A stretch of 64,000 bases of DNA from an uncultured Rhodospirillales bacterium (GTDB taxonomy: Bacteria; Pseudomonadota; Alphaproteobacteria; CAZRBL01), in contig CAZRBL010000008.1 in NCBI GenBank assembly GCA_964598335.1, forward strand, positions 3,343 through 67,342. The letters are read 5' to 3'. The translations under genes were made by a program, and so were the position numbers. A model generated the notes under the pieces. The model did no database searches and had not been told where the DNA came from. It saw only the letters and a list, made by a program, of their open reading frames with translations. Position 1 is the first letter of the stretch. Every line of letters starts with the position of its first letter. Positions 1 to 64,000 of the stretch are shown in pieces.

Positions 1-1170
1 GGGATCATCGGTTTCGCTGATGCGTTCGGGGACCAGCGGCAGCAAGACAATGAGTTCCAGGGCCGGGTTTTGCTCATGGGCGGCAACCAGCCAGTCGACG
101 ATATCCCGGCTTCGCAGGAACTGATTTTCGACATAGATGAATTGCCGCGCGCCCAGGATCACCTCGCGATAGTTTTCGGCAATTTCCGTCACATCGGCTT
201 TCGGGCCCACGGCCAGCGGAGATTGCCGGTCTTCGGATTGCGTGCGAATGAACGCCGCCGGCACCGAACCGGTGTCATCAACGATAGTGGCAGGATCGAT
301 ATCCTCGAAAGGCGTCAGCGGCGTTTCCGGCAGCGGCTCGATCCCGGCGGGGGCGGTAAAGCCCTCAAGCCGCTCGGCAAAGCTTTCCGTGCCGATATTC
401 CAGCGCGTCCGGAAATGACGCTCGACCTCCTGCGCCAAAGGCCCGTCTATGCGGCAGGCAACATCATGCCAGCCGTTCTCGGAATCATGGTCGGGGCGGT
501 CCAGCCGCTTCGGATCAATGTCGAGACCGCCGAGGAATACCGTGTGGCCGTCGATGATGCAGATTTTCTCGTGATGCGATCCGGGGTGAAGCGGCGCCAG
601 CCAGGCGGGGTCGATCTTGAAGCGGCCGGATTCTTCTCTCACCATGCTCCACAGGCCCGGCATCTCTGCCAGCCGCGACAGGGCCTGCTCCCGTCCCTCG
701 CTTTCGGCGAGCTCGGAAAGCTGTTCGAGAATGCCTTGTAACTTATTGCGCAATACCGGCTGAGCGATGCCGGTGGTCAGCGTACCCGTCTTCGCCTCAT
801 GCAAATCACACTGAATCTGAAAGTGCGATCTGAGCTCGGCGTCGAGGCCAGCGTCGAGGATGGCGGCGCAATGGTTGAACCGACGATAGCTGTACCAGGT
901 GCCGCGATGTTCGCCATTGGCGAAGATCGGGTCGAAATCGCTGAGGATCAGCTTGACTTCGGTACCGCGCCGGACGGCATCGGTCAGCAATGCGCACCAA
1001 TCATCGCCGTCGACCGATCCGGCCTCGCTGATCAGCGGCATCGTTGCATCCACGGTCCAATAGGCCAGATGGATGCTTTCGCTTGCCGAGGCGATGGCTT
1101 CTTCAAGCGCGGCATAGGTTTCCGACCCGGTAATCAGGGGCGTGATGCGGTGACCCGGCTCAAATCTCAC
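1..1170 (-). CDS. Phospholipase D family protein (partial, runs off the window start)
   Basis: Not in the ORF track. Manual minus-strand translation from GTG at 1170 gives VRFEPGHRITPLITGSETYAALEEAI...SHHEKICIIDGHTVFLGGLDI...WHDV...FIYVENQFL. It contains an HxKxxxxD (HKD) motif and the WHD and YxENQF motifs of PLDs, and is open to position 1. The start codon is uncertain. Confidence 0.88.
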   Translation of the reverse strand, partial: MRFEPGHRITPLITGSETYAALEEAIASASESIHLAYWTVDATMPLISEAGSVDGDDWCALLTDAVRRGTEVKLILSDFDPIFANGEHRGTWYSYRRFNHCAAILDAGLDAELRSHFQIQCDLHEAKTGTLTTGIAQPVLRNKLQGILEQLSELAESEGREQALSRLAEMPGLWSMVREESGRFKIDPAWLAPLHPGSHHEKICIIDGHTVFLGGLDIDPKRLDRPDHDSENGWHDVACRIDGPLAQEVERHFRTRWNIGTESFAERLEGFTAPAGIEPLPETPLTPFEDIDPATIVDDTGSVPAAFIRTQSEDRQSPLAVGPKADVTEIAENYREVILGARQFIYVENQFLRSRDIVDWLVAAHEQNPALELIVLLPLVPERISETDDP

Positions 1171-1221
1171 AGAATCTCGCAGAATATTCGATTTGCATAA
1201 AAGGATCGTGTCGTGAAAGCT

Positions 1222-1246
1222 AATGCGCGACACCGCATTGGGTTCC
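1222..1246 (-). promoter_or_regulatory. Candidate EcfG/RpoE2 (general stress sigma) promoter for the PLD gene
   Basis: Minus strand reads GGAAC-N16-CATT about 50 nt upstream of the GTG, matching the alphaproteobacterial GGAAC-N16/17-CRTT consensus. Confidence 0.5.
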
Positions 1247-1297
1247 CCAACAAGCGGTGAAGGGCGGCGGCCCGATCCGGAACCAACGGAGGCATTC

Positions 1298-3955
1298 ATG
1301 ACAGAGCGAGCCCTGTCTGCATCGCTTGCAATTCTTTTTCTCGCCACGCTCGGCATGGCGCAGGCGAGTGAACCGCTCTCTCATTATCTGCCGCCGGCGA
1401 CGAGCTATGACGCGGCGATCACCGCGCCCGATGCCTATCTCGGCCATCCGGTCGATGCCCCCTTGCCTGAACACAGCCAGGTGATCGGTTATCTGCGCTT
1501 GCTTGCCGAGCAGTCGGATCGGCTGTCGATTGAAACCATCGGTCACAGCCACAAGCGTAAGCCGATTGTCGCGCTGGCGATCACCGCGCCGGATAATCAG
1601 GCCCGCATCGATGCAATAAGGCGCAATAATCGTGCGGTGTTCGAGAGTGAGGGAGCCCGGGAGCCGGGCGATGACGCGCCCTTGATCGCCTGGGTCGGCT
1701 TCGGGGTACACGGCAACGAGACCAGCGTCGTGCCGTCTGCCATGCTGATCGCCTATCACTATGCGGCGGCGGAGGGCGAAGCGGTCGAAGAGTTGCTTGC
1801 GGATACCGTGATCCTGCTGGTCGGCACGCTGAACCCTGACGGCTATACGCGCGCCGCAACCTGGCACAACATGAATGCCGGCGTGGTCGCGGTAGAAGAC
1901 CCGGCGCACCGCGAACATCGCGATGCCGGGCTGTGGCCGGGCGGGCGCAGCAATCACTACTGGTTCGACCTCAACCGGCAATATGTCCCGGCCAGCCAGC
2001 CCGAGGCGGCGGCGGCGCTGCGCCTGAAACATGCCTGGAAGCCGCATGTCCTGCTGGACATGCACGAAATGACGATCGGCAACCCGTATTATTTCTCGCC
2101 CGGCGAGCCGGCGATGAACAATCCGATGATCCAGCCCGAAACGCTGGCGCTGCAATACACCTTGTCCGACGCCATTCAGGGCTTCCTTGACGAAGACGGC
2201 GAGCTGTACTGGACCGACGCCTTTTTCGACAGTTTCTCGCCGGCGATGGCATCGACCTATCCGATGCTGGCGGGGAGCGTCAGCCTGCTGCTGGAAAATG
2301 CCGGTTTCGCCGGCCGCGCCATCGAAACCCAGAACGGCGTGCAGACCATGGCGGCCCGCCTGCGCCGGCATACCCGGGTCGTGCTGGCCTTCATCGACGG
2401 GCTGGCCGATCAGCGGCAGGCCGTGATCGACCATCAGGCGGCGTTTTATCGTGCGGCGTTGGCCGATGCCGGGCGTGATGATGTGGCCGCCTATGTGTTT
2501 GATGCCGGCGGCGATCAGGCCCGTCTCGCGCGCTTTATCGAGCTGCTGTCGATCCATGATATTGCGGTCTATCCGCTGACCCGGGATGTCACCGGCGATG
2601 GCCGCGCGTTCAGCGCCGGCGAGGCCTATGTCGTACCGTTCGAGCAGCCGAATTACCGGCTGATCGCTTCGCTGCTGCAGCCGCGGCTCGATTATGACAG
2701 CGCGCGTTTTTATGACAGCTCGACCTGGACGCAGCCGCTGGCCTTTGGCCTCAATCATGCCGCGCTGGACGCGATGCCGGCGGTCGCTGAGGAGGCGGTG
2801 GCAACACTCGATATCGCGGTACCGCCGCCGCCGCGCTCGGATTACGCCTATGCCTTTGCCTGGCAGGGCTATTACGCGCCCTATCTCGCCAATAAGCTCA
2901 CCAAGGCGGGCGTGCGTCTGCAGGTCTTGCCCGAGCCCGCCACGGTGCTGACACCCGATGGCGAGGCGGCTATGCCGGCCGGCAGCATGGTGGTGCTGCC
3001 GCCGCGCGTTCAGGACGTCGAGGCCGACGAAATCCATCGCATCCTCGCCGAGCACGGCGCCGCCAGGGGGGTGACGGTGCACGCCGTTACCAGCGGCCGG
3101 ACGCCGCAAGGTCCGGATTTCGACAATATCCTGATCGAGCCGATCGTGCAGCCCACAGTGTTGCTGCCGGTGGGCGGTTCGATCCGCAGTACCGATGCGG
3201 GGGAGCTGTGGCATCTGCTCGATCATGAAATGCAGCTCGATGTGACGATCCGGACGATCACGGCGCTGGGCCAGACGGATTTGTCGCGCTACACGCATAT
3301 CGTCATGCCCGACGGCAGCTATGGCGAGCTGGATGAGGCGGTGACCGGCGCGCTGACCGGCTGGGTGCGCGGCGGCGGGACGCTGATCGCGTTCAAGCGC
3401 GCGGCGGTCTGGGCAGTTGAGCAGGGGCTGATCGAGGTGCCGGTCGTCAGCGACAAGGGCAATTACGGTTTTGCCGGCCCGCAGCGCCTGGCCGGCGCCG
3501 AGCCGGAAGAGACCGAATTCGGCGAGGATTATGAAGCGCCGGAGCGGCAGGCCTATGCCGATAAGGCGGAACAGGAAGCGCGGCAGGTGATCCGCGGCGC
3601 GATCTTTGCCGTCGATCTCGATCTCAGCCATCCCATCGCCTTGGGCTATGATGAGGCGCTGCTGCCGACCTATCGCGAAACGCAGATCGTTTTCGACCGG
3701 CCGCCGAACCCCTATAGCGCGGTTGCGGTCTATACGGATGAACCGCTGATGTCCGGCTTTGTCTCTGACGAGAATCTGGAAATGATCAGCGGCTCGGCGA
3801 TGCTGATCGCCGACCGGGTCGGGCGCGGCGCGGCGGTGCTGTCGACCAGCAATCTCAATTTCCGCGCCAACTGGCTGGGCAGCTCCAAGCTGCTGATGAA
3901 CGCCCTCTTCTTTTCCAAGGTGATGAAGGCCGAGGGCCGCCGGTTTTCAGAGTAA
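1298..3955 (+). CDS. Secreted M14-family zinc carboxypeptidase
   Basis: GGAGG RBS before ATG 1298; signal peptide; HGNE, LNPDG, NHYWFDLNR and DMHE zinc/substrate motifs. Confidence 0.88.
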   Translation: MTERALSASLAILFLATLGMAQASEPLSHYLPPATSYDAAITAPDAYLGHPVDAPLPEHSQVIGYLRLLAEQSDRLSIETIGHSHKRKPIVALAITAPDNQARIDAIRRNNRAVFESEGAREPGDDAPLIAWVGFGVHGNETSVVPSAMLIAYHYAAAEGEAVEELLADTVILLVGTLNPDGYTRAATWHNMNAGVVAVEDPAHREHRDAGLWPGGRSNHYWFDLNRQYVPASQPEAAAALRLKHAWKPHVLLDMHEMTIGNPYYFSPGEPAMNNPMIQPETLALQYTLSDAIQGFLDEDGELYWTDAFFDSFSPAMASTYPMLAGSVSLLLENAGFAGRAIETQNGVQTMAARLRRHTRVVLAFIDGLADQRQAVIDHQAAFYRAALADAGRDDVAAYVFDAGGDQARLARFIELLSIHDIAVYPLTRDVTGDGRAFSAGEAYVVPFEQPNYRLIASLLQPRLDYDSARFYDSSTWTQPLAFGLNHAALDAMPAVAEEAVATLDIAVPPPPRSDYAYAFAWQGYYAPYLANKLTKAGVRLQVLPEPATVLTPDGEAAMPAGSMVVLPPRVQDVEADEIHRILAEHGAARGVTVHAVTSGRTPQGPDFDNILIEPIVQPTVLLPVGGSIRSTDAGELWHLLDHEMQLDVTIRTITALGQTDLSRYTHIVMPDGSYGELDEAVTGALTGWVRGGGTLIAFKRAAVWAVEQGLIEVPVVSDKGNYGFAGPQRLAGAEPEETEFGEDYEAPERQAYADKAEQEARQVIRGAIFAVDLDLSHPIALGYDEALLPTYRETQIVFDRPPNPYSAVAVYTDEPLMSGFVSDENLEMISGSAMLIADRVGRGAAVLSTSNLNFRANWLGSSKLLMNALFFSKVMKAEGRRFSE

Positions 3956-4025
3956 AACGTCGCCGCTCCGGGCTGAATCGACGTTCACGCAACGAGCCGC
4001 ACGCTGGACCAGTTCACCTACCTTG

Positions 4026-4124
4026 TGGACCCCGGATAACCCTCTCGGGTTTCCGGGGTGACGCTCGACTAGCCGCCGCATCGTTCCCGTCATCCCGGCC
4101 GAGCTCCGCGAGAGCCGGGATCCA
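4026..4124. repeat. Inverted doublet of REP-like palindromes
   Basis: TGGACCCCGG-loop-CCGGGGTGACG at 4026-4063 and an inverted copy CGTCATCCCGG-loop-CCGGGATCCA at 4088-4124, lying between convergent genes. Confidence 0.7.
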
Positions 4125-4172
4125 TGCCGAACGCGCCCTCTGAGAAAGAGAGCGACTTAACTGCTAAAGAAC

Positions 4173-5162
4173 CTATCCCCAAAGAGACGCATCCGGCGGA
4201 TAGATCATGCTGCCCTCGACCTTGAGCGGCGGCGTGTCATCCTCGGCCAGCAGCAGCGGGCCGTCGAGATCGACGAAATCGGCCTGCTGCGCCAGGATCA
4301 TCGCCGGCGCGGTGGCGCGCGAGCCGGCCAGCATGCAGCCGACCATGACGCCGAAACCGTCCGCGCGGGCGGCATCGGCCAGCGCCAGCGCTTCGGTCAG
4401 CCCCCCGGTCTTGTCGAGCTTGATGTTGACGATGTCGAAGCGGCCCTGCAGCGGCGCCAGATGCTGCCGGTCATGCACGCTTTCATCGGCGATTACCGGC
4501 ACCGGCCGCGGCCGGCCATCGAGCCAGCCGTCATGGTCGGCGGGAAAGGGCTGCTCGATCGCAACGACATTCCAGCCGCGCAAATCCGGCGCCAGCGCGT
4601 CGTAAATCTCCGGCGTCCACGCCTCATTCGCATCAAGCAGCAGGCGCGCTTCGGGCACCGCCTGGTGCAGCGCCATGATTCGCTCGCGATCACCATCGCC
4701 GGCCAGTTTGATCTTCAGCAAAGGATGGTGGCGGTTCGCCGCTGCCTTGGCCGCCATGGTCTCCGGCGGGCCGACCGAGATGGTATAGGCCGTCTCGCGC
4801 GGCTGTGCGGGCGGCATGTCCAGCAGGTCCCAGATGCGGCGCCCGGCCAGTTTGGCCTGCAAATCCCATAGCGCGCAGTCCACCGCATTGCGCGCGGCGC
4901 CCGGCGGCAGCTGATCCTGCACAGCGAGGCGGGCCTGCCGCGGATCGTCAAATTCGTTGAGCCAGCTCGACAAGCGGTTGACGGCCTGTTCGACACCGTC
5001 GAGCGTTTCGCCGTAATGGCCATAGGGAACGCAGGCGCCATGCCCTGTGCGGCCGCCGGTTGTGATCGACGTTTCGATCGTCCGGACCTCGGTCTTGCTG
5101 CCGCGCGCAATCGCGAAATGGCCGTCAATCCGATAGCTTTTCCGGTTTACTCTGAGTTGCAT
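4173..5162 (-). CDS. L-Ala-D/L-Glu epimerase / N-acetyl-D-Glu racemase (enolase superfamily, YcjG/DgcA-like)
   Basis: FAIARGSK, KIKL, DANE, EQP, ADES, NIKLDKTGG and DLDG motifs typical of dipeptide epimerases. Confidence 0.88.
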   Translation of the reverse strand: MQLRVNRKSYRIDGHFAIARGSKTEVRTIETSITTGGRTGHGACVPYGHYGETLDGVEQAVNRLSSWLNEFDDPRQARLAVQDQLPPGAARNAVDCALWDLQAKLAGRRIWDLLDMPPAQPRETAYTISVGPPETMAAKAAANRHHPLLKIKLAGDGDRERIMALHQAVPEARLLLDANEAWTPEIYDALAPDLRGWNVVAIEQPFPADHDGWLDGRPRPVPVIADESVHDRQHLAPLQGRFDIVNIKLDKTGGLTEALALADAARADGFGVMVGCMLAGSRATAPAMILAQQADFVDLDGPLLLAEDDTPPLKVEGSMIYPPDASLWG

Positions 5163-5406
5163 GCGCTATTCTTGGCGCGGCCTGATGTCGCCGGTCAATG
5201 CGAGGCCGATCCGAACCTGTTGCATAAATACGTCAGCCAAAAGCGATTTGCGCCGCGGGGCCCGTCAGAGGGAAAGTTTCGCTTGCCTTACGGCTAAGAT
5301 GTTGGCGAATTGCGCGGCGAGTCCATACAGGGCGGGTCAATGACCCCCTCCCCAGGCATGTTCATGCTGGGACGATGTGAATGAGCTACGGCAAGGGAAG
5401 AGCTTG

Positions 5407-7866
5407 ATGACGAACATAAAAGCCGGATTGTTGGGTGCCTCGGCGCTGGCAATCCTCGCAACCAGCCAGGCACCGCTGCCCGCGGTCGCCCAAGGCGCAC
5501 TGGAAGAGATCACGGTTACCGCGCGTAAGCGGGAAGAGACCCTGCAGGAAATCCCGCTGGCCATCACCGCCTTCAGCCGCGACGAGCTGGTCGCGCGCGG
5601 CACCCGGAACCTGATCGATATTGCCGAATTCAGCCCCGGCATTGCCTTTGAAGATCAGGGCCTGCAGCAGCCCGGCCGGATCTACTCGATCGTCCGTTTC
5701 CGCGGCGTCGCCAATGACAGTGCCGAGCCCGCCCGTCAGACCGGTTCGGTCTTCCTGGACGGTATCTTCTTCCCGTCCGGTGTGTCCTCGCTGGGTATCG
5801 AGAATATCGAGCGGGTCGAGGTCGTTCGCGGCCCGTCATCTGCTCTTTATGGCCGCAGCACGTTCTCGGGCGCGGTGAACTTCATCACGCGTGAGCCGAG
5901 TTTCGAGCCTCAGGGCCGGGTTGCGGCGGAAATCGCGCAATATGGCGGCTATGATGTTTCGGCCTCTTATGAGGGCGGCATCATCGAGGACGTATTGGCG
6001 GCCCGCGCCTTCGTTCGCGCCTTCGGCACCAATGGCCAGTATACCAGCACCTTCGATGGCGGCGATCTGGGCGAGCAGCGCACCGAGACCTTCATGGGTA
6101 CCGTGCTGTTCACGCCGACCTCGAATTGGAGCACCACCGTTCGCGGTCTGTATTCCGAGGACAATGACGGTCCGGCGGCTGCCCTTCTGCTGGGCGGACC
6201 GCAATCGCGCGGCGGCAACGGCCCGGATTTCTTCAATACCTTCGACACCCGCCCGGAACTTGAAGGCGTGGTCGCCAATGAATTCTTCCTCGGCCCGATT
6301 CCGCTGGTCAATCAGGACCTTTACACGGAAAGCAACACCGCTCTGCTGCCCGGCTGGTTCGATGAGTTCTTCAGCGGCCAGGTCAGCAGCACCAACGGCG
6401 TCTTCGATACCGTTGATCTCGGCAACAATATCGCCGGTCTCGGCCTGAACCGCGAAACCGTCGCCGTGGCGCTCAGCTCGACCTATGATTTCGAGGGCGG
6501 CTTCGCCGACGGGCACAGCTTCGATGCGATCATCGGCTACACCAAGATCGACACCGAGTTTCTGCGGGATTTCGATGAAACCGGCAGTTTCAACCCATAC
6601 TGGGTGTCGAACGATGTCAGCAGCAACGAGGTGATCTCGACCGAATTCCGCCTCTCCTCGCCGCAGGATCAGCGGATCAACTACCTGCTCGGTGTTTCCT
6701 ATCTGGCCTATAACGACCTGGGTAACTATTCCGGCGGTAACGCGGTGCTGCGCAATGATGCCGTATTCCCCGACGGACAGTCCTTCTTCAGCGGCGTCAA
6801 CAGCGCCGAGGTCCGGACCCTCGGTTTCTTCGGCGCGCTCGGCATCGAGCTGACCGATACGCTGACCATTGATGGTGAGCTTCGCTGGCAGCGTGACCGG
6901 GTCACGGATATCGTCTTCCAGTTCCCCGAGCGGGTCGAAACGCTGACCTTCAAGGAAATCCTGCCCAAGGCGACCCTGAACTATAAGCCGTTCGACACCA
7001 CCAATCTCTGGTTCACTTACTCCAAGGGGTATTTCCCGGGTTTCCGTGATACCCAGGCATTGGGCGCGCAGCCGCTCGCCATCCAGCAGATTGCCAACCG
7101 GATCGGCAATCCTCCGACCGATGTCGAGCCGCAATTCCTGCGCAATTTCGAACTCGGCTGGAAACAGTCATTCTATGAGGATCGGCTCACCTTCAGCCTG
7201 GTCGGCTACTGGATGCGCTGGAAAAATGTCACCACCCGCTTCGGCGCGCCGTGGTGCGATGATCCCGATTCGGTCGACGGTGTGAACAATTGTGATCCCG
7301 GCACGACGCGTAGCCTGAACATCGTGCAGGGTCTGGGCGATGCCCGTCTGTACGGCGTTGAATTCGAGGCAAGCTGGATCGTCAACGAAAACCTCAGCTT
7401 CCAGGCGACTTACAACAATGTCGAATCCGAGTATCTCGACCTGCCTTGCCCGAGCTTCGAGCTGGGTTTCATCCCGCCGGGTGAGCAGGATTGTAGCGGC
7501 AACTCGCCGATCCAGTTCCCCGAGCAGACGGCCTCGCTTTCGGGAACCTGGACCGATCAGCTGGTGGGTGACTGGGACTATTTCGTCCGCACGGACGGTA
7601 TCTTCACCGGCAAGCGTTATGTCGTGTTCAACAACCAGGCCTGGCTCGACAGCTACTGGATCGCCAATCTGCGCTTCGGCGTCGAAAGGGAAGACATCCG
7701 GGTCGAGGCCTTCGTCAATAATCTGCTGGACAACAATGCCTATGTCGGCGGCCAGCGGTGGACGGACTTCTCCGCCGGCATCGGCCTCAGCTTCGGCGCC
7801 CAGGCGGTGCTGTTGAGCCCGGCCAATCAGCGGACGGCCGGCCTGAAGGTCATCTACAACTTCTGA
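5407..7866 (+). CDS. TonB-dependent outer-membrane receptor
   Basis: Signal peptide; TonB-box region LEEITVTARKREE; plug motif IERVEVVRGP..LYG; C-terminal Phe. Confidence 0.93.
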   Translation: MTNIKAGLLGASALAILATSQAPLPAVAQGALEEITVTARKREETLQEIPLAITAFSRDELVARGTRNLIDIAEFSPGIAFEDQGLQQPGRIYSIVRFRGVANDSAEPARQTGSVFLDGIFFPSGVSSLGIENIERVEVVRGPSSALYGRSTFSGAVNFITREPSFEPQGRVAAEIAQYGGYDVSASYEGGIIEDVLAARAFVRAFGTNGQYTSTFDGGDLGEQRTETFMGTVLFTPTSNWSTTVRGLYSEDNDGPAAALLLGGPQSRGGNGPDFFNTFDTRPELEGVVANEFFLGPIPLVNQDLYTESNTALLPGWFDEFFSGQVSSTNGVFDTVDLGNNIAGLGLNRETVAVALSSTYDFEGGFADGHSFDAIIGYTKIDTEFLRDFDETGSFNPYWVSNDVSSNEVISTEFRLSSPQDQRINYLLGVSYLAYNDLGNYSGGNAVLRNDAVFPDGQSFFSGVNSAEVRTLGFFGALGIELTDTLTIDGELRWQRDRVTDIVFQFPERVETLTFKEILPKATLNYKPFDTTNLWFTYSKGYFPGFRDTQALGAQPLAIQQIANRIGNPPTDVEPQFLRNFELGWKQSFYEDRLTFSLVGYWMRWKNVTTRFGAPWCDDPDSVDGVNNCDPGTTRSLNIVQGLGDARLYGVEFEASWIVNENLSFQATYNNVESEYLDLPCPSFELGFIPPGEQDCSGNSPIQFPEQTASLSGTWTDQLVGDWDYFVRTDGIFTGKRYVVFNNQAWLDSYWIANLRFGVEREDIRVEAFVNNLLDNNAYVGGQRWTDFSAGIGLSFGAQAVLLSPANQRTAGLKVIYNF

Positions 7867-7886
7867 TCGGTCTCCCGATCGAGACG

Positions 7887-7918
7887 AAAAAGCCCGGCCG
7901 CGCGCCGGGCTTTTTTTT
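7887..7918 (+). terminator. Rho-independent terminator after the TonB receptor
   Basis: AAAAA-GCCCGGC-cgcgc-GCCGGGC-T8. Confidence 0.85.
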
Positions 7919-8015
7919 GGACGGCCATGCAACTTCTGCGGCCCGAGCGGCTTGTTTCAATAGCCCGCGACGACGTCGTATCGCGGTTAGCTGAAACAGG
8001 AAAAGGAGTTCGACC

Positions 8016-8513
8016 ATGGCATTATCGACGCTGAAAGATCTCTACATCGACCAATTGCAGGACATTTACAGCGCCAATCGGCAGGCTCAGAAAGCGCTTG
8101 GGGAACTCCGTGACGCTGCGACCAATGACAATCTGCGCAGTGCGCTGGATGCGGCTCTCGCGGGTACCAAAGACGGCACGGAAACGATCGCCGAAATCGT
8201 CCGCAGCCACGACGCCGATCCGACCGATGAGTTCTGCAAGGGCATGGAAGGTCTGGTGAAGGAAGCGCGCGCGCATGCATTGGAGGCCGATTTCGACGAT
8301 GACGCCGTCCGGGATGCGATGATCATCACCCAGGTGCAGCGGATGACCCATTACGGCATCGCCGGCTATGGCTGTCTTGCCGCTTTCGCCAATCGGCTGG
8401 ACCTTGCCAATGATGCCAGCCGCATCGAAACCTGTCTCGACAATACCTATGACGGCGACCGGACAATGAGCGCGATCGCCAAGGGCGGTATCAACAAGGC
8501 GGCGGCTGCTTAA
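8016..8513 (+). CDS. Ferritin-like DUF892 (YciE/YciF family) stress protein
   Basis: TLKDLYIDQLQDIYSA, CKGMEGLVKE and QRMTHYGIAGYG patterns; AAGGAG RBS. Confidence 0.88.
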   Translation: MALSTLKDLYIDQLQDIYSANRQAQKALGELRDAATNDNLRSALDAALAGTKDGTETIAEIVRSHDADPTDEFCKGMEGLVKEARAHALEADFDDDAVRDAMIITQVQRMTHYGIAGYGCLAAFANRLDLANDASRIETCLDNTYDGDRTMSAIAKGGINKAAAA

Positions 8514-8549
8514 CGCGGTCCGTTCGGGTGATACTGGTAACCGCATGAT

Positions 8550-8578
8550 AAAGCCCGGCCAAGTGCCGGGCTTTTTTT
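8550..8578. terminator. Intrinsic terminator between the DUF892 gene and the amidohydrolase (possibly bidirectional)
   Basis: AAA-GCCCGGC-caagt-GCCGGGC-T7. Confidence 0.85.
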
Positions 8579-8601
8579 GTCTGGGACGCGCATCTTGCGC
8601 G

Positions 8602-10050
8602 CTATTGCGCCACCTGCGCTTTAAGGTCCGCTAGCTGCTCCGAGTCGAGGGTGATGCCGCGCTTAATCACCGTCTCGATCTCGCGGGTATGACGAATATC
8701 GGTCAGCGGATCCGCTGTCAGCAGGACCAAATCGGCGCGCATGCCCGGGGCAATCGTCCCCTTCACCTCGTCCAGTCCGAGGAATTGCGCCGGGGTCAGC
8801 GTCGCCGCCTCAATTGCTTCCATCGGAGACAGACCGGCAATCACCAGCTGCTCCAACTCCTCATGCAGGCTCAGGCCGGGGGTCAGAAAGGCGATCGGGG
8901 CGTCGGTACCGGCGATCATCGGCGCGCCCGCTGCATTCAGCTTGCCCGTCATGGCGCGCAGCCAGGCGATATAGGCGCGGCCGGTTTCGGTCGGCGGCCG
9001 TTCGCGAAAGGGGGCGACGCGCTCGCGCCAGTCCTCGGCTACCGCCGGCGGCATCAGATCGAAGCTCTCGGTCCAGGCCGGCTCGGCAAATTGGCGCAGG
9101 ACAAAAAAGGTTGTCAGCGCCAAGGTCGGCGTCTGGTAGACACCGGCATTTGCCATGCGCTCGACCAGCGCGTCACAGGCGGCATCATCCAGGGCGGCAA
9201 CGGCAAACGGCCTTTGCGCGCGGTGAATTTCCGTCCGCAGCTGGCTGCCGTGAAGCTTGTCGGGGTTTTGCAGCATGAATTGCCGTTCGGCCCGCAAGGT
9301 CTCCGGGCTTTCGGTGCAATCGAACTCGAAGTTTCGCAGATGCTGCAAATCGATCGGCCCGGTTGCGGCGGCCTCGGCCACGGTCATCGACAGCGGCACA
9401 TGCGCCAGCACCGGCAGGCCGAAATAGGCCGCACGCCGGACGATCGTGCGATAGGTTGCCGGCGACAGCATTTCATAGGCCTTGATGACATCGACACCGG
9501 CGGCTGCGAGATCATCGACAATGCGGCGGCCATCGGCGGGTGTTGCGGCCGTTACCGAGATATTCGGAAAGCCCGGGCGCTGACCGTCATAAACCGGCGG
9601 GTCACCATCGATCAGCGGGCCGGCAATATACAGATCCGGCGTTAACGGATTGCGCGTCGCCTCGGCGCGGGCCGGCGCCAGGGCCTCCAGCAGGCCGCCG
9701 GTATCGCGCAGGCTGGTCACGCCATGCGCCAGCGAGAGCGGGAAAAAGGTCCGGTAATCGATCGCCGGGTCAAAGGCGATGTGGACATGCGCATCCCACA
9801 GGCCCGGGATCAGGAACTTGCCCTCGCCATCGATCCGTTGCGCCCCACGATGGCCGATCCCCGCATCGGCGCCGACGGCGAGGATCGTGTCACCGTCAAT
9901 GACGACGTCAACCATCGGCCTGACGCCATAACGCGCATCTATGGCTGTGACCCCTTCAACCACGGTTACATCGCCGCTGCGCAATGCATCCGGCGCCGAG
10001 CTGCAGGCCGCAAGCGCAAGACAGGCAGCGCTGATCAGTATTCTCATCAT
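8602..10050 (-). CDS. Amidohydrolase family lipoprotein
   Basis: True start is likely MMRILISAACLALAACS (lipobox; ATGA overlap with the upstream stop). PGLWDAHVH, GTDAP and ADLVLL motifs. Confidence 0.87.
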   Translation of the reverse strand: MMRILISAACLALAACSSAPDALRSGDVTVVEGVTAIDARYGVRPMVDVVIDGDTILAVGADAGIGHRGAQRIDGEGKFLIPGLWDAHVHIAFDPAIDYRTFFPLSLAHGVTSLRDTGGLLEALAPARAEATRNPLTPDLYIAGPLIDGDPPVYDGQRPGFPNISVTAATPADGRRIVDDLAAAGVDVIKAYEMLSPATYRTIVRRAAYFGLPVLAHVPLSMTVAEAAATGPIDLQHLRNFEFDCTESPETLRAERQFMLQNPDKLHGSQLRTEIHRAQRPFAVAALDDAACDALVERMANAGVYQTPTLALTTFFVLRQFAEPAWTESFDLMPPAVAEDWRERVAPFRERPPTETGRAYIAWLRAMTGKLNAAGAPMIAGTDAPIAFLTPGLSLHEELEQLVIAGLSPMEAIEAATLTPAQFLGLDEVKGTIAPGMRADLVLLTADPLTDIRHTREIETVIKRGITLDSEQLADLKAQVAQ

Positions 10051-10883
10051 CGGATTTCTTCGGAAATCTGAGCGTAAGCGATAAATGCGAAGAGCAGCGT
10101 TCCGCCGGCAACATTCCCGCCCAATGCCGGCAGAAGATAACCGGTCAGCATGTCGAAGAATGCTCGCTCGCCGTTGATTACGAGGAACAGCGCTTCGCCG
10201 GCGCCGGCGATGATGTGGGCGAGATCGAACAGCGCCATCGAATAGGTGATCACCACGATCTGAATGAAGGCGCTTCCCGGACTGCCGGTCATTCCCCAGA
10301 CAAGCGCCGCAATCATGAACCCGGCAACAATGCCGGTCGCAAAAACCTGCGTCGGCGGCGGGCTGACTGCCTTGATCGACAGATCGTTGAGCGCCGCCAT
10401 GATCGGGTCCGGAAGCGCAGGCGCCCAGCTGAAAAACAGCATGGCCAGCGTCACACCGATAAAATTGGCGGCGAAGACGATGACCCAGAGCCGGGCCAGC
10501 TTTCCAAGACCGTCCGTTGAGACGCGCGGCAGGATTGTCAGGACCGGGGTGATCGTGTTCTCGGTAAAAAGTTGCAGCCGCCCCAGAATAACGATGAGAA
10601 AGCCGAGACAATAGCCGAAGCTTGAAATCAGAGGCTGCCATTCAGCGTCCGGCAAATGCGCGATGATCGCCGCCTCGCCGACCGCAGACAGGCTCATTGC
10701 CGCGCCGGCGACAATGCCCGACCACCACAGCGACTGCACCGGCCTCTTGAGCTCATGGCGACCATCGAGAGCGATTTCGGAAAACACATCGACCGACGTC
10801 ACCTCCGGCTGCTTTTTGGGCGGTTCGGTATTCGACATCACCTTTGTCTGGGCGCTGCCGTCCCAATCCTCGGTCTCGTTCAT
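10047..10883 (-). CDS. Formate/nitrite transporter (FNT, YfdC-like)
   Basis: QLFTENT motif, about 6 TM helices, HIIAG and GNVAGG. Confidence 0.88.
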   Translation of the reverse strand: MNETEDWDGSAQTKVMSNTEPPKKQPEVTSVDVFSEIALDGRHELKRPVQSLWWSGIVAGAAMSLSAVGEAAIIAHLPDAEWQPLISSFGYCLGFLIVILGRLQLFTENTITPVLTILPRVSTDGLGKLARLWVIVFAANFIGVTLAMLFFSWAPALPDPIMAALNDLSIKAVSPPPTQVFATGIVAGFMIAALVWGMTGSPGSAFIQIVVITYSMALFDLAHIIAGAGEALFLVINGERAFFDMLTGYLLPALGGNVAGGTLLFAFIAYAQISEEIR

Positions 10884-10901
10884 CCCAAAACCTTTATAAC
10901 G

Positions 10902-12140
10902 CTACGTAATCGCCATGCCCGAACGCCTGTTGGGCAAAACGAGCGCGGTCAGCCCGGCAATCAGAAGCAGCGGAAAAACCACAGCCGTCAGACCCATCTC
11001 CCAGCCATAGGCGCTGATGGTCAGCGGCACAATCAGCGGGAACACGGCAAAGCCCATGCTGAGCGGTGCGGAAGCGCAGACCGCCAGGCCGCTGGCCCGG
11101 ATCGCCGCCGGGTAAAGCTCTCCGATGATCACCGCGACGACGGCCTGCGAGCCGAAGAACAGCGTCGCCATCACCCCGAACCACAGCAGGTCCTGGTCAG
11201 GATTGTCGGACAGCCAGAGCAGCCCGAGCAGTGTGGCCGAGCCGGCAACGCACCAGATCGCGAAGACATTGCGACGGGTGATGACGAATTCGCCGACAAA
11301 GGCGGCCACAAGATAGCCGATGATGCCGATGCCGTTGGACAGCCCTACCAGCCAGGTCGCTTCGGCCGGGGTGTAGCCGCGTTGCTCGACAAAAAATGTT
11401 GGAAAGAAGAACACCGATCCGGCATAGGCGCCGCCGAAGGTGAAGAACATCACCATGCTGGCAAGGCTGGTGCGGCGATGCTCGGCGCTGAACAGCAGCG
11501 CTACACGCTGCCGCCAGCCCAGAGTGACCTCCGTTTCCTGCGGCTGCGGACCGACCGGCGCCGCCTTGCGATAGCGCCGCAGCACCAGATAGATCGGGAT
11601 ACAGAACGGCATGACGATAAAGCCGATCATGCAGACGACCCGCCAATCGGCGACCGCCAGCAGCGGCGCGGCCAACAGCGAGGCGATGAACCAGCCCAGC
11701 GGATAGCCGCACTGCAATATCCCCATGGCGATCCCGCGATAGCGCGGTGCGGCATTCTCAACGACAATCGCATTGGTGATCGGCCCGAGCCCGCCGCTCA
11801 GCCCGAAACCTATCGCACGCAGCACAGTCAGCGAGATCGCGCCAGCCGCCAGCCCCTGCAGCCCGACAAACAGCGCCGAGAAAAACAGCAGCAACACCAT
11901 CACCACCTCCCGCCCATAGCGGTCGGCCAGAATCCCGGCCGGGATGATGACGATGGCGGCAACGATAAAGGACACCGTCAGGATCGTCCCCGCCGCCTCC
12001 AGCGGCAACGCAAACTCCACCAGAATGCCAGGCAGCGCATAGCCGAACAACGACTGATCCATATTGGTCAGCGTCCAGACCAGCAGGCAGATGACAAACA
12101 GCGCGGGCGTGGCGCCGAGGATCTGCCGTATTACTCCCAC
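10902..12140 (-). CDS. MFS transporter (aromatic acid/sialate-like)
   Basis: GILADRYGR motif [10 protein letters not shown] and ELYPAAIRA, about 12 TMs. The start overlaps the end of guaA. Confidence 0.88.
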
Positions 12141-13705
12141 TCGATGGTTCCCGGCGGTTTTGAGGTGATGTCGTAGACCACCCGGTTGATGCCGCGGACT
12201 TCGTTGATGATGCGGGTGGCGACGCGGCCGAGGAAGTCGTGCGGGAAGGGGTAATAGTCTGCGGTCATGCCGTCGGTGGCGGTTACGGCGCGCAGGGCGC
12301 AGACATGATCATATGACCGGCTGTCCCCCATCACGCCGACGGTTTTCACCGGCAGCAGCACCGCGAAGGCCTGCCAGATCGCGTCATAGAGGCCGGCGGT
12401 TTCGATCTCTTCGAGGAAGATGACATCGGCGGCGCGCAATATGTCCAGTTTTTCGCCGGTGATCTCGCCCGGCAGGCGAATCGCAAGGCCGGGACCGGGA
12501 AAGGGGTGGCGCTTGATGAAAGCCTCGGGCAGGCCGAGCTCGGCACCGAGCGCACGGACCTCATCCTTGAACAGCTCGCGCAACGGCTCGACCAGCTTCA
12601 TATTCATCCGCTCGGGCAGGCCGCCGACATTATGGTGCGATTTGATCGTCACGCTCGGCCCGCCGGTAAAGCTGACACTTTCGATGACATCGGGGTAGAG
12701 CGTGCCCTGGGCAAGGAACTCTGCCCCGCCGATCCTGGCCGCCTCGGCCTCGAAAACGTCGATAAAGGTGGCGCCGATGATCTTGCGCTTCTTTTCCGGA
12801 TCGGTGACCCCTTCGAGCTTGCCGAGGAACAGATCTTGCGCCTGCGAATGGACCAGCGGGATATTGAAATGGCCGCGAAACAGGCTGACCACCTGCTCGC
12901 CCTCGCCGGCCCGCAGCATACCGGTATCGACGAAGATGCAGGTGAGTTGATCGCCGATCGCCTCATGCAGCAGGACCGCCGTCACCGCGCTGTCGACACC
13001 GCCGGACAGGCCGCAGATGACCCGGGCATCGCCGACCTTGGCACGAATGCGGGCGATTTCCTCCTCGCGAAAGGCGGCCATCGTCCAGTCGGCGGCGCAG
13101 CCGCAGATTCCGACGACAAAATTTTTCAGCAGCGCCGCGCCATGCGGTGTGTGAACGACCTCGGGATGAAACTGCACGCCGTAGAAATGCCGCTCAGCAT
13201 CGGCGATGGCGGCGAAGGGGGCGCCGTCGCTGACGCCGATCACGGAGAAACCGGCGGGCAGGTCGATCACCCTGTCACCATGGCTCATCCACACCTGTTC
13301 GCGCTGGCCGTCGCTCCAGACGCCGTCGAAAAGGGGGCTGTCGCCCGTGACGCTGAGATAGGCGCGGCCGAATTCGCGGTGGTCGGCGATATCCACCTTG
13401 CCGCCAAGCTGCGCGACCATGGTCTGCTGGCCGTAGCAAATGCCGAGGATCGGTATCCCGGCCTCGAACAGGAATGACGGCGCGCTCGGGGCGTTTTCTC
13501 CGGTGACGGAGGCGGGACCGCCGGACAGGATCAGCCCGCGCGGGCTGAAATCGGCCAGGCTTTCTTCGGTGACATTGTTAAAGGGCCAGATCTCGGAATA
13601 AACGCCCGCTTCGCGAACCCGGCGGGCGATCAGCTGGGTAACCTGTGACCCGAAATCGACGATTAGGATGCGGTCATGCGGCGAGTCCGCCGCAATCTCC
13701 GCCAT
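12131..13705 (-). CDS. guaA: GMP synthase (glutamine-hydrolysing)
   Basis: DFGSQ, GICYG, SGGVDS, KSHHN and C-terminal KPPGTIEWE. Confidence 0.98.
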
Positions 13706-14268
13706 CAGAACAGATCGTCTTCATCATGGGCGAGGGCGCTGAGATCGTGCCAGCCATAGCTGGCCTCGGCCACTTCCTCGCCGAAAAGTTTCATCACCCG
13801 CGGGCCGATGGGCACCGCACCCAGCGCACAATAAAAGCGCCGCGCCGGCATATTGCTGGCCAGCGCCCAGACCAGCGCCGAGGATAGGCCGCGCGCCATC
13901 ATAACGCGCGACATCGCCTGCAGAAGCCGCGTGCCGACGCCCTGGCGCTGGATCTGCGGCATCAGATACATGGAATAGATTTCACCGGCGAAGCCCGGAA
14001 CATTGCCGCGCTGGGTGCCGAAGGCGCCGAAGCCAAGAACCCCGACATCTTCGGCATCCAGCACGAGGACGATCTCCTTCGGATCGGGCTCGCTGAGGAT
14101 GCGGCGCCAATGCCCGGGTCCCCAGACGGCGCTGGCGCGGTGGATGACATTGGTCGGCAGCTTGTCCTCATAGGCGTGCTGCCAGCTTGTGTGTTGGACG
14201 CAGGCTATGGCATCGGCGTCGTCGGGCCCGGCGGGCCTGATGTGAGCGGAAACTGTCGCGCGGGTCAT
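13705..14268 (-). CDS. GNAT N-acetyltransferase
   Basis: QRQGVGTRL acetyl-CoA motif; N..ARRFY..LG. Confidence 0.85.
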
Positions 14269-14314
14269 GCGGCTTGAAATAGGCGACTCTAGGGAATGTC
14301 TAGGGCAAAAATAC

Positions 14315-15667
14315 CTATAATCCGTCGGAAGTCGAGCGGAAAGGGTCAGTTTTCTCTGCTTGCGGGGCTTCTGCCTCGCGCTCCAGCACCGCCGCGAAGA
14401 AGCCGTTGGTGCCGTGGCGGTGCGGAGTCATCGTCAGGTAAGCGGCATCGCCGTCGATAAGCGGTGAGCCTTCGGGCAGGCTGTCCGAGAGCGGCAGCAG
14501 CCGGTAATCGGCACGTCCCTCCAGTAATTGCGCGACCTGCTTCTGGTTTTCGTCGGGCAGGAGGGAGCAGGTCGCGTAGATCAGCCGGCCCCCCGGCTTG
14601 ACCAGACGCGCCGCGTTTTGCAGCAGCTCGGCTTGAACCGGGATCAACGCCTCGGGTTTCGGGATTTTGCCGCGCCAGCGAATATCCGGGCTGCGGGCCC
14701 AGGTGCCGGTGCCGCTGCAGGGCGCATCGACCAGAACGCGGTCGAATTTCTTGTGCTGCCGTTTCAGCCAGCGGTCCCCGCTCTCCTTCAACAGCCGCGT
14801 TTCGATATTGTGCAGCCCGGCGCGCTTGGCGCGATCCTTGGTTTTGACCAGCCGCGCTTCAATGATGTCGGCAGCGACGACACGGCCCGAACCGGCCATA
14901 TCGGCGGCCAGAGCGAGGCTTTTGCCGCCCGCTCCGGCGCACAGGTCGAGGATTTGCATGCCGGGCTGTGCACCGACCATGGCGGCGGCGACCTGGCTGC
15001 TCTCATCCTGGATTTCGATGCGGCCCTTTTTGAACAGCGGATGGACGACGAGATTGGGCCGTCCCGTTACGCGCAGGCAGTGCGCTGCATAGGGCCCGGG
15101 CGTTGCCGTGAAGCCGTCCCGGCTGAGCCGTTCAAGGATCATGGCGCGATCGCCCTTGACGGCATTGACGCGGATATGGACGCCGAGTTCCTCATTCAGC
15201 GCCTGCATTTCCGCAAGAAAGTCGGCGCCGAGCGCAGCTCGCAACGGCGCTTCGGCCCATTCCGGGCATTCGGCGCGAACCCGTTCGGGCATGGCGTCCT
15301 GTTCAAGCGCCTGCCCGGAGAGCTTTGCCAGTAGCTCGGTTTCCGCCTCATTCAGCGGCTCGGGTGCATATTTGCCGCCGCCGAACAGCGCCGCAACTTT
15401 GCTCGGCTCACCGGGCTCCAGGGCCATGAACGCCAGCAGCAGGGATCGGCCATCGACCGCCATGCCCGCCTGATCCAGCCACCAGCCGAGCCGTACGCGG
15501 CGGCGCAGAACGGCATACACCGTCTGGATGATCCAGCCGCGATCCTTCGATCCGGCATAGCGGCGGCGCCTGAAATAATCGCTGATCGCGGCATCGACGG
15601 GCACGTCGGCCGCCATGATGCGCGTGGCAATATCGATTGCGGCCTGAAGCCGCGCGGCGGGTTTCAT
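14315..15667 (-). CDS. RsmB/NOP family RNA m5C methyltransferase
   Basis: IQDESSQ, DLCAGAGGKS, DAPCSGTG and YATCS motifs; usual position next to guaB. Confidence 0.93.
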   Translation of the reverse strand: MKPAARLQAAIDIATRIMAADVPVDAAISDYFRRRRYAGSKDRGWIIQTVYAVLRRRVRLGWWLDQAGMAVDGRSLLLAFMALEPGEPSKVAALFGGGKYAPEPLNEAETELLAKLSGQALEQDAMPERVRAECPEWAEAPLRAALGADFLAEMQALNEELGVHIRVNAVKGDRAMILERLSRDGFTATPGPYAAHCLRVTGRPNLVVHPLFKKGRIEIQDESSQVAAAMVGAQPGMQILDLCAGAGGKSLALAADMAGSGRVVAADIIEARLVKTKDRAKRAGLHNIETRLLKESGDRWLKRQHKKFDRVLVDAPCSGTGTWARSPDIRWRGKIPKPEALIPVQAELLQNAARLVKPGGRLIYATCSLLPDENQKQVAQLLEGRADYRLLPLSDSLPEGSPLIDGDAAYLTMTPHRHGTNGFFAAVLEREAEAPQAEKTDPFRSTSDGL

Positions 15668-15688
15668 GACGCGGGCCCGGGCGGTGGG

Positions 15689-17245
<1,557 letters not shown>

Positions 17246-17364
17246 TCAGGCAGAGGGAAGGGGCATGGGAGCGCCGATGACCGCGGAGCGTTTCTACAAG
17301 AAATCGATTGACTTTTCATGAAATATGTCATTTATGTTACAAAACAGAGTGAGAGGAACAGCCC

Positions 17365-18249
17365 ATGTCCCGGTCGATCCGCCGCATGCAGCGTCAAAAG
17401 CGATTGCATGATGAGCGCAAAACAGAGCGAGACGCGGCGCAGTTACGTCCGTTTCACGCGGCGATAATCAGCCTGCTGCGCAGCGAACCGGGCAAGCATC
17501 CGGCCAATCAGGAGGCGTCGCTGTTTTCCCGTGAAGTGCTTTCGGTAATCAATCAGCCCGGTTTGGGCTGGAAACTCCCAGAAGGTTCTCGGGAAGTCGA
17601 ACGCAGCACACCTCTGGGCCTGCCCGAGGGCGTTGACGAGCTGTTGCAACAGATCGAGAAACCTTCGCTGAGTGCCGAGCAGAAGTTGCGTCTGGCCGAT
17701 GCGGAGCCGTCGGCGATCCGTCAATTCTATGGTGATACCCTCGCGCCCGGTATTCATGAGAAGCACGCGGCGAAACAGATCGTGGTGCACGATCCGATGG
17801 ATGCCATTGAGGCCGTTAGCGGCCGTTTCGTGATTCTGCGGGACCGCGATCCCGACAGCATGAGCCGGTCGCGCGCCGGGATGACGCCGCTTGATCCGCC
17901 ACGGCTGATGTTGATACGCGGCGGGGCGACATCGACGGCGAAGGATACCGGACGCAATGCGCTTTTCGTCTATGGCCATCTGGTCGATCGGGCTGAGGCT
18001 AAGCGGATGAACCGGGAAATGCGTCAGGATCCGCTTTTTGCCGATCGCGCAAAGGACAATGCCGAGGTCATCCGCGCCTTTGAGGCCGAAGAAGCCATGC
18101 TCGCGGGCTATAACGCCTCGATCGCCAGAGCGCGCCGCGATGCCGATCTTGACCGCAGGGAAAAGGCGGAGATCGGTCAGGCCCGCAATGAGAGGCTGAC
18201 AGCGATGCTGAAGCGCGCGCCCGACCCGACGGCGCATCCGGTTTGGTGA
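17365..18249 (+). CDS. Hypothetical (orphan) protein, 294 aa
   Basis: GAGAGGA RBS and AT-rich upstream region with TTGACT; fills the gap between guaB and rlmE exactly; no motif recognised. Confidence 0.7.
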   Translation: MSRSIRRMQRQKRLHDERKTERDAAQLRPFHAAIISLLRSEPGKHPANQEASLFSREVLSVINQPGLGWKLPEGSREVERSTPLGLPEGVDELLQQIEKPSLSAEQKLRLADAEPSAIRQFYGDTLAPGIHEKHAAKQIVVHDPMDAIEAVSGRFVILRDRDPDSMSRSRAGMTPLDPPRLMLIRGGATSTAKDTGRNALFVYGHLVDRAEAKRMNREMRQDPLFADRAKDNAEVIRAFEAEEAMLAGYNASIARARRDADLDRREKAEIGQARNERLTAMLKRAPDPTAHPVW

Positions 18250-18933
18250 TCACGGCCGAAAGCCCTGCGCGACGATATAGAGCTCGGCGCTGTCGGCGCG
18301 GCTGGCGTCGGGTTTGACATGTTTGACGGTGGCGAAGCGCTGCTTGAGCGGATCGAGCAGGGATTTCTCGGCGCCGCCCTGAAACAGCTTGCAGACAAAG
18401 GCACCGCCCGGCGCCAGCACCTCTTCGGCGAATGCATAGGCGGTCTCGGCAAGGCCCATGATGCGCAAATGATCGGTCTTGGTATGGCCGGTCGTCGGCG
18501 CCGCCATGTCCGACAGGACCAGATCGGCAGCGCCGTTCAGGGCGTTGCGTAACCGCTCGGGCGCATCCTCGGCGAGGAAATCCATGGTCAGGATCTCGAC
18601 GCCCGCCAGGGTTTCCATCGGCAGGATATCGAGCGCGACCACTTTGCAGCCCTTTTCCGCCAGTATCTGGCTCCAGCCGCCGGGGGCAGCGCCAAGATCG
18701 ACGGCCTTCAGGCCGGGCTTGAGCAGCCCGCATTTCTCGTCGAGTTGCAGCAGCTTGAAGGCGGCGCGGCTGCGATAGCCCAGCCGTTTGGCTTCCTTCA
18801 CATAGGGATCATTGAGCTGCCGCTCGAGCCAGCGTGTCGAGCCCAGCTTGCGGCCGCGCGCGGTCTTCACCTTCTGATGCAGCATCCGCCCGCCGCCGCG
18901 CGGCCGGCTGCCGCCCTTGCCTTTAGGCGGCAT
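18250..18933 (-). CDS. rlmE: 23S rRNA Um2552 methyltransferase
   Basis: GYRSRAAFKL, DLGAAPGGWSQ, SDMAA and KPDASR. Confidence 0.96.
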   Translation of the reverse strand: MPPKGKGGSRPRGGGRMLHQKVKTARGRKLGSTRWLERQLNDPYVKEAKRLGYRSRAAFKLLQLDEKCGLLKPGLKAVDLGAAPGGWSQILAEKGCKVVALDILPMETLAGVEILTMDFLAEDAPERLRNALNGAADLVLSDMAAPTTGHTKTDHLRIMGLAETAYAFAEEVLAPGGAFVCKLFQGGAEKSLLDPLKQRFATVKHVKPDASRADSAELYIVAQGFRP

Positions 18934-19612
18934 CGCGTAGCTCGCTCAGACGCAGCTTTTGGCGCCCATCGGCATCGAAATTGGTGGGGTCAAGCCAGGC
19001 CTCGAAACCGGCTTCGATCATCGGCCATTCGTCGTCGATGATCGAGAACCAGGCGGTATCGCGGTTCCTGCCGCGCACGACCATGTCGTTGCGGAAGGTG
19101 CCTTCATAGGTAAAACCGAGGCGCAGCGCGGCGCGCCTCGATTCCTCATTGGCCGCATTGCATTTCCACTCATAGCGGCGATAGCCGAGATCGAAGACGT
19201 GGCTTGCGAGCAGATAGTGCGCCTCGGTCGCGGCGCGACTGCGCTGCAGGGCCCGACCGTGAATGACACAGCCGATTTCGACGCTGCCATGTTCGGGCCG
19301 CAGCCGCATATAGCCGGCGGTCCCCAGCGCCTCGCCGCTCTCCCTGGCGACAATCGTCATCACGCGCCACGCGCCGCTGTCCTGCTTTGCGCTGAGCGCT
19401 GCACCGAGCGGATCGCCGCTGTCGAAAGGTCCGATCGGCAGATAGCGCCAGATGGCGGCATTCTCCGGCCCGGTGAGATAGCGCGTCAAACCCCGGCGGT
19501 GACGCGGCCAGTCGAACGGCTCCAGGCAGATTTCTTCGCCGCTGATCACCGTATCGCCGGGCAGAGCCCGAGGGGTGAAGCCGGCAAGCGGGTCAGCGAA
19601 CGCTGTCGACAT
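18923..19612 (-). CDS. GNAT acetyltransferase, RimJ/RimL-like
   Basis: YRRYEWKCN...SRRAALRLGF.YEG.FR...GRNRDTAWFSI. Confidence 0.9.
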   Translation of the reverse strand: MSTAFADPLAGFTPRALPGDTVISGEEICLEPFDWPRHRRGLTRYLTGPENAAIWRYLPIGPFDSGDPLGAALSAKQDSGAWRVMTIVARESGEALGTAGYMRLRPEHGSVEIGCVIHGRALQRSRAATEAHYLLASHVFDLGYRRYEWKCNAANEESRRAALRLGFTYEGTFRNDMVVRGRNRDTAWFSIIDDEWPMIEAGFEAWLDPTNFDADGRQKLRLSELRDAA

Positions 19613-20237
19613 AGGTGATATCCTCGGGCAGGGAGAAAACCGCCGGATCGACCGGTCCGATATCGATATCCATCGCCGTCATGACCCGTGCCCGGCCGTA
19701 AAGCCGCGCCATGGTCTCAATCGCAATACCCCGCCAAAGACAGGCTTCCGAAAGCGGGCCGTCGGGGTCACCGGTCAGCAGGCGCCGGTAAACGGCGCAG
19801 GGCCGACCGTCAATCATGCGGGTTTCGCCGGAGGCGGCAAAGCCATTCAGCCGATACATGGCGACAGAGAGCAATTCGCCCTCGGCCGCGCTTTGCTCGG
19901 CGATCCGTGCCGCCGGGGGGAAGGGCCGTTGCTTCGCCTCACCGGTCTCAAGGTTGACCTCGGTAATTGCCTCGGGCGTGAACAGCAGCAGAATGCGGGT
20001 TTCCTTGCCGCTGGACGGCGTCAGGATCACCTGATGCTGCGCCCGCGTGCGGCCCCAATCGGTCCAGTAGAAGGTCGTGCGGATTTCCGTCAGACCGTTA
20101 TCATTGACGGTATCATAGCGTCCCTGCTCAACGCCGTAGACCGCGCCGGCCGGCGGCTCGGGCGTGTTCTGTGCACCGGTTGCGCCGTTCAAAGCGGTGA
20201 TGAGAACCAGCCCGAGGGCGGCGGCGATATTGTGCAT
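19593..20237 (-). CDS. Exported protein, possible LolA-like/DUF4412 beta-sheet fold
   Basis: Signal peptide; GETRMIDGRPC motif and C-terminal VDPAVFSLPED. Confidence 0.6.
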   Translation of the reverse strand: MHNIAAALGLVLITALNGATGAQNTPEPPAGAVYGVEQGRYDTVNDNGLTEIRTTFYWTDWGRTRAQHQVILTPSSGKETRILLLFTPEAITEVNLETGEAKQRPFPPAARIAEQSAAEGELLSVAMYRLNGFAASGETRMIDGRPCAVYRRLLTGDPDGPLSEACLWRGIAIETMARLYGRARVMTAMDIDIGPVDPAVFSLPEDITYVDSVR

Positions 20238-20273
20238 GGATGGGATCCGGTGTTCTCTGGTGCGGTGAGCAGA

Positions 20274-20792
20274 ATGATCCGCTATTTCGCCTATGGCTCA
20301 AACATGCTGAGCCGCCGATTGCAACGCCGGACCGCGTCGGCGCAGCCCCTGGGACCGGCCCTGTTAAGCGGCTATCGGCTGGTCTTTACCAAGCCCGGCT
20401 CGCGCTGCGGCAGCGGGAAATGCGGCATCGTCATCGACCAGGCCGCTACTGCCTGTGTGCATGGTGTGCTGTTCACGCTTGATCATCGGGAACTCGAGCT
20501 GCTCGACCGGTTTGAAGGCGTCGGCTACGGCTATCAGCGCGGCGAGGTCACGGTCCGGCCCGATGACGACAGCCCCAGCCTGACCGCAATGACTTATCTG
20601 CCGACACGGCTCGATCCCGATGTTCTGCCCTTTGACTGGTATCGCGATCTTGTCATTGCCGGAGCGCGTGAGCACGGTTTGCCCGCATCCTATATCGCTG
20701 ATCTGTCCGCCGTTGCCGCCAAGCCCGATGAGGACCGCGCGCGAGCCACCGCGCACCGTGCCTTGATCCCAAGCCGCTCTGCCGCCGTGTAA
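20274..20792 (+). CDS. Gamma-glutamylcyclotransferase family protein
   Basis: MIRYFAYGSNM, VHGVLF and LDRFEG motifs. The ORF-track start at 19575 is over-extended. Confidence 0.88.
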   Translation: MIRYFAYGSNMLSRRLQRRTASAQPLGPALLSGYRLVFTKPGSRCGSGKCGIVIDQAATACVHGVLFTLDHRELELLDRFEGVGYGYQRGEVTVRPDDDSPSLTAMTYLPTRLDPDVLPFDWYRDLVIAGAREHGLPASYIADLSAVAAKPDEDRARATAHRALIPSRSAAV

Positions 20793-21545
20793 ATGCGCGA
20801 CCTGTATGAACCACGGCTTGTTCTCGGGATCGTCATTCCCTCGATTGCCCGTGTGCCGCAGCCGGAAATGGAGGCGATGCGGCCCGCCGGGGTGATCAAC
20901 CAGATCGCCCGGGTGCATGTGCCGGCGATGGCGTTGCGCGGCGATGACGACCATCAACAGTTGATGCAGCGCATGCGCGCCGGGACGCTCGAAGCCGTTG
21001 ATTCGGTGATGAGCTGCGGTCCAGACCGCCTGATCCTGTGTACCTCCGGCGATACGGTGCGCGGCGGACCGCAGGCTGCGGCGGCGTTCCAGGCGGAAAT
21101 CGAAAAGCGCGCCGGGGTGCCGGTGACGATGCCCGGCTTTGCCCTGGACGCCGCGTTGAAAGCTGCTTTGGGCCGGGAAGCGGCAGGTGCTGCGATCGGT
21201 CTGCTGACGCCCTATCAACCGGCAGGCGATGCGGATTCCGTGGCTTTTTTCGAGGCGCTCGGCTACCGCGTCGCGGCGATCGAAGGCCTTGCCATCGATA
21301 ACCCCGCGGCATTCGCCGAGGTGCCGCCCGAAAGGCTGCGCGAAGCCGCCGAGGCGCTGCTTGGCTGCGACATTGATGCCGTAGTCCAGATGGGCACCAA
21401 TCTGGCCTTTGCCGAGCTCGCAGCTACCCTGTGGCTGCAACATGACCGCCCTGTCATCGCACTCAACACCGCACTCTACCGCCAAGCGCTGCGCGATTCC
21501 GGGATCAGCGAGCCCGTGCCGGGCTTCGGCCCTCTGATGGGCTGA
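20793..21545 (+). CDS. Maleate isomerase / arylmalonate decarboxylase-like (Asp/Glu racemase superfamily)
   Basis: LGIVIPS, IGLLTPY, VQMGTNL and PVIALN motifs; abuts the GGCT stop. Confidence 0.8.
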   Translation: MRDLYEPRLVLGIVIPSIARVPQPEMEAMRPAGVINQIARVHVPAMALRGDDDHQQLMQRMRAGTLEAVDSVMSCGPDRLILCTSGDTVRGGPQAAAAFQAEIEKRAGVPVTMPGFALDAALKAALGREAAGAAIGLLTPYQPAGDADSVAFFEALGYRVAAIEGLAIDNPAAFAEVPPERLREAAEALLGCDIDAVVQMGTNLAFAELAATLWLQHDRPVIALNTALYRQALRDSGISEPVPGFGPLMG

Positions 21546-21784
21546 GTACGACGGTCACTGCGGCTTGACCCAATGCCCGACCTTCAAGACGACCCTAAGG
21601 TCATGCGCTTATTGATAGTTGCGCCGCGTCAAGGCTGTTGCCCCTTATTGTCGAACTAGGGTCATGTAATTACACAAAGAATTGAGGGTTGAGGCGGTGT
21701 CGATCTGCAAGTATCCGGGGCCGCACAAGCGCCTTTCGGTGATGCGCTGGTGGTTCAGGATTACTCAAAAAAGGGGAGTTTGAC

Positions 21785-22513
21785 ATGCAACGAATATCGA
21801 TGGCCGTGACGGCCGCACTGCTCTTGGTGACGACCGAGGCCGCAGCGAATGTGATCGTCATTGATGATTTTAGCGTTCCAGGCGGCGTAAACCGCAGCGG
21901 CGCGAATACAATTAGCGGAAACGGTGTCCAGAGCGACACCATATTCGGTGGCCGCCGTGGACAAGGCGTCGAAAACAGTAATCTTGGCGGCGGATCTTGG
22001 CTTGAGATCAGCTGGAATCGTGCCGATGCTGGAGAGCTTTTCTTTACGACCAATCGTGACGGTCGCATGCGGCTCAGCTATGGCGGCGGTGCCTTTGCGC
22101 TCGGCGATGTAACCGGGCTGGGTGTCAATGCCTTTGAAATCGGGGTGGAGGCGATGACAACGAGTACGGCCTTCGACTTCTCCGTCGAAATCTGCGACGA
22201 TCAGGATCGATTGTCCTGTTTTGACGCGGCCATCGAAGGGGTGTCGCCGACCAGCCCTGTCGCGGGCGGGCCGCCCTTTACGCTGACGATCCCGTTCTCG
22301 AGTTTCGCCAGCGAGGCGGACTTCACCGATGTGCACTGGCTGTTCTTGTATGCCCAACCGGTTGACCCAGGCACTTCAAACTTCAGCGAGCTGGTCCTGT
22401 CCGAATTTCAATTCGCCAGCGTCGCGGAAGTCCCGTTGCCGGCGCCCTGGGCGCTGATCGCGGTCGGCGGAGCTGCTTTGGCCTTGATGCGGCGCCGCAC
22501 GCTTTCGAGCTGA
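21785..22513 (+). CDS. PEP-CTERM/VPLPA-CTERM sorted surface protein
   Basis: Signal peptide; C-terminal VPLPA + hydrophobic helix + RRR. Confidence 0.85.
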   Translation: MQRISMAVTAALLLVTTEAAANVIVIDDFSVPGGVNRSGANTISGNGVQSDTIFGGRRGQGVENSNLGGGSWLEISWNRADAGELFFTTNRDGRMRLSYGGGAFALGDVTGLGVNAFEIGVEAMTTSTAFDFSVEICDDQDRLSCFDAAIEGVSPTSPVAGGPPFTLTIPFSSFASEADFTDVHWLFLYAQPVDPGTSNFSELVLSEFQFASVAEVPLPAPWALIAVGGAALALMRRRTLSS

Positions 22514-22590
22514 TATTTGGGCACCGGCATCGGGTGTTCTCGTTCTTTCCCCGGGCTCTCCTGCTTGTTGCGCGACGTCGTCGCTAGCGC

Positions 22591-23346
22591 TCAGAGCACC
22601 TCTAGCATGTCCGCCACCAGCGGGTGGCGGACGATATCCTTCTGATTCAGCCGGACGACCGCAACGCCTTCCAGCGGGTCCAGCCGCCGGGCGATATCCG
22701 AAAGGCCGGACAGCCCGTCCAGCAGATCGGACTGATCAGGGTCGCCGGTGACCACCATCGTCGCGTTCCAGCCGAGCCGGCTGAGCATCATTTTGAGCTG
22801 CTGATAAGTGCAGTTCTGTGCCTCGTCTATGACGACAAAGGCATTGTTCAGCGTACGGCCGCGCATGAAGCCGATCGGCGCGATTTCGATATCGCCGTCG
22901 GCGATCGCCTGCTTGACCCGCTTGATGCCCATGCGGTCGCTCAGCGCGTCATAGAGCGGCCGCAGATAGGGGGCCATCTTCTCATTCATGTCGCCCGGCA
23001 GATAGCCGAGACTTTCACCGGCTTCGATCGCCGGGCGCGAGAGGATGATACGCTCAACCTCGCCGTCCTCGAGCGCATCCACGGCGGCGCTGATCGCAAG
23101 ATAGGTCTTGCCGGTGCCTGCCGGTCCTATGGCGAGGCTCAGATTATGCTGGTCGATGGCATCGAGCAGTTGCTGCTGGTTTTCGCTGCGCGGCCTGACC
23201 CGCCGCAGATAGCTTTGATCGCGGTGCTCCCGCACATGTTCCTTGGCCAGGGGGTCCCACGGCATCGCCGCGGCGCCGTTCGGCGGGTCGAGGCGATGGA
23301 TGGTAGCCGATTGCTGTTGACGGGCTTTGCTGCGGCGCTTGGCCAT
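22591..23346 (-). CDS. phoH: PhoH family ATPase (short form)
   Basis: GPAGTGKT, LGYLPG, MRGRT, DEAQN, GDPDQSD and DIVRHPLV motifs; AGGAG RBS before ATG 23346. Confidence 0.93.
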   Translation of the reverse strand: MAKRRSKARQQQSATIHRLDPPNGAAAMPWDPLAKEHVREHRDQSYLRRVRPRSENQQQLLDAIDQHNLSLAIGPAGTGKTYLAISAAVDALEDGEVERIILSRPAIEAGESLGYLPGDMNEKMAPYLRPLYDALSDRMGIKRVKQAIADGDIEIAPIGFMRGRTLNNAFVVIDEAQNCTYQQLKMMLSRLGWNATMVVTGDPDQSDLLDGLSGLSDIARRLDPLEGVAVVRLNQKDIVRHPLVADMLEVL

Positions 23347-23407
23347 AAGCGAGGTCTCCTGGTTGAGGATTAGAAAAGAGCGATGCGGGTGAGACGGGCT
23401 GAGCAAC

Positions 23408-23431
23408 AAAAAACCCGCCGAAAAGGCGGGT
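23408..23431 (-). terminator. Intrinsic terminator in the phoH 5' leader
   Basis: Minus strand ACCCGCC-ttttc-GGCGGGT followed by a T run, about 60 nt upstream of the phoH start. Confidence 0.75.
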
Positions 23432-23557
23432 CGACAAGGCACGGATTACGGGAGCGCGCAGCGATGCCGGGCAGGGCGGCGATGAGATCAGCGGCGGCTG
23501 GACCATTGGTCCTGATTCCCTCGACAAGCGGCTGATAAGGGCGCGAATCACATCGAA

Positions 23558-23586
23558 AAGGTACCGACTGGGGGACTCGCTGTCGA
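23558..23586 (-). promoter_or_regulatory. Candidate sigma70 promoter for the phoH leader
   Basis: TCGACA-N17-TACCTT on the minus strand. Confidence 0.5.
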
Positions 23587-23617
23587 GGCAAAAAAGCCGG
23601 AGTCTCAGCCTTTTGCC
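23587..23617 (-). terminator. Probable terminator of the hydrolase-fusion gene
   Basis: Minus strand GGCAAAAGGC...GCTTTTTTGCC hairpin about 40 nt after the stop. Confidence 0.55.
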
Positions 23618-23654
23618 GCCTGTTTTGTCTAAACGACTCTCACCATTGGAGAAT

Positions 23655-25511
23655 TTACAGCTCGAGGCGGTTGCCGCCGTTACTGCCCGGCGGCTGCATC
23701 GGCTGCAGCGTCTTTTCATTATCCGTCAGATCGTCGGATTTACCCGGGGCGGTGATTTTGTGGAGCAGTTTCTGGCCCCCGCTGACCAGCGCATCGCGGA
23801 GCGAATCAACACCGTTTTGAAGGCTGAGATCAACGGCCAGCGAATGCGGCAGCAGATTGGGGAAGATAAAGCGCGACAGGCTGATGCCGGCGGCCTTGGC
23901 CACGTCATAGACGAAGTGATTGCAGTTGCGCTTGGTCAGAATGTAGTCGGGGCGGTCGATGTCCCAGTCGCCGACCTTGGCATAGGCGCGGTCGAACTGA
24001 TCGCGGCTCAGCGGGTAGCGCCGGCTGATCGTCGTATAGCGCATGGTCTCATCGACCAGCCCGCCCGGATAGGGCTCGGTGATCATCCCGATATCCGACA
24101 TCTTCACGGCGTGCGGGATGTTATGCTCGGGGTATTTTGACGGGTAGATGCGCGGCAGCGGGTGGAAACCCTTGGTGATGCGGATTTTCGATTTGCGGTC
24201 GACCAGGGTGATGAAGCTGTGCCCTTTCGAGGCAACGTCCTCGGGCGGGCGAGACTTTGAAAACGGATACTGGCTGCCGCAATCGACATGGACGATCATC
24301 TCGTAATCGGGTCGTCCGTTGATCCGCGTTTGCTTGCCGCCCGGCACCGCATCGATATCGCCATGCACCGGTGCCAGCGGCGGGATCGAGCGGTTTTCAA
24401 GCATCGGCTCGTCGGCGCCGAGCACCTCTGCCGAGGCATCGCCGGCCTGGCGGCGCAAGCGCATCAGATGCGACAGACGGTTCTTCAGTCCCGTTCCGGG
24501 CGCGGTCAGCCCGTTGCGGACCGTCTCCGCCGTGGTGCTGACAAATTCGGTGAAGACGTCGAGCCAGCCTTTGCGGAAGCGGTCGGCTTCGATCCAAAGC
24601 TCATGTTTGGCGCCGGGCACCCGATGCAATTTCGCATTCGGCATCAGCCGGGCAGCGCGTTCCTGCGCCTCTTTTGAAACCAATTGTTCATTGCCGGGCA
24701 TGGCGATCATGACCGGGGTCTCGATGCCTTTCAGCCGGTTTTCCTGATTGATCAGGTCAATCGAGCGGAAGGCGCTGTCAAGCCAACCATAAGTCATGCC
24801 GCCGATCCGCAGATCAGGGCGGTGAGAATACCAGGCGGTTTCCAGCCCGTCGCGGACCGGGTCGTGTGAGTGAATGCTGTCGGCGGTGCCGCGCTTGTCG
24901 CTCGGTTCCCACGGGCCGGCACCGGGGATATAGCGACCGCCGAGACCGAGCCTTACCGCCATTCGCGCCAGCGGGCGGGCCAGTACCCGCTGCCAGCCCG
25001 TCAGGCCGATATCCAGCATCGGCGCGGTCATGGCGGCGAAATCGAAACGGCCCGGATGCTCCTGCAGAAACCGGATCAGACAATGGCCGCCGAAGGAATG
25101 CGCCTGGCCGAAGACCGGACGCCCGTTTACTGCCGGCTCGACGATTTCGGTCATGAATTTGTCGAGATCGCCGACCTGTTGACCGAAATCCGTTGCGTGA
25201 GCCTTATTGCTGTCTTCAAGCAGCCTTTCGGACCCGCCCTGACCGCGCCAGTCGAGGATAAAGACCTCGATATCGCGCGCCAGCATATCGCGGATCGTCT
25301 CGAAATATTTTTCGCTGAATTCAGCAAATCCCGGCAGGATCACACAGACATTGCTGCCGCCGCCCGGCGGCGCGGCATGGCCGTAGCGCAGCCGGACGCC
25401 GTCATCCGCGGCAAAATCGGCAAACTGCCACCCGTCGGGCGCACGAAACCGCGGCTCGATCATCGGCTCGTTCCGGCTGTTGGCGTCAGTGGTGGTTGCG
25501 GGCGGTGTCAC
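23655..25511 (-). CDS. Lysophospholipase L2 (PldB)-like alpha/beta hydrolase fused to a C-terminal papain-like domain
   Basis: PGFAEFSEKY, DWRGQGGS, AHSFGG nucleophile elbow and GAKHEL; C-terminal GHSFITL...YILTKRNCNHFV. The start may be 25463. Confidence 0.85.
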   Translation of the reverse strand: MTPPATTTDANSRNEPMIEPRFRAPDGWQFADFAADDGVRLRYGHAAPPGGGSNVCVILPGFAEFSEKYFETIRDMLARDIEVFILDWRGQGGSERLLEDSNKAHATDFGQQVGDLDKFMTEIVEPAVNGRPVFGQAHSFGGHCLIRFLQEHPGRFDFAAMTAPMLDIGLTGWQRVLARPLARMAVRLGLGGRYIPGAGPWEPSDKRGTADSIHSHDPVRDGLETAWYSHRPDLRIGGMTYGWLDSAFRSIDLINQENRLKGIETPVMIAMPGNEQLVSKEAQERAARLMPNAKLHRVPGAKHELWIEADRFRKGWLDVFTEFVSTTAETVRNGLTAPGTGLKNRLSHLMRLRRQAGDASAEVLGADEPMLENRSIPPLAPVHGDIDAVPGGKQTRINGRPDYEMIVHVDCGSQYPFSKSRPPEDVASKGHSFITLVDRKSKIRITKGFHPLPRIYPSKYPEHNIPHAVKMSDIGMITEPYPGGLVDETMRYTTISRRYPLSRDQFDRAYAKVGDWDIDRPDYILTKRNCNHFVYDVAKAAGISLSRFIFPNLLPHSLAVDLSLQNGVDSLRDALVSGGQKLLHKITAPGKSDDLTDNEKTLQPMQPPGSNGGNRLEL

Positions 25512-25557
25512 GGTTCGGTCTTTGCTGTCCGGCTCGGGCGCGCTATCTCTTGCATCG

Positions 25558-27801
25558 ATGATGCGGTCAAAAACGAGGCGCGGTTTGCGTTTCCTGTCTC
25601 AATCTCTTCTGTTCCTGCTTGCCGGGCTGGCCGTTGGGACATGGTTCGCGCCGCATGGCTCGGCCCAGAGTCTACCTTTCTCTGCCGAGATGAACAGCCC
25701 TGAGGTCGCGCAGACAGAGAATGTCACGGCGCGGCTGATCGTCGGAAAGGCGTCGGTACAGCCTGGAGAGACCATTCTGATCGGTCTCCATAAGACGATC
25801 CGGGAGGGCTGGCACACCTATTGGAAGAACCCCGGCGACTCAGGTTTGCCTACCACAATTCGCTGGCAGGTACCAGAAAATGTAACAATTGGCGATATTC
25901 TCTGGCCTGCACCCCAGAGGAAGCCGTATGGGCCCTTGGTGAATTACGGTTATGCGGGCACCGTCATCCTGCTCAGCGAGCTGACGGTTCCGGCCGATGC
26001 GGTACCCGGCACGGTGCTGTCGATCAATGCCGATGCCGAATGGCTGGTCTGCGAAGAAATCTGCATTCCCGAGGCCGGAACCGTGAGCCTCGAGCTGCCG
26101 GTGACGGAGCGCCTGGCGCCGGCAACGGAATGGGCTGCGGAAATCGCCGCGGTAAACGCCGCCCTGCCGAAGCGCCATGCGGCGCCGCAAGCGCGTTTCG
26201 CGGCCACCGATGCGGCGCTGACCCTGGAGATCGATCGGTCACAGGGCGATTTTTCCGACCGTCTCGACGCCGCCATCGACGTCTGGTTCTTTCCGGCTGC
26301 CTATGGGGTGATCGATCACGCGGCGCCTCAAATCGTCAATGCGCTGCCCGGCGGCCCGCTCCAGATCGAGGTGGCGCGCGGCACCGGCATGGCGCTGGGC
26401 GCCGAAACCCTTGACGGCGTGCTGGTCATCGAGACCGAGCAGGGCCGTCAGGGCTACACCGTTACCGCGACAGCTGTCGACGGTAGCGCGCTCGCCGGAC
26501 CGCCGCTGGCGATGCCGGGGGGCAGCGGGGGCGGCGAAAGCTTCGGGCTGGCACAGGCGGTGCTGTTCGCGATGCTGGGTGGTATCCTGCTCAATCTCAT
26601 GCCCTGTGTTTTTCCGGTGCTGTCGATGAAGGCGCTGAGCCTTTGCGCGCATGGCGGACGGGACGGCGCCGGCGACGGCTCGGCGATGCGCGCCAGCGGC
26701 CTCGCCTACACGGCAGGGGTGCTCGCGACCTTCGCGCTGGTGGCGGTCATCCTGATCGGTTTGCAGGCCAGTGGCCAGGCGGCCGGCTGGGGGTTCCAGC
26801 TGCAATCGCCGGTCTTCGTGACCGTGCTGATCTATGTGCTGTTCGCGCTCGGGCTGAACCTGGCCGGGCTATACGAGATCGGCGCCCGGATGATGGGCGT
26901 CGGTGAGACATTGACGCGCAAGGACGGGCTGAGCGGATCGTTCTTTACCGGCGCGCTGGCGGTGATTGTTGCCACGCCCTGCACCGCGCCGTTCATGGGT
27001 TCGGCCGTGTTCTACGCCCTGACGCAACCCTGGCCGTTCACCCTCGCCGTTTTCCTGGCGCTCGGCCTCGGCCTCGCTTTGCCGTTCCTTCTGCTCGCCT
27101 TAGTGCCCGGTCTGGCGGCGAAACTGCCGCGTCCGGGGCCGTGGATGGACCGGTTCAAGCAATTGCTGGCCTTTCCGATGTTCGGCGCCGCAGTCTGGCT
27201 GGTCTGGGTACTGGCGCAGCAAACCGGCGCCAACGGGGTCGGCGCGGCTCTGGTCGGCTGCGTGCTGATCGCCTTCGCGATCTGGGCCTGGCAGGCGGCA
27301 CGCGGCGCGTCGGGCGGCTGGCGGGTTTCCGCCGGGGGGGCGGCGGTCGTCGCCCTGGTCGGCGCAGCGGCAGCCGTCCAGGCCAATCAGGTCCTGCCCG
27401 CACTGGCGGCGACGGGGGTCGACCGGGCCGAGGCGAGCGACGGCCTGTGGCAGCGTTTCAGCCGCGCCAAGCTTGAAAGCCTCCGCGCGGAAGGCCGCGC
27501 CGTATTCGTCAATATGACGGCGGCATGGTGCATTACCTGCAAGGTGAATGAGCGTGTGGCGTTGAGCGGCGACGCCTTTGAGACGCTGCTCGGCGAGCAT
27601 GAGATCACCGCGCTGAAGGGTGACTGGACCAATCGCGATCCTGAAATCAGCGCCTTGCTGGCCGATTTCGACCGTGCCGGCGTGCCGCTTTACGTGCTCT
27701 ACCCGCCGGCCGGCAGTGCGGTGCAGGGACCGATCCTGCTGCCGCAATTGCTGACCCCGGATCTGGTCGCAGCGGAATTCGCCCGGCTTCGAGAAACGTA
27801 A
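25558..27801 (+). CDS. dsbD: DsbD-family thiol:disulfide interchange protein
   Basis: GWHTYWKNPGDSG, CEEIC, LNLMPCVFPVL, ATPCTAP and thioredoxin-like WCITC. Start uncertain. Confidence 0.92.
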   Translation: MMRSKTRRGLRFLSQSLLFLLAGLAVGTWFAPHGSAQSLPFSAEMNSPEVAQTENVTARLIVGKASVQPGETILIGLHKTIREGWHTYWKNPGDSGLPTTIRWQVPENVTIGDILWPAPQRKPYGPLVNYGYAGTVILLSELTVPADAVPGTVLSINADAEWLVCEEICIPEAGTVSLELPVTERLAPATEWAAEIAAVNAALPKRHAAPQARFAATDAALTLEIDRSQGDFSDRLDAAIDVWFFPAAYGVIDHAAPQIVNALPGGPLQIEVARGTGMALGAETLDGVLVIETEQGRQGYTVTATAVDGSALAGPPLAMPGGSGGGESFGLAQAVLFAMLGGILLNLMPCVFPVLSMKALSLCAHGGRDGAGDGSAMRASGLAYTAGVLATFALVAVILIGLQASGQAAGWGFQLQSPVFVTVLIYVLFALGLNLAGLYEIGARMMGVGETLTRKDGLSGSFFTGALAVIVATPCTAPFMGSAVFYALTQPWPFTLAVFLALGLGLALPFLLLALVPGLAAKLPRPGPWMDRFKQLLAFPMFGAAVWLVWVLAQQTGANGVGAALVGCVLIAFAIWAWQAARGASGGWRVSAGGAAVVALVGAAAAVQANQVLPALAATGVDRAEASDGLWQRFSRAKLESLRAEGRAVFVNMTAAWCITCKVNERVALSGDAFETLLGEHEITALKGDWTNRDPEISALLADFDRAGVPLYVLYPPAGSAVQGPILLPQLLTPDLVAAEFARLRET

Positions 27802-27826
27802 ATACAGCGAACAGGAGGCTTCCCCC

Positions 27827-28438
27827 ATGCTTCGGATTTCAACGGCCGTTTTGACAGCGCTGGCGCTTTTCACCGCGCCCATGGCATTGGCGACAACGCC
27901 CAAAGTCGGCGAGCCGGCACCCGTTTTCAGCGCCACGGATATCAACGGCAACCCCGTCGCGCTTGAGGATTTTGCGGGTCGCACCGTGATCCTCGAATGG
28001 ACGAATCATGAATGCCCTTTCGTTCAGAAGCACTATGACACCGGCAATATGCAGATGACGCAGGACACCGCCGCCGGCAGCCATGAGGCCGTCTGGATCA
28101 GCGTCGTCTCCTCGGCGCCGGGCAAGCAGGGCTCTGTCGACGCCGACCAGGCGAAAGACATTCTCAGCGCGCAGGGCATGCGCGTGGCGGCCAAGCTGCT
28201 CGATAGCAATGGCGCGATCGGTCGTCTTTATGACGCCAAGACAACGCCGCAAATGGCCATCATCGATGGCGAGGGCGTATTGCGCTATTACGGCGCCATC
28301 GACGATCAGCCCTCAGCCCGCCACAGCACGGTCGAAGGCGCGCAGAATTATGTCCTGACAGCGCTGAATGCGATGGCCGCCGGTCAGGATCCGGACCCCG
28401 CCTTGACCCGCCCCTATGGTTGTTCGGTAAAGTATTAG
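27827..28438 (+). CDS. Periplasmic redoxin (AhpC/TSA-like)
   Basis: Signal peptide; WTNHECPFV, AKTTP, GAIDD and PYGCSVKY; partner of DsbD. Confidence 0.88.
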   Translation: MLRISTAVLTALALFTAPMALATTPKVGEPAPVFSATDINGNPVALEDFAGRTVILEWTNHECPFVQKHYDTGNMQMTQDTAAGSHEAVWISVVSSAPGKQGSVDADQAKDILSAQGMRVAAKLLDSNGAIGRLYDAKTTPQMAIIDGEGVLRYYGAIDDQPSARHSTVEGAQNYVLTALNAMAAGQDPDPALTRPYGCSVKY

Positions 28439-28513
28439 GGCCAGTCGGGTTTTTGGGTTGGCGCTCGCGCGCCGGGGCCGGGGGTGAGCGGCGGACCGGC
28501 CCGGACAACAGAG

Positions 28514-28588
28514 TTGTCCACAGTCAGGCTGTGAATCAAATGTGAGCATATTGTGGGGCATTCCAACGCAGCCCACAATATATTGCGG
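28514..28588. promoter_or_regulatory. DnaA-box-like and NrdR-box sites upstream of nrdB
   Basis: TTGTCCACA at 28514-22, TGTGAATCA at 28530-38, NrdR-like CCACAATATATTGCGG at 28573-88, and a weaker copy at 28541-56. Confidence 0.7.
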
Positions 28589-28662
28589 GTGCGGCGCGTT
28601 TGGTGCTGGACACGACTCGGCTGCGGGATTACCTCTCTCGGGGAATCAAATGAGGTGCTCCG

Positions 28663-29625
28663 ATGGCTGATCTGCTGACCGAAAGGGCGGTCTACAAACC
28701 CTTCAACTATCCTTGGGCCTATGATGCCTGGCTGACCCAGCAACGGGTGCACTGGCTGCCCGAGGAAGTGCCGCTCGCCGATGACGTCAAGGATTGGCGC
28801 CACAAACTGACCGAGTCCGAGCGCAATCTGCTGACCCAGATTTTCCGTTTTTTCACCCAGGCCGATGTCGAGGTGAACAACTGCTATATGAAGCACTATT
28901 CGCAGGTGTTTCAGCCGACCGAGGTGCAGATGATGCTGTCCGCCTTCTCCAATATCGAGACGGTGCATATCGCGGCCTATTCGCATCTGCTCGACACCAT
29001 CGGCATGCCCGAGGTCGAGTATTCCGCCTTCCTCCATTACAAGGAGATGAAGGACAAATACGATTACATGCAGCAATTCAATGTCGACTCCAAGGCCGAT
29101 ATTGCAACAACGCTGGCCGTATTCGGCGCCTTTACCGAGGGGCTTCAGCTATTCGCCAGCTTTGCGATCCTGATGAACTTCCCGCGCTTCAATAAAATGA
29201 AGGGCATGGGTCAGATCGTGTCATGGTCGGTGCGTGATGAGACGCTGCATACGCAATCCATCATCCGTCTGTTCCGGACCTTCGTGAATGAAAATCCGGA
29301 AATCTGGAATGATGTGCTGCAGGGCCAGCTTTATGACGCCTGCCGCACCATCGTTGAGCATGAGGACGCCTTTATCGACCTCGCCTTCGAGATGGGCGGC
29401 GTTGAAGGTTTGGAAGGCGACGAGGTCAAGCAGTATATCCGCTATATCGGCGACCGGCGCCTGAACCAGCTTGGTCTGCAGCCGATGTTCGGACTTGAGA
29501 AGAATCCCCTTCCCTGGATGGATTCGATGCTTAACGGCATCGAGCACACCAATTTCTTCGAAAACCGCGCCACCGAATATTCGAGGGCCAGCACCGAAGG
29601 AAGCTGGGAAGAGGCGTTCGCCTGA
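28663..29625 (+). CDS. nrdB: Ribonucleotide reductase class Ia beta subunit
   Basis: HWLPEEV, FTQAD, ETVHIAAY (radical Tyr), EGLQLF, RDETLH and NFFE. Confidence 0.96.
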   Translation: MADLLTERAVYKPFNYPWAYDAWLTQQRVHWLPEEVPLADDVKDWRHKLTESERNLLTQIFRFFTQADVEVNNCYMKHYSQVFQPTEVQMMLSAFSNIETVHIAAYSHLLDTIGMPEVEYSAFLHYKEMKDKYDYMQQFNVDSKADIATTLAVFGAFTEGLQLFASFAILMNFPRFNKMKGMGQIVSWSVRDETLHTQSIIRLFRTFVNENPEIWNDVLQGQLYDACRTIVEHEDAFIDLAFEMGGVEGLEGDEVKQYIRYIGDRRLNQLGLQPMFGLEKNPLPWMDSMLNGIEHTNFFENRATEYSRASTEGSWEEAFA

Positions 29626-29644
29626 ACGCCCAGAGCCAGACATG

Positions 29645-29672
29645 AAAAAGGGGCCTTCGCGGCCCCTTTTTT
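29645..29672. terminator. Bidirectional terminator between nrdB and dnaN
   Basis: AAAAAGGGGCC-ttcgc-GGCCCCTTTTTT. Confidence 0.85.
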
Positions 29673-29691
29673 GTGAAGCTTGAGTGCGGTG

Positions 29692-30801
29692 TTACACCCG
29701 CATCGGCATCAGCACATAAAGCGCGCTGTTGTCGGCGCTGTCTGAGATGATGGTGGGGGATGCGCTGTCGGCCATGCGCAGGCGACAGCCTTCGCCGTCG
29801 ATCTGGGCGGCGATATCGAGCAGATATTTGCTGTTGAAGCCGATCTCGAGCGGCTCGTTATCATAACGTGCTTCGATTTCTTCGGTCGCGCTGCCGGCCT
29901 CGGCGCTTTGGGCGGAAACCGTGATGCCGCCCTTGGCGATCTGCAATTTCACGGCGCGGGACTTCTCGGCGAGGGTCGCAACCCGGTCGACCGCGTCGGC
30001 AAACAGCTTGGGATCGACCTCGAGGAGTTTATCATTCCCGGCCGGGATAACCCGTTCATAATCGGGGAAGCTGCCGTCGATCAGCTTGGTGACCAGGACG
30101 TTATCGCCGATCTGGAATCGAATCTTGGTTTCCGAGAGGCTGATCTCGACACCCTCGCCGGTGTCGTCGAGCAGCTTGCGCAGCTCCTGGATCGCTTTAC
30201 GCGGCACGATGATGTTCGGCATGTCGCCGGCGCCGTCGGGCAGCGGCATTTCGACCCGCGCCAGACGATGGCCGTCGGTTGCCACCGCGCGCAGCACGGC
30301 GACATCGTCGCTTTCAGCGGCATGCAGGCACACGCCGTTGAGGTAATAGCGGGTTTCTTCCTGGCTGACGGCGAAGCGGGTACGGTCAATTATGCTCCGC
30401 AAATCGCCGGCACCGAGAGAGAAGCTGACCGGCATGTCGCCGCCGATCATTTCGGGGAAATCCTGCACCGGCAGACAGCTCAGCTTGAATTCAGACCGGC
30501 CGCTGCGCACGAACAGGGTGTTGCCGTCGCCCTCAAATTCGATCTGGCTGCCGTCGGGCAGCTTGCGAACGATGTCATAGAGCATATGCGCCGGTGCCGT
30601 CGTCCCGCCGGTCGCGGCGATCTGTGCCGGTACGCGCTCGACCATCTCCATATCCATATCCGTGGCGGTCAGGCTCAGCGTGCCGTCATCCGCCTTCAGC
30701 AGGACATTGGACAGGATCGGGATGGTGTTGCGGCGCTCAACCACGCTTTGCACATGGCTCAGTCCGCGAAGGACATCGGTTCGTTCGATTGTCAGTTTCA
30801 T
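29692..30801 (-). CDS. dnaN: DNA polymerase III beta clamp
   Basis: VERRNTIPILSN, ATDGHRLA, FPDYERVIP and YVLMPMRV. Confidence 0.98.
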   Translation of the reverse strand: MKLTIERTDVLRGLSHVQSVVERRNTIPILSNVLLKADDGTLSLTATDMDMEMVERVPAQIAATGGTTAPAHMLYDIVRKLPDGSQIEFEGDGNTLFVRSGRSEFKLSCLPVQDFPEMIGGDMPVSFSLGAGDLRSIIDRTRFAVSQEETRYYLNGVCLHAAESDDVAVLRAVATDGHRLARVEMPLPDGAGDMPNIIVPRKAIQELRKLLDDTGEGVEISLSETKIRFQIGDNVLVTKLIDGSFPDYERVIPAGNDKLLEVDPKLFADAVDRVATLAEKSRAVKLQIAKGGITVSAQSAEAGSATEEIEARYDNEPLEIGFNSKYLLDIAAQIDGEGCRLRMADSASPTIISDSADNSALYVLMPMRV

Positions 30802-31048
30802 GACGGGACGATTTCAGTGGCGGGACGGTTCGGTTATGAATTCCGGTTCATAGACTTCGGGCCCCGGGCGCGCTCATGCTCGTGATTGTCTTTGCTTTGC
30901 CGGTGGCTTCGCCTAGACCGAGCCTATCGCGACTCATCAGGGTGGCGAGGAGAACACACCATTATCGGGCCGTAATGCAACAGAAATCCCCAGCAAAAGC
31001 GGCAAATGCGCCGGGCGCCGACCGCCTCGGCGCCAAGCGGGCGAACTG

Positions 31049-32791
31049 ATGCATCACGCCGTCGGCTGGATCGAGAGCGCGCTGGTGGTGATAGCCGCTG
31101 CGGTCATCATTGTTCCGCTGGTGCAAAAGCTCAAATTCAGCCCGGTTCTCGGCTATCTGATCGCCGGTATCCTGATCGGGCCGCACGCCCTCAACCTGAT
31201 CCAGGAGAGCAAGACGCAGGAGCAGCTTGCCGAGATCGGCGTGGTCTTCCTGCTGTTCACGCTCGGACTCGAGCTGTCGGTCGAGCGCTTGCGGGCATTA
31301 CGCGGCTATATCTTCGGCCTCGGCGCTGCCCAGGTCGGGCTGACGGCGCTGATCTTCTACGGTTTCATGCGCTTTCTCGGCCTTGAATCCGATGCCGCCA
31401 TCGTTATCGGCGCCGGTCTCGCCTTGTCCTCAACCGCCGCCGTGATCAATCTGCTGACCGAGCGGCGTGAGATGATCACGCGCATGGGCCGGGTCACCTT
31501 TTCGATCCTGCTGTTCCAGGATTTGGCGGTGGCGCCCTTGCTGGCCCTGGTGCCGCTGCTGGGCCAGGGCGACATGCGGCTGTTCACCGTTGAAGCGGCG
31601 CTGGCGGTCGGGACCGCGCTGGCAGCGCTGGTCGGCATCGTTGTGGTCGGCCGTTTCCTGCTGCGCCCGGCGCTGCGCGCGGTGGCGGTCAGCCAGAACC
31701 GCGAATTGTTCATCGGCATTGTCCTGATGATCGCCCTTGGTACCGGCTGGGCGACGCAGCTTGTCGGGCTATCAATGGCGCTGGGTGCCTTTCTGGCCGG
31801 CTTGATGGTCTCGGAAACCGAATACCGGCATCAGGTCCAGGCCGATATCGAACCTTTTCGCGGCATCCTGCTCGGCCTGTTCTTCATTACCGTCGGGATG
31901 CTGATTGATCTGCCCTTGCTGATCGCTCAGATCGAGCTGGTGCTGCTCGGTGTGGTGCTGTTGATCGGCGGCAAATGGGTCATTCTGTTTGGCCTGTCGC
32001 GGGCCATCGGGCTGCCGGAAACGCTGTCGATACGCGTCGCCTTCAATCTTTGTCAAAGCGGCGAGTTCGCTTTTGCGCTCTTCGCTCTGGCGATTGCGCA
32101 GGGCGTCCTTGCCGCTGACGTCGGCTCGTTGCTGATCGTCATCGTCGCCGTGACCATCGCCGCGACGCCGAGCCTCGCCGGGATAGGTGAGAAAGTGGCG
32201 ACGCGGCTGAGTAAAGCGCGTCATGCGAGTGCAGCGTCGCTGGAAGAGGAGATGGGTGAATTATCGGATCACGTCATCATCGCCGGCTTCGGTCGCGTCG
32301 GCCGGCTGGTTGCGAAAATGATGGCCGACCGGAATGTTCCCTATGTCGCCTTCGAGATCGATCCGGCACAGGTTGCCGCAGCACGGGCGGATGGCTGGCA
32401 GGTCTATTTCGGCGATGTCAGCCGGGCTGATCTGTTTGAGCGGGCCAATATCAAACAGGCGGCGGCGATAGTGATCACGGTTGATCAGGCGCATACCGCC
32501 CATCGCCTGACCTCACAGCTCCGTCATCATCACCCGAAACTTCATATTGTGGCCCGGGCGGTGGATTTGAAACAGGCGGGCGAGCTGAGCAGTGCCGGTG
32601 CGGATCACATCGTCCTTGAGGCGCTGGAGGCCGGGCTCGAGCTGTCACGTTCCCTGCTCTGTCGCCTCGGCATGGCCGACAGCGAGGTCAGTAAGGCCGT
32701 CGCGCGCATCCGCGAGGAGGAAAACTGGGAGCAGGAAATCAGCACCGAGCATAATGAGGCTGTCGAAGGCTCCAAGCAGCGTGCTGTGTGA
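31049..32791 (+). CDS. CPA2 K+/H+ antiporter (KefB/KefC-like) with TrkA-N domain
   Basis: LGYLIAG, LSSTA, LLFQD, GAFLAG and IIAGFGRVG. Confidence 0.93.
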
Positions 32792-32815
32792 TGGCTCCGA
32801 TCCGGCTCGGCACCA

Positions 32816-34261
32816 TCAACTTGTCAGCGTTCGGCGCAGCAATTCGAAGTCCTGGGCCAGAATCTCGTCGGTCTCTTTCAGTTCGTCGATCCGCTTGACG
32901 GCATGCATCACCGTGGTGTGGTCCCGATTGCCGAAATTGCGTCCGATTTCGGGCAGTGAGCGTTCGGTCAGCTGTTTGCACAGATACATGGCGAGCTGGC
33001 GCGGGCGGGCGACCTTTCGTGCACGGCTTTTCGAGAACATGATCGAGATCGGCTGACCGTAATGGGCGGCGACCCGGCGCTGGATTTCCTCTATCCCCGG
33101 GCGCCGGTCGGTCGAGCGCAGCATGTCGGCCAGTGCCTGTTCCGGCATGTCTATGGTGATCGGGCAGCCCATCAACTCGGCATGGGCCACCAACCGGTTC
33201 AACGCGCCTTCCAGCAGGCGAACATTGGAGGTGAATCTGTGGGCGAGAAATTCGAGCACCTGGTCCGGCACGGCGATTTCCAGTCTTTCCGCCTTTGAGC
33301 GGAGAATGCCGAGGCGCAATTCATAGGTCGTCGGGTGAATGTCGGCGACCAGCCCCCAGCCGAGCCTGGATTTCAGGCGCTCCTCCATGCCGTCGAGATC
33401 CGACGGGCTCTTGTCCGCCGAGACGATAACCTGCCGGTTCTGATCGACCAGCGCGTTGAAGGTGTGGAAAAACTCTTCCTGGGTGCTTTCCTTGCCGCCG
33501 ATAAACTGGATGTCGTCGATCATCAAAACATCGACCGAGCGGAATTGCTCCTTGAAGGAGACGGTATCCTTGTACTGCACGGCGCGCACGAACTGATACA
33601 TGAACTTTTCAGCCGAAACATACATCACCCGCTTGTCCGGACGACGTTCGCGCAGGCGCCAGGCGATGGCATGCATGAGGTGGGTCTTGCCGAGCCCGAC
33701 GCCGCCATAGAGGAAGAGCGGGTTGAAGGGTACCTTGTCTGATTCGGAGACCCGGTGTGCTGCGGCATAGGCGAGCTGGTTCGGACTGCCGACGACGAAA
33801 TTTTCGAACGTGAAGCGCTGATCCAGCGCGCCGGATGAAATCGCGTCGAATCCCAGCGGGGCGCTATCGCTGCCTGTGGGGCCGGTCGGTCGGCTTTGCG
33901 GTTTTGCCTTTGGCGCCACCTCGATTGGCGCGACCTCGATTGCCGCGCCGTTCTGGAGGCCTTTTCCGATCTCGATTTCGATGGCGCTGAATGACGGGTT
34001 AATTCGCGCCCACAGATCCCTGATGCGGTCGGCATAATGGATCGTCACCCAGTCGCGAAGCGAACGGCTCGGAACGGCAAAGCGCAGCACGGTATCATCG
34101 ACGCCCACCAGGGTCAGCGGTCGGATCCAGCTGCCGAAGGCGGCGTCACCGATCTCGCTGCGCAGGTCTTCCTGGACGCTGTCCCATTCACGTGTGAGCT
34201 GCTCGCCGATTTGCGGTTCCGCGGTAATCTCGGGGGAAGCTGCTCTTACGTGCCGTGCCAT
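32816..34261 (-). CDS. dnaA: Chromosomal replication initiator
   Basis: [31 protein letters not shown] and RDHTTVMHA. Confidence 0.98.
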
Positions 34262-34863
34262 CTGTTTTCCTGATTTCCTAAAGTTTCTCTATCTATGCCG
34301 TAACTTTGAACCGCCGTTTCCAGCTAGATCGAAACGGCGACGCCGTCGCCAAACTATGCCGTGCCACTCACGCTGTGCGGCGCTTGTCCAGTTCTGGGGC
34401 CTGTTCAGACGACGTGCCTTTTCGGCCGCCGAAAAGCTCCATCAGACCGCTTTATGCTTCCACCCTTCGGGCGCGCTGCACCTCCAGTCATCCATGCCTG
34501 TTGCAGGGCGCTGAAACGGTGTCTCCACCGCCTGCTCAGCCTCAAAACCGCGACCCATGCCCCGAATAACGCATATCGCGCTATCGTCGAATGATGACCA
34601 AAGGGACTTCGGTGCCGCTTGGGACGCATGGGTATCGTCCACCCCGGCCGGCTGTCCTGCAATCCAATGAAGCCAGACTAGACCGCTGGTCTTAAATCAC
34701 GCAACTGGACTGAAAGCAGAACATCGGAAATTTTTATCCGATATTAAAAGAGGGTGAAATAACAGGCATCATCCGCCGGGTTTTACTCGGTGGATAACTA
34801 TCTGAATACTTGGTGGATTAAATTCGGCCCCTGGAACCAAGAGCCGCAGTGCTGTTGGGGAAT

Positions 34864-35127
34864 CTAGGCTATTGCCTTGATCCGGTGCGACAGGCGCGAA
34901 ATCTTCCGCGCCGCCGTCTTCTTGTGCATAACCCCGCGCGCAACACCCCGATGGATCTCGGGCTGTGCGGCCTGCAATGCTGACTTTGCATTGCTCGCGT
35001 CGCCCTCGGCAATTGCGAGTTCGACATTCTTGATCAGCGTACGAATACGACTGACGCGTGCACGATTGACCGCCGTGCGTTTGACGGTCTGACGAATGCG
35101 TTTCTGGGCAGATTTGTGATGCGCCAT
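34864..35127 (-). CDS. rpsT: 30S ribosomal protein S20
   Basis: [13 protein letters not shown]...[12 protein letters not shown]. Confidence 0.97.
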
Positions 35128-35292
35128 GGTAAGCTCTATCCGAATTTTTTGATTTGTTTTTTGTCGCCGGACAAGCCGATATTAGTAAGGATGGCGGCGT
35201 CCGATGTCAATGAAAAAAGCGTTTCGTTCACGGCTGGGCCGGGGGAAAATTGCCGGTCCGAGAAGCCGGCAGGCATAAGTGTCTGAGCTGCC

Positions 35293-36066
35293 TTATTGAT
35301 CCTGAAAATTCGCCTCTCGCTTGTCGATGAAGGCCCGCATGCCTTCCTTCTGATCCTGGGTGGCGAAGGTTGTGTGGAACATGCGTCTTTCGAATCGCAG
35401 ACCATGTTCCAGCGGCGTTTCAAAGGCCGCATCGACACACTCCTTGGCCATCATCACTGCGGGCAGCGATAGCTTGGCAATCTCTTGCGCGACCGACAGG
35501 GCTTCATCGACCAGATCGTTCGCCGGGACGACGCGGCTGACGAGGCCGGCGCGCTCTGCCTCCTCCGCATCGATCACGCGGCCGGTCAGGATCATTTCCA
35601 TTGCCTTCGCCTTGCCGACCGCGCGCACCAGGCGCTGGGTACCGCCGGCACCCGGAATGATACCGAGCTTGATTTCCGGCTGGCCGAATTTGGCGTTGTC
35701 GCCGGCGATGATGAAATCACACATCATGGCCAGCTCGCAGCCGCCCCCGAGCGCCCATCCGGCGACCGCGGCGATCACCGGTTTGCGGGCGTCGGCGACC
35801 TTGTGCCAATGGGCCAGAAAATCGGCGGTGTAGCTGGTCGGAAAGCTCTGATCGATCATCTCCTTGATGTCGGCGCCGGCGGCAAAGGCCTTCTCACTGC
35901 CGGTAATGACGATGGCCTTGATCGCATCGTCCTTCTCAAAGCCCAACAGCGCGTCATTCAGCTCTGAGGTCAGCTGATCGCAAAGCGCATTCAATGCCTC
36001 AGGCCGGTTCAGTCGAATCAGCGCAGCATGGCCATGCGTCTCGGTGTCGATCATTTCATACGCCAT
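35293..36066 (-). CDS. Enoyl-CoA hydratase
   Basis: [28 protein letters not shown] and GQPEI motifs; conserved mutM-ech-rpsT context. Confidence 0.93.
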
Positions 36067-36157
36067 CGGGGCATCCTGTGAGGCAATGGAGGAGGAGATA
36101 AGGTGGAGATAGGGCGCCGTCTTATCGCATGCTGCGATAAACGCAATGCCGGAAGTG

Positions 36158-36997
36158 TCATCGCTGGCATCCGGGGCAGAAGAAGGTAGACCGGCCGGAT
36201 TGCACAATCCGCCTGATCTGCGACGGGGTGCTGCACCCGCCTGCGAAGCACAGCTCGCCTTCGCGCCCGTAGACAGCGAAATCATGCTGGAAGTAGCCTA
36301 GCTCGCCGGTGGTCTGCACATAATCGCGCAGGCTGCTGCCGCCCGCTGCAATCGCCTCATGCAAGACCTTCTTGATGGCCGGTAACAATCTCTCGGCGCG
36401 GCGGCCCGGTATCGTTCGGGCCGATCGCCGCGGGCTGATGCCGGCGTAAAACAGCGCTTCGCAGACATAAATATTGCCGAGGCCGGCGACGATGCGCTGA
36501 TCCAGCAGCGCTGCCTTGATCGGCGTTCGCTTGCCGCGCAGGGCGTCGGACAGAACCTTGGCGGTAAAGCCGTCATCGAGCGGTTCGGGCCCCAGCGGCG
36601 CGATCCATGGGTGGTCCTGCAGGCTGCCTTTGTCGCTGAGATCGGCCATGCCGAACCGCCGCGCGTCATTAAAGGTGACGCAGGCGCCGTTATCCGCCTC
36701 GAAAATCAGATGATCATGAACTGCGGGCGGCGTGTTGGCGCGGCCCTGGCGGATCACCATGCGCCCGGACATGCCGAGATGCATCAGCAGCACCGTGTCG
36801 TCATCGAGGTCAATCAGGATGTATTTGGCACGGCGATGAATACGCTCGACCTTTCGACCGCTAAGTCGCTCGGCGAAGCCCGGCGGCAGGGGAAACCTCA
36901 GATCGGGGCGGCGTTGCTCGACCCGGATCAGGCGCTGTCCGGTCAATGCGCGCGCGAGGCCGCGGCAGGTGGTTTCGACTTCGGGTAGTTCAGGCAT
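36158..36997 (-). CDS. mutM: Formamidopyrimidine-DNA glycosylase
   Basis: [21 protein letters not shown] and a C-terminal zinc finger (CPGCQR). Confidence 0.97.
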
Positions 36998-37105
36998 GCA
37001 TGATCTCCGGCACCGCGATATGGCGGCAGTCGGCAAGGCTGTCGAGCTTGACGCAAAAACATGCTAGGCGCTGCTGGCAATGCAATTTCACGATCGAGAA
37101 ACACG

Positions 37106-37510
37106 ATGAATACCGCGCAGCGCGCTTTGCTCGACCTCCTGGTGATCGCCGCCGTGGCCGACGGCGAAATCGACGACAGCGAATTGGAAATGATCTCCAG
37201 CTGGGTCCGCTGGCTGCCCGTTTTCCACGGCGTCGACGCCGGGGAAATCAATGAGATCGCCGAGGACTGTGTCGCCTTGCTCGCCGACCCCGAAGGTATT
37301 CCCAAGCTCATGGACCGGACGCAGGACGCCCTGCCGGTCGCGCTTCATGATACCGCCTATTCATTGGTCGTAGAGATCGTCTCCGCGGATTCCGAAGCGA
37401 CACCGACCGAACTCGAATTGCTCAACCTGCTGCGCGAAACCTTGAGCATTGACGATCTCAGCGTCGCGGCAATCCAATATGCCTCCCGCGCCAGGCATCG
37501 TGCCCTTTGA
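37106..37510 (+). CDS. TerB family protein
   Basis: ADGEIDDSE and a second ADSEATPTE motif. Confidence 0.85.
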   Translation: MNTAQRALLDLLVIAAVADGEIDDSELEMISSWVRWLPVFHGVDAGEINEIAEDCVALLADPEGIPKLMDRTQDALPVALHDTAYSLVVEIVSADSEATPTELELLNLLRETLSIDDLSVAAIQYASRARHRAL

Positions 37511-37518
37511 CCGTGCAT

Positions 37519-37577
37519 CAAAACCGCAACAAAACTGTAACAAAATCTTTGACAGCGCTGCTATAGCGATATAATCT
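37519..37577 (+). promoter_or_regulatory. Near-consensus sigma70 promoter with upstream 11-bp tandem repeats
   Basis: TTGACA at 37549-54 followed by TATAAT at 37570 (15-nt spacer) or TAATCT at 37572 (17-nt spacer); CAAAACCGCAA-CAAAACTGTAA-CAAAA immediately upstream. Confidence 0.65.
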
Positions 37578-37615
37578 GCAATGGATTTTCTCAGTCCGAA
37601 CGAGAGCAAGCCGCG

Positions 37616-38581
37616 ATGAATAAGACCCTGTTTTACGATGGCGACCGTAAATTCCAGGCGCTGAGTGATCCGGGCGAGATCGCGCGGGTCGAGGGGCTGC
37701 GGCTGGCGGTCGGGATCATGCGGACAGAGCCGGAATTCGTCTACTTCGGCGGGCCGGTCACCGGCGGCGAAAACGCGCTGCGGATCGCCAAGGAGCGCGG
37801 CTTCGACTCGATTCTCGATGTGAAGTTCAAGCTGAGCCCGGAGGAATTCGTTGCCGAGGTCATCCGGCCCAATGTGCTGGCGGCGCAAACCCGCGAAGCA
37901 ACCTATCGCCGCGACAACCCGGAGCTGAAATCGATTACCCCGGTCGATCTTGAAGAGCAGTATCACAAGATCGCCGGCGGCCAGCTCAACGGCGCGATGA
38001 GCGAGGAAGGTTTCATGGCGTTCTGGTTGCCGACCTTCCAGAAATTGCTCACCGGCTTCCCGGTTCCTGAAGGCTGGGCGTCATCGAACGGGACGACGGA
38101 AGAGGTCATGGAGGCGACCGCCATTCAGGCCGGCTTGCGTGATCGCACCCCGCAATTCGCGCTCGAACATTACGATCCCGACCCGGCCAAGCGCGTGCCG
38201 CTGAGCCTGAATGAGCGGGTCCGCGAGCTGGGCAAGATGGTCGAGGAAAAGCTGTCCCACGATGTTGCCGCCCCGGCGCAGACGACGGCTCTGGCCCGGA
38301 TGTTCGCAATTCATGACATGATCCAGAACAATGAGCTCGGCGTGATCGACGCCAACCTGCTCTATGAGTATGACGCTGCCGATCTCGAGGCGATGAAACA
38401 GAAGTGGAAGCCGATGCTTCTGGATAAGGCCGCGCATACCATGACACTTGACGGTCTTGGTGAGGAATACGCCAGGGCGGCGGAGAAGCTTGCCGCCAAG
38501 GCGAGCCCGAAACCGGCCGCCAAACCGGGCGCCGCGCGCGGTGTCAAAGCGGGCCTCGAGCCCGCTCAGCCGGTTTCCTGA
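37616..38581 (+). CDS. Hypothetical protein with DUF4406/nucleoside deoxyribosyltransferase-like motifs
   Basis: VYFGGPVTGG ... FMAFW ... EGWASSNGTTEE; host-like codon usage. Confidence 0.65.
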   Translation: MNKTLFYDGDRKFQALSDPGEIARVEGLRLAVGIMRTEPEFVYFGGPVTGGENALRIAKERGFDSILDVKFKLSPEEFVAEVIRPNVLAAQTREATYRRDNPELKSITPVDLEEQYHKIAGGQLNGAMSEEGFMAFWLPTFQKLLTGFPVPEGWASSNGTTEEVMEATAIQAGLRDRTPQFALEHYDPDPAKRVPLSLNERVRELGKMVEEKLSHDVAAPAQTTALARMFAIHDMIQNNELGVIDANLLYEYDAADLEAMKQKWKPMLLDKAAHTMTLDGLGEEYARAAEKLAAKASPKPAAKPGAARGVKAGLEPAQPVS

Positions 38582-38604
38582 AGCGAAGGGACAGGCCGAT
38601 AACG

Positions 38605-38862
38605 ATGACCGATAGCCATCACAATGCCGTGCTCGACCAGTCCATCGACGCCGTGACCCTGTCGATCCCGCAAACGCCGGACGGTGGACCGCCGCTGCTG
38701 ACGGTTGCGCTTGCCGGTCTGGCGCTGCGTATGGCGGCGGGCGCCGATACGGGGTTCGAGCAGATGCGGCGGGCCTTGGAACAAAGCACCCGGTTCGACC
38801 GCAGGCGCTTTGCAAGGCTGCTGGAAAACAACGAACCCGGCGAGCATACGCTCTGGCACTAG
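38605..38862 (+). CDS. Small hypothetical protein
   Basis: 85 aa, starts 23 nt after the upstream stop; stop overlaps the convergent GT4 stop. Confidence 0.55.
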   Translation: MTDSHHNAVLDQSIDAVTLSIPQTPDGGPPLLTVALAGLALRMAAGADTGFEQMRRALEQSTRFDRRRFARLLENNEPGEHTLWH

Positions 38863-40028
38863 GCCCGGGCGCTGCTGTCAGCGATCAGCTTCTCGGCGAT
38901 GGCTATGACCCGTGCGGCATTGGCCTCCCAGGTAAGCTGCTTCTGTTCTATCGTGGCGCGCGCCGCACTGCTCAGCCGCTGACGCAGCGCCTGATCCTGA
39001 CACAACCGGTCGAGCGCGATTTCCATCGCATCGGGCGCGTCAGGGTTGAACAGTACGGCGTTATGCTCGTGGGTCAGAATTTCCCGGATATTCGGTCGGT
39101 CGGGCGCGATCACCGCACAGCCCAGTGAGAGATATTCAAACAGCTTCAGCGGTGAGGCGTAATCCGTGACATCTGGCTGCAGGGCGATGTCGAATGCGGC
39201 GACGTGTTCGCCGATCTCATCGCGCGGAACCAGACCGGTGAAGATCACGCGGTCGCTGATCCCCAGCGCAGCGGCCTGTTTTTCGAGATCCCGCCGCACC
39301 GGGCCGTCGCCGACCGCGAGCAGGGCGAGGTTAGCCGGCATTTCCGGCCCGGCGATCAATTCGATGACCCGGTCCAATCCATGCCAGGCCCGCATGAAGC
39401 CGGTAAAACCCAGCACAATCTTTGCTTCCAGCCCATAGCGCCTGACCACCGCCCTGCCATCTGGCGGGTGGTCATGAATCTCCTGCCTGATCGCATTCGG
39501 GATGACGGTCATGGGCACGTTGTCCCCGACCCTGTCCCTGATCCGGTCGGCAAGCACCATGGTAACCGGCAGAAGGGCACCGGCTTCGCTCCACGCCTTG
39601 TTTTCGGACCAGCGCGCGAGAAACGGCAGGCCGAGGCCGTCATAGCGTCGGCGTTCCTCGTAAAGCGGCGCATTGACCTCGAGCAGATAGGGCAGGCCGG
39701 TGCGTTGTTTCAGCCAGGCGGCGGCGGGGTAGTATATGTTATAGCGCTCATAGACGATGTCCGGTTGAAACGCCTTGGCTGCAGCCGTGAGACGCCGCAT
39801 GCACAGCCAGGCATGGCACAGTTCCATGACCTCAAGCACGGCTTTCGGCAGGACCCGGCGGAGCAGCGAAACCAGCCCCGATGATTTTCCGAAACCGGCG
39901 CTTTGGTCGATGTCGGGGCCGACCATCCGCACCTCATGCCCCGCGCGTTCGAGCGCGCCGACAAGCTCGCGGATATGCACCGCTGAACCGTCCGCCGCCT
40001 GGGTGCGATGGCTATACAAGATGCGCAT
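38859..40028 (-). CDS. Glycosyltransferase family 4
   Basis: YERY, LEVNAP, GFTG...WHGL and SPLKLFEY. Confidence 0.92.
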   Translation of the reverse strand: MRILYSHRTQAADGSAVHIRELVGALERAGHEVRMVGPDIDQSAGFGKSSGLVSLLRRVLPKAVLEVMELCHAWLCMRRLTAAAKAFQPDIVYERYNIYYPAAAWLKQRTGLPYLLEVNAPLYEERRRYDGLGLPFLARWSENKAWSEAGALLPVTMVLADRIRDRVGDNVPMTVIPNAIRQEIHDHPPDGRAVVRRYGLEAKIVLGFTGFMRAWHGLDRVIELIAGPEMPANLALLAVGDGPVRRDLEKQAAALGISDRVIFTGLVPRDEIGEHVAAFDIALQPDVTDYASPLKLFEYLSLGCAVIAPDRPNIREILTHEHNAVLFNPDAPDAMEIALDRLCQDQALRQRLSSAARATIEQKQLTWEANAARVIAIAEKLIADSSARA

Positions 40029-40270
40029 CAGCCCGTGCCGGACAGGTCGGCTTCAAGGGCCGCCTTGCGCGCCCGATAATCGGCCTCCGGAATCAGCCCC
40101 CGCCGATACAAAGCTTCCAGCGCAAACAGCGCGCGCTGCGGGTCGTCGGCCGCTTCGCCCTCAATCCCGCTCTCGGTATCGGCCACTCCCGAGGAGGCGG
40201 CCGGCCGGGTAAACAGCTTGCCTTCTTCGTTCCGTCGGGATTTCTTAGCCATGGCTGCTATGTTGCTCAT
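40028..40270 (-). CDS. Small protein with SHOCT-like C-terminus
   Basis: LEALYRRGLIPEADYRARKAAL; translationally coupled to GT4. Confidence 0.65.
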   Translation of the reverse strand: MSNIAAMAKKSRRNEEGKLFTRPAASSGVADTESGIEGEAADDPQRALFALEALYRRGLIPEADYRARKAALEADLSGTG

Positions 40271-40329
40271 GGCGGCCTATCAAACAAGCCGGGAGTTTCG
40301 CCATTTCTACCGCAGCCGAAGCCGTCATC

Positions 40330-41718
40330 ATGCCGGTCGCCGCCAATGCAGCCGAGAGGCTGGCGACCTATACCGCCGAATTTGATCTGGATCACGTACC
40401 GCAGGAGGTGATTGCGGCAGCAAAGCGCTGTCTTCTCGACGCGATCGGAATCGGACTTGCCAGCACCGGCACTGATTACGGGCGGAGTCTTGCCAATGCT
40501 CTGTCCGAGATCGGCGGCTTCGGCCGCTTCCCCGTTTTGGGCAGCGATTTGACGCTGAGCCAGCGCGATGCGGCGCATCTCAACGGCACGCTGATCCACG
40601 GACTCGATTATGACGACACCCATTCCGAGGCGATCGTGCATTCCAGCGCCTCGGCGGTGCCGACCATGTTGTCGGCCGGGCTCGCTGCGGGCGCGACCGG
40701 AAGCCAGGCGATAGCGGCGTTTATCATCGCGTCGGAAATCGCCTGTCGGATCGGCGCGGCGGTCAGCGGCGGAGTCCATCGCCGCGGCTTTCACCCGACG
40801 GCGATTTGCGGCGCTTTCGGCAGCGCCATGGCAAGCGGCTATCTCAACCGGCTAAGCCCGGCGCAGCTTGTCTCTGCTCAGGGGATCGTGTTGTCCAAGG
40901 CGTCCGGGAGCCTGCAATTCCTTGATGACGGTGCCTGGACCAAACGCAACCACCCCGGCTGGGCCAGCGTTTGCGGCCAAACCGCGGCGGCGATGGCCAA
41001 ACATGGCTATTTCGGCCCGCAGGAACCTTATGGCGGGCGCTTCGGCCTGTTCGCGCTATTTGCCGCCCAGGATGTTCCGCATGATTATGAGCGCCTCGCC
41101 GGCGGCTTGGGCGAGCGCTGGGAAATTCCGGGCATCGCCTTCAAGCCCTATCCCGCCTGCCATATGACGCATGCCTATGCTGACGCGATGCTGGCGCTGG
41201 CCGAGGCGCATCGACTGACTCCAGCCCAGGTCAAGCGGATCACGCTGTATATCCATCCTGGTGAGATTCCGGTCATCGCCGAGCCGGTTGCGAGCAAGCG
41301 ACGGCCGCAAAACGCCTATGATGCGCAGTTCAGCGCCGCCTATGTCGCCGCCACGGCGCTGAGCAAAGGCCGGTTCACACTGGCCGATCTCGAGCCGGAC
41401 GCGCTCGCCGATCCGGAGGTGCTGGGTCTATGCGCCCTAACCGACCATGAAGCGGATCCGGAGCTGCCCTATCCGAAATATTTTCCCGGCCGGGTGACCG
41501 TCGAGACCGTCGATGGTCGCGAACTCGATCATCTTGAGCGGATCAATCTCGGCGCTGCCGAAAAACCGCTCAGCGATGCGGATATCGATAGCAAATTTCG
41601 CGATAATGCAGCTCGTGCGCTATCTGCCGAACAAGCCGAGCAATTGCGCGAGGTGATCCTGACCCTGGAAGATCAGCCGGACCTCTCAAGCCTGGCCAAA
41701 GCGATCCGTCCGGCATGA
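40330..41718 (+). CDS. MmgE/PrpD family protein
   Basis: HGLDYDDTH, GFHPT and FKPYPACH. Confidence 0.92.
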   Translation: MPVAANAAERLATYTAEFDLDHVPQEVIAAAKRCLLDAIGIGLASTGTDYGRSLANALSEIGGFGRFPVLGSDLTLSQRDAAHLNGTLIHGLDYDDTHSEAIVHSSASAVPTMLSAGLAAGATGSQAIAAFIIASEIACRIGAAVSGGVHRRGFHPTAICGAFGSAMASGYLNRLSPAQLVSAQGIVLSKASGSLQFLDDGAWTKRNHPGWASVCGQTAAAMAKHGYFGPQEPYGGRFGLFALFAAQDVPHDYERLAGGLGERWEIPGIAFKPYPACHMTHAYADAMLALAEAHRLTPAQVKRITLYIHPGEIPVIAEPVASKRRPQNAYDAQFSAAYVAATALSKGRFTLADLEPDALADPEVLGLCALTDHEADPELPYPKYFPGRVTVETVDGRELDHLERINLGAAEKPLSDADIDSKFRDNAARALSAEQAEQLREVILTLEDQPDLSSLAKAIRPA

Positions 41719-42488
41719 GTTCGACCGGCGATCGCACTGTCACCCAGCGATGGGACCCGGAGGCCTATGCGGGCAAGGTGCGATTCATCTCGCGGCTCGG
41801 CGCGCCTTTGATCGACATGCTGCAGCCGCAGCCGGTCGAGAAGATTCTCGATCTCGGCTGCGGTGACGGTGATCTGACCGAGGTCCTGGCCGGGAGCGGA
41901 GCTGACGTGCTCGGCCTTGATTCGTCGGAGGCTTTCGTCGCCGCCGCCGAAAAGCGGGGGCTGAAAGCGATCGTGGCCGATGCACATCGGCTCGATTTCG
42001 ATGCGGAATTCGACGCGGTTCTGTCCAATGCGGCCTTGCATTGGATGCTCGATCCCGATGCGGTCATCGCCGGGGTCTTTCGGGCGCTCAAGCCCGGCGG
42101 GCGTTTCGTTGCAGAATGCGGCGGGCATACCAATGTCGCGGCGATCCGCGCCGGGCTCTATCCGCGCTTCGCCGCCCGGGGGCTCGATCCGGCGCAGTAC
42201 GATCCATGGTATTTTCCCAGCGCTGCTGAGTATCGCGAAAGGCTGCAACGGGCGAATTTTCACGTTGACAGCATTGAGCTGTTTCCAAGGCCGGTTCAGC
42301 TCGATCACGGCATCGAAGTCTGGGCGCGGAATTTCCTGCAAAGCTGGCTGGCGGTGATTCCGGATGCCGAACGAGACGCCTTCCTGCAGCAATGTATGCA
42401 GGGCTGGCGACCGATGCTGTGCGATGCCAAGGGCATCTGGACCGTTGATTATGTCCGGCTACGGTTCAAGGCTCGAAAGCCGCTCTAG
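41715..42488 (+). CDS. Class I SAM-dependent methyltransferase (Tam-like)
   Basis: ILDLGCGDG, SNAALHW and DYVRLRF. Confidence 0.9.
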   Translation: MSSTGDRTVTQRWDPEAYAGKVRFISRLGAPLIDMLQPQPVEKILDLGCGDGDLTEVLAGSGADVLGLDSSEAFVAAAEKRGLKAIVADAHRLDFDAEFDAVLSNAALHWMLDPDAVIAGVFRALKPGGRFVAECGGHTNVAAIRAGLYPRFAARGLDPAQYDPWYFPSAAEYRERLQRANFHVDSIELFPRPVQLDHGIEVWARNFLQSWLAVIPDAERDAFLQQCMQGWRPMLCDAKGIWTVDYVRLRFKARKPL

Positions 42489-43720
42489 CTTTCCGAAGCC
42501 GGGGTGACGTGAATGATTTCACCGTTCTGATAATCGGTCGCGAAAACGAAGCTGCCATCGGCGAGCACCTCAACGTCACGAACGCGGCCGAATTCGGTCA
42601 GCACGCGCTCTTCCTCGGTCGGAAGGAACCCGTTGAGCTCAAGGCGCACAATGCCCCGTGCGACGAGGCCGCCGATGAGCATGTCGCCGTCCCATTCGGG
42701 AAACTGATTGCCTTCATAGAAGGCAAAGTCACCCGGTGCGATCACCGGATCCCAGTAATAGAGCGGCTCTTCCATGCCGGCCATGCGCGGCTCGCCGGAG
42801 CCGATGCGCGGACCGTCATAGCGCACGCCATAGCTGACGATGGGCCAACCATAATTGCGGCCTGGCGTCGGCATGTTGAGCTCGTCGCCACCGGCAGGGC
42901 CGTGCTCGATGGTGTAGAGGAAACCGTCCCTCATGGCAGCGCCCTGCACGTTACGGTGGCCGTAGGACCAGATCGCGTCATCGGCATTCTCCACGCCGAC
43001 AAACGGGTTATCGTCCGGGATCGAGCCGTCAAGATTGACGCGGATGATCTTGCCGTAGGTCGTTTCCAGATGCTGCGAGAAGTCACGCTCCGTCAGCGAG
43101 GAGTGCTCGCCGGTGGTGATGAAGGCGTGTCCCTCATCATCGAACACGATGCGACTGCCATAGTGCATCGGGGTCGGCGAAGGCGGATGCTGCGCCCAGA
43201 TCTCTTCCACCTCGGTCAGTTCGGTTGCATCGGCAGACAGGCGTCCGCGCACAACGGCGGTGACGGACATGTCGTTTTCAACCGGTTTGGAGAAGGTGAG
43301 ATAGATCCAGCGCTCGTCTTCGAAGTCAGGTCCTGCCTTGACATCGAGCAGACCGGCCTGCGTCGCACCGCCGTCCGGGATAGGCTCATTGTAGACGTCC
43401 GGAACACCGGCAATCGGATCGGAAACCGTGCCGTCCATGGACACATGGCACAGATTGCCGGAGCGCTCGGTGACGAGCATGCCGCCATCGGGAAGCGCTT
43501 CAATGGCCCAAGGATGGACCAGCCCTTCGGCGATGGTCCGCGTTTGAAACTGGTAGCCTGTCGAAACCAGCGGCGCGCGCGACTGTGCGTCATAGGCCGG
43601 CTGGTATTGCGGGGCGTTTTGCGGGCCCCACCGGTGAGAATCCTGCGCCGCGGCAGGCGCGGTCACAAAGGCTGCGCCGGCGAGCAGGGATAGGATCAAA
43701 CGACTGGAAGTGTAAATCAT
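42485..43720 (-). CDS. PQQ-dependent aldose sugar dehydrogenase (YliI/GSDH family)
   Basis: GLVHPW, HYGSRI, SYGHRNVQG, EHGPAGGDELN, NYGWP and RVRDV. Confidence 0.92.
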   Translation of the reverse strand: MIYTSSRLILSLLAGAAFVTAPAAAQDSHRWGPQNAPQYQPAYDAQSRAPLVSTGYQFQTRTIAEGLVHPWAIEALPDGGMLVTERSGNLCHVSMDGTVSDPIAGVPDVYNEPIPDGGATQAGLLDVKAGPDFEDERWIYLTFSKPVENDMSVTAVVRGRLSADATELTEVEEIWAQHPPSPTPMHYGSRIVFDDEGHAFITTGEHSSLTERDFSQHLETTYGKIIRVNLDGSIPDDNPFVGVENADDAIWSYGHRNVQGAAMRDGFLYTIEHGPAGGDELNMPTPGRNYGWPIVSYGVRYDGPRIGSGEPRMAGMEEPLYYWDPVIAPGDFAFYEGNQFPEWDGDMLIGGLVARGIVRLELNGFLPTEEERVLTEFGRVRDVEVLADGSFVFATDYQNGEIIHVTPASES

Positions 43721-43744
43721 GGGGCCTCTTTTGCTTTATCCGAC

Positions 43745-43770
43745 AACGCATGACCCCCAGCGGATGTTCC
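43745..43770 (-). promoter_or_regulatory. EcfG/SigT general-stress sigma promoter
   Basis: Exact GGAAC-N17-CGTT ending 25 nt upstream of the dehydrogenase start. Confidence 0.75.
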
Positions 43771-44340
43771 AGAGACACTGCACAAGCCGCCGCAGCCCCG
43801 GGCGCGATGGTGCTGAGGCGATGGGGCTGAGGGGGTTAGCCCGTTTCAGCCAGTGGTGTTCTGGCGTTCGCGAGGCGAACGGGGCCTCCCGTTTCTGCTC
43901 TGGTCATCCGGCAGTGACGCTGCACGATTTGACGAAGGCTAGGCGATGACGGGGAAGCGCTGCCTCCGGATGCCATGTCCCGGCGCCATATGCTCGCCGG
44001 GGATATCGACGCGGCCAAGCGGTTCAGCCATTTCCGGCGGCCCGCGGGTCGGTGTGCCCGGCTGCCGGCAGGTATCGGGTCCGGCGATGAACGGGTCGGT
44101 CTGTTTGGAGTGTGTGCGCAACAGGCACGGCGACTCCTTGGTCCATGCGCTGATGCGGGCAAGCGCGGTGCGGATCAGCCGATCGGCCGACACTTTCGCC
44201 GTGGAGCAAGAGATGCGAAGGGATGTCGCGCGCATGGTGGCGATGGCATGATCCGAGCCGGTGGACTAAACTTATCTGATAAAGATTCTCTGCGCGCGAT
44301 TCCGCCGCGTCGCCGATGCATTTCCAATGAGGCTTAGACA

Positions 44341-45201
44341 ATGAACGAAACCGCCCCTCTCCTGGCCGGCAAGCGCGGCCTGATTATGGGCGTCGCCAAT
44401 GATCGTTCCATCGCCTGGGGAATCGCCAAAGCCTGCGCCGCTCAGGGCGCCCAGCTGGCGTTTACCTTTCAGGGCGAAGCGCTGGAAAAACGCGTCAGGC
44501 CGCTCGCCGAGAGCATCGGCAGCGATCTGGTCATGCCCTGTGACGTTGCCGAAGATACCAGCCTCGATAAGGCTTTCGAAGCGCTCGAGGCGGAATGGGG
44601 CAGGCTGGATTTCCTGGTCCACGCCATCGCCTTTTCCGACAAATCCGAACTGACCGGTGCTTATCTCGATACCAGCCGCGATAACTTTGCCCGGACGATG
44701 GATATCTCGGCCTATTCCTTCACCGCCGCGGCGCAGCGGGCGGTGCGTCTGATGCCGGCTTTCGACCCGGAAACCGGGGAAGGCGGCGGCAGCCTGTTGA
44801 CGCTAAGCTATTACGGTGCCGAGCGGGTGATGCCGCATTACAATGTGATGGGCGTGGCCAAGGCGGCATTGGAAGCCAGCGTCCGGTATTTAGCCGTGGA
44901 TCTGGGCGGGCGGCAAATCCGCGTCAATGCTATCTCCGCCGGTCCGATCAAGACGCTGGCCGCCAGCGGCATCGGTGATTTCCGCTATATCCTGAAATGG
45001 AATCAGCTCAACGCCCCGCTGCAGCGCAATGTCACGCTCGACGATGTCGGCAAGGCGGGCCTGTTCCTGCTGTCCGATCTGGGCAGCGGTGTTACCGGGG
45101 AAGTGATGCATGTCGATGCCGGCTATCACAGTGTCGGCATGGTCTCGGTCGAAAACGCCGGTGCGACTGCGGAGCTGTTGAGCGGCCTGAAAAGCGGATA
45201 A
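44341..45201 (+). CDS. fabI: Enoyl-ACP reductase
   Basis: GVANDRSIAWGIA, YNVMGVAKAALE and AGPIKTLA. Confidence 0.96.
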   Translation: MNETAPLLAGKRGLIMGVANDRSIAWGIAKACAAQGAQLAFTFQGEALEKRVRPLAESIGSDLVMPCDVAEDTSLDKAFEALEAEWGRLDFLVHAIAFSDKSELTGAYLDTSRDNFARTMDISAYSFTAAAQRAVRLMPAFDPETGEGGGSLLTLSYYGAERVMPHYNVMGVAKAALEASVRYLAVDLGGRQIRVNAISAGPIKTLAASGIGDFRYILKWNQLNAPLQRNVTLDDVGKAGLFLLSDLGSGVTGEVMHVDAGYHSVGMVSVENAGATAELLSGLKSG

Positions 45202-45210
45202 TCGGCGGCG

Positions 45211-45696
45211 ATGGCTGCCTCGTGGCACAAGGAGAAGATCGGCGTTGGGTCTGTGACCTATCTCGGTTCGGCCGACCCAGGCCTGTTCCGCTTACAGCTC
45301 GATCAAATTGACAGGAATTCACGCCGCTATGACGTGACGACCTACCTTGCGATGCCGCGCGTTTCCGATGCGGAACGACGGATCGCCGAACAGTATGAGC
45401 GCGTCACCGTCGTTGACACCGGACGGCCGGAGCTGAAGCCCAATCAAGAGCATGCGTTTCATCTTGGCGCCATGTCACGGTCGCCGCGTTTTCGCACCGA
45501 CATATGGTCATATCCGCTTCAGAGTCGTATCTGGCAGGCAACAAAGCAGACCCGGCTGTGGCGCATCGCGCAATTGATGGCCGCTTCCATGGCCGGCAAG
45601 AATGACATGATAAGACGGAAAATCGTGAGCCGCTTATTGTCAGAGCCACAGGCTTTGTTGGATGAGCTCAGGGGCACATCAACCGCAACCGGCTAG
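45211..45696 (+). CDS. Hypothetical protein
   Basis: 161-aa ORF tightly filling the fabI-aroC gap (9 and 10 nt spacers); no motif recognised. Confidence 0.55.
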   Translation: MAASWHKEKIGVGSVTYLGSADPGLFRLQLDQIDRNSRRYDVTTYLAMPRVSDAERRIAEQYERVTVVDTGRPELKPNQEHAFHLGAMSRSPRFRTDIWSYPLQSRIWQATKQTRLWRIAQLMAASMAGKNDMIRRKIVSRLLSEPQALLDELRGTSTATG

Positions 45697-45706
45697 AGGG
45701 TAACGC

Positions 45707-46792
45707 ATGCCCGGCAACACATTCGGCAGTGCCTTCCGCTTCACCACCTGGGGCGAAAGCCATGGGCCTGAGATCGGCTGCGTCATTGATGGCGTGCCGC
45801 CGCGTCTGCCGCTGGCTGAGGCTGACATCCAGCACTGGATGGACCGGCGGAAACCCGGCGGCAGTCGTTTTGTCACGCAGCGCAAGGAACCCGATCAGGT
45901 TCAAATCGTCTCGGGCGTGTTTGAAGGGCTGACCACGGGCACGCCGATCGGGCTGATCGTTGAAAATCAGGATGCGCGGTCGAAAGACTATTCCGACATC
46001 AAGGACAAATTTCGGCCCGGCCATGCGGATTTCACCTATCAGGCGAAATACGGCATTCGCGATTACCGGGGCGGTGGTCGTTCCAGCGCGCGCGAAACGG
46101 CGATGCGCGTCGCGGCTGGGGCGGTGGCGCGGGCGGTGCTGGCAGGGGTTCTCGAAAAGGCGCCGATCATCCGCGGTGCGGTGGTTCAGATCGGCGATCT
46201 TGCGGTTGATCGGGCCCGCTGGGACTGGGCGGAGATCGAGCGCAATCCATTCTGGGGCCCGGATGCGGAGACGGCGGTTAAATGGGAGGCGCTGCTCGAC
46301 GATCACCGAAAAGCGGGCAGCAGCCTTGGTGCCGTCATCGAGATCGTGGCGGAAAATATCCCTGCCGGGCTCGGCGAGCCGGTCTATGACAAGCTCGATG
46401 CCGACCTTGCCAAGGCGATGATGAGCATCAATGCGGTGAAGGGCGTCGAAATCGGCGAGGGCATGGCGGCGGCGGCGCTCAGCGGTATCGACAATGCCGA
46501 CGAAATGCGCGCCGATGACGATGGCGCGGCCCGCTTCACCTCAAATCATGCGGGCGGCATTCTCGGTGGTATTTCAACCGGCCAGCCAATTATCGCGCGC
46601 TTTGCGGTCAAGCCGACCAGCTCGATTCTGACGCCGCGCCGGACAGTGACCAAGGACGGCCAGGAAACCGAAATCGTGACGAAGGGACGCCACGATCCTT
46701 GCGTCGGTATCCGCGCGGTCCCGGTCGGCGAGGCAATGATGGCGATCGTTCTGGCCGACCATCTGCTGCGCCATCGAGGGCAGGTCGGCTGA
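45707..46792 (+). CDS. aroC: Chorismate synthase
   Basis: GESHG, RPGHAD, RSSARET and RHDPCV. Confidence 0.98.
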
Positions 46793-46869
46793 CAGCGCCG
46801 GAGACGTCCGACGCGACCAGAGCTTTTTCGTTCGCTATTGGTCCCGGTCCGGAATGATCCGACAATGCT

Positions 46870-47712
46870 CTAGGAGGCCTTAAACCGCGCTCGGCGCTTG
46901 GCTTTGAAGGCACTGACACCTTCGGCAAAGTCGGCGCTGTTGAGCGCCTCAAGATTCTGACGCTCGCTCTCCGACTCCAGCGATGGGTCGCTTTTCGCCG
47001 CCAGATCGATCAGCGCCTTGGCGGTGCGCACCGAAATCTGGGAATTACCCGCAACGCCCTCGGCATATTTCTTGACTTCGGCCATAAGCGCGCCCGGATC
47101 GCATACCCGATTGACCAGACCCATTTTCTCAGCCTCGCCCGCCTTGATCGGACGGGCGCTGAACAACAGATCCTTGGCCCGCGACGGCCCCAGGGTGCGA
47201 ACCAGACGGCGGGCATCCCCGGCATCGAGGCCAACGCCGAGCAAGGCCGGGGTCATTGCAAAACGCGCCGTATTGTCGGCGAAGCGGAGATCGCAGGCGA
47301 GCGCCAGCGAACAGCCTCCACCGAGGCAGGCGCCCTGGATCATCGCGATGACCGGCTTGGTGCTGTTCTCGACGGCTGATAGCGTTTCGGCGATCTCGGT
47401 CTGATAGGCGGCGCCGGTCGCGGCATCGCCATAGACGTCGTCGAATTCATCGATATCCGCGCCGGCGGCGAAGGCGGCGTTATCGACCCCGCGCAGAATG
47501 ATCAGCTTCACCGTTGCATCTGCATTGGCCTGGGCGATAAAACCGGCGATCGCCTGCCACATCGGACGGTTCAGCGCGTTGCGTTTGTCCGGGCGGTTGA
47601 GCACGATATGCGCCATCGGTGCGTCAATCTTCAGATCGACGCCCGGTCCCTGCGGTCCCTCTTGTGGCGGCGTTTGTGCTGTGTCGCTAGCCTGTGTCGC
47701 AGGTTCGGTCAT
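46870..47712 (-). CDS. Enoyl-CoA hydratase/isomerase family protein
   Basis: LNRPDKRNAL, FAAGADI and GGGCSLALACD. Start uncertain. Confidence 0.88.
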   Translation of the reverse strand: MTEPATQASDTAQTPPQEGPQGPGVDLKIDAPMAHIVLNRPDKRNALNRPMWQAIAGFIAQANADATVKLIILRGVDNAAFAAGADIDEFDDVYGDAATGAAYQTEIAETLSAVENSTKPVIAMIQGACLGGGCSLALACDLRFADNTARFAMTPALLGVGLDAGDARRLVRTLGPSRAKDLLFSARPIKAGEAEKMGLVNRVCDPGALMAEVKKYAEGVAGNSQISVRTAKALIDLAAKSDPSLESESERQNLEALNSADFAEGVSAFKAKRRARFKAS

Positions 47713-47953
47713 CGCTATCGTCTCTCGATGCTTGCTGTGATCTTCGGTGAATGGTGAAAAGCGGAACCCTTGCCGCATCCCGTTGATGCGCTGCACCGCC
47801 ACATCCCAGCAGATAGGCATTTGCGGCATTTTCGACAATCGGCTGTTGCGTCGAAATTTAAATCATTAAATATATGAAGCAGTAGCGACGCATGGATGAT
47901 TGTTCGGGTGATCGGTGCGGCGCGCGTCAGTCGACAGCAAATGAGGAAGCGAT

Positions 47954-48433
47954 ATGAGCGGTTTCGATTTCGATATCAGGCAGGAAATGCCGATGCTCGC
48001 CAAACATGAGGGCGAGTGGAAAGGCGAGTACATACTCGTCGATGACAAGGGCAATGTGATCGACCGCCATGCCAGCCATCTGACCTGTACCTTCCCCGAA
48101 GAAGGCCCGAATCCCTATCTGCAGATCAATCATTACACCTGGGCCGACGGCAAGGACGAGAAGATCTTTTTCCCCGCCGATTACGACCCTGCCAGGCCGG
48201 GGAAAATCTGGTTTGATAATGAGCGGATCAAAGGCTGGGCGGGCCCGGTGCCGATGGATGATTACGGTCGCACCATGATGCTGAACTGGGTGCGTAAAGA
48301 CATGCCGGGATCCTACCTTTATGAAATGATCCAGCTGGATGACACCGAGACCAAGCGGGCGCGGGTCTGGCAATGGTTCAAGGACGGCGAGTTGTTCCAA
48401 CGGACGATCATCAAGGAAACCAAGGTCGCCTGA
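47954..48433 (+). CDS. DUF3598-like beta-barrel (calycin-like) protein
   Basis: HEGEWKGEY...IDRHAS...RARVWQWF...TIIKE; GAGGA RBS. Confidence 0.7.
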   Translation: MSGFDFDIRQEMPMLAKHEGEWKGEYILVDDKGNVIDRHASHLTCTFPEEGPNPYLQINHYTWADGKDEKIFFPADYDPARPGKIWFDNERIKGWAGPVPMDDYGRTMMLNWVRKDMPGSYLYEMIQLDDTETKRARVWQWFKDGELFQRTIIKETKVA

Positions 48434-48580
48434 GCGGGCTTGGCATCGCGCGCCGGCGCTTGAGGCCCCCGGCCGCCGGTCAGGGGCTTTTTGCTGCCTC
48501 GGATGCTTGAACCGGTCGGCTCTGCCTCTGACCTTGTAGGGCGCCATGCATCCTCAAATCGAAAAAAGGGAACAAGCCTC

Positions 48581-49555
48581 ATGATGGGTTATCAGGTCGA
48601 GGAATTCGGCGGTCCTGAAGTGATGAAATGGACCGAGCTGCCGCAGCCTGAACCCGGGCCCGGCGAGTTGCGGGTCGCGGTCTATGCCAGCGGGATCAAT
48701 TTCGCGGAAACCCGAATGCGGGCCGGCACCTATATCGGCCAGCCGCTGCCCTTTGTCATGGGTATGGAATCGGCCGGGGTCGTCGAGGCGGTCGGCGAGG
48801 GCGTAACCGAATACAAGCCCGGCGACCGTGTCTTCGGCCGCGCGCGCGGAAGCCATGCCGAACAGGTGCTGTTCCATGTGGATCACACCATGAAACTGCC
48901 CGATAATATGAGCTTCGTCGAAGGTGCGGCTGTTCCGGTCGGCTGGCTCACCGCCTGGCATGCGCTCGATACCATCGGCGGTGCCAAAGAAGGTGACAAC
49001 ATACTGATCGAAGCCGTTGCCAGCAGCGTCGGCAGCGCGGCCCTGCAAATCGCCAAACAGCGCGGTTGCTGGGTTGCCGGCACAGCCAGCCGCGATGCCA
49101 AGCTGCAGCATGCCAGGGAATGGGGCGCCGATGCGGTCTACAACTACAAGGAAGGGCCCTTCATCGAAAAGGTGAAGGCCGATACCGGCGGCAAGGGCAT
49201 CGATATCGGCATGATGACGATCGGCGAGGAAACGGCCGATCAGCTGATCGGGAGCATGGGCTATGAAGGCCGCGTCCTGATGTATGGCAGCACCGGCGGT
49301 CGTCAGGTCTGTTTCAGCCTCAATATCGGCGAGTTGAACCTGCAATTGCTCGGCATGAGCATCTCGACCAGCGTCCGTTATATCCCCGAAACGCTTCCCA
49401 GCTTCAGGGAAAAGGCGCTGCCGCTCTTCGCCGACGGCAGCTTCAAGGCGGTGGTCGATACGGTCCTTCCAATCACCGAATTGGTCAAGGCCCACCAGAT
49501 GGTCGACGACCGTAACCATTTCGGCAAGGTCATCCTGCAAGTGCGGGAGGAATAG
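48581..49555 (+). CDS. NADPH:quinone oxidoreductase (MDR family)
   Basis: FGGPEV, GINFAE, GMESAGVV, ASSVGSAA and HFGKVIL. Confidence 0.9.
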   Translation: MMGYQVEEFGGPEVMKWTELPQPEPGPGELRVAVYASGINFAETRMRAGTYIGQPLPFVMGMESAGVVEAVGEGVTEYKPGDRVFGRARGSHAEQVLFHVDHTMKLPDNMSFVEGAAVPVGWLTAWHALDTIGGAKEGDNILIEAVASSVGSAALQIAKQRGCWVAGTASRDAKLQHAREWGADAVYNYKEGPFIEKVKADTGGKGIDIGMMTIGEETADQLIGSMGYEGRVLMYGSTGGRQVCFSLNIGELNLQLLGMSISTSVRYIPETLPSFREKALPLFADGSFKAVVDTVLPITELVKAHQMVDDRNHFGKVILQVREE

Positions 49556-49635
49556 GCCGTCATTGCGAGGTGCCGCCCGCGAGGCGGCACTTCAGCAATG
49601 GGGCAGCCGGCTAGGGCATTTTCCGACCATTCCGG

Positions 49636-49711
49636 TCCACCCCTGCACCCCCGCCCCGCCTCCCCTGCAAGTATCCTGTCCGGGGAGGCGGGGCGGGGGT
49701 GCAGGGGTGGA
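49636..49711. repeat. Perfect 30-bp inverted repeat with 16-nt loop
   Basis: TCCACCCCTGCACCCCCGCCCCGCCTCCCC (49636-65) and its exact reverse complement (49682-711). Confidence 0.9.
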
Positions 49712-49806
49712 GCGGATCAAAAACAAACGAAAGCGCTCTAGCGCAAGATTTCCCGATCAGCGCGCCGTCTGATGCGGGGGCGCAGCGACGGCGCGCTGCG
49801 ACGAGA

Positions 49807-50259
49807 CTATTGCTGACCGCGACGGCCGAAACCGAAGCCGCCTTCGCCATGCCGTCCTCGACGCTCTTCCATGCGCTCGGCGACTTGCTGGCGATATTCG
49901 TCTTTTTCCGCCTCCGACAAGGTGTTCCAAACCTTTTCCGCTTCTTCCGCGATTGCGGCACGGCGCTCCTGCCTTTGCGTCATCATCGCCTCTCGCTCCT
50001 GCTCGGTCAGGCTGTCGATATAAGCCATGCGTTTGGCCGCGCCTTCCTGCATTGCCGCGCGCAACTCCGACCGCTCTTCATCGGTCAGGTTTTGCAGAAA
50101 CTCACGCCAATTGCCGATTGCATCGCGGCGCTCGGACGGGGTCATCTCCTGCAACTCGGTGATGCTCGGGCGCTGTGCCTCGCTCTCCTGCCCGGCAGCG
50201 GCCAAGGGCAAGCCGGCGACGATCAGGCCGGCGATCAGGGTTTGGTGAAGGGATTTCAT
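49807..50259 (-). CDS. Exported helical-repeat protein (Spy/CpxP- or DUF3106-like)
   Basis: Signal peptide; repeats MTPSERR / LTDEERS / LTEQERE / LSEAEKD. Confidence 0.7.
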   Translation of the reverse strand: MKSLHQTLIAGLIVAGLPLAAAGQESEAQRPSITELQEMTPSERRDAIGNWREFLQNLTDEERSELRAAMQEGAAKRMAYIDSLTEQEREAMMTQRQERRAAIAEEAEKVWNTLSEAEKDEYRQQVAERMEERRGRHGEGGFGFGRRGQQ

Positions 50260-50312
50260 GGTGCTCGCTTCCTTGTTGGCGGTGGTTCCCGAAAGCTTAT
50301 ACGGCGGAGCGC

Positions 50313-51245
50313 TCAAGACCCTGCGAGGGAGTCGATATGCGATGCGACACTCTCCTGCAGGCCGGTAAGGTCATAGCCGCCCTCAAGCGCTGACACGACA
50401 CGACCGTCACAGACATTATCGGCGAGCGCGCACAGCAGAGCGGTAATCCAGCCGAAATCCTCCGCTTCGAGAGCGAGACCGCCCAACGGATCGGCGCGAT
50501 GTGCGTCGAAACCGGCCGAGATCATCAGTATTTCGGGCTCGAACCGTTCCAGCTCCGGAATGATCTCACGCTCGAAAATCGGCCTGATTTGTGCACCGCC
50601 GGCACCGCGGGGCAACGCATAATTGCGCAGATTGTCATGATGCCCGCGGTCATCGGGATGGCCGGTTCCCGGATAATTGCCCCATTCATGGCTCGACAGG
50701 AAAAGAATGCGCGGATCCTGCCGCGCCACCGCCTCGGTGCCGTTGCCGTGATGCACGTCGAAATCGACAATGGCGACGCGTTCGAGGCCTTTCTCATCGA
50801 GCGCGTGTTTGGCGCCGATCGCGATAGTTGAATAGAGGCAAAAGCCCATGGCCCGGCTCGGCTCGGCATGATGCCCGGGCGGGCGGACAGCGCAGAAGAC
50901 CCGCGCCGCCTGATCGCTGAGAACGGCATCGACGGCGCCGCAGACCGCGCCGACGGCCAAGCGCGCCGCCAGCTCGGACCCCGGCGAGACAGGCGTGTCG
51001 GGATCGAGGAAGGTCAGCCCGCTATCCGGCACCGAACCTGCGATCAGATCGATATGCTCTTGCGGATGAACCCGCCGCAGGGAGGCATCACCTGCCGCTG
51101 TTGCAGCGCGTGTCGGCATGCCCGATTTTGCAATAACGTGATCGAGGACACGCAGCCGGTCGGGTCGTTCCGGATGTCCCGGGCCGGTATCATGATCCAA
51201 AAACCGTGGATCGTGGTAAACTATGGTATACTCGCGTGAATCCAT
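50313..51245 (-). CDS. Histone deacetylase family protein
   Basis: HPERPDR, RPPGHHA, GFC, DFDVHHGNGT, SAGFD and LEGGY. Confidence 0.95.
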   Translation of the reverse strand: MDSREYTIVYHDPRFLDHDTGPGHPERPDRLRVLDHVIAKSGMPTRAATAAGDASLRRVHPQEHIDLIAGSVPDSGLTFLDPDTPVSPGSELAARLAVGAVCGAVDAVLSDQAARVFCAVRPPGHHAEPSRAMGFCLYSTIAIGAKHALDEKGLERVAIVDFDVHHGNGTEAVARQDPRILFLSSHEWGNYPGTGHPDDRGHHDNLRNYALPRGAGGAQIRPIFEREIIPELERFEPEILMISAGFDAHRADPLGGLALEAEDFGWITALLCALADNVCDGRVVSALEGGYDLTGLQESVASHIDSLAGS

Positions 51246-51316
51246 GATCGTCAGGCGCCGTCAGATTGCGTTTGTGCCGGATTGGCTCAGGTAATGCACG
51301 AAACGTAACAGACTTT

Positions 51317-52453
51317 ATGATGTCGCGCTCTGTCTTCAGAATCCTTTCGGCTGCGCTGCTCCCGGCGGCGATGCTGTGCTTTGCTGTGCAATCGGCAAGC
51401 GCACAGCAGGCGACGCAGGTCGGCGTCGACGTCGTGAGCCGGACAGATGTCGAGCAGACCTTTCCGGTAATCGGGCGACTTGTCCCGCGCCGCAGCGGTA
51501 CCGTGGCGGCGCGGATCGAGGGCCCTGTCGAGCGTGTCGCGGTGGAGGTTGGCGACCGTGTCGAGGCCGGAGCGGTGCTGGCGGTGATCGACCGGGCGCG
51601 GCTCGAGCTCGAACGGCAATTGGCGCAGGCCGATCTCGATCAGGCAAGAGCGCAGATTCAAGTGGCGGAGGCGCGGTTGGGCCAGGCCGAGCTGACACTG
51701 GCGCGGCTCGACGGTTTGCGCGATTCCGCCGCCTTTTCACCGGCTCGTTTCGAGGATGCCGAACAATCCGTGGTTACCGCGCAGCGTGAGGTGGTTGAGG
51801 CACGCGCCGTGGCGGCGCGGCGCGAAGCCGAGCTGGGCCTTGCGCGCCTCGATCTTGAGCGCGCTGAGGTGCGGGCCCCTTATGACGGTGTCGTCACCCA
51901 GCGCCATACCGAAGCCGGTGCCTATATCACGCGCGGCGCGCCGATCGTCGATATGCTGGATGAGAACGCGTTGGAGATTGAAGCCGACGTACCGGTCGAC
52001 CGTCTTGTCGGGCTTGCCCCTGGGACGACGGTCAGCGCCCGCTTTGAAATCGGCGCGGCGTCGATCCCGGCCCGCATCCGGGCGATTGTCCCGCAGGAGA
52101 ATCCATTGACCCGAACCCGGGCCGTGCGCTTCGAGCTGGACCATGCGGCGGCGGCCCGCGAGCGCATTATCGCGCCGGCGGCAGAGCAGAGCGTTACCGT
52201 CGATTTGCCGGCCGGTTTGCGCGGCCAGCGTCCGACGGTTCACAAGGATGCGATCACACGGACGCCGAGCGGCTTTCAGGTCTTCATCGCGATGCCTGAC
52301 GGGGTTGCGATGCCGCGTAATGTCAGCATCGGTCGCGCTGTCGGCAATCGCTTCGAGGTCATGGATGGGCTCGAGACCGGCGACATTGTCGTCATTCGCG
52401 GCAATGAGCGGCTGAGACCGGGTCAGCGCATCACTTACGAAAAACCCGGATAG
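51317..52453 (+). CDS. RND efflux periplasmic adaptor (MFP)
   Basis: Lipoyl-like GDRVEAG motif, coiled coil, RAPYDGVV and TRT motif. Confidence 0.92.
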   Translation: MMSRSVFRILSAALLPAAMLCFAVQSASAQQATQVGVDVVSRTDVEQTFPVIGRLVPRRSGTVAARIEGPVERVAVEVGDRVEAGAVLAVIDRARLELERQLAQADLDQARAQIQVAEARLGQAELTLARLDGLRDSAAFSPARFEDAEQSVVTAQREVVEARAVAARREAELGLARLDLERAEVRAPYDGVVTQRHTEAGAYITRGAPIVDMLDENALEIEADVPVDRLVGLAPGTTVSARFEIGAASIPARIRAIVPQENPLTRTRAVRFELDHAAAARERIIAPAAEQSVTVDLPAGLRGQRPTVHKDAITRTPSGFQVFIAMPDGVAMPRNVSIGRAVGNRFEVMDGLETGDIVVIRGNERLRPGQRITYEKPG

Positions 52454-52470
52454 GACGTATATCACCGCCA

Positions 52471-55400
52471 ATGGATATCGTGCGCATCGCTATTGCCCGA
52501 CCGATCGCCGTGATCGCCGCGGTGATCATGGTTGTCATGTTCGGCCTCGCCGCCTTGCTGTCGATCCCGATCCAGTTGGCGCCCGATGTGAACAACCCGG
52601 TCATCGTCGTTTCGACGAATTGGCCCGGGGCGGCACCCGAAGAGATAGAGCGCGAAATCGTCAATCGGCAGGAAGACAAGCTGCGCGGCCTTGAGGGTCT
52701 CGAAAGCATGGAAAGCAGGTCGCGCCGTGGTCAGGGTGAAATCTCGCTGGAGTTTCGCGTCGGTCAGGATATGGATCGGGCACTGATGCTGGTCGCGAAC
52801 CGCCTTGACCGCGTCGAGAGCTATCCGGACGAGGCCGATGAGCCGGTGCTGGGCACCAGCTCGAATGATGATCAGCCCTTTGCCCGCTTCATGATCCGGG
52901 CGGCGCCGGGTAATGAGCGCGATATCGATTCCTATGGCGACTGGATCGAAGACAATCTGGTCGATCCGATCGAGCGCCTTGACGGTGTTTCAAGCATTCG
53001 CGTGCTCGGCGGCCGCGAGCGCGAAATGGTCGTCGATATCGAGCCGACACGGCTGGCACGATACAATCTGACCGTCGGCGAAGTCGTCAATGCGCTGCGC
53101 GGCGCCAATATTTCCGCCTCTGCAGGCGATGTCGATGAAGGCAAGCGGCGCTATACGGTGCGCACGGAGGGTGATTTCGAGCGGCTCGAGCAGGTCGCCG
53201 CGACGGTTCTGCGTTCCGAACGTGATCCCCTGACGGGCAGGATCAGCCGGGTCACAGTCGGCGACATCGCCGATGTCCGCTTCGATTTGAAGGAACGCAA
53301 TGCGCGGCTGCGCTATCTCGGCGAGCCGGCGATTTCCATGTGGGTGCGGCCCGAGCAGGGCGCCAATATCGTCAGTACGATGGACCAGATACGCGCCGAA
53401 TTGCCGGCGCTGACGGCGCGTGCCGAGGCCAATGATCTGGTGCTCGTCCTGGTCTCCGACGACACCCAGTATATCGATCAGGCCATCGCTCTGGTGACCC
53501 AGAATATCTGGGTCGGCGGGACTCTGGCGGCCGTCGTTCTGCTGCTGTTTCTAAGGTCGGGTCGGGCGACCGCAATCATTGCCATCGCCATGCCGATATC
53601 GGTTATCGGCGCCTTCGTCGCCATGGCGGCGCTGGGCCGCTCGATCAATGTGATTTCGCTTGCCGGCATGGCCTTCGCCATCGGTATGGTGGTCGATGCC
53701 GCCATCGTCGTGCTTGAGAACATCTACCGCCTGCGCAAATCCGGGCTGCCGGCGGCCGAGGCAGCTTATCGCGGCGCGAAACAGGTCTGGGGCGCCATTC
53801 TGGTATCTGCGCTGACCACCGTGATGGTGTTCATCCCCATCCTGGTGATGGAGCTGGAGGTCGGTCAGCTTTTCCGTGACATTGCCGTGGCCATTTCGGT
53901 CTCGGTGCTGCTGTCGCTGATCGTGGCGACGACGGTGATCCCTGCGCTGTCAGCGCGGATGCTGCAGCGACCGCTCGGCGATGGGAAGAAAGCCGGCTCC
54001 GGGCCGTTCGGCCCCGTTTTGCGGGCGGCCGACGGATTTGGCGGCGCTGTTTCGGGCGTGATCCTGAGGCAGACGGACCGCGTGCTGGCGCATCGCGGCC
54101 TCGCGCTGGGGGTCGTTGCTGTCGTTACCCTGGCGTGTGCCGCGCTGACCTATCTGCTGCTGCCGAAACTTGAATATCTGCCGGAGGGCAATCGCGCCTG
54201 GATCGGCGGCTTCGTTCAATCGCCGCCGGGCTACAATCTCGATACGGTTCAGGAAATCGTCACCGAAGTCGAGGCCGCTGTACGTCCGTATTTTTCAACC
54301 GAGACCGGCTTTGAAGACGCGCCCGACGGGATGCCCAAAATCGCCGATTTCTTCGTCGTTGCGCTCACCACCGGCTCCTATATCGGCTTCGATACCGTCG
54401 ATCCCGAGCGGGTGGGCGAATTGGCGCCGGTGGTCTCTGAAGCGGTTTTCCGCGAGCCCGGAACTTTCGGATTCTTCTCCCGTTCCTCGCTGTTCGGTCG
54501 CGGCGTCGGCGGGGCCCGCGCCATCGATATCGATATCTCCGGCCCCGACCTCGAGGTGCTGCTCCAGCTTGCCTTGCGCGGGACCGGCTTGATTTCGGAC
54601 GTGCTGCCGCGCTCGGAGGGGACGCAGATCAATCCCCGTCCGGGGCTCGAACTCGGTGCGCCACAGGTCCGCGTGGTGCCGGACCGGGTACGACTGGCCG
54701 ATGCCGGTGTAAGCGCGCGCGAACTGGCCACCGCAATCGATGCCTTTAATGACGGCATTCGCGTTGCCGAAATCACCGTTGAGGGCGAACGGATGGATCT
54801 GACGCTGACCGGACGCGTTCAAGAAGTCAGCGAAACCCAGGGCATCGGCGCCCTGCCGGTGGTGACGCCTTCGGGCGAGATTTTGCCGGTCTCCAGCCTG
54901 GCCACGGTCGAAGTTACCGCCGGACCGACGCAGATCCTGCGCAAGGAAAGGCTTCGGACGGTGACGCTTTCGGTCAGGCCGACTGAGGCGCTGGCGTTGG
55001 AAGAGGCGCTGGAGATCATCGAAGCCGATGTGATTGCCCCCCTGGCGGCTGAAGGGCTCGATGGCAGCGGCTTGCCCGAGGGGGTCACGATCGGCCTTAG
55101 CGGCACCGCGGACAAGCTGACCGAAACCTGGAATGCGATGCTGTTCGACCTTCTGCTGGCAATCGTCATCGTCTATCTCGTGATGGCCGTGTTGCTGGAG
55201 AATTTCGCCTATCCGCTGCTGATCATGATCGCGGTCCCGCTGGCGACCGCGGGCGGCGTTGTCGGGCTCGGCATCCTCAACCTGTTCGTCAATCAGCCGC
55301 TCGATATGCTGACCATGCTCGGCTTCGTCATTCTGATCGGCATCGTCGTCAACAACGCGATCCTGCTGATTCACCAGTCCCTGCACGGCATTCGCGACAA

Positions 55401-55701
55401 CGGACTTGCGATCAGCGATGCGATCCGTGAGGCGACGAGAACACGGATCCGGCCGATTTTCATGTCGACCCTGACAAGCGTCTTCGGAATGATGCCGCTG
55501 GTCGTTTTCCCCGGCGCCGGCTCCGAGCTTTATCGGGGGCTGGGCTCTGTGGTGCTCGGCGGTCTTGCCTTGTCGGCGATCCTGACGCTGCTGATCATCC
55601 CGTCACTGCTGTCGCTGACGATGGCGACCATTGAGGGCCGCGGGGCGCGCAAACAGCCTGCGCAAGCGCCCGCTGCGGGCGTTCCGGACGCCGCCGAATA
55701 G
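52471..55701 (+). CDS. RND efflux permease (AcrB family)
   Basis: 1076 aa; GMVVDAAIVVLENI, GIVVNNAILL and RIRPIFMST. Confidence 0.95.
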   Translation: MDIVRIAIARPIAVIAAVIMVVMFGLAALLSIPIQLAPDVNNPVIVVSTNWPGAAPEEIEREIVNRQEDKLRGLEGLESMESRSRRGQGEISLEFRVGQDMDRALMLVANRLDRVESYPDEADEPVLGTSSNDDQPFARFMIRAAPGNERDIDSYGDWIEDNLVDPIERLDGVSSIRVLGGREREMVVDIEPTRLARYNLTVGEVVNALRGANISASAGDVDEGKRRYTVRTEGDFERLEQVAATVLRSERDPLTGRISRVTVGDIADVRFDLKERNARLRYLGEPAISMWVRPEQGANIVSTMDQIRAELPALTARAEANDLVLVLVSDDTQYIDQAIALVTQNIWVGGTLAAVVLLLFLRSGRATAIIAIAMPISVIGAFVAMAALGRSINVISLAGMAFAIGMVVDAAIVVLENIYRLRKSGLPAAEAAYRGAKQVWGAILVSALTTVMVFIPILVMELEVGQLFRDIAVAISVSVLLSLIVATTVIPALSARMLQRPLGDGKKAGSGPFGPVLRAADGFGGAVSGVILRQTDRVLAHRGLALGVVAVVTLACAALTYLLLPKLEYLPEGNRAWIGGFVQSPPGYNLDTVQEIVTEVEAAVRPYFSTETGFEDAPDGMPKIADFFVVALTTGSYIGFDTVDPERVGELAPVVSEAVFREPGTFGFFSRSSLFGRGVGGARAIDIDISGPDLEVLLQLALRGTGLISDVLPRSEGTQINPRPGLELGAPQVRVVPDRVRLADAGVSARELATAIDAFNDGIRVAEITVEGERMDLTLTGRVQEVSETQGIGALPVVTPSGEILPVSSLATVEVTAGPTQILRKERLRTVTLSVRPTEALALEEALEIIEADVIAPLAAEGLDGSGLPEGVTIGLSGTADKLTETWNAMLFDLLLAIVIVYLVMAVLLENFAYPLLIMIAVPLATAGGVVGLGILNLFVNQPLDMLTMLGFVILIGIVVNNAILLIHQSLHGIRDNGLAISDAIREATRTRIRPIFMSTLTSVFGMMPLVVFPGAGSELYRGLGSVVLGGLALSAILTLLIIPSLLSLTMATIEGRGARKQPAQAPAAGVPDAAE

Positions 55702-55858
55702 CGCCCCTGGATGTCCGGCCCGCGGGGGGCGGACATAACCCCATACTTTTGTATGAGTTTTCCCGTATTTTTAGGTATCAGGTAAGACTTTATTAAGCAC
55801 CATACTTCGATATCTTGGGTGGCAAACTGTTGTATGGGCTACCCTTGGAGTACAAATT

Positions 55859-56212
55859 ATGTCTTTGATAAAGCTTACAGAATCGAGCAAAGCAGCGAGT
55901 TCCGCCCTAAAGGCCATGGCCAATGAGAAAAGGCTGACCATTCTCGCAATCCTGAGCGAGGGCGAACATTCGGTCGGACAGCTCGAAAGTATGGTCGATC
56001 TCAGCCAGTCCGCCCTGTCCCAGCATCTCGCAAGGCTGCGTCGCGATCGCCTGGTGCAGACCCGCCGCGATGCGCAGACGATCTATTACTCACTGAATGG
56101 CGAGGTTGCGGGCCGCATCATGCAGACGCTGTGTGATCTGTTCACGGACAGCCCCCCTGCCGGCCGAACCAGCTATTTCACGCCAAATGGCGTGAGCGCA
56201 GTTTCAGCCTGA
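55859..56212 (+). CDS. ArsR/SmtB family regulator (NolR/HlyU-like)
   Basis: [24 protein letters not shown] and [12 protein letters not shown]. Confidence 0.9.
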
Positions 56213-57395
56213 GCGCCGTCAGCTTGATAAAGCCTTCGGCATCAGCCTGATCGTAGCTGCTGTCCTCCTCGAAGGTGGCTGCGTCGGCGTCATAAAGTGA
56301 GAAGGGCGATTTGCGCCCTTCCACGATCACATTGCCCTTGTGCAGCCTGAGGCGCACGGTGCCGGTCACGGTCTTCTGCGTCTCGTCGATCAGCGCCTGA
56401 AGCGCTTCGCGCTCCGGGCTGAACCACAGCCCGTTATAGATCAATTCCGCATAGCGAGGCATGATTTCATCCTTGAGATGCGCGGCGGCGCGATCGAGCG
56501 TGATGCTCTCCATCGCCCGATGCGCCGCCAAAAGCACGGTGCCCCCAGGGGTCTCGTACACGCCGCGGCTCTTCATCCCGACAAAGCGGTTCTCCACCAT
56601 ATCCAGCCGGCCGATGCCGTGGCGCCCGGCGCGGATATTGAGGTCTGTCAGCAGCGCGGCGGGCGTCAGTTTTTCATCATTGACCGCCACCGGATCGCCG
56701 TTCTCGAAATCGATGGTGATGATTTCCGGCTCATCGGGTGCGTTTGCGATGCTGACGCTGCGGGTGAACATGTCCTCGCTCGGGCCGATCCAGGGGTCTT
56801 CCAGGGCGCGGCCTTCATAGGAAATGTGCAGCAGATTGGCGTCGGTGCTGTAGGGCGGTTCATCCAGCTTGTCGCGCGGGATCGGAATCTGGTTCTTCTC
56901 GGCATAATCCAGCAGCTTGGTGCGGCTGTTCAGATCCCATTCGCGCCAGGGTGCAATGACCGTGATGCCGGGTTCCAGCGCGTAATAGCCGAGCTCGAAG
57001 CGCACCTGATCATTGCCCTTGCCGGTTGCGCCATGCGCCACCGCCTCGGCGCCGACCTGCCGCGCGATTTCGATCTGCCGCTTGGCGATCAGCGGCCGCG
57101 CGATCGAGGTGCCGAGCAGATAGACGCCCTCATAGAGCGCATTGGCGCGGAACATCGGGAAGACGTAATCGCGCACGAACTCTTCCCGCAGATCGTCGAT
57201 GAAGATATTCTCTTCCCTGATCCCCATCTGGCGCGCCTTGGCGCGTGCGGGTTCAACCTCTTCGCCCTGGCCGAGATCGGCGGTAAAGGTAACCACCTCG
57301 CAGCCATAGGCATCTTGCAGCCATTTCAGGATGACGCTGGTATCGAGCCCGCCGGAATAGGCGAGGACGACTTTGTTGATGTCTTTCTTGCTCAT
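56178..57395 (-). CDS. argG: Argininosuccinate synthase
   Basis: [24 protein letters not shown] and KSRGVYETP. Confidence 0.98.
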
Positions 57396-57431
57396 GACGG
57401 CTCCACCTAAACGACCGGGTGAGTCACCGCA

Positions 57432-58739
57432 ATGACCGATACGATCTTCGCCCTTGCCAGCGCTCCCGGCCGCGCCGGGGTCGCCGTTTTCCGGGTGTCG
57501 GGCTCCGAAGCCGGACGGGCGGTTGAAGGGCTGTCGGGAAAGCCGGTGCCCGAGGGGCGCAAAGCGGTTCTGCGGCAGCTATGGACTGCCGATGGCGCTG
57601 CCATCGATCAGGCGCTGGTGCTCTATTTCCCGGCGCCGCACAGCTTTACCGGCGAGGATGTCGCCGAATTCCACATCCATGGCGGCCCGGCGGTGATCGC
57701 GGCGCTCAGCGAGGCATTGGCGGTGCAGCCGGGTTGCCGCCCAGCCGAGCCGGGCGAGTTCAGCCGCCGCGCCTTTGAGAACGGCAAGCTCGATCTGACC
57801 CAGGCCGAAGCCATCGCCGATCTGGTTGATGCCGAAACCCAGGCGCAGCATCGGCAGGCACTGCGGCAAATGGAGGGTCAGCTTGGCGCGATTTATGAGG
57901 GCTGGCGCGCACGCCTGCTCAACGCGCTGGCGCATCTCGAGGCCGATATCGATTTTCCCGATGAAGATTTGCCCGATGAAATCGCGCCGGGCGTTCTCGA
58001 CGATGTCCGCGGCTTGAGCCTGGAACTGGCCGGGCATCTTGCCGATGCCCGCCGCGGCGAACGGATTCGAGAAGGCATTGCGGTGGCCGTGATCGGCCCG
58101 CCCAATGCGGGCAAGTCGAGCCTGATCAACGCGCTGGCCAAGCGCGATGTAGCGATCGTCAGCCCGCAACCCGGTACCACCCGCGATGTCATAGAGGTCC
58201 ACCTCAATCTCGGCGGCTATGCCGTGACGCTGGCCGATACGGCGGGGCTGCGTGAGGCTGCGGACAGCATTGAGGACGAAGGGGTGCGACGCGCTCTTCA
58301 GCGGGCCGAAACCGCTGATCTGCGCCTGATCGTCTTCGACGGCAGCATCGGCGACCCGGACGCGGCATTGCGCGCGCTGGCGAGTGAAAACGATCTGCTG
58401 ATTGCCAATAAGGCCGATCTGTTTGCCGTCGCCCCGGCGGGGGCGCTTGCGATCTCGGCCGCTGACGGTCGGGGGTTACCCGATCTGCTGGATGCCTTGA
58501 CCGCGCGCATCGCCGACAAATTCGCCGCGGCCGAAGCGCCGCCCCTGACGCGGTTGCGCCATCGTCTTGCGCTGCAGGATTGTGCCGAGGCGCTCGACCG
58601 CGCTTTGGTCGCGCCCGAGCTGGAACTCGCCGCCGAGGATGTCAGGCTTGCGGTCCGCGCTCTGGGCCGGATCACCGGCCGTGTCGATGTTGAAGACGTG
58701 CTCGACGCGATATTCCGGGATTTTTGTATCGGGAAATGA
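57432..58739 (+). CDS. mnmE: tRNA modification GTPase
   Basis: [28 protein letters not shown] and C-terminal FCIGK. Confidence 0.97.
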
Positions 58740-58742
58740 CGA

Positions 58743-62478
<3,736 letters not shown>

Positions 62479-62585
62479 CGGACCGCGTATATAGGGTTGT
62501 CGGCTCCGCCCCTCACCCCCGCTTGCGGTCGGCATTATCCCGGTGGAGGTAGGGCAGGCGCGAGCCACGCAGCGGCGCTGCCGGG

Positions 62586-63404
62586 CTAGAACAAGGATTC
62601 CCAGGCGCGGCTGATGAAGCCGGGGCCGATATTGTCACCGCTGCCGGCGACCAGGCGGTAGCTGTCTCGATACCAGCGGCTTTCGGGGTAATTGTAACCG
62701 AGAACGGCGGCGGCCTTTTGCGCTTCCTCTTGCAAGCCCAGCGCAATGAAGCATTCGACCAGCCGATGCAGCGCCTCGGGCGTGTGGCTGGTCGTTTCAT
62801 AGTCTTCGATGACCTTCTGAAAGCGATTGATGGCCGCATTGTATTGCCGGCGCGACATGTAAAACCGTCCGACTTCCATCGATTTCCCCGCCAGGTGATC
62901 GAGCGTCAGATCGATCTTGAGCTGCGCATCCCGCGCATAGGGCGTGTTGGGGAAGCGGCGGATGACGTCGCGCAGGCCGTTCAAGGCAAGCTGCGTCATC
63001 TCCTGATCGCGGCGGACATCGGAGATCTGTTCGTAATAGCTGATCGCTTTGAGGTAATAGGCGTAGGGAACGTCGCGATTGCCCGGGTGCAGTTCGACAA
63101 AGCGATCAAGGGCGCCGATCGCTTCGTCATATCGCAAGCCGCGATAATGGGCGTAAGCGGCCATCAGCTTGGCCTTGGTCGCCCATTGCGAATAGGGGTG
63201 CTGGCGCTCGACCTCATTGAACAGCGCCGAGGCGCGGCGATAGCGGCCGCGTTCCAGCTCCTCATAGGCCAGGTTGTAAATGACCCCAACGGGGCGCTCG
63301 ACAAAATCGATGATCTCGTCGTCGCGTTCATCGCCGGCGCAGGCCGAAAGGCCGAGGCCGAGCAGGCACAGAAGAACAAGCCTGGAGAAGAATCCGAATT
63401 GCAT
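62586..63404 (-). CDS. bamD: Outer membrane protein assembly factor BamD
   Basis: Lipobox LSAC; TPR pattern EVERQHPYS...RDQ...; lpxC-bamD-recN-ligA synteny. Confidence 0.95.
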   Translation of the reverse strand: MQFGFFSRLVLLCLLGLGLSACAGDERDDEIIDFVERPVGVIYNLAYEELERGRYRRASALFNEVERQHPYSQWATKAKLMAAYAHYRGLRYDEAIGALDRFVELHPGNRDVPYAYYLKAISYYEQISDVRRDQEMTQLALNGLRDVIRRFPNTPYARDAQLKIDLTLDHLAGKSMEVGRFYMSRRQYNAAINRFQKVIEDYETTSHTPEALHRLVECFIALGLQEEAQKAAAVLGYNYPESRWYRDSYRLVAGSGDNIGPGFISRAWESLF

Positions 63405-63464
63405 GCTGTCGATATAGCGCCGGTGAAAAATCACCGCCAGAGCAGCGCGCCATCGCGGCAAAAA

Positions 63465-64000
63465 TCAGGCGGCGTGTTTTGTCTGCGGTGCGGCAAGAGG
63501 CATGTCGCGCCAGCGATAGGCGCTTTTATCGGCGAACAGCGCGCGCAACAGCAGGTTATTCAGGCGGTGGCCGCTGCGGACGCCGTCAAACCGGCCGAGC
63601 AGGCGGCCGCCGCACAAGGCAATATCGCCGATCGCGTCGAGCAATTTGTGCCGTGCGGGCTCGTCGGCAAAGCGCAAGCCTCCGGCATTGACCACCCGGT
63701 CGCCGTCAAAGACCAGGGCGTTGTCGAGCGATCCGCCCCTGATCAGCCCGGCCGCGCGCATGGAGTCGATATCGCGTTTGAGGCAGAAAGTACGGGCAGG
63801 CCCGATGGTTTCGCCGAAGGCATCGCAATCAAGCACGAAAACGGCGCTTTGCCGACCGATGCTGGCGGCATCGAAGGCGATATCGGTGCTGAACACCGTT
63901 CGGGCCGACGGTGACAGGCTCGCCGTGCTGCCGTCCTCGGCGACGGTAACAGGCTTTCGTATTTCGAGGCAGCGGCGTTTGCCGTCTTGCCGAAGCGGCT
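63465..64000 (-). CDS. lpxC: UDP-3-O-acyl-GlcNAc deacetylase (partial, 5' end outside the window)
   Basis: ARTF, GGSLDNA, HKLLDAIGD and SGH motifs. Confidence 0.93.
   Translation of the reverse strand, partial: PLRQDGKRRCLEIRKPVTVAEDGSTASLSPSARTVFSTDIAFDAASIGRQSAVFVLDCDAFGETIGPARTFCLKRDIDSMRAAGLIRGGSLDNALVFDGDRVVNAGGLRFADEPARHKLLDAIGDIALCGGRLLGRFDGVRSGHRLNNLLLRALFADKSAYRWRDMPLAAPQTKHAA

What the first reader, a model, noticed from the sequence alone, without database searches (positions are those of the whole stretch)
23655..25511. Lysophospholipase-like hydrolase fused to a papain-like (permuted NlpC/P60-type) catalytic domain
Seen: the first ~330 aa are a complete PldB-like alpha/beta hydrolase (DWRGQG, AHSFGG, AKHEL). 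After a linker, the same frame carries ~170 aa with GHSFITL...GFHP...PGGLVDE...YILTKRNCNHFVYDVAKAAG, then a low-complexity tail (QPMQPPGSNGGNRLEL). Known: His-before-Cys order with NCxxF marks permuted papain-like enzymes (LRAT/HRASLS acyltransferase-phospholipases, PPPDE peptidases, Lnb/DUF4105-type acyltransferases, some RHS toxin tips). PldB homologues are normally single-domain. Inference: a bifunctional lipid deacylase/transacylase or an effector-like enzyme. I do not recognise this architecture.
Basis: partly seen in the sequence, partly recalled or inferred. Interest (0 to 1): 0.72.

Follow-up and report, generated by a model that had tools for sequence, protein, structure and literature searches.

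The report
Lysophospholipase fused to papain-like acyl-hydrolase
One real gene in an uncultured microbial-mat bacterium joins a PldB-type lysophospholipase to a rare His-Cys "permuted papain" domain whose nearest solved relatives attack membrane lipids, so it probably strips or moves both fatty acids of a phospholipid.

Summary
Window 23655-25511 (-) is one open 618-aa frame. Residues 17-335 are a PldB-like alpha/beta hydrolase (Pfam Hydrolase_4 E 2.5e-34; lysophospholipase L2 model matched end to end but below its cut-off), with Ser139, Glu275 and His303 in place.

Residues about 401-587 match no Pfam, NCBIfam or PHROGs family above cut-off. They fold confidently (pLDDT 88.6) into the permuted NlpC/P60 papain-like fold. 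The best solved match is the V. cholerae T6SS effector TseH (Z 11.5). The next eight are YiiX, DeSI/PPPDE, Aichivirus 2A, a B. cereus cysteine peptidase, CLN5, a Euglena complex chain, MARTX RID and PLAAT4. His431 and Cys530 are invariant in 30 of 30 relatives.

The fusion is not an artefact. A 599-aa relative has the same architecture, with 63% and 57% identity in the two domains and 20% in the linker. It is rare: the only proteins found with both domains are the window's own and that relative.

My best reading (0.5) is a cell-internal two-step lipid deacylase or transacylase. The main rival (0.25) is an exported lipid-targeting toxin. This is a new architecture built from two known catalytic kinds.

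The parts
23655..25511 (-). Whole gene: 618 codons plus TAA stop. GTG start at 25511; the alternative ATG at 25463 gives 602 aa.
   Evidence: (P0002)
24507..25463 (-). Residues 17-335: PldB-like alpha/beta hydrolase domain (lysophospholipase L2-like).
   Evidence: Hydrolase_4 E 2.5e-34, residues 55-310. NF008019 131.5 bits, residues 32-328 on model positions 34-330 of 335, cut-off 362. pLDDT mostly above 90. 63% identical to P0003.
25095..25097 (-). Ser139 codon, the putative nucleophile in AHSFGG.
   Evidence: Invariant in 11 of 11 aligned PldB-like proteins; codon checked.
24687..24689 (-). Glu275 codon, the putative catalytic acid (Glu or Asp in homologues).
   Evidence: Column read from the alignment; codon checked. 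The assignment as catalytic acid is inferred from its position after the strand.
24603..24605 (-). His303 codon, the putative catalytic His in AKHEL.
   Evidence: Invariant in 11 of 11; codon checked.
24312..24506 (-). Residues 336-400: poorly conserved, probably flexible linker.
   Evidence: 20% identity to P0003 with 15 gap columns. pLDDT below 50 over 357-398. GC3 still high.
23751..24311 (-). Residues 401-587: permuted NlpC/P60 (papain-like) His-Cys domain, closest to TseH; the family has no name.
   Evidence: AlphaFold2 pLDDT 88.6, pTM 0.85. VIA-align Z 11.5 to 6v98. Foldseek probability 0.99. Profile against PDB 6v98 E 0.0057. 57% identical to P0003.
24219..24221 (-). His431 codon, the putative catalytic His; first residue of a beta-strand.
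   Evidence: Invariant in 30 of 30. Strand 37-44 of the domain model. Codon checked.
23922..23924 (-). Cys530 codon, the putative nucleophile in RNCNHF; first residue of a helix.
   Evidence: Invariant in 30 of 30. Helix 136-146 of the domain model. Aligned to the NC motif of TseH. Codon checked.
23658..23750 (-). Residues 588-618: low-complexity, weakly conserved tail.
   Evidence: 27% identity to P0003; pLDDT about 30.
23412..23432 (-). Terminator-like hairpin with a T-run, about 220 nt downstream of the stop; probable 3' end of the transcript.
   Evidence: Consensus scan, 8 pairs of which 6 are G-C; sequence read. This is a pattern match only.

Best explanation
This is a genuine single-polypeptide enzyme with two active sites that works on fatty-acyl esters of membrane glycerophospholipids inside the producing cell. 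The C-terminal permuted NlpC/P60 domain (His431, Cys530) takes one acyl chain from a diacyl phospholipid as an S-acyl-cysteine intermediate. It then releases the chain as phospholipase A, or passes it to an acceptor as an acyltransferase, leaving a lysophospholipid. The N-terminal PldB-like domain (Ser139, Glu275, His303), tethered by a flexible ~65-residue linker, removes or transfers the remaining acyl chain. The detergent-like lyso-intermediate is thus cleared where it forms, giving a phospholipase-B-like overall reaction or a transacylation. Shown here: one continuous conserved gene, both folds, and catalytic residues present in both domains. Inferred: the lipid substrates, the order of the two steps and the intracellular site of action.
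For: The gene is real and conserved. There is one open frame with coding GC3 throughout. A second assembler's contig of run X1 spans 23400-25700 with 0 differences; this is probably the source sample, so it is independent of the assembler only. P0003 (599 aa) has the same architecture, with 63% and 57% identity in the two domains against 20% in the linker.

The N domain is PldB-like end to end, with Ser139 and His303 invariant in 11 of 11. It is the only match to the lysophospholipase L2 model in this 99%-complete genome, so it looks like the resident pldB-type gene and not an import. GC content is like that of its neighbours.

For the C domain, the top nine structural hits include TseH, YiiX, DeSI, Aichivirus 2A, CLN5, MARTX RID and PLAAT4, with Z from 11.5 to 5.5; the next row is 3.6. 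His and Cys are invariant in 30 of 30.

Published biochemistry supports lipid substrates. Permuted NlpC/P60 members are described as lipid-directed. Tox-Act1 cleaves PG and PE to lysophospholipids, and TseH showed phospholipase activity in a liposome assay (PMC12994826, section 11 read in full, sections 12-13 as passages). E. coli PldB hydrolyses 2-acyl-GPE and transfers its acyl group to PG (PMC4666226, passages). So one domain type makes what the other consumes.

There is no signal peptide or membrane segment by my reading; the highest 19-residue hydropathy is below 1.0. No T6SS sheath or VirB4 family was found in the genome.
Against: Nothing has been tested biochemically. The lysophospholipase L2 model scores 131.5 bits against a cut-off of 362, so this is not an E. 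coli PldB equivalog. A paper passage reports that the S. meliloti PldB homologue acts as a palmitoyl-CoA thioesterase (PMC7779409, passage citing Sahonero-Canavesi 2015). TseH's phospholipase activity depended on the assay, and TseH was earlier proposed to be a peptidase (PMC12994826, passages).

Relatives of the C domain occur in toxin-like settings: eCIS_core fusions in 2 genomes, a weak match in an RHS protein tip, and secreted forms. The neighbouring genes (PhoH, DsbD, redoxin, RNR small subunit) have no link to lipid metabolism. The full-length model gives no confident packing of the two domains (pTM 0.56, linker pLDDT below 50). Only two such proteins are known, so the selective value of the fusion is weakly sampled.
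Confidence: 0.5

Rival explanations
1. Exported lipid-targeting toxin or effector. The chemistry is the same, but the protein is delivered to a competitor or host cell, where phospholipase A plus lysophospholipase destroy its membrane.
For: The nearest solved fold is the T6SS effector TseH. The Atlas's nearest clusters are TseH-like and IcsB-middle-domain proteins. Family members are fused to the eCIS_core domain in G056 and G227. One weak match (E 2e-4) is the tip of an RHS protein. Some members have signal-peptide-like N-termini (my reading). Members are multi-copy in small genomes, one of which has a neighbouring TLC ATP/ADP transporter.
Against: The own genome (99.2% complete) gave no hit to the T6SS sheath family or to VirB4. 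eCIS_core was not found either, but that search's controls were silent. There is no signal peptide, no recognisable delivery domain and no obvious immunity gene; a terminator-like site follows the gene and the next gene is phoH. The N domain is the genome's only PldB-like gene. Composition is native.
Confidence: 0.25
2. The C-terminal domain is a peptidase, amidase or de-modifying enzyme (PPPDE/DeSI-like isopeptidase or NlpC/P60-type cell-wall amidase), not a lipid enzyme. The fusion then couples unrelated activities or merely tethers them.
For: The only Pfam trace on the window's own domain is PPPDE Peptidase_C97 (E 0.059). DeSI-1 scores Z 6.8, and three PPPDE chains appear in the profile search. 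TseH was first proposed to be an endopeptidase (PMC12994826, Discussion passage).
Against: The PPPDE score is far below cut-off (13.7 against 29.2 bits). TseH at Z 11.5 stands well above DeSI. The permuted branch is described as lipid-directed, and Tox-Act1 and TseH hydrolyse phospholipids (PMC12994826). The fusion partner is a lipid or acyl-ester hydrolase. The protein appears cytoplasmic, so peptidoglycan would be out of reach.
Confidence: 0.12
3. An acyl-thioester cycle rather than phospholipid breakdown. The Cys domain acylates a protein or small-molecule acceptor (as Lnb, IcsB and RID do), and the alpha/beta-hydrolase domain works as an acyl-CoA or acyl-protein thioesterase that supplies, edits or reverses that acylation.
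For: A passage reports that the S. meliloti PldB homologue hydrolyses palmitoyl-CoA (PMC7779409). 8 of 18 family members give weak Lnb_N hits (best E 2.7e-4). MARTX RID scores Z 5.6 and IcsB_M clusters score 0.95. That IcsB and RID are N-epsilon fatty acyltransferases is my recollection.
Against: All Lnb_N and IcsB signals are below family thresholds. Lnt is present elsewhere in the genome, so no replacement lipoprotein N-acyltransferase is needed. The protein has none of the membrane segments expected of an Lnb-type enzyme. No acceptor candidate is apparent in the neighbourhood.
Confidence: 0.1
4. Artefact: two genes joined by misassembly or sequencing error, or a high-GC read-through frame.
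For: The genome is a metagenome-assembled draft of 90 contigs. High-GC read-through frames do occur: the 633-aa PldB frame in G025 is one. The only run holding the stretch is probably the source sample.
Against: P0003, from another assembly and only 55% identical, has the same continuous two-domain frame. The C-terminal half has its own homologues and a confident fold. GC3 is coding-like throughout. A second assembler reproduces the stretch without any difference.
Confidence: 0.03

Closest known systems
TseH (V. cholerae VCA0285, PDB 6v98; Pfam TseH PF25218, called DUF6695 in the paper)
   Same: It is the best structural match to the C domain (Z 11.5, rmsd 3.6 over 134 residues; Foldseek probability 0.99). 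It is also the only PDB sequence-profile hit below E 0.01, aligned on the NC...F cysteine motif. It shares the His-before-Cys order and has published phospholipase activity in a liposome assay (PMC12994826).
   Different: The window's domain does not hit the Pfam TseH model. The model hit none of 401 genomes of this class, the own genome included, though the controls for that search were silent. Sequence identity is 13-17%. TseH is a stand-alone T6SS effector with an immunity gene, whereas here the domain is fused to a PldB-like enzyme in a genome where no T6SS sheath was found.
Tox-Act1 (Salmonella T6SS effector, permuted NlpC/P60; PMC12994826)
   Same: It belongs to the same superfamily branch and has catalytic His and Cys in the same order (H43 and C151 there; positions 37 and 136 of the domain here). 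It cleaves PG and PE to lysophospholipids, which are exactly the substrate class of a PldB-type partner.
   Different: I held no Tox-Act1 sequence or model, so clade membership was not tested. Tox-Act1 acts in the target cell's periplasm and has a membrane immunity protein; nothing of that kind is seen here.
PldB / lysophospholipase L2 (NCBIfam NF008019; Pfam Hydrolase_4)
   Same: The N domain aligns over model positions 34-330 of 335. It has the DWRGQGGS block and the Ser and His positions, and is 29-46% identical to nine single-domain PldB-like proteins aligned with it (one search lists 32-49% for its single-domain hits), many of which their sources name 'lysophospholipase'.
   Different: It scores 131.5 bits against the equivalog cut-off of 362. 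It has AHSFG instead of a G-x-S-x-G first glycine. It carries a ~280-residue C-terminal extension that 60 of 62 relatives lack.
LRAT / PLAAT (HRASLS) acyltransferase-phospholipases
   Same: Both have the permuted papain fold, and PLAAT4 scores Z 5.5. Both have an NCxHF-type cysteine motif (that PLAAT has it is my recollection). The family has dual phospholipase A1/2 and acyltransferase chemistry through an acyl-cysteine, as described in PMC12994826 section 11.
   Different: The structural score is low and there was no sequence-model hit. The second histidine is not conserved: position 450 is H, Y, N, S, G, W, F or T in relatives. There is no C-terminal membrane anchor.
Lnb / DUF4105 (Pfam Lnb_N), the Bacteroides lipoprotein N-acyltransferase
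   Same: 8 of 18 family members give weak Lnb_N hits. It is in the same permuted superfamily, and the paper places it as sister to Tox-Act1 (PMC12994826 section 11; PMC11573676 seen as listing and abstract only).
   Different: All hits are below the cut-off, and the window's own domain has none. Lnb is a periplasm-facing membrane protein. This genome has a canonical Lnt.
PPPDE / DeSI and CLN5
   Same: DeSI-1 scores Z 6.8 and CLN5 Z 5.9. PPPDE chains and Peptidase_C97 give weak hits on the cysteine motif. That CLN5 is a lysophosphatidylglycerol transacylase (BMP synthase) is my recollection and would parallel a lyso-lipid role.
   Different: All scores are below thresholds. These are eukaryotic families, and no catalytic equivalence was tested.

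Membership tests
Pfam Hydrolase_4 / alpha/beta hydrolase fold | HMM score above the gathering cut-off over the full domain | tested here: met
   119.1 bits against a cut-off of 27, residues 55-310 on model positions 6-239 of 239.
Lysophospholipase L2 PldB (NCBIfam NF008019 equivalog) | Score at or above the curated equivalog cut-off | tested here: not met
   131.5 bits against 362, although the alignment covers model positions 34-330 of 335. The domain is PldB-like, not an E. coli PldB equivalog.
Lysophospholipase L2 PldB (NCBIfam NF008019 equivalog) | Catalytic Ser, acid and His of the alpha/beta hydrolase triad present | tested here: met
   Ser139 and His303 are invariant in 11 of 11. Residue 275 is Glu here and Glu or Asp in homologues. 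The roles of these residues are inferred from position.
Lysophospholipase L2 PldB (NCBIfam NF008019 equivalog) | Hydrolysis or transfer of the acyl chain of lysophospholipids | not testable with these tools
   This needs an enzyme assay. A paper passage says a rhizobial homologue acts on palmitoyl-CoA instead (PMC7779409).
Permuted NlpC/P60 (papain-like) superfamily | Conserved catalytic His preceding the catalytic Cys in the sequence | tested here: met
   His431 and Cys530 are invariant in 30 of 30 aligned relatives.
Permuted NlpC/P60 (papain-like) superfamily | Papain-like fold with Cys at a helix N-terminus and His on a strand, matching solved permuted members | tested here: met
   Model pLDDT is 88.6. 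The helix at 136-146 starts at the Cys and the strand at 37-44 starts at the His. The top nine VIA-align hits score Z 11.5 to 5.5. I recognise eight of them as permuted papain-like proteins and did not identify the Euglena chain 8iuf_E7.
Permuted NlpC/P60 (papain-like) superfamily | His and Cys side chains juxtaposed in the active site | not testable with these tools
   Model coordinates are not exposed to scripts, so no distance could be measured.
Pfam TseH (PF25218) | HMM hit above the cut-off | tested here: not met
   The window's domain gave no hit at E <= 5. 1 of 18 relatives hit at E 0.086. 0 of 401 genomes hit, the own genome included, with silent controls.
Pfam TseH (PF25218) | T6SS context with an adjacent immunity gene | tested here: not met
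   The own genome has no VipB/TssC hit. The neighbours are PhoH and DsbD.
PPPDE (Pfam Peptidase_C97) | HMM hit above the cut-off | tested here: not met
   13.7 bits against 29.2, covering only 20 residues around the Cys.
Lnb_N / DUF4105 | HMM hit above the cut-off, with membrane segments | tested here: not met
   The window's domain gave no hit. 8 of 18 relatives hit; the one hit whose score was printed (L002, 18.5 bits) is below the 22.2-bit cut-off, and the best E-value is 2.7e-4. There is no hydrophobic segment.
Tox-Act1 clade | Sequence or profile membership in the clade defined in PMC12994826 | not tested
LRAT / PLAAT | Structural and sequence match including the second conserved His | tested here: inconclusive
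   PLAAT4 scores Z 5.5. The candidate second polar residue (position 450) varies among relatives.

The most novel reading that the evidence does not exclude
The fusion works as a natural 'Rosetta stone'. It would show that TseH/Tox-Act1-type permuted NlpC/P60 domains, known so far as weapons, also have a housekeeping role. Here that role is as the first step of a self-contained intracellular phospholipase B or lyso-lipid transacylase, in which a tethered PldB domain consumes the lysophospholipid the Cys domain makes. Such an enzyme could dismantle or remodel the cell's own phospholipids (for example to make acyl-PG- or BMP-like lipids, or to recover phosphorus) without a build-up of lytic lyso-intermediates.
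Probability: 0.3. Interest if true: 0.7.

Novelty: new variant of a known kind. Interest (0 to 1): 0.55.

Why it matters
Both halves belong to known catalytic superfamilies, but I found the combination in only two proteins: the window's own and one 599-aa relative, whose cluster holds 2 member sequences. The searches were a word-indexed search of 5.8 billion clusters and a full HMMER pass over 1.84 billion representatives. I found no paper describing it.

The substrate of TseH-type permuted NlpC/P60 domains is still debated, peptide or lipid. A natural fusion to a lysophospholipase-type enzyme is independent genomic evidence for the lipid side, and it offers a non-toxin member that could be studied biochemically.

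It also defines an unnamed small family, with invariant His, Gly, Cys and Pro. The family occurs as stand-alone, multi-copy, eCIS_core-fused and possibly RHS-tip proteins, and could be added to domain libraries. The practical weight is moderate, because the host is an uncultured mat bacterium and nothing has been assayed.

Tried and rejected
**Searches for more fused or split forms**
- The word-indexed search for shorter proteins with residues 395-590 found none of 113 candidates at E <= 1e-3.
- With P0003 as query, genome contigs gave 54 pattern matches and no relative. Metagenome contigs gave one locus, a single-domain PldB-like gene at 39% identity.

**Hits discarded**
- P0064 (1069 aa, 10 stretches) was dropped as a repeat-protein false hit.
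- The 633-aa PldB frame in G025 was rejected as read-through over an opposite-strand gene that I read as inositol-monophosphatase-like, without a test.
- Two ORFs that I picked wrongly for L026 and L027 spoiled alignment A3. They were replaced in A4.

**Ideas tested and dropped**
- Lnt-replacement idea: rejected, because a canonical lnt is present (319 bits).
- Delivery systems: no VipB/TssC and no VirB4. eCIS_core was not found, but that search's controls rang nowhere.

**Structure and binding**
- Complex prediction for the N domain against the C domain gave 'no answer', which is no evidence either way.
- The full-length AlphaFold2 model used only 2 rows for the C half, so it models that half poorly.
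- The His-Cys distance could not be measured because no coordinates were available.

**Reads**
- No RNA holder was listed.
- Runs X2 and X3 give no real cover. X3's two 22-base pieces and its 'joint' are chance matches from another contig.

**Libraries and earlier notes**
- PHROGs and NCBIfam hold no family for the C domain.
- Rfam found nothing in the window.
- The fold of the 3' untranslated stretch is unremarkable (z -2.1).
- The scan's earlier findings returned nothing.

**Paper supplements**
- Of PMC12994826 I saw only four passages and part 16 of 115 of file 4. The rest may list further relatives or architectures.
Full report
**Observation**

The window carries one uninterrupted ORF at 23655-25511 on the minus strand. 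It is 618 codons from a GTG start, or 602 from the ATG at 25463 that a public gene call uses. GC3 is 0.63-0.89 in every 60-codon block, the linker included. No 19-residue stretch is hydrophobic enough for a membrane segment, and by eye there is no signal peptide. GC content matches the surrounding DNA.

**N-terminal half**

- Pfam Hydrolase_4 matches residues 55-310 at E 2.5e-34.
- The NCBIfam model for lysophospholipase L2 (PldB) aligns residues 32-328 to model positions 34-330 of 335. The score is 131.5 bits against an equivalog cut-off of 362. The domain is therefore PldB-like, not an E. coli PldB equivalog.
- In an alignment with ten relatives, Ser139 (AHSFGG), His303 (AKHEL) and the DWRGQGGS block are invariant. 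Residue 275 is Glu here and Glu or Asp elsewhere.
- This gene is the only match to the L2 model in its 99.2%-complete genome.
- Single-domain PldB-like genes occur in 21 of 61 genomes sampled from the same class. That count includes the own genome and G040, which is flagged unpublished.
- All those frames are 320-460 aa, apart from the own gene and one 633-aa frame in G025. I rejected the G025 frame as read-through over an opposite-strand gene.

**C-terminal half**

- No Pfam, NCBIfam or PHROGs model reaches its cut-off. The only trace is PPPDE Peptidase_C97 on 20 residues around the cysteine (E 0.059).
- A full HMMER pass over 1.84 billion representatives gave 16 hits at E <= 1e-3: P0003, one spurious repeat protein, and 14 small proteins of 153-326 aa.
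- After adding genome-derived relatives, a 30-sequence alignment has four invariant columns: His431, Gly448, Cys530 and Pro555. There is also a mostly acidic pair at 487-488.
- AlphaFold2 on the 18-row alignment gives pLDDT 88.6 and pTM 0.85. The Cys is the first residue of a helix and the His the first residue of a strand.
- Foldseek's only meaningful hit is TseH, PDB 6v98 (E 0.016, probability 0.99, TM 0.48/0.51).
- The Foldseek-independent search puts TseH first: Z 11.5, rmsd 3.6 over 134 residues.
- The next rows are YiiX (6.9), DeSI-1/PPPDE (6.8), Aichivirus 2A (6.7), a B. cereus cysteine peptidase (6.4), CLN5 (5.9), a Euglena complex chain (5.8), MARTX RID (5.6) and PLAAT4 (5.5). The list then drops to 3.6.
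- Profile searches of PDB sequences return only TseH (E 0.0057) and three PPPDE chains (E 0.17-0.69), all aligned on the NC..F motif.
- The ESM Atlas's nearest clusters are TseH-like (0.96, 0.95) and IcsB-middle-domain (0.95).
- The family itself is not Pfam TseH, PPPDE or Lnb_N by their own models. I could not measure the His-Cys distance because coordinates are not exposed.

**Is the fusion real?**

- P0003 (599 aa, from another assembly) is 55% identical over 95% of the query and has the same two domains in one frame.
- Identity by segment is 63% in the PldB-like domain, 57% in the papain-like domain, 20% in the linker, and 13% and 27% in the two tails. This is the pattern expected when both domains are under selection in a genuine two-domain protein.
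- A contig built by a different assembler from run X1 spans 23400-25700 with no difference. X1 is from a microbial-mat metagenome and is probably the source sample, so it is not independent reads.
- I put the artefact reading at about 3%.

**How rare is it?**

- Of 62 hits to the whole protein, 60 are single-domain (339-456 aa) and two are fused: the own gene call and P0003.
- A profile search restricted to proteins of 572-2000 aa found only those two among 5891 candidates.
- In 401 genomes of the class, 12 have the C-domain family. Only the own genome has it in a long PldB-containing frame.
- These searches have stated limits (word index, representative clustering, sampling). The correct statement is 'two found', not 'two exist'.

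**What the relatives of the C domain look like**

- Stand-alone proteins of about 180-270 aa. There are up to 5 copies in one ~2-Mb genome, 3 in another of the same family, and a tandem pair in G118.
- Proteins with signal-peptide-like N-termini (my reading).
- Fusions behind an eCIS_core domain in G056 and G227.
- One weak match (E 2e-4) at the tip of an RHS-repeat protein.
- One copy sits near a TLC ATP/ADP transporter gene, which hints at an intracellular lifestyle for that lineage.
- This is the profile of a domain often used as a secreted or injected enzyme, and it is the main support for the toxin rival.

**Published context**

- It shows that Tox-Act1 cleaves PG and PE to lysophospholipids, dependent on His43 and Cys151.
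- It reports TseH phospholipase activity in a liposome assay at pH 8.9 but not in the mass-spectrometry assay.
- It notes that DUF4105 is the Bacteroides lipoprotein N-acyltransferase Lnb.
- PMC4666226 (passages) describes E. coli PldB as hydrolysing 2-acyl-GPE and transferring its acyl group to PG.
- PMC7779409 (passage) adds that a rhizobial PldB homologue has palmitoyl-CoA thioesterase activity.
- In the part of supplementary file 4 of PMC12994826 that I read (part 16 of 115), one permuted-NlpC/P60 homologue without a Pfam domain is flanked by two Hydrolase_4 genes. This is a single anecdote of the two kinds as neighbours. I did not tally the file.
- My searches found no paper describing the fusion.

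**Mechanism**

- One domain type is documented to make lysophospholipids from PG and PE, and the other to consume them. My best reading (0.5) is therefore a tethered two-step enzyme.
- In step one, Cys530 and His431 remove or transfer one acyl chain through an acyl-cysteine intermediate.
- In step two, Ser139, Glu275 and His303 remove or transfer the second chain, so the membrane-damaging lyso-intermediate does not accumulate.
- An intracellular site is inferred from four observations. There is no export signal. The genome lacks T6SS sheath and VirB4 hits. The N domain is the genome's only PldB-like gene. There is no immunity-like neighbour: a terminator-like hairpin follows about 220 nt after the stop, and then comes phoH.
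- Against this reading, there is no assay. The neighbours (PhoH, DsbD, redoxin, RNR small subunit) say nothing about lipids. The full-length model shows no confident inter-domain packing (pTM 0.56).
- The rivals are an exported toxin (0.25), a peptidase or de-modifying C domain (0.12), an acyl-thioester or protein-acylation cycle (0.10) and an artefact (0.03).

**Verdict**

This is a new architecture (a new variant of known kinds) that includes an unnamed family of the permuted NlpC/P60 superfamily. It is found so far in two proteins. Interest is moderate (0.55). It would interest people working on TseH/Tox-Act1-type effectors and on bacterial lysophospholipid turnover, and it can be tested directly with ordinary mutant and lipid assays.

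Noticed in passing
window 23412-23432 (-) and 22591-23442 (-): A strong terminator-like hairpin (8 pairs, 6 G-C, T-run) lies inside the 5' end of the longest PhoH ORF. The real phoH start is therefore probably the internal Met (MAKRRSK...), and the fused gene has a ~220-nt 3' untranslated stretch. That stretch has no Rfam match and an unremarkable fold (z -2.1).
   Followed up: partly
window 25480-25511: The longest ORF of the divergent DsbD-like gene (DsbD_N + DsbD_TM + Thioredoxin_7) overlaps the 5' end of the fused gene by 32 nt. Its signal-peptide-like stretch begins about 26 codons later, so its true start is probably downstream.
   Followed up: no
window 21785-22513 (+): A 242-aa ORF with a signal-peptide-like N-terminus and a C-terminus that looks like a PEP-CTERM sorting signal (VPLP...hydrophobic...RRR). 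It has no Pfam hit at E <= 1e-4. The PEP-CTERM reading is mine and untested.
   Followed up: no
window 19575-20792 (+) and 19593-20237 (-): The 405-aa plus-strand ORF matches GGACT/AIG2 only in residues 237-377, so its first ~230 codons are probably not coding. The opposite-strand 214-aa ORF with a signal-peptide-like start may be the real gene there; it has no Pfam hit.
   Followed up: no
L039 (G025:C4) 1360-3261 (+): A 633-aa 'PldB' frame that looks like another fusion is a high-GC read-through. Its tail overlaps a 267-aa opposite-strand ORF that I read as inositol-monophosphatase-like, without a test.
   Followed up: yes
L002/L014, L024, L027, L029, L030 (G018); L015, L026, L028 (G198); L017 (G329): One family of ~2-Mb genomes carries 1 to 5 stand-alone paralogues of the His-Cys domain, about 235-260 aa with basic C-terminal tails. 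One copy lies near a TLC ATP/ADP transporter gene, which hints at an intracellular lifestyle and effector-like use.
   Followed up: partly
L003/L016 (G056:C2) 1444-2502 (-) and L018 (G227) 838-1908 (+): 352- and 356-aa proteins combine an eCIS_core (HELTHVVQQ) domain with this His-Cys domain at the C-terminus. In G056 the next gene looks ClpV/ClpB-like by eye (untested).
   Followed up: partly
L023 (G164:C6) 1393-3174 (-): The C-terminal tip of an RHS-repeat protein (2282-aa open frame), after a DPxG-type motif, weakly matches the family profile (E 2e-4). It has a His...Cys pair in the same order.
   Followed up: partly
L013/L025 (G118:C6): Two paralogues of the family (238 and 245 aa) sit in tandem, next to Smr-domain and MltA genes. 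One of them is the same protein as representative P0067 in the stretches compared.
   Followed up: no
PMC12994826 supplementary file 4, part 16: In a Competibacteraceae assembly, a 217-aa permuted-NlpC/P60 homologue without a Pfam domain is flanked by two Hydrolase_4 alpha/beta-hydrolase genes. This may be an unfused counterpart of the architecture found here.
   Followed up: no
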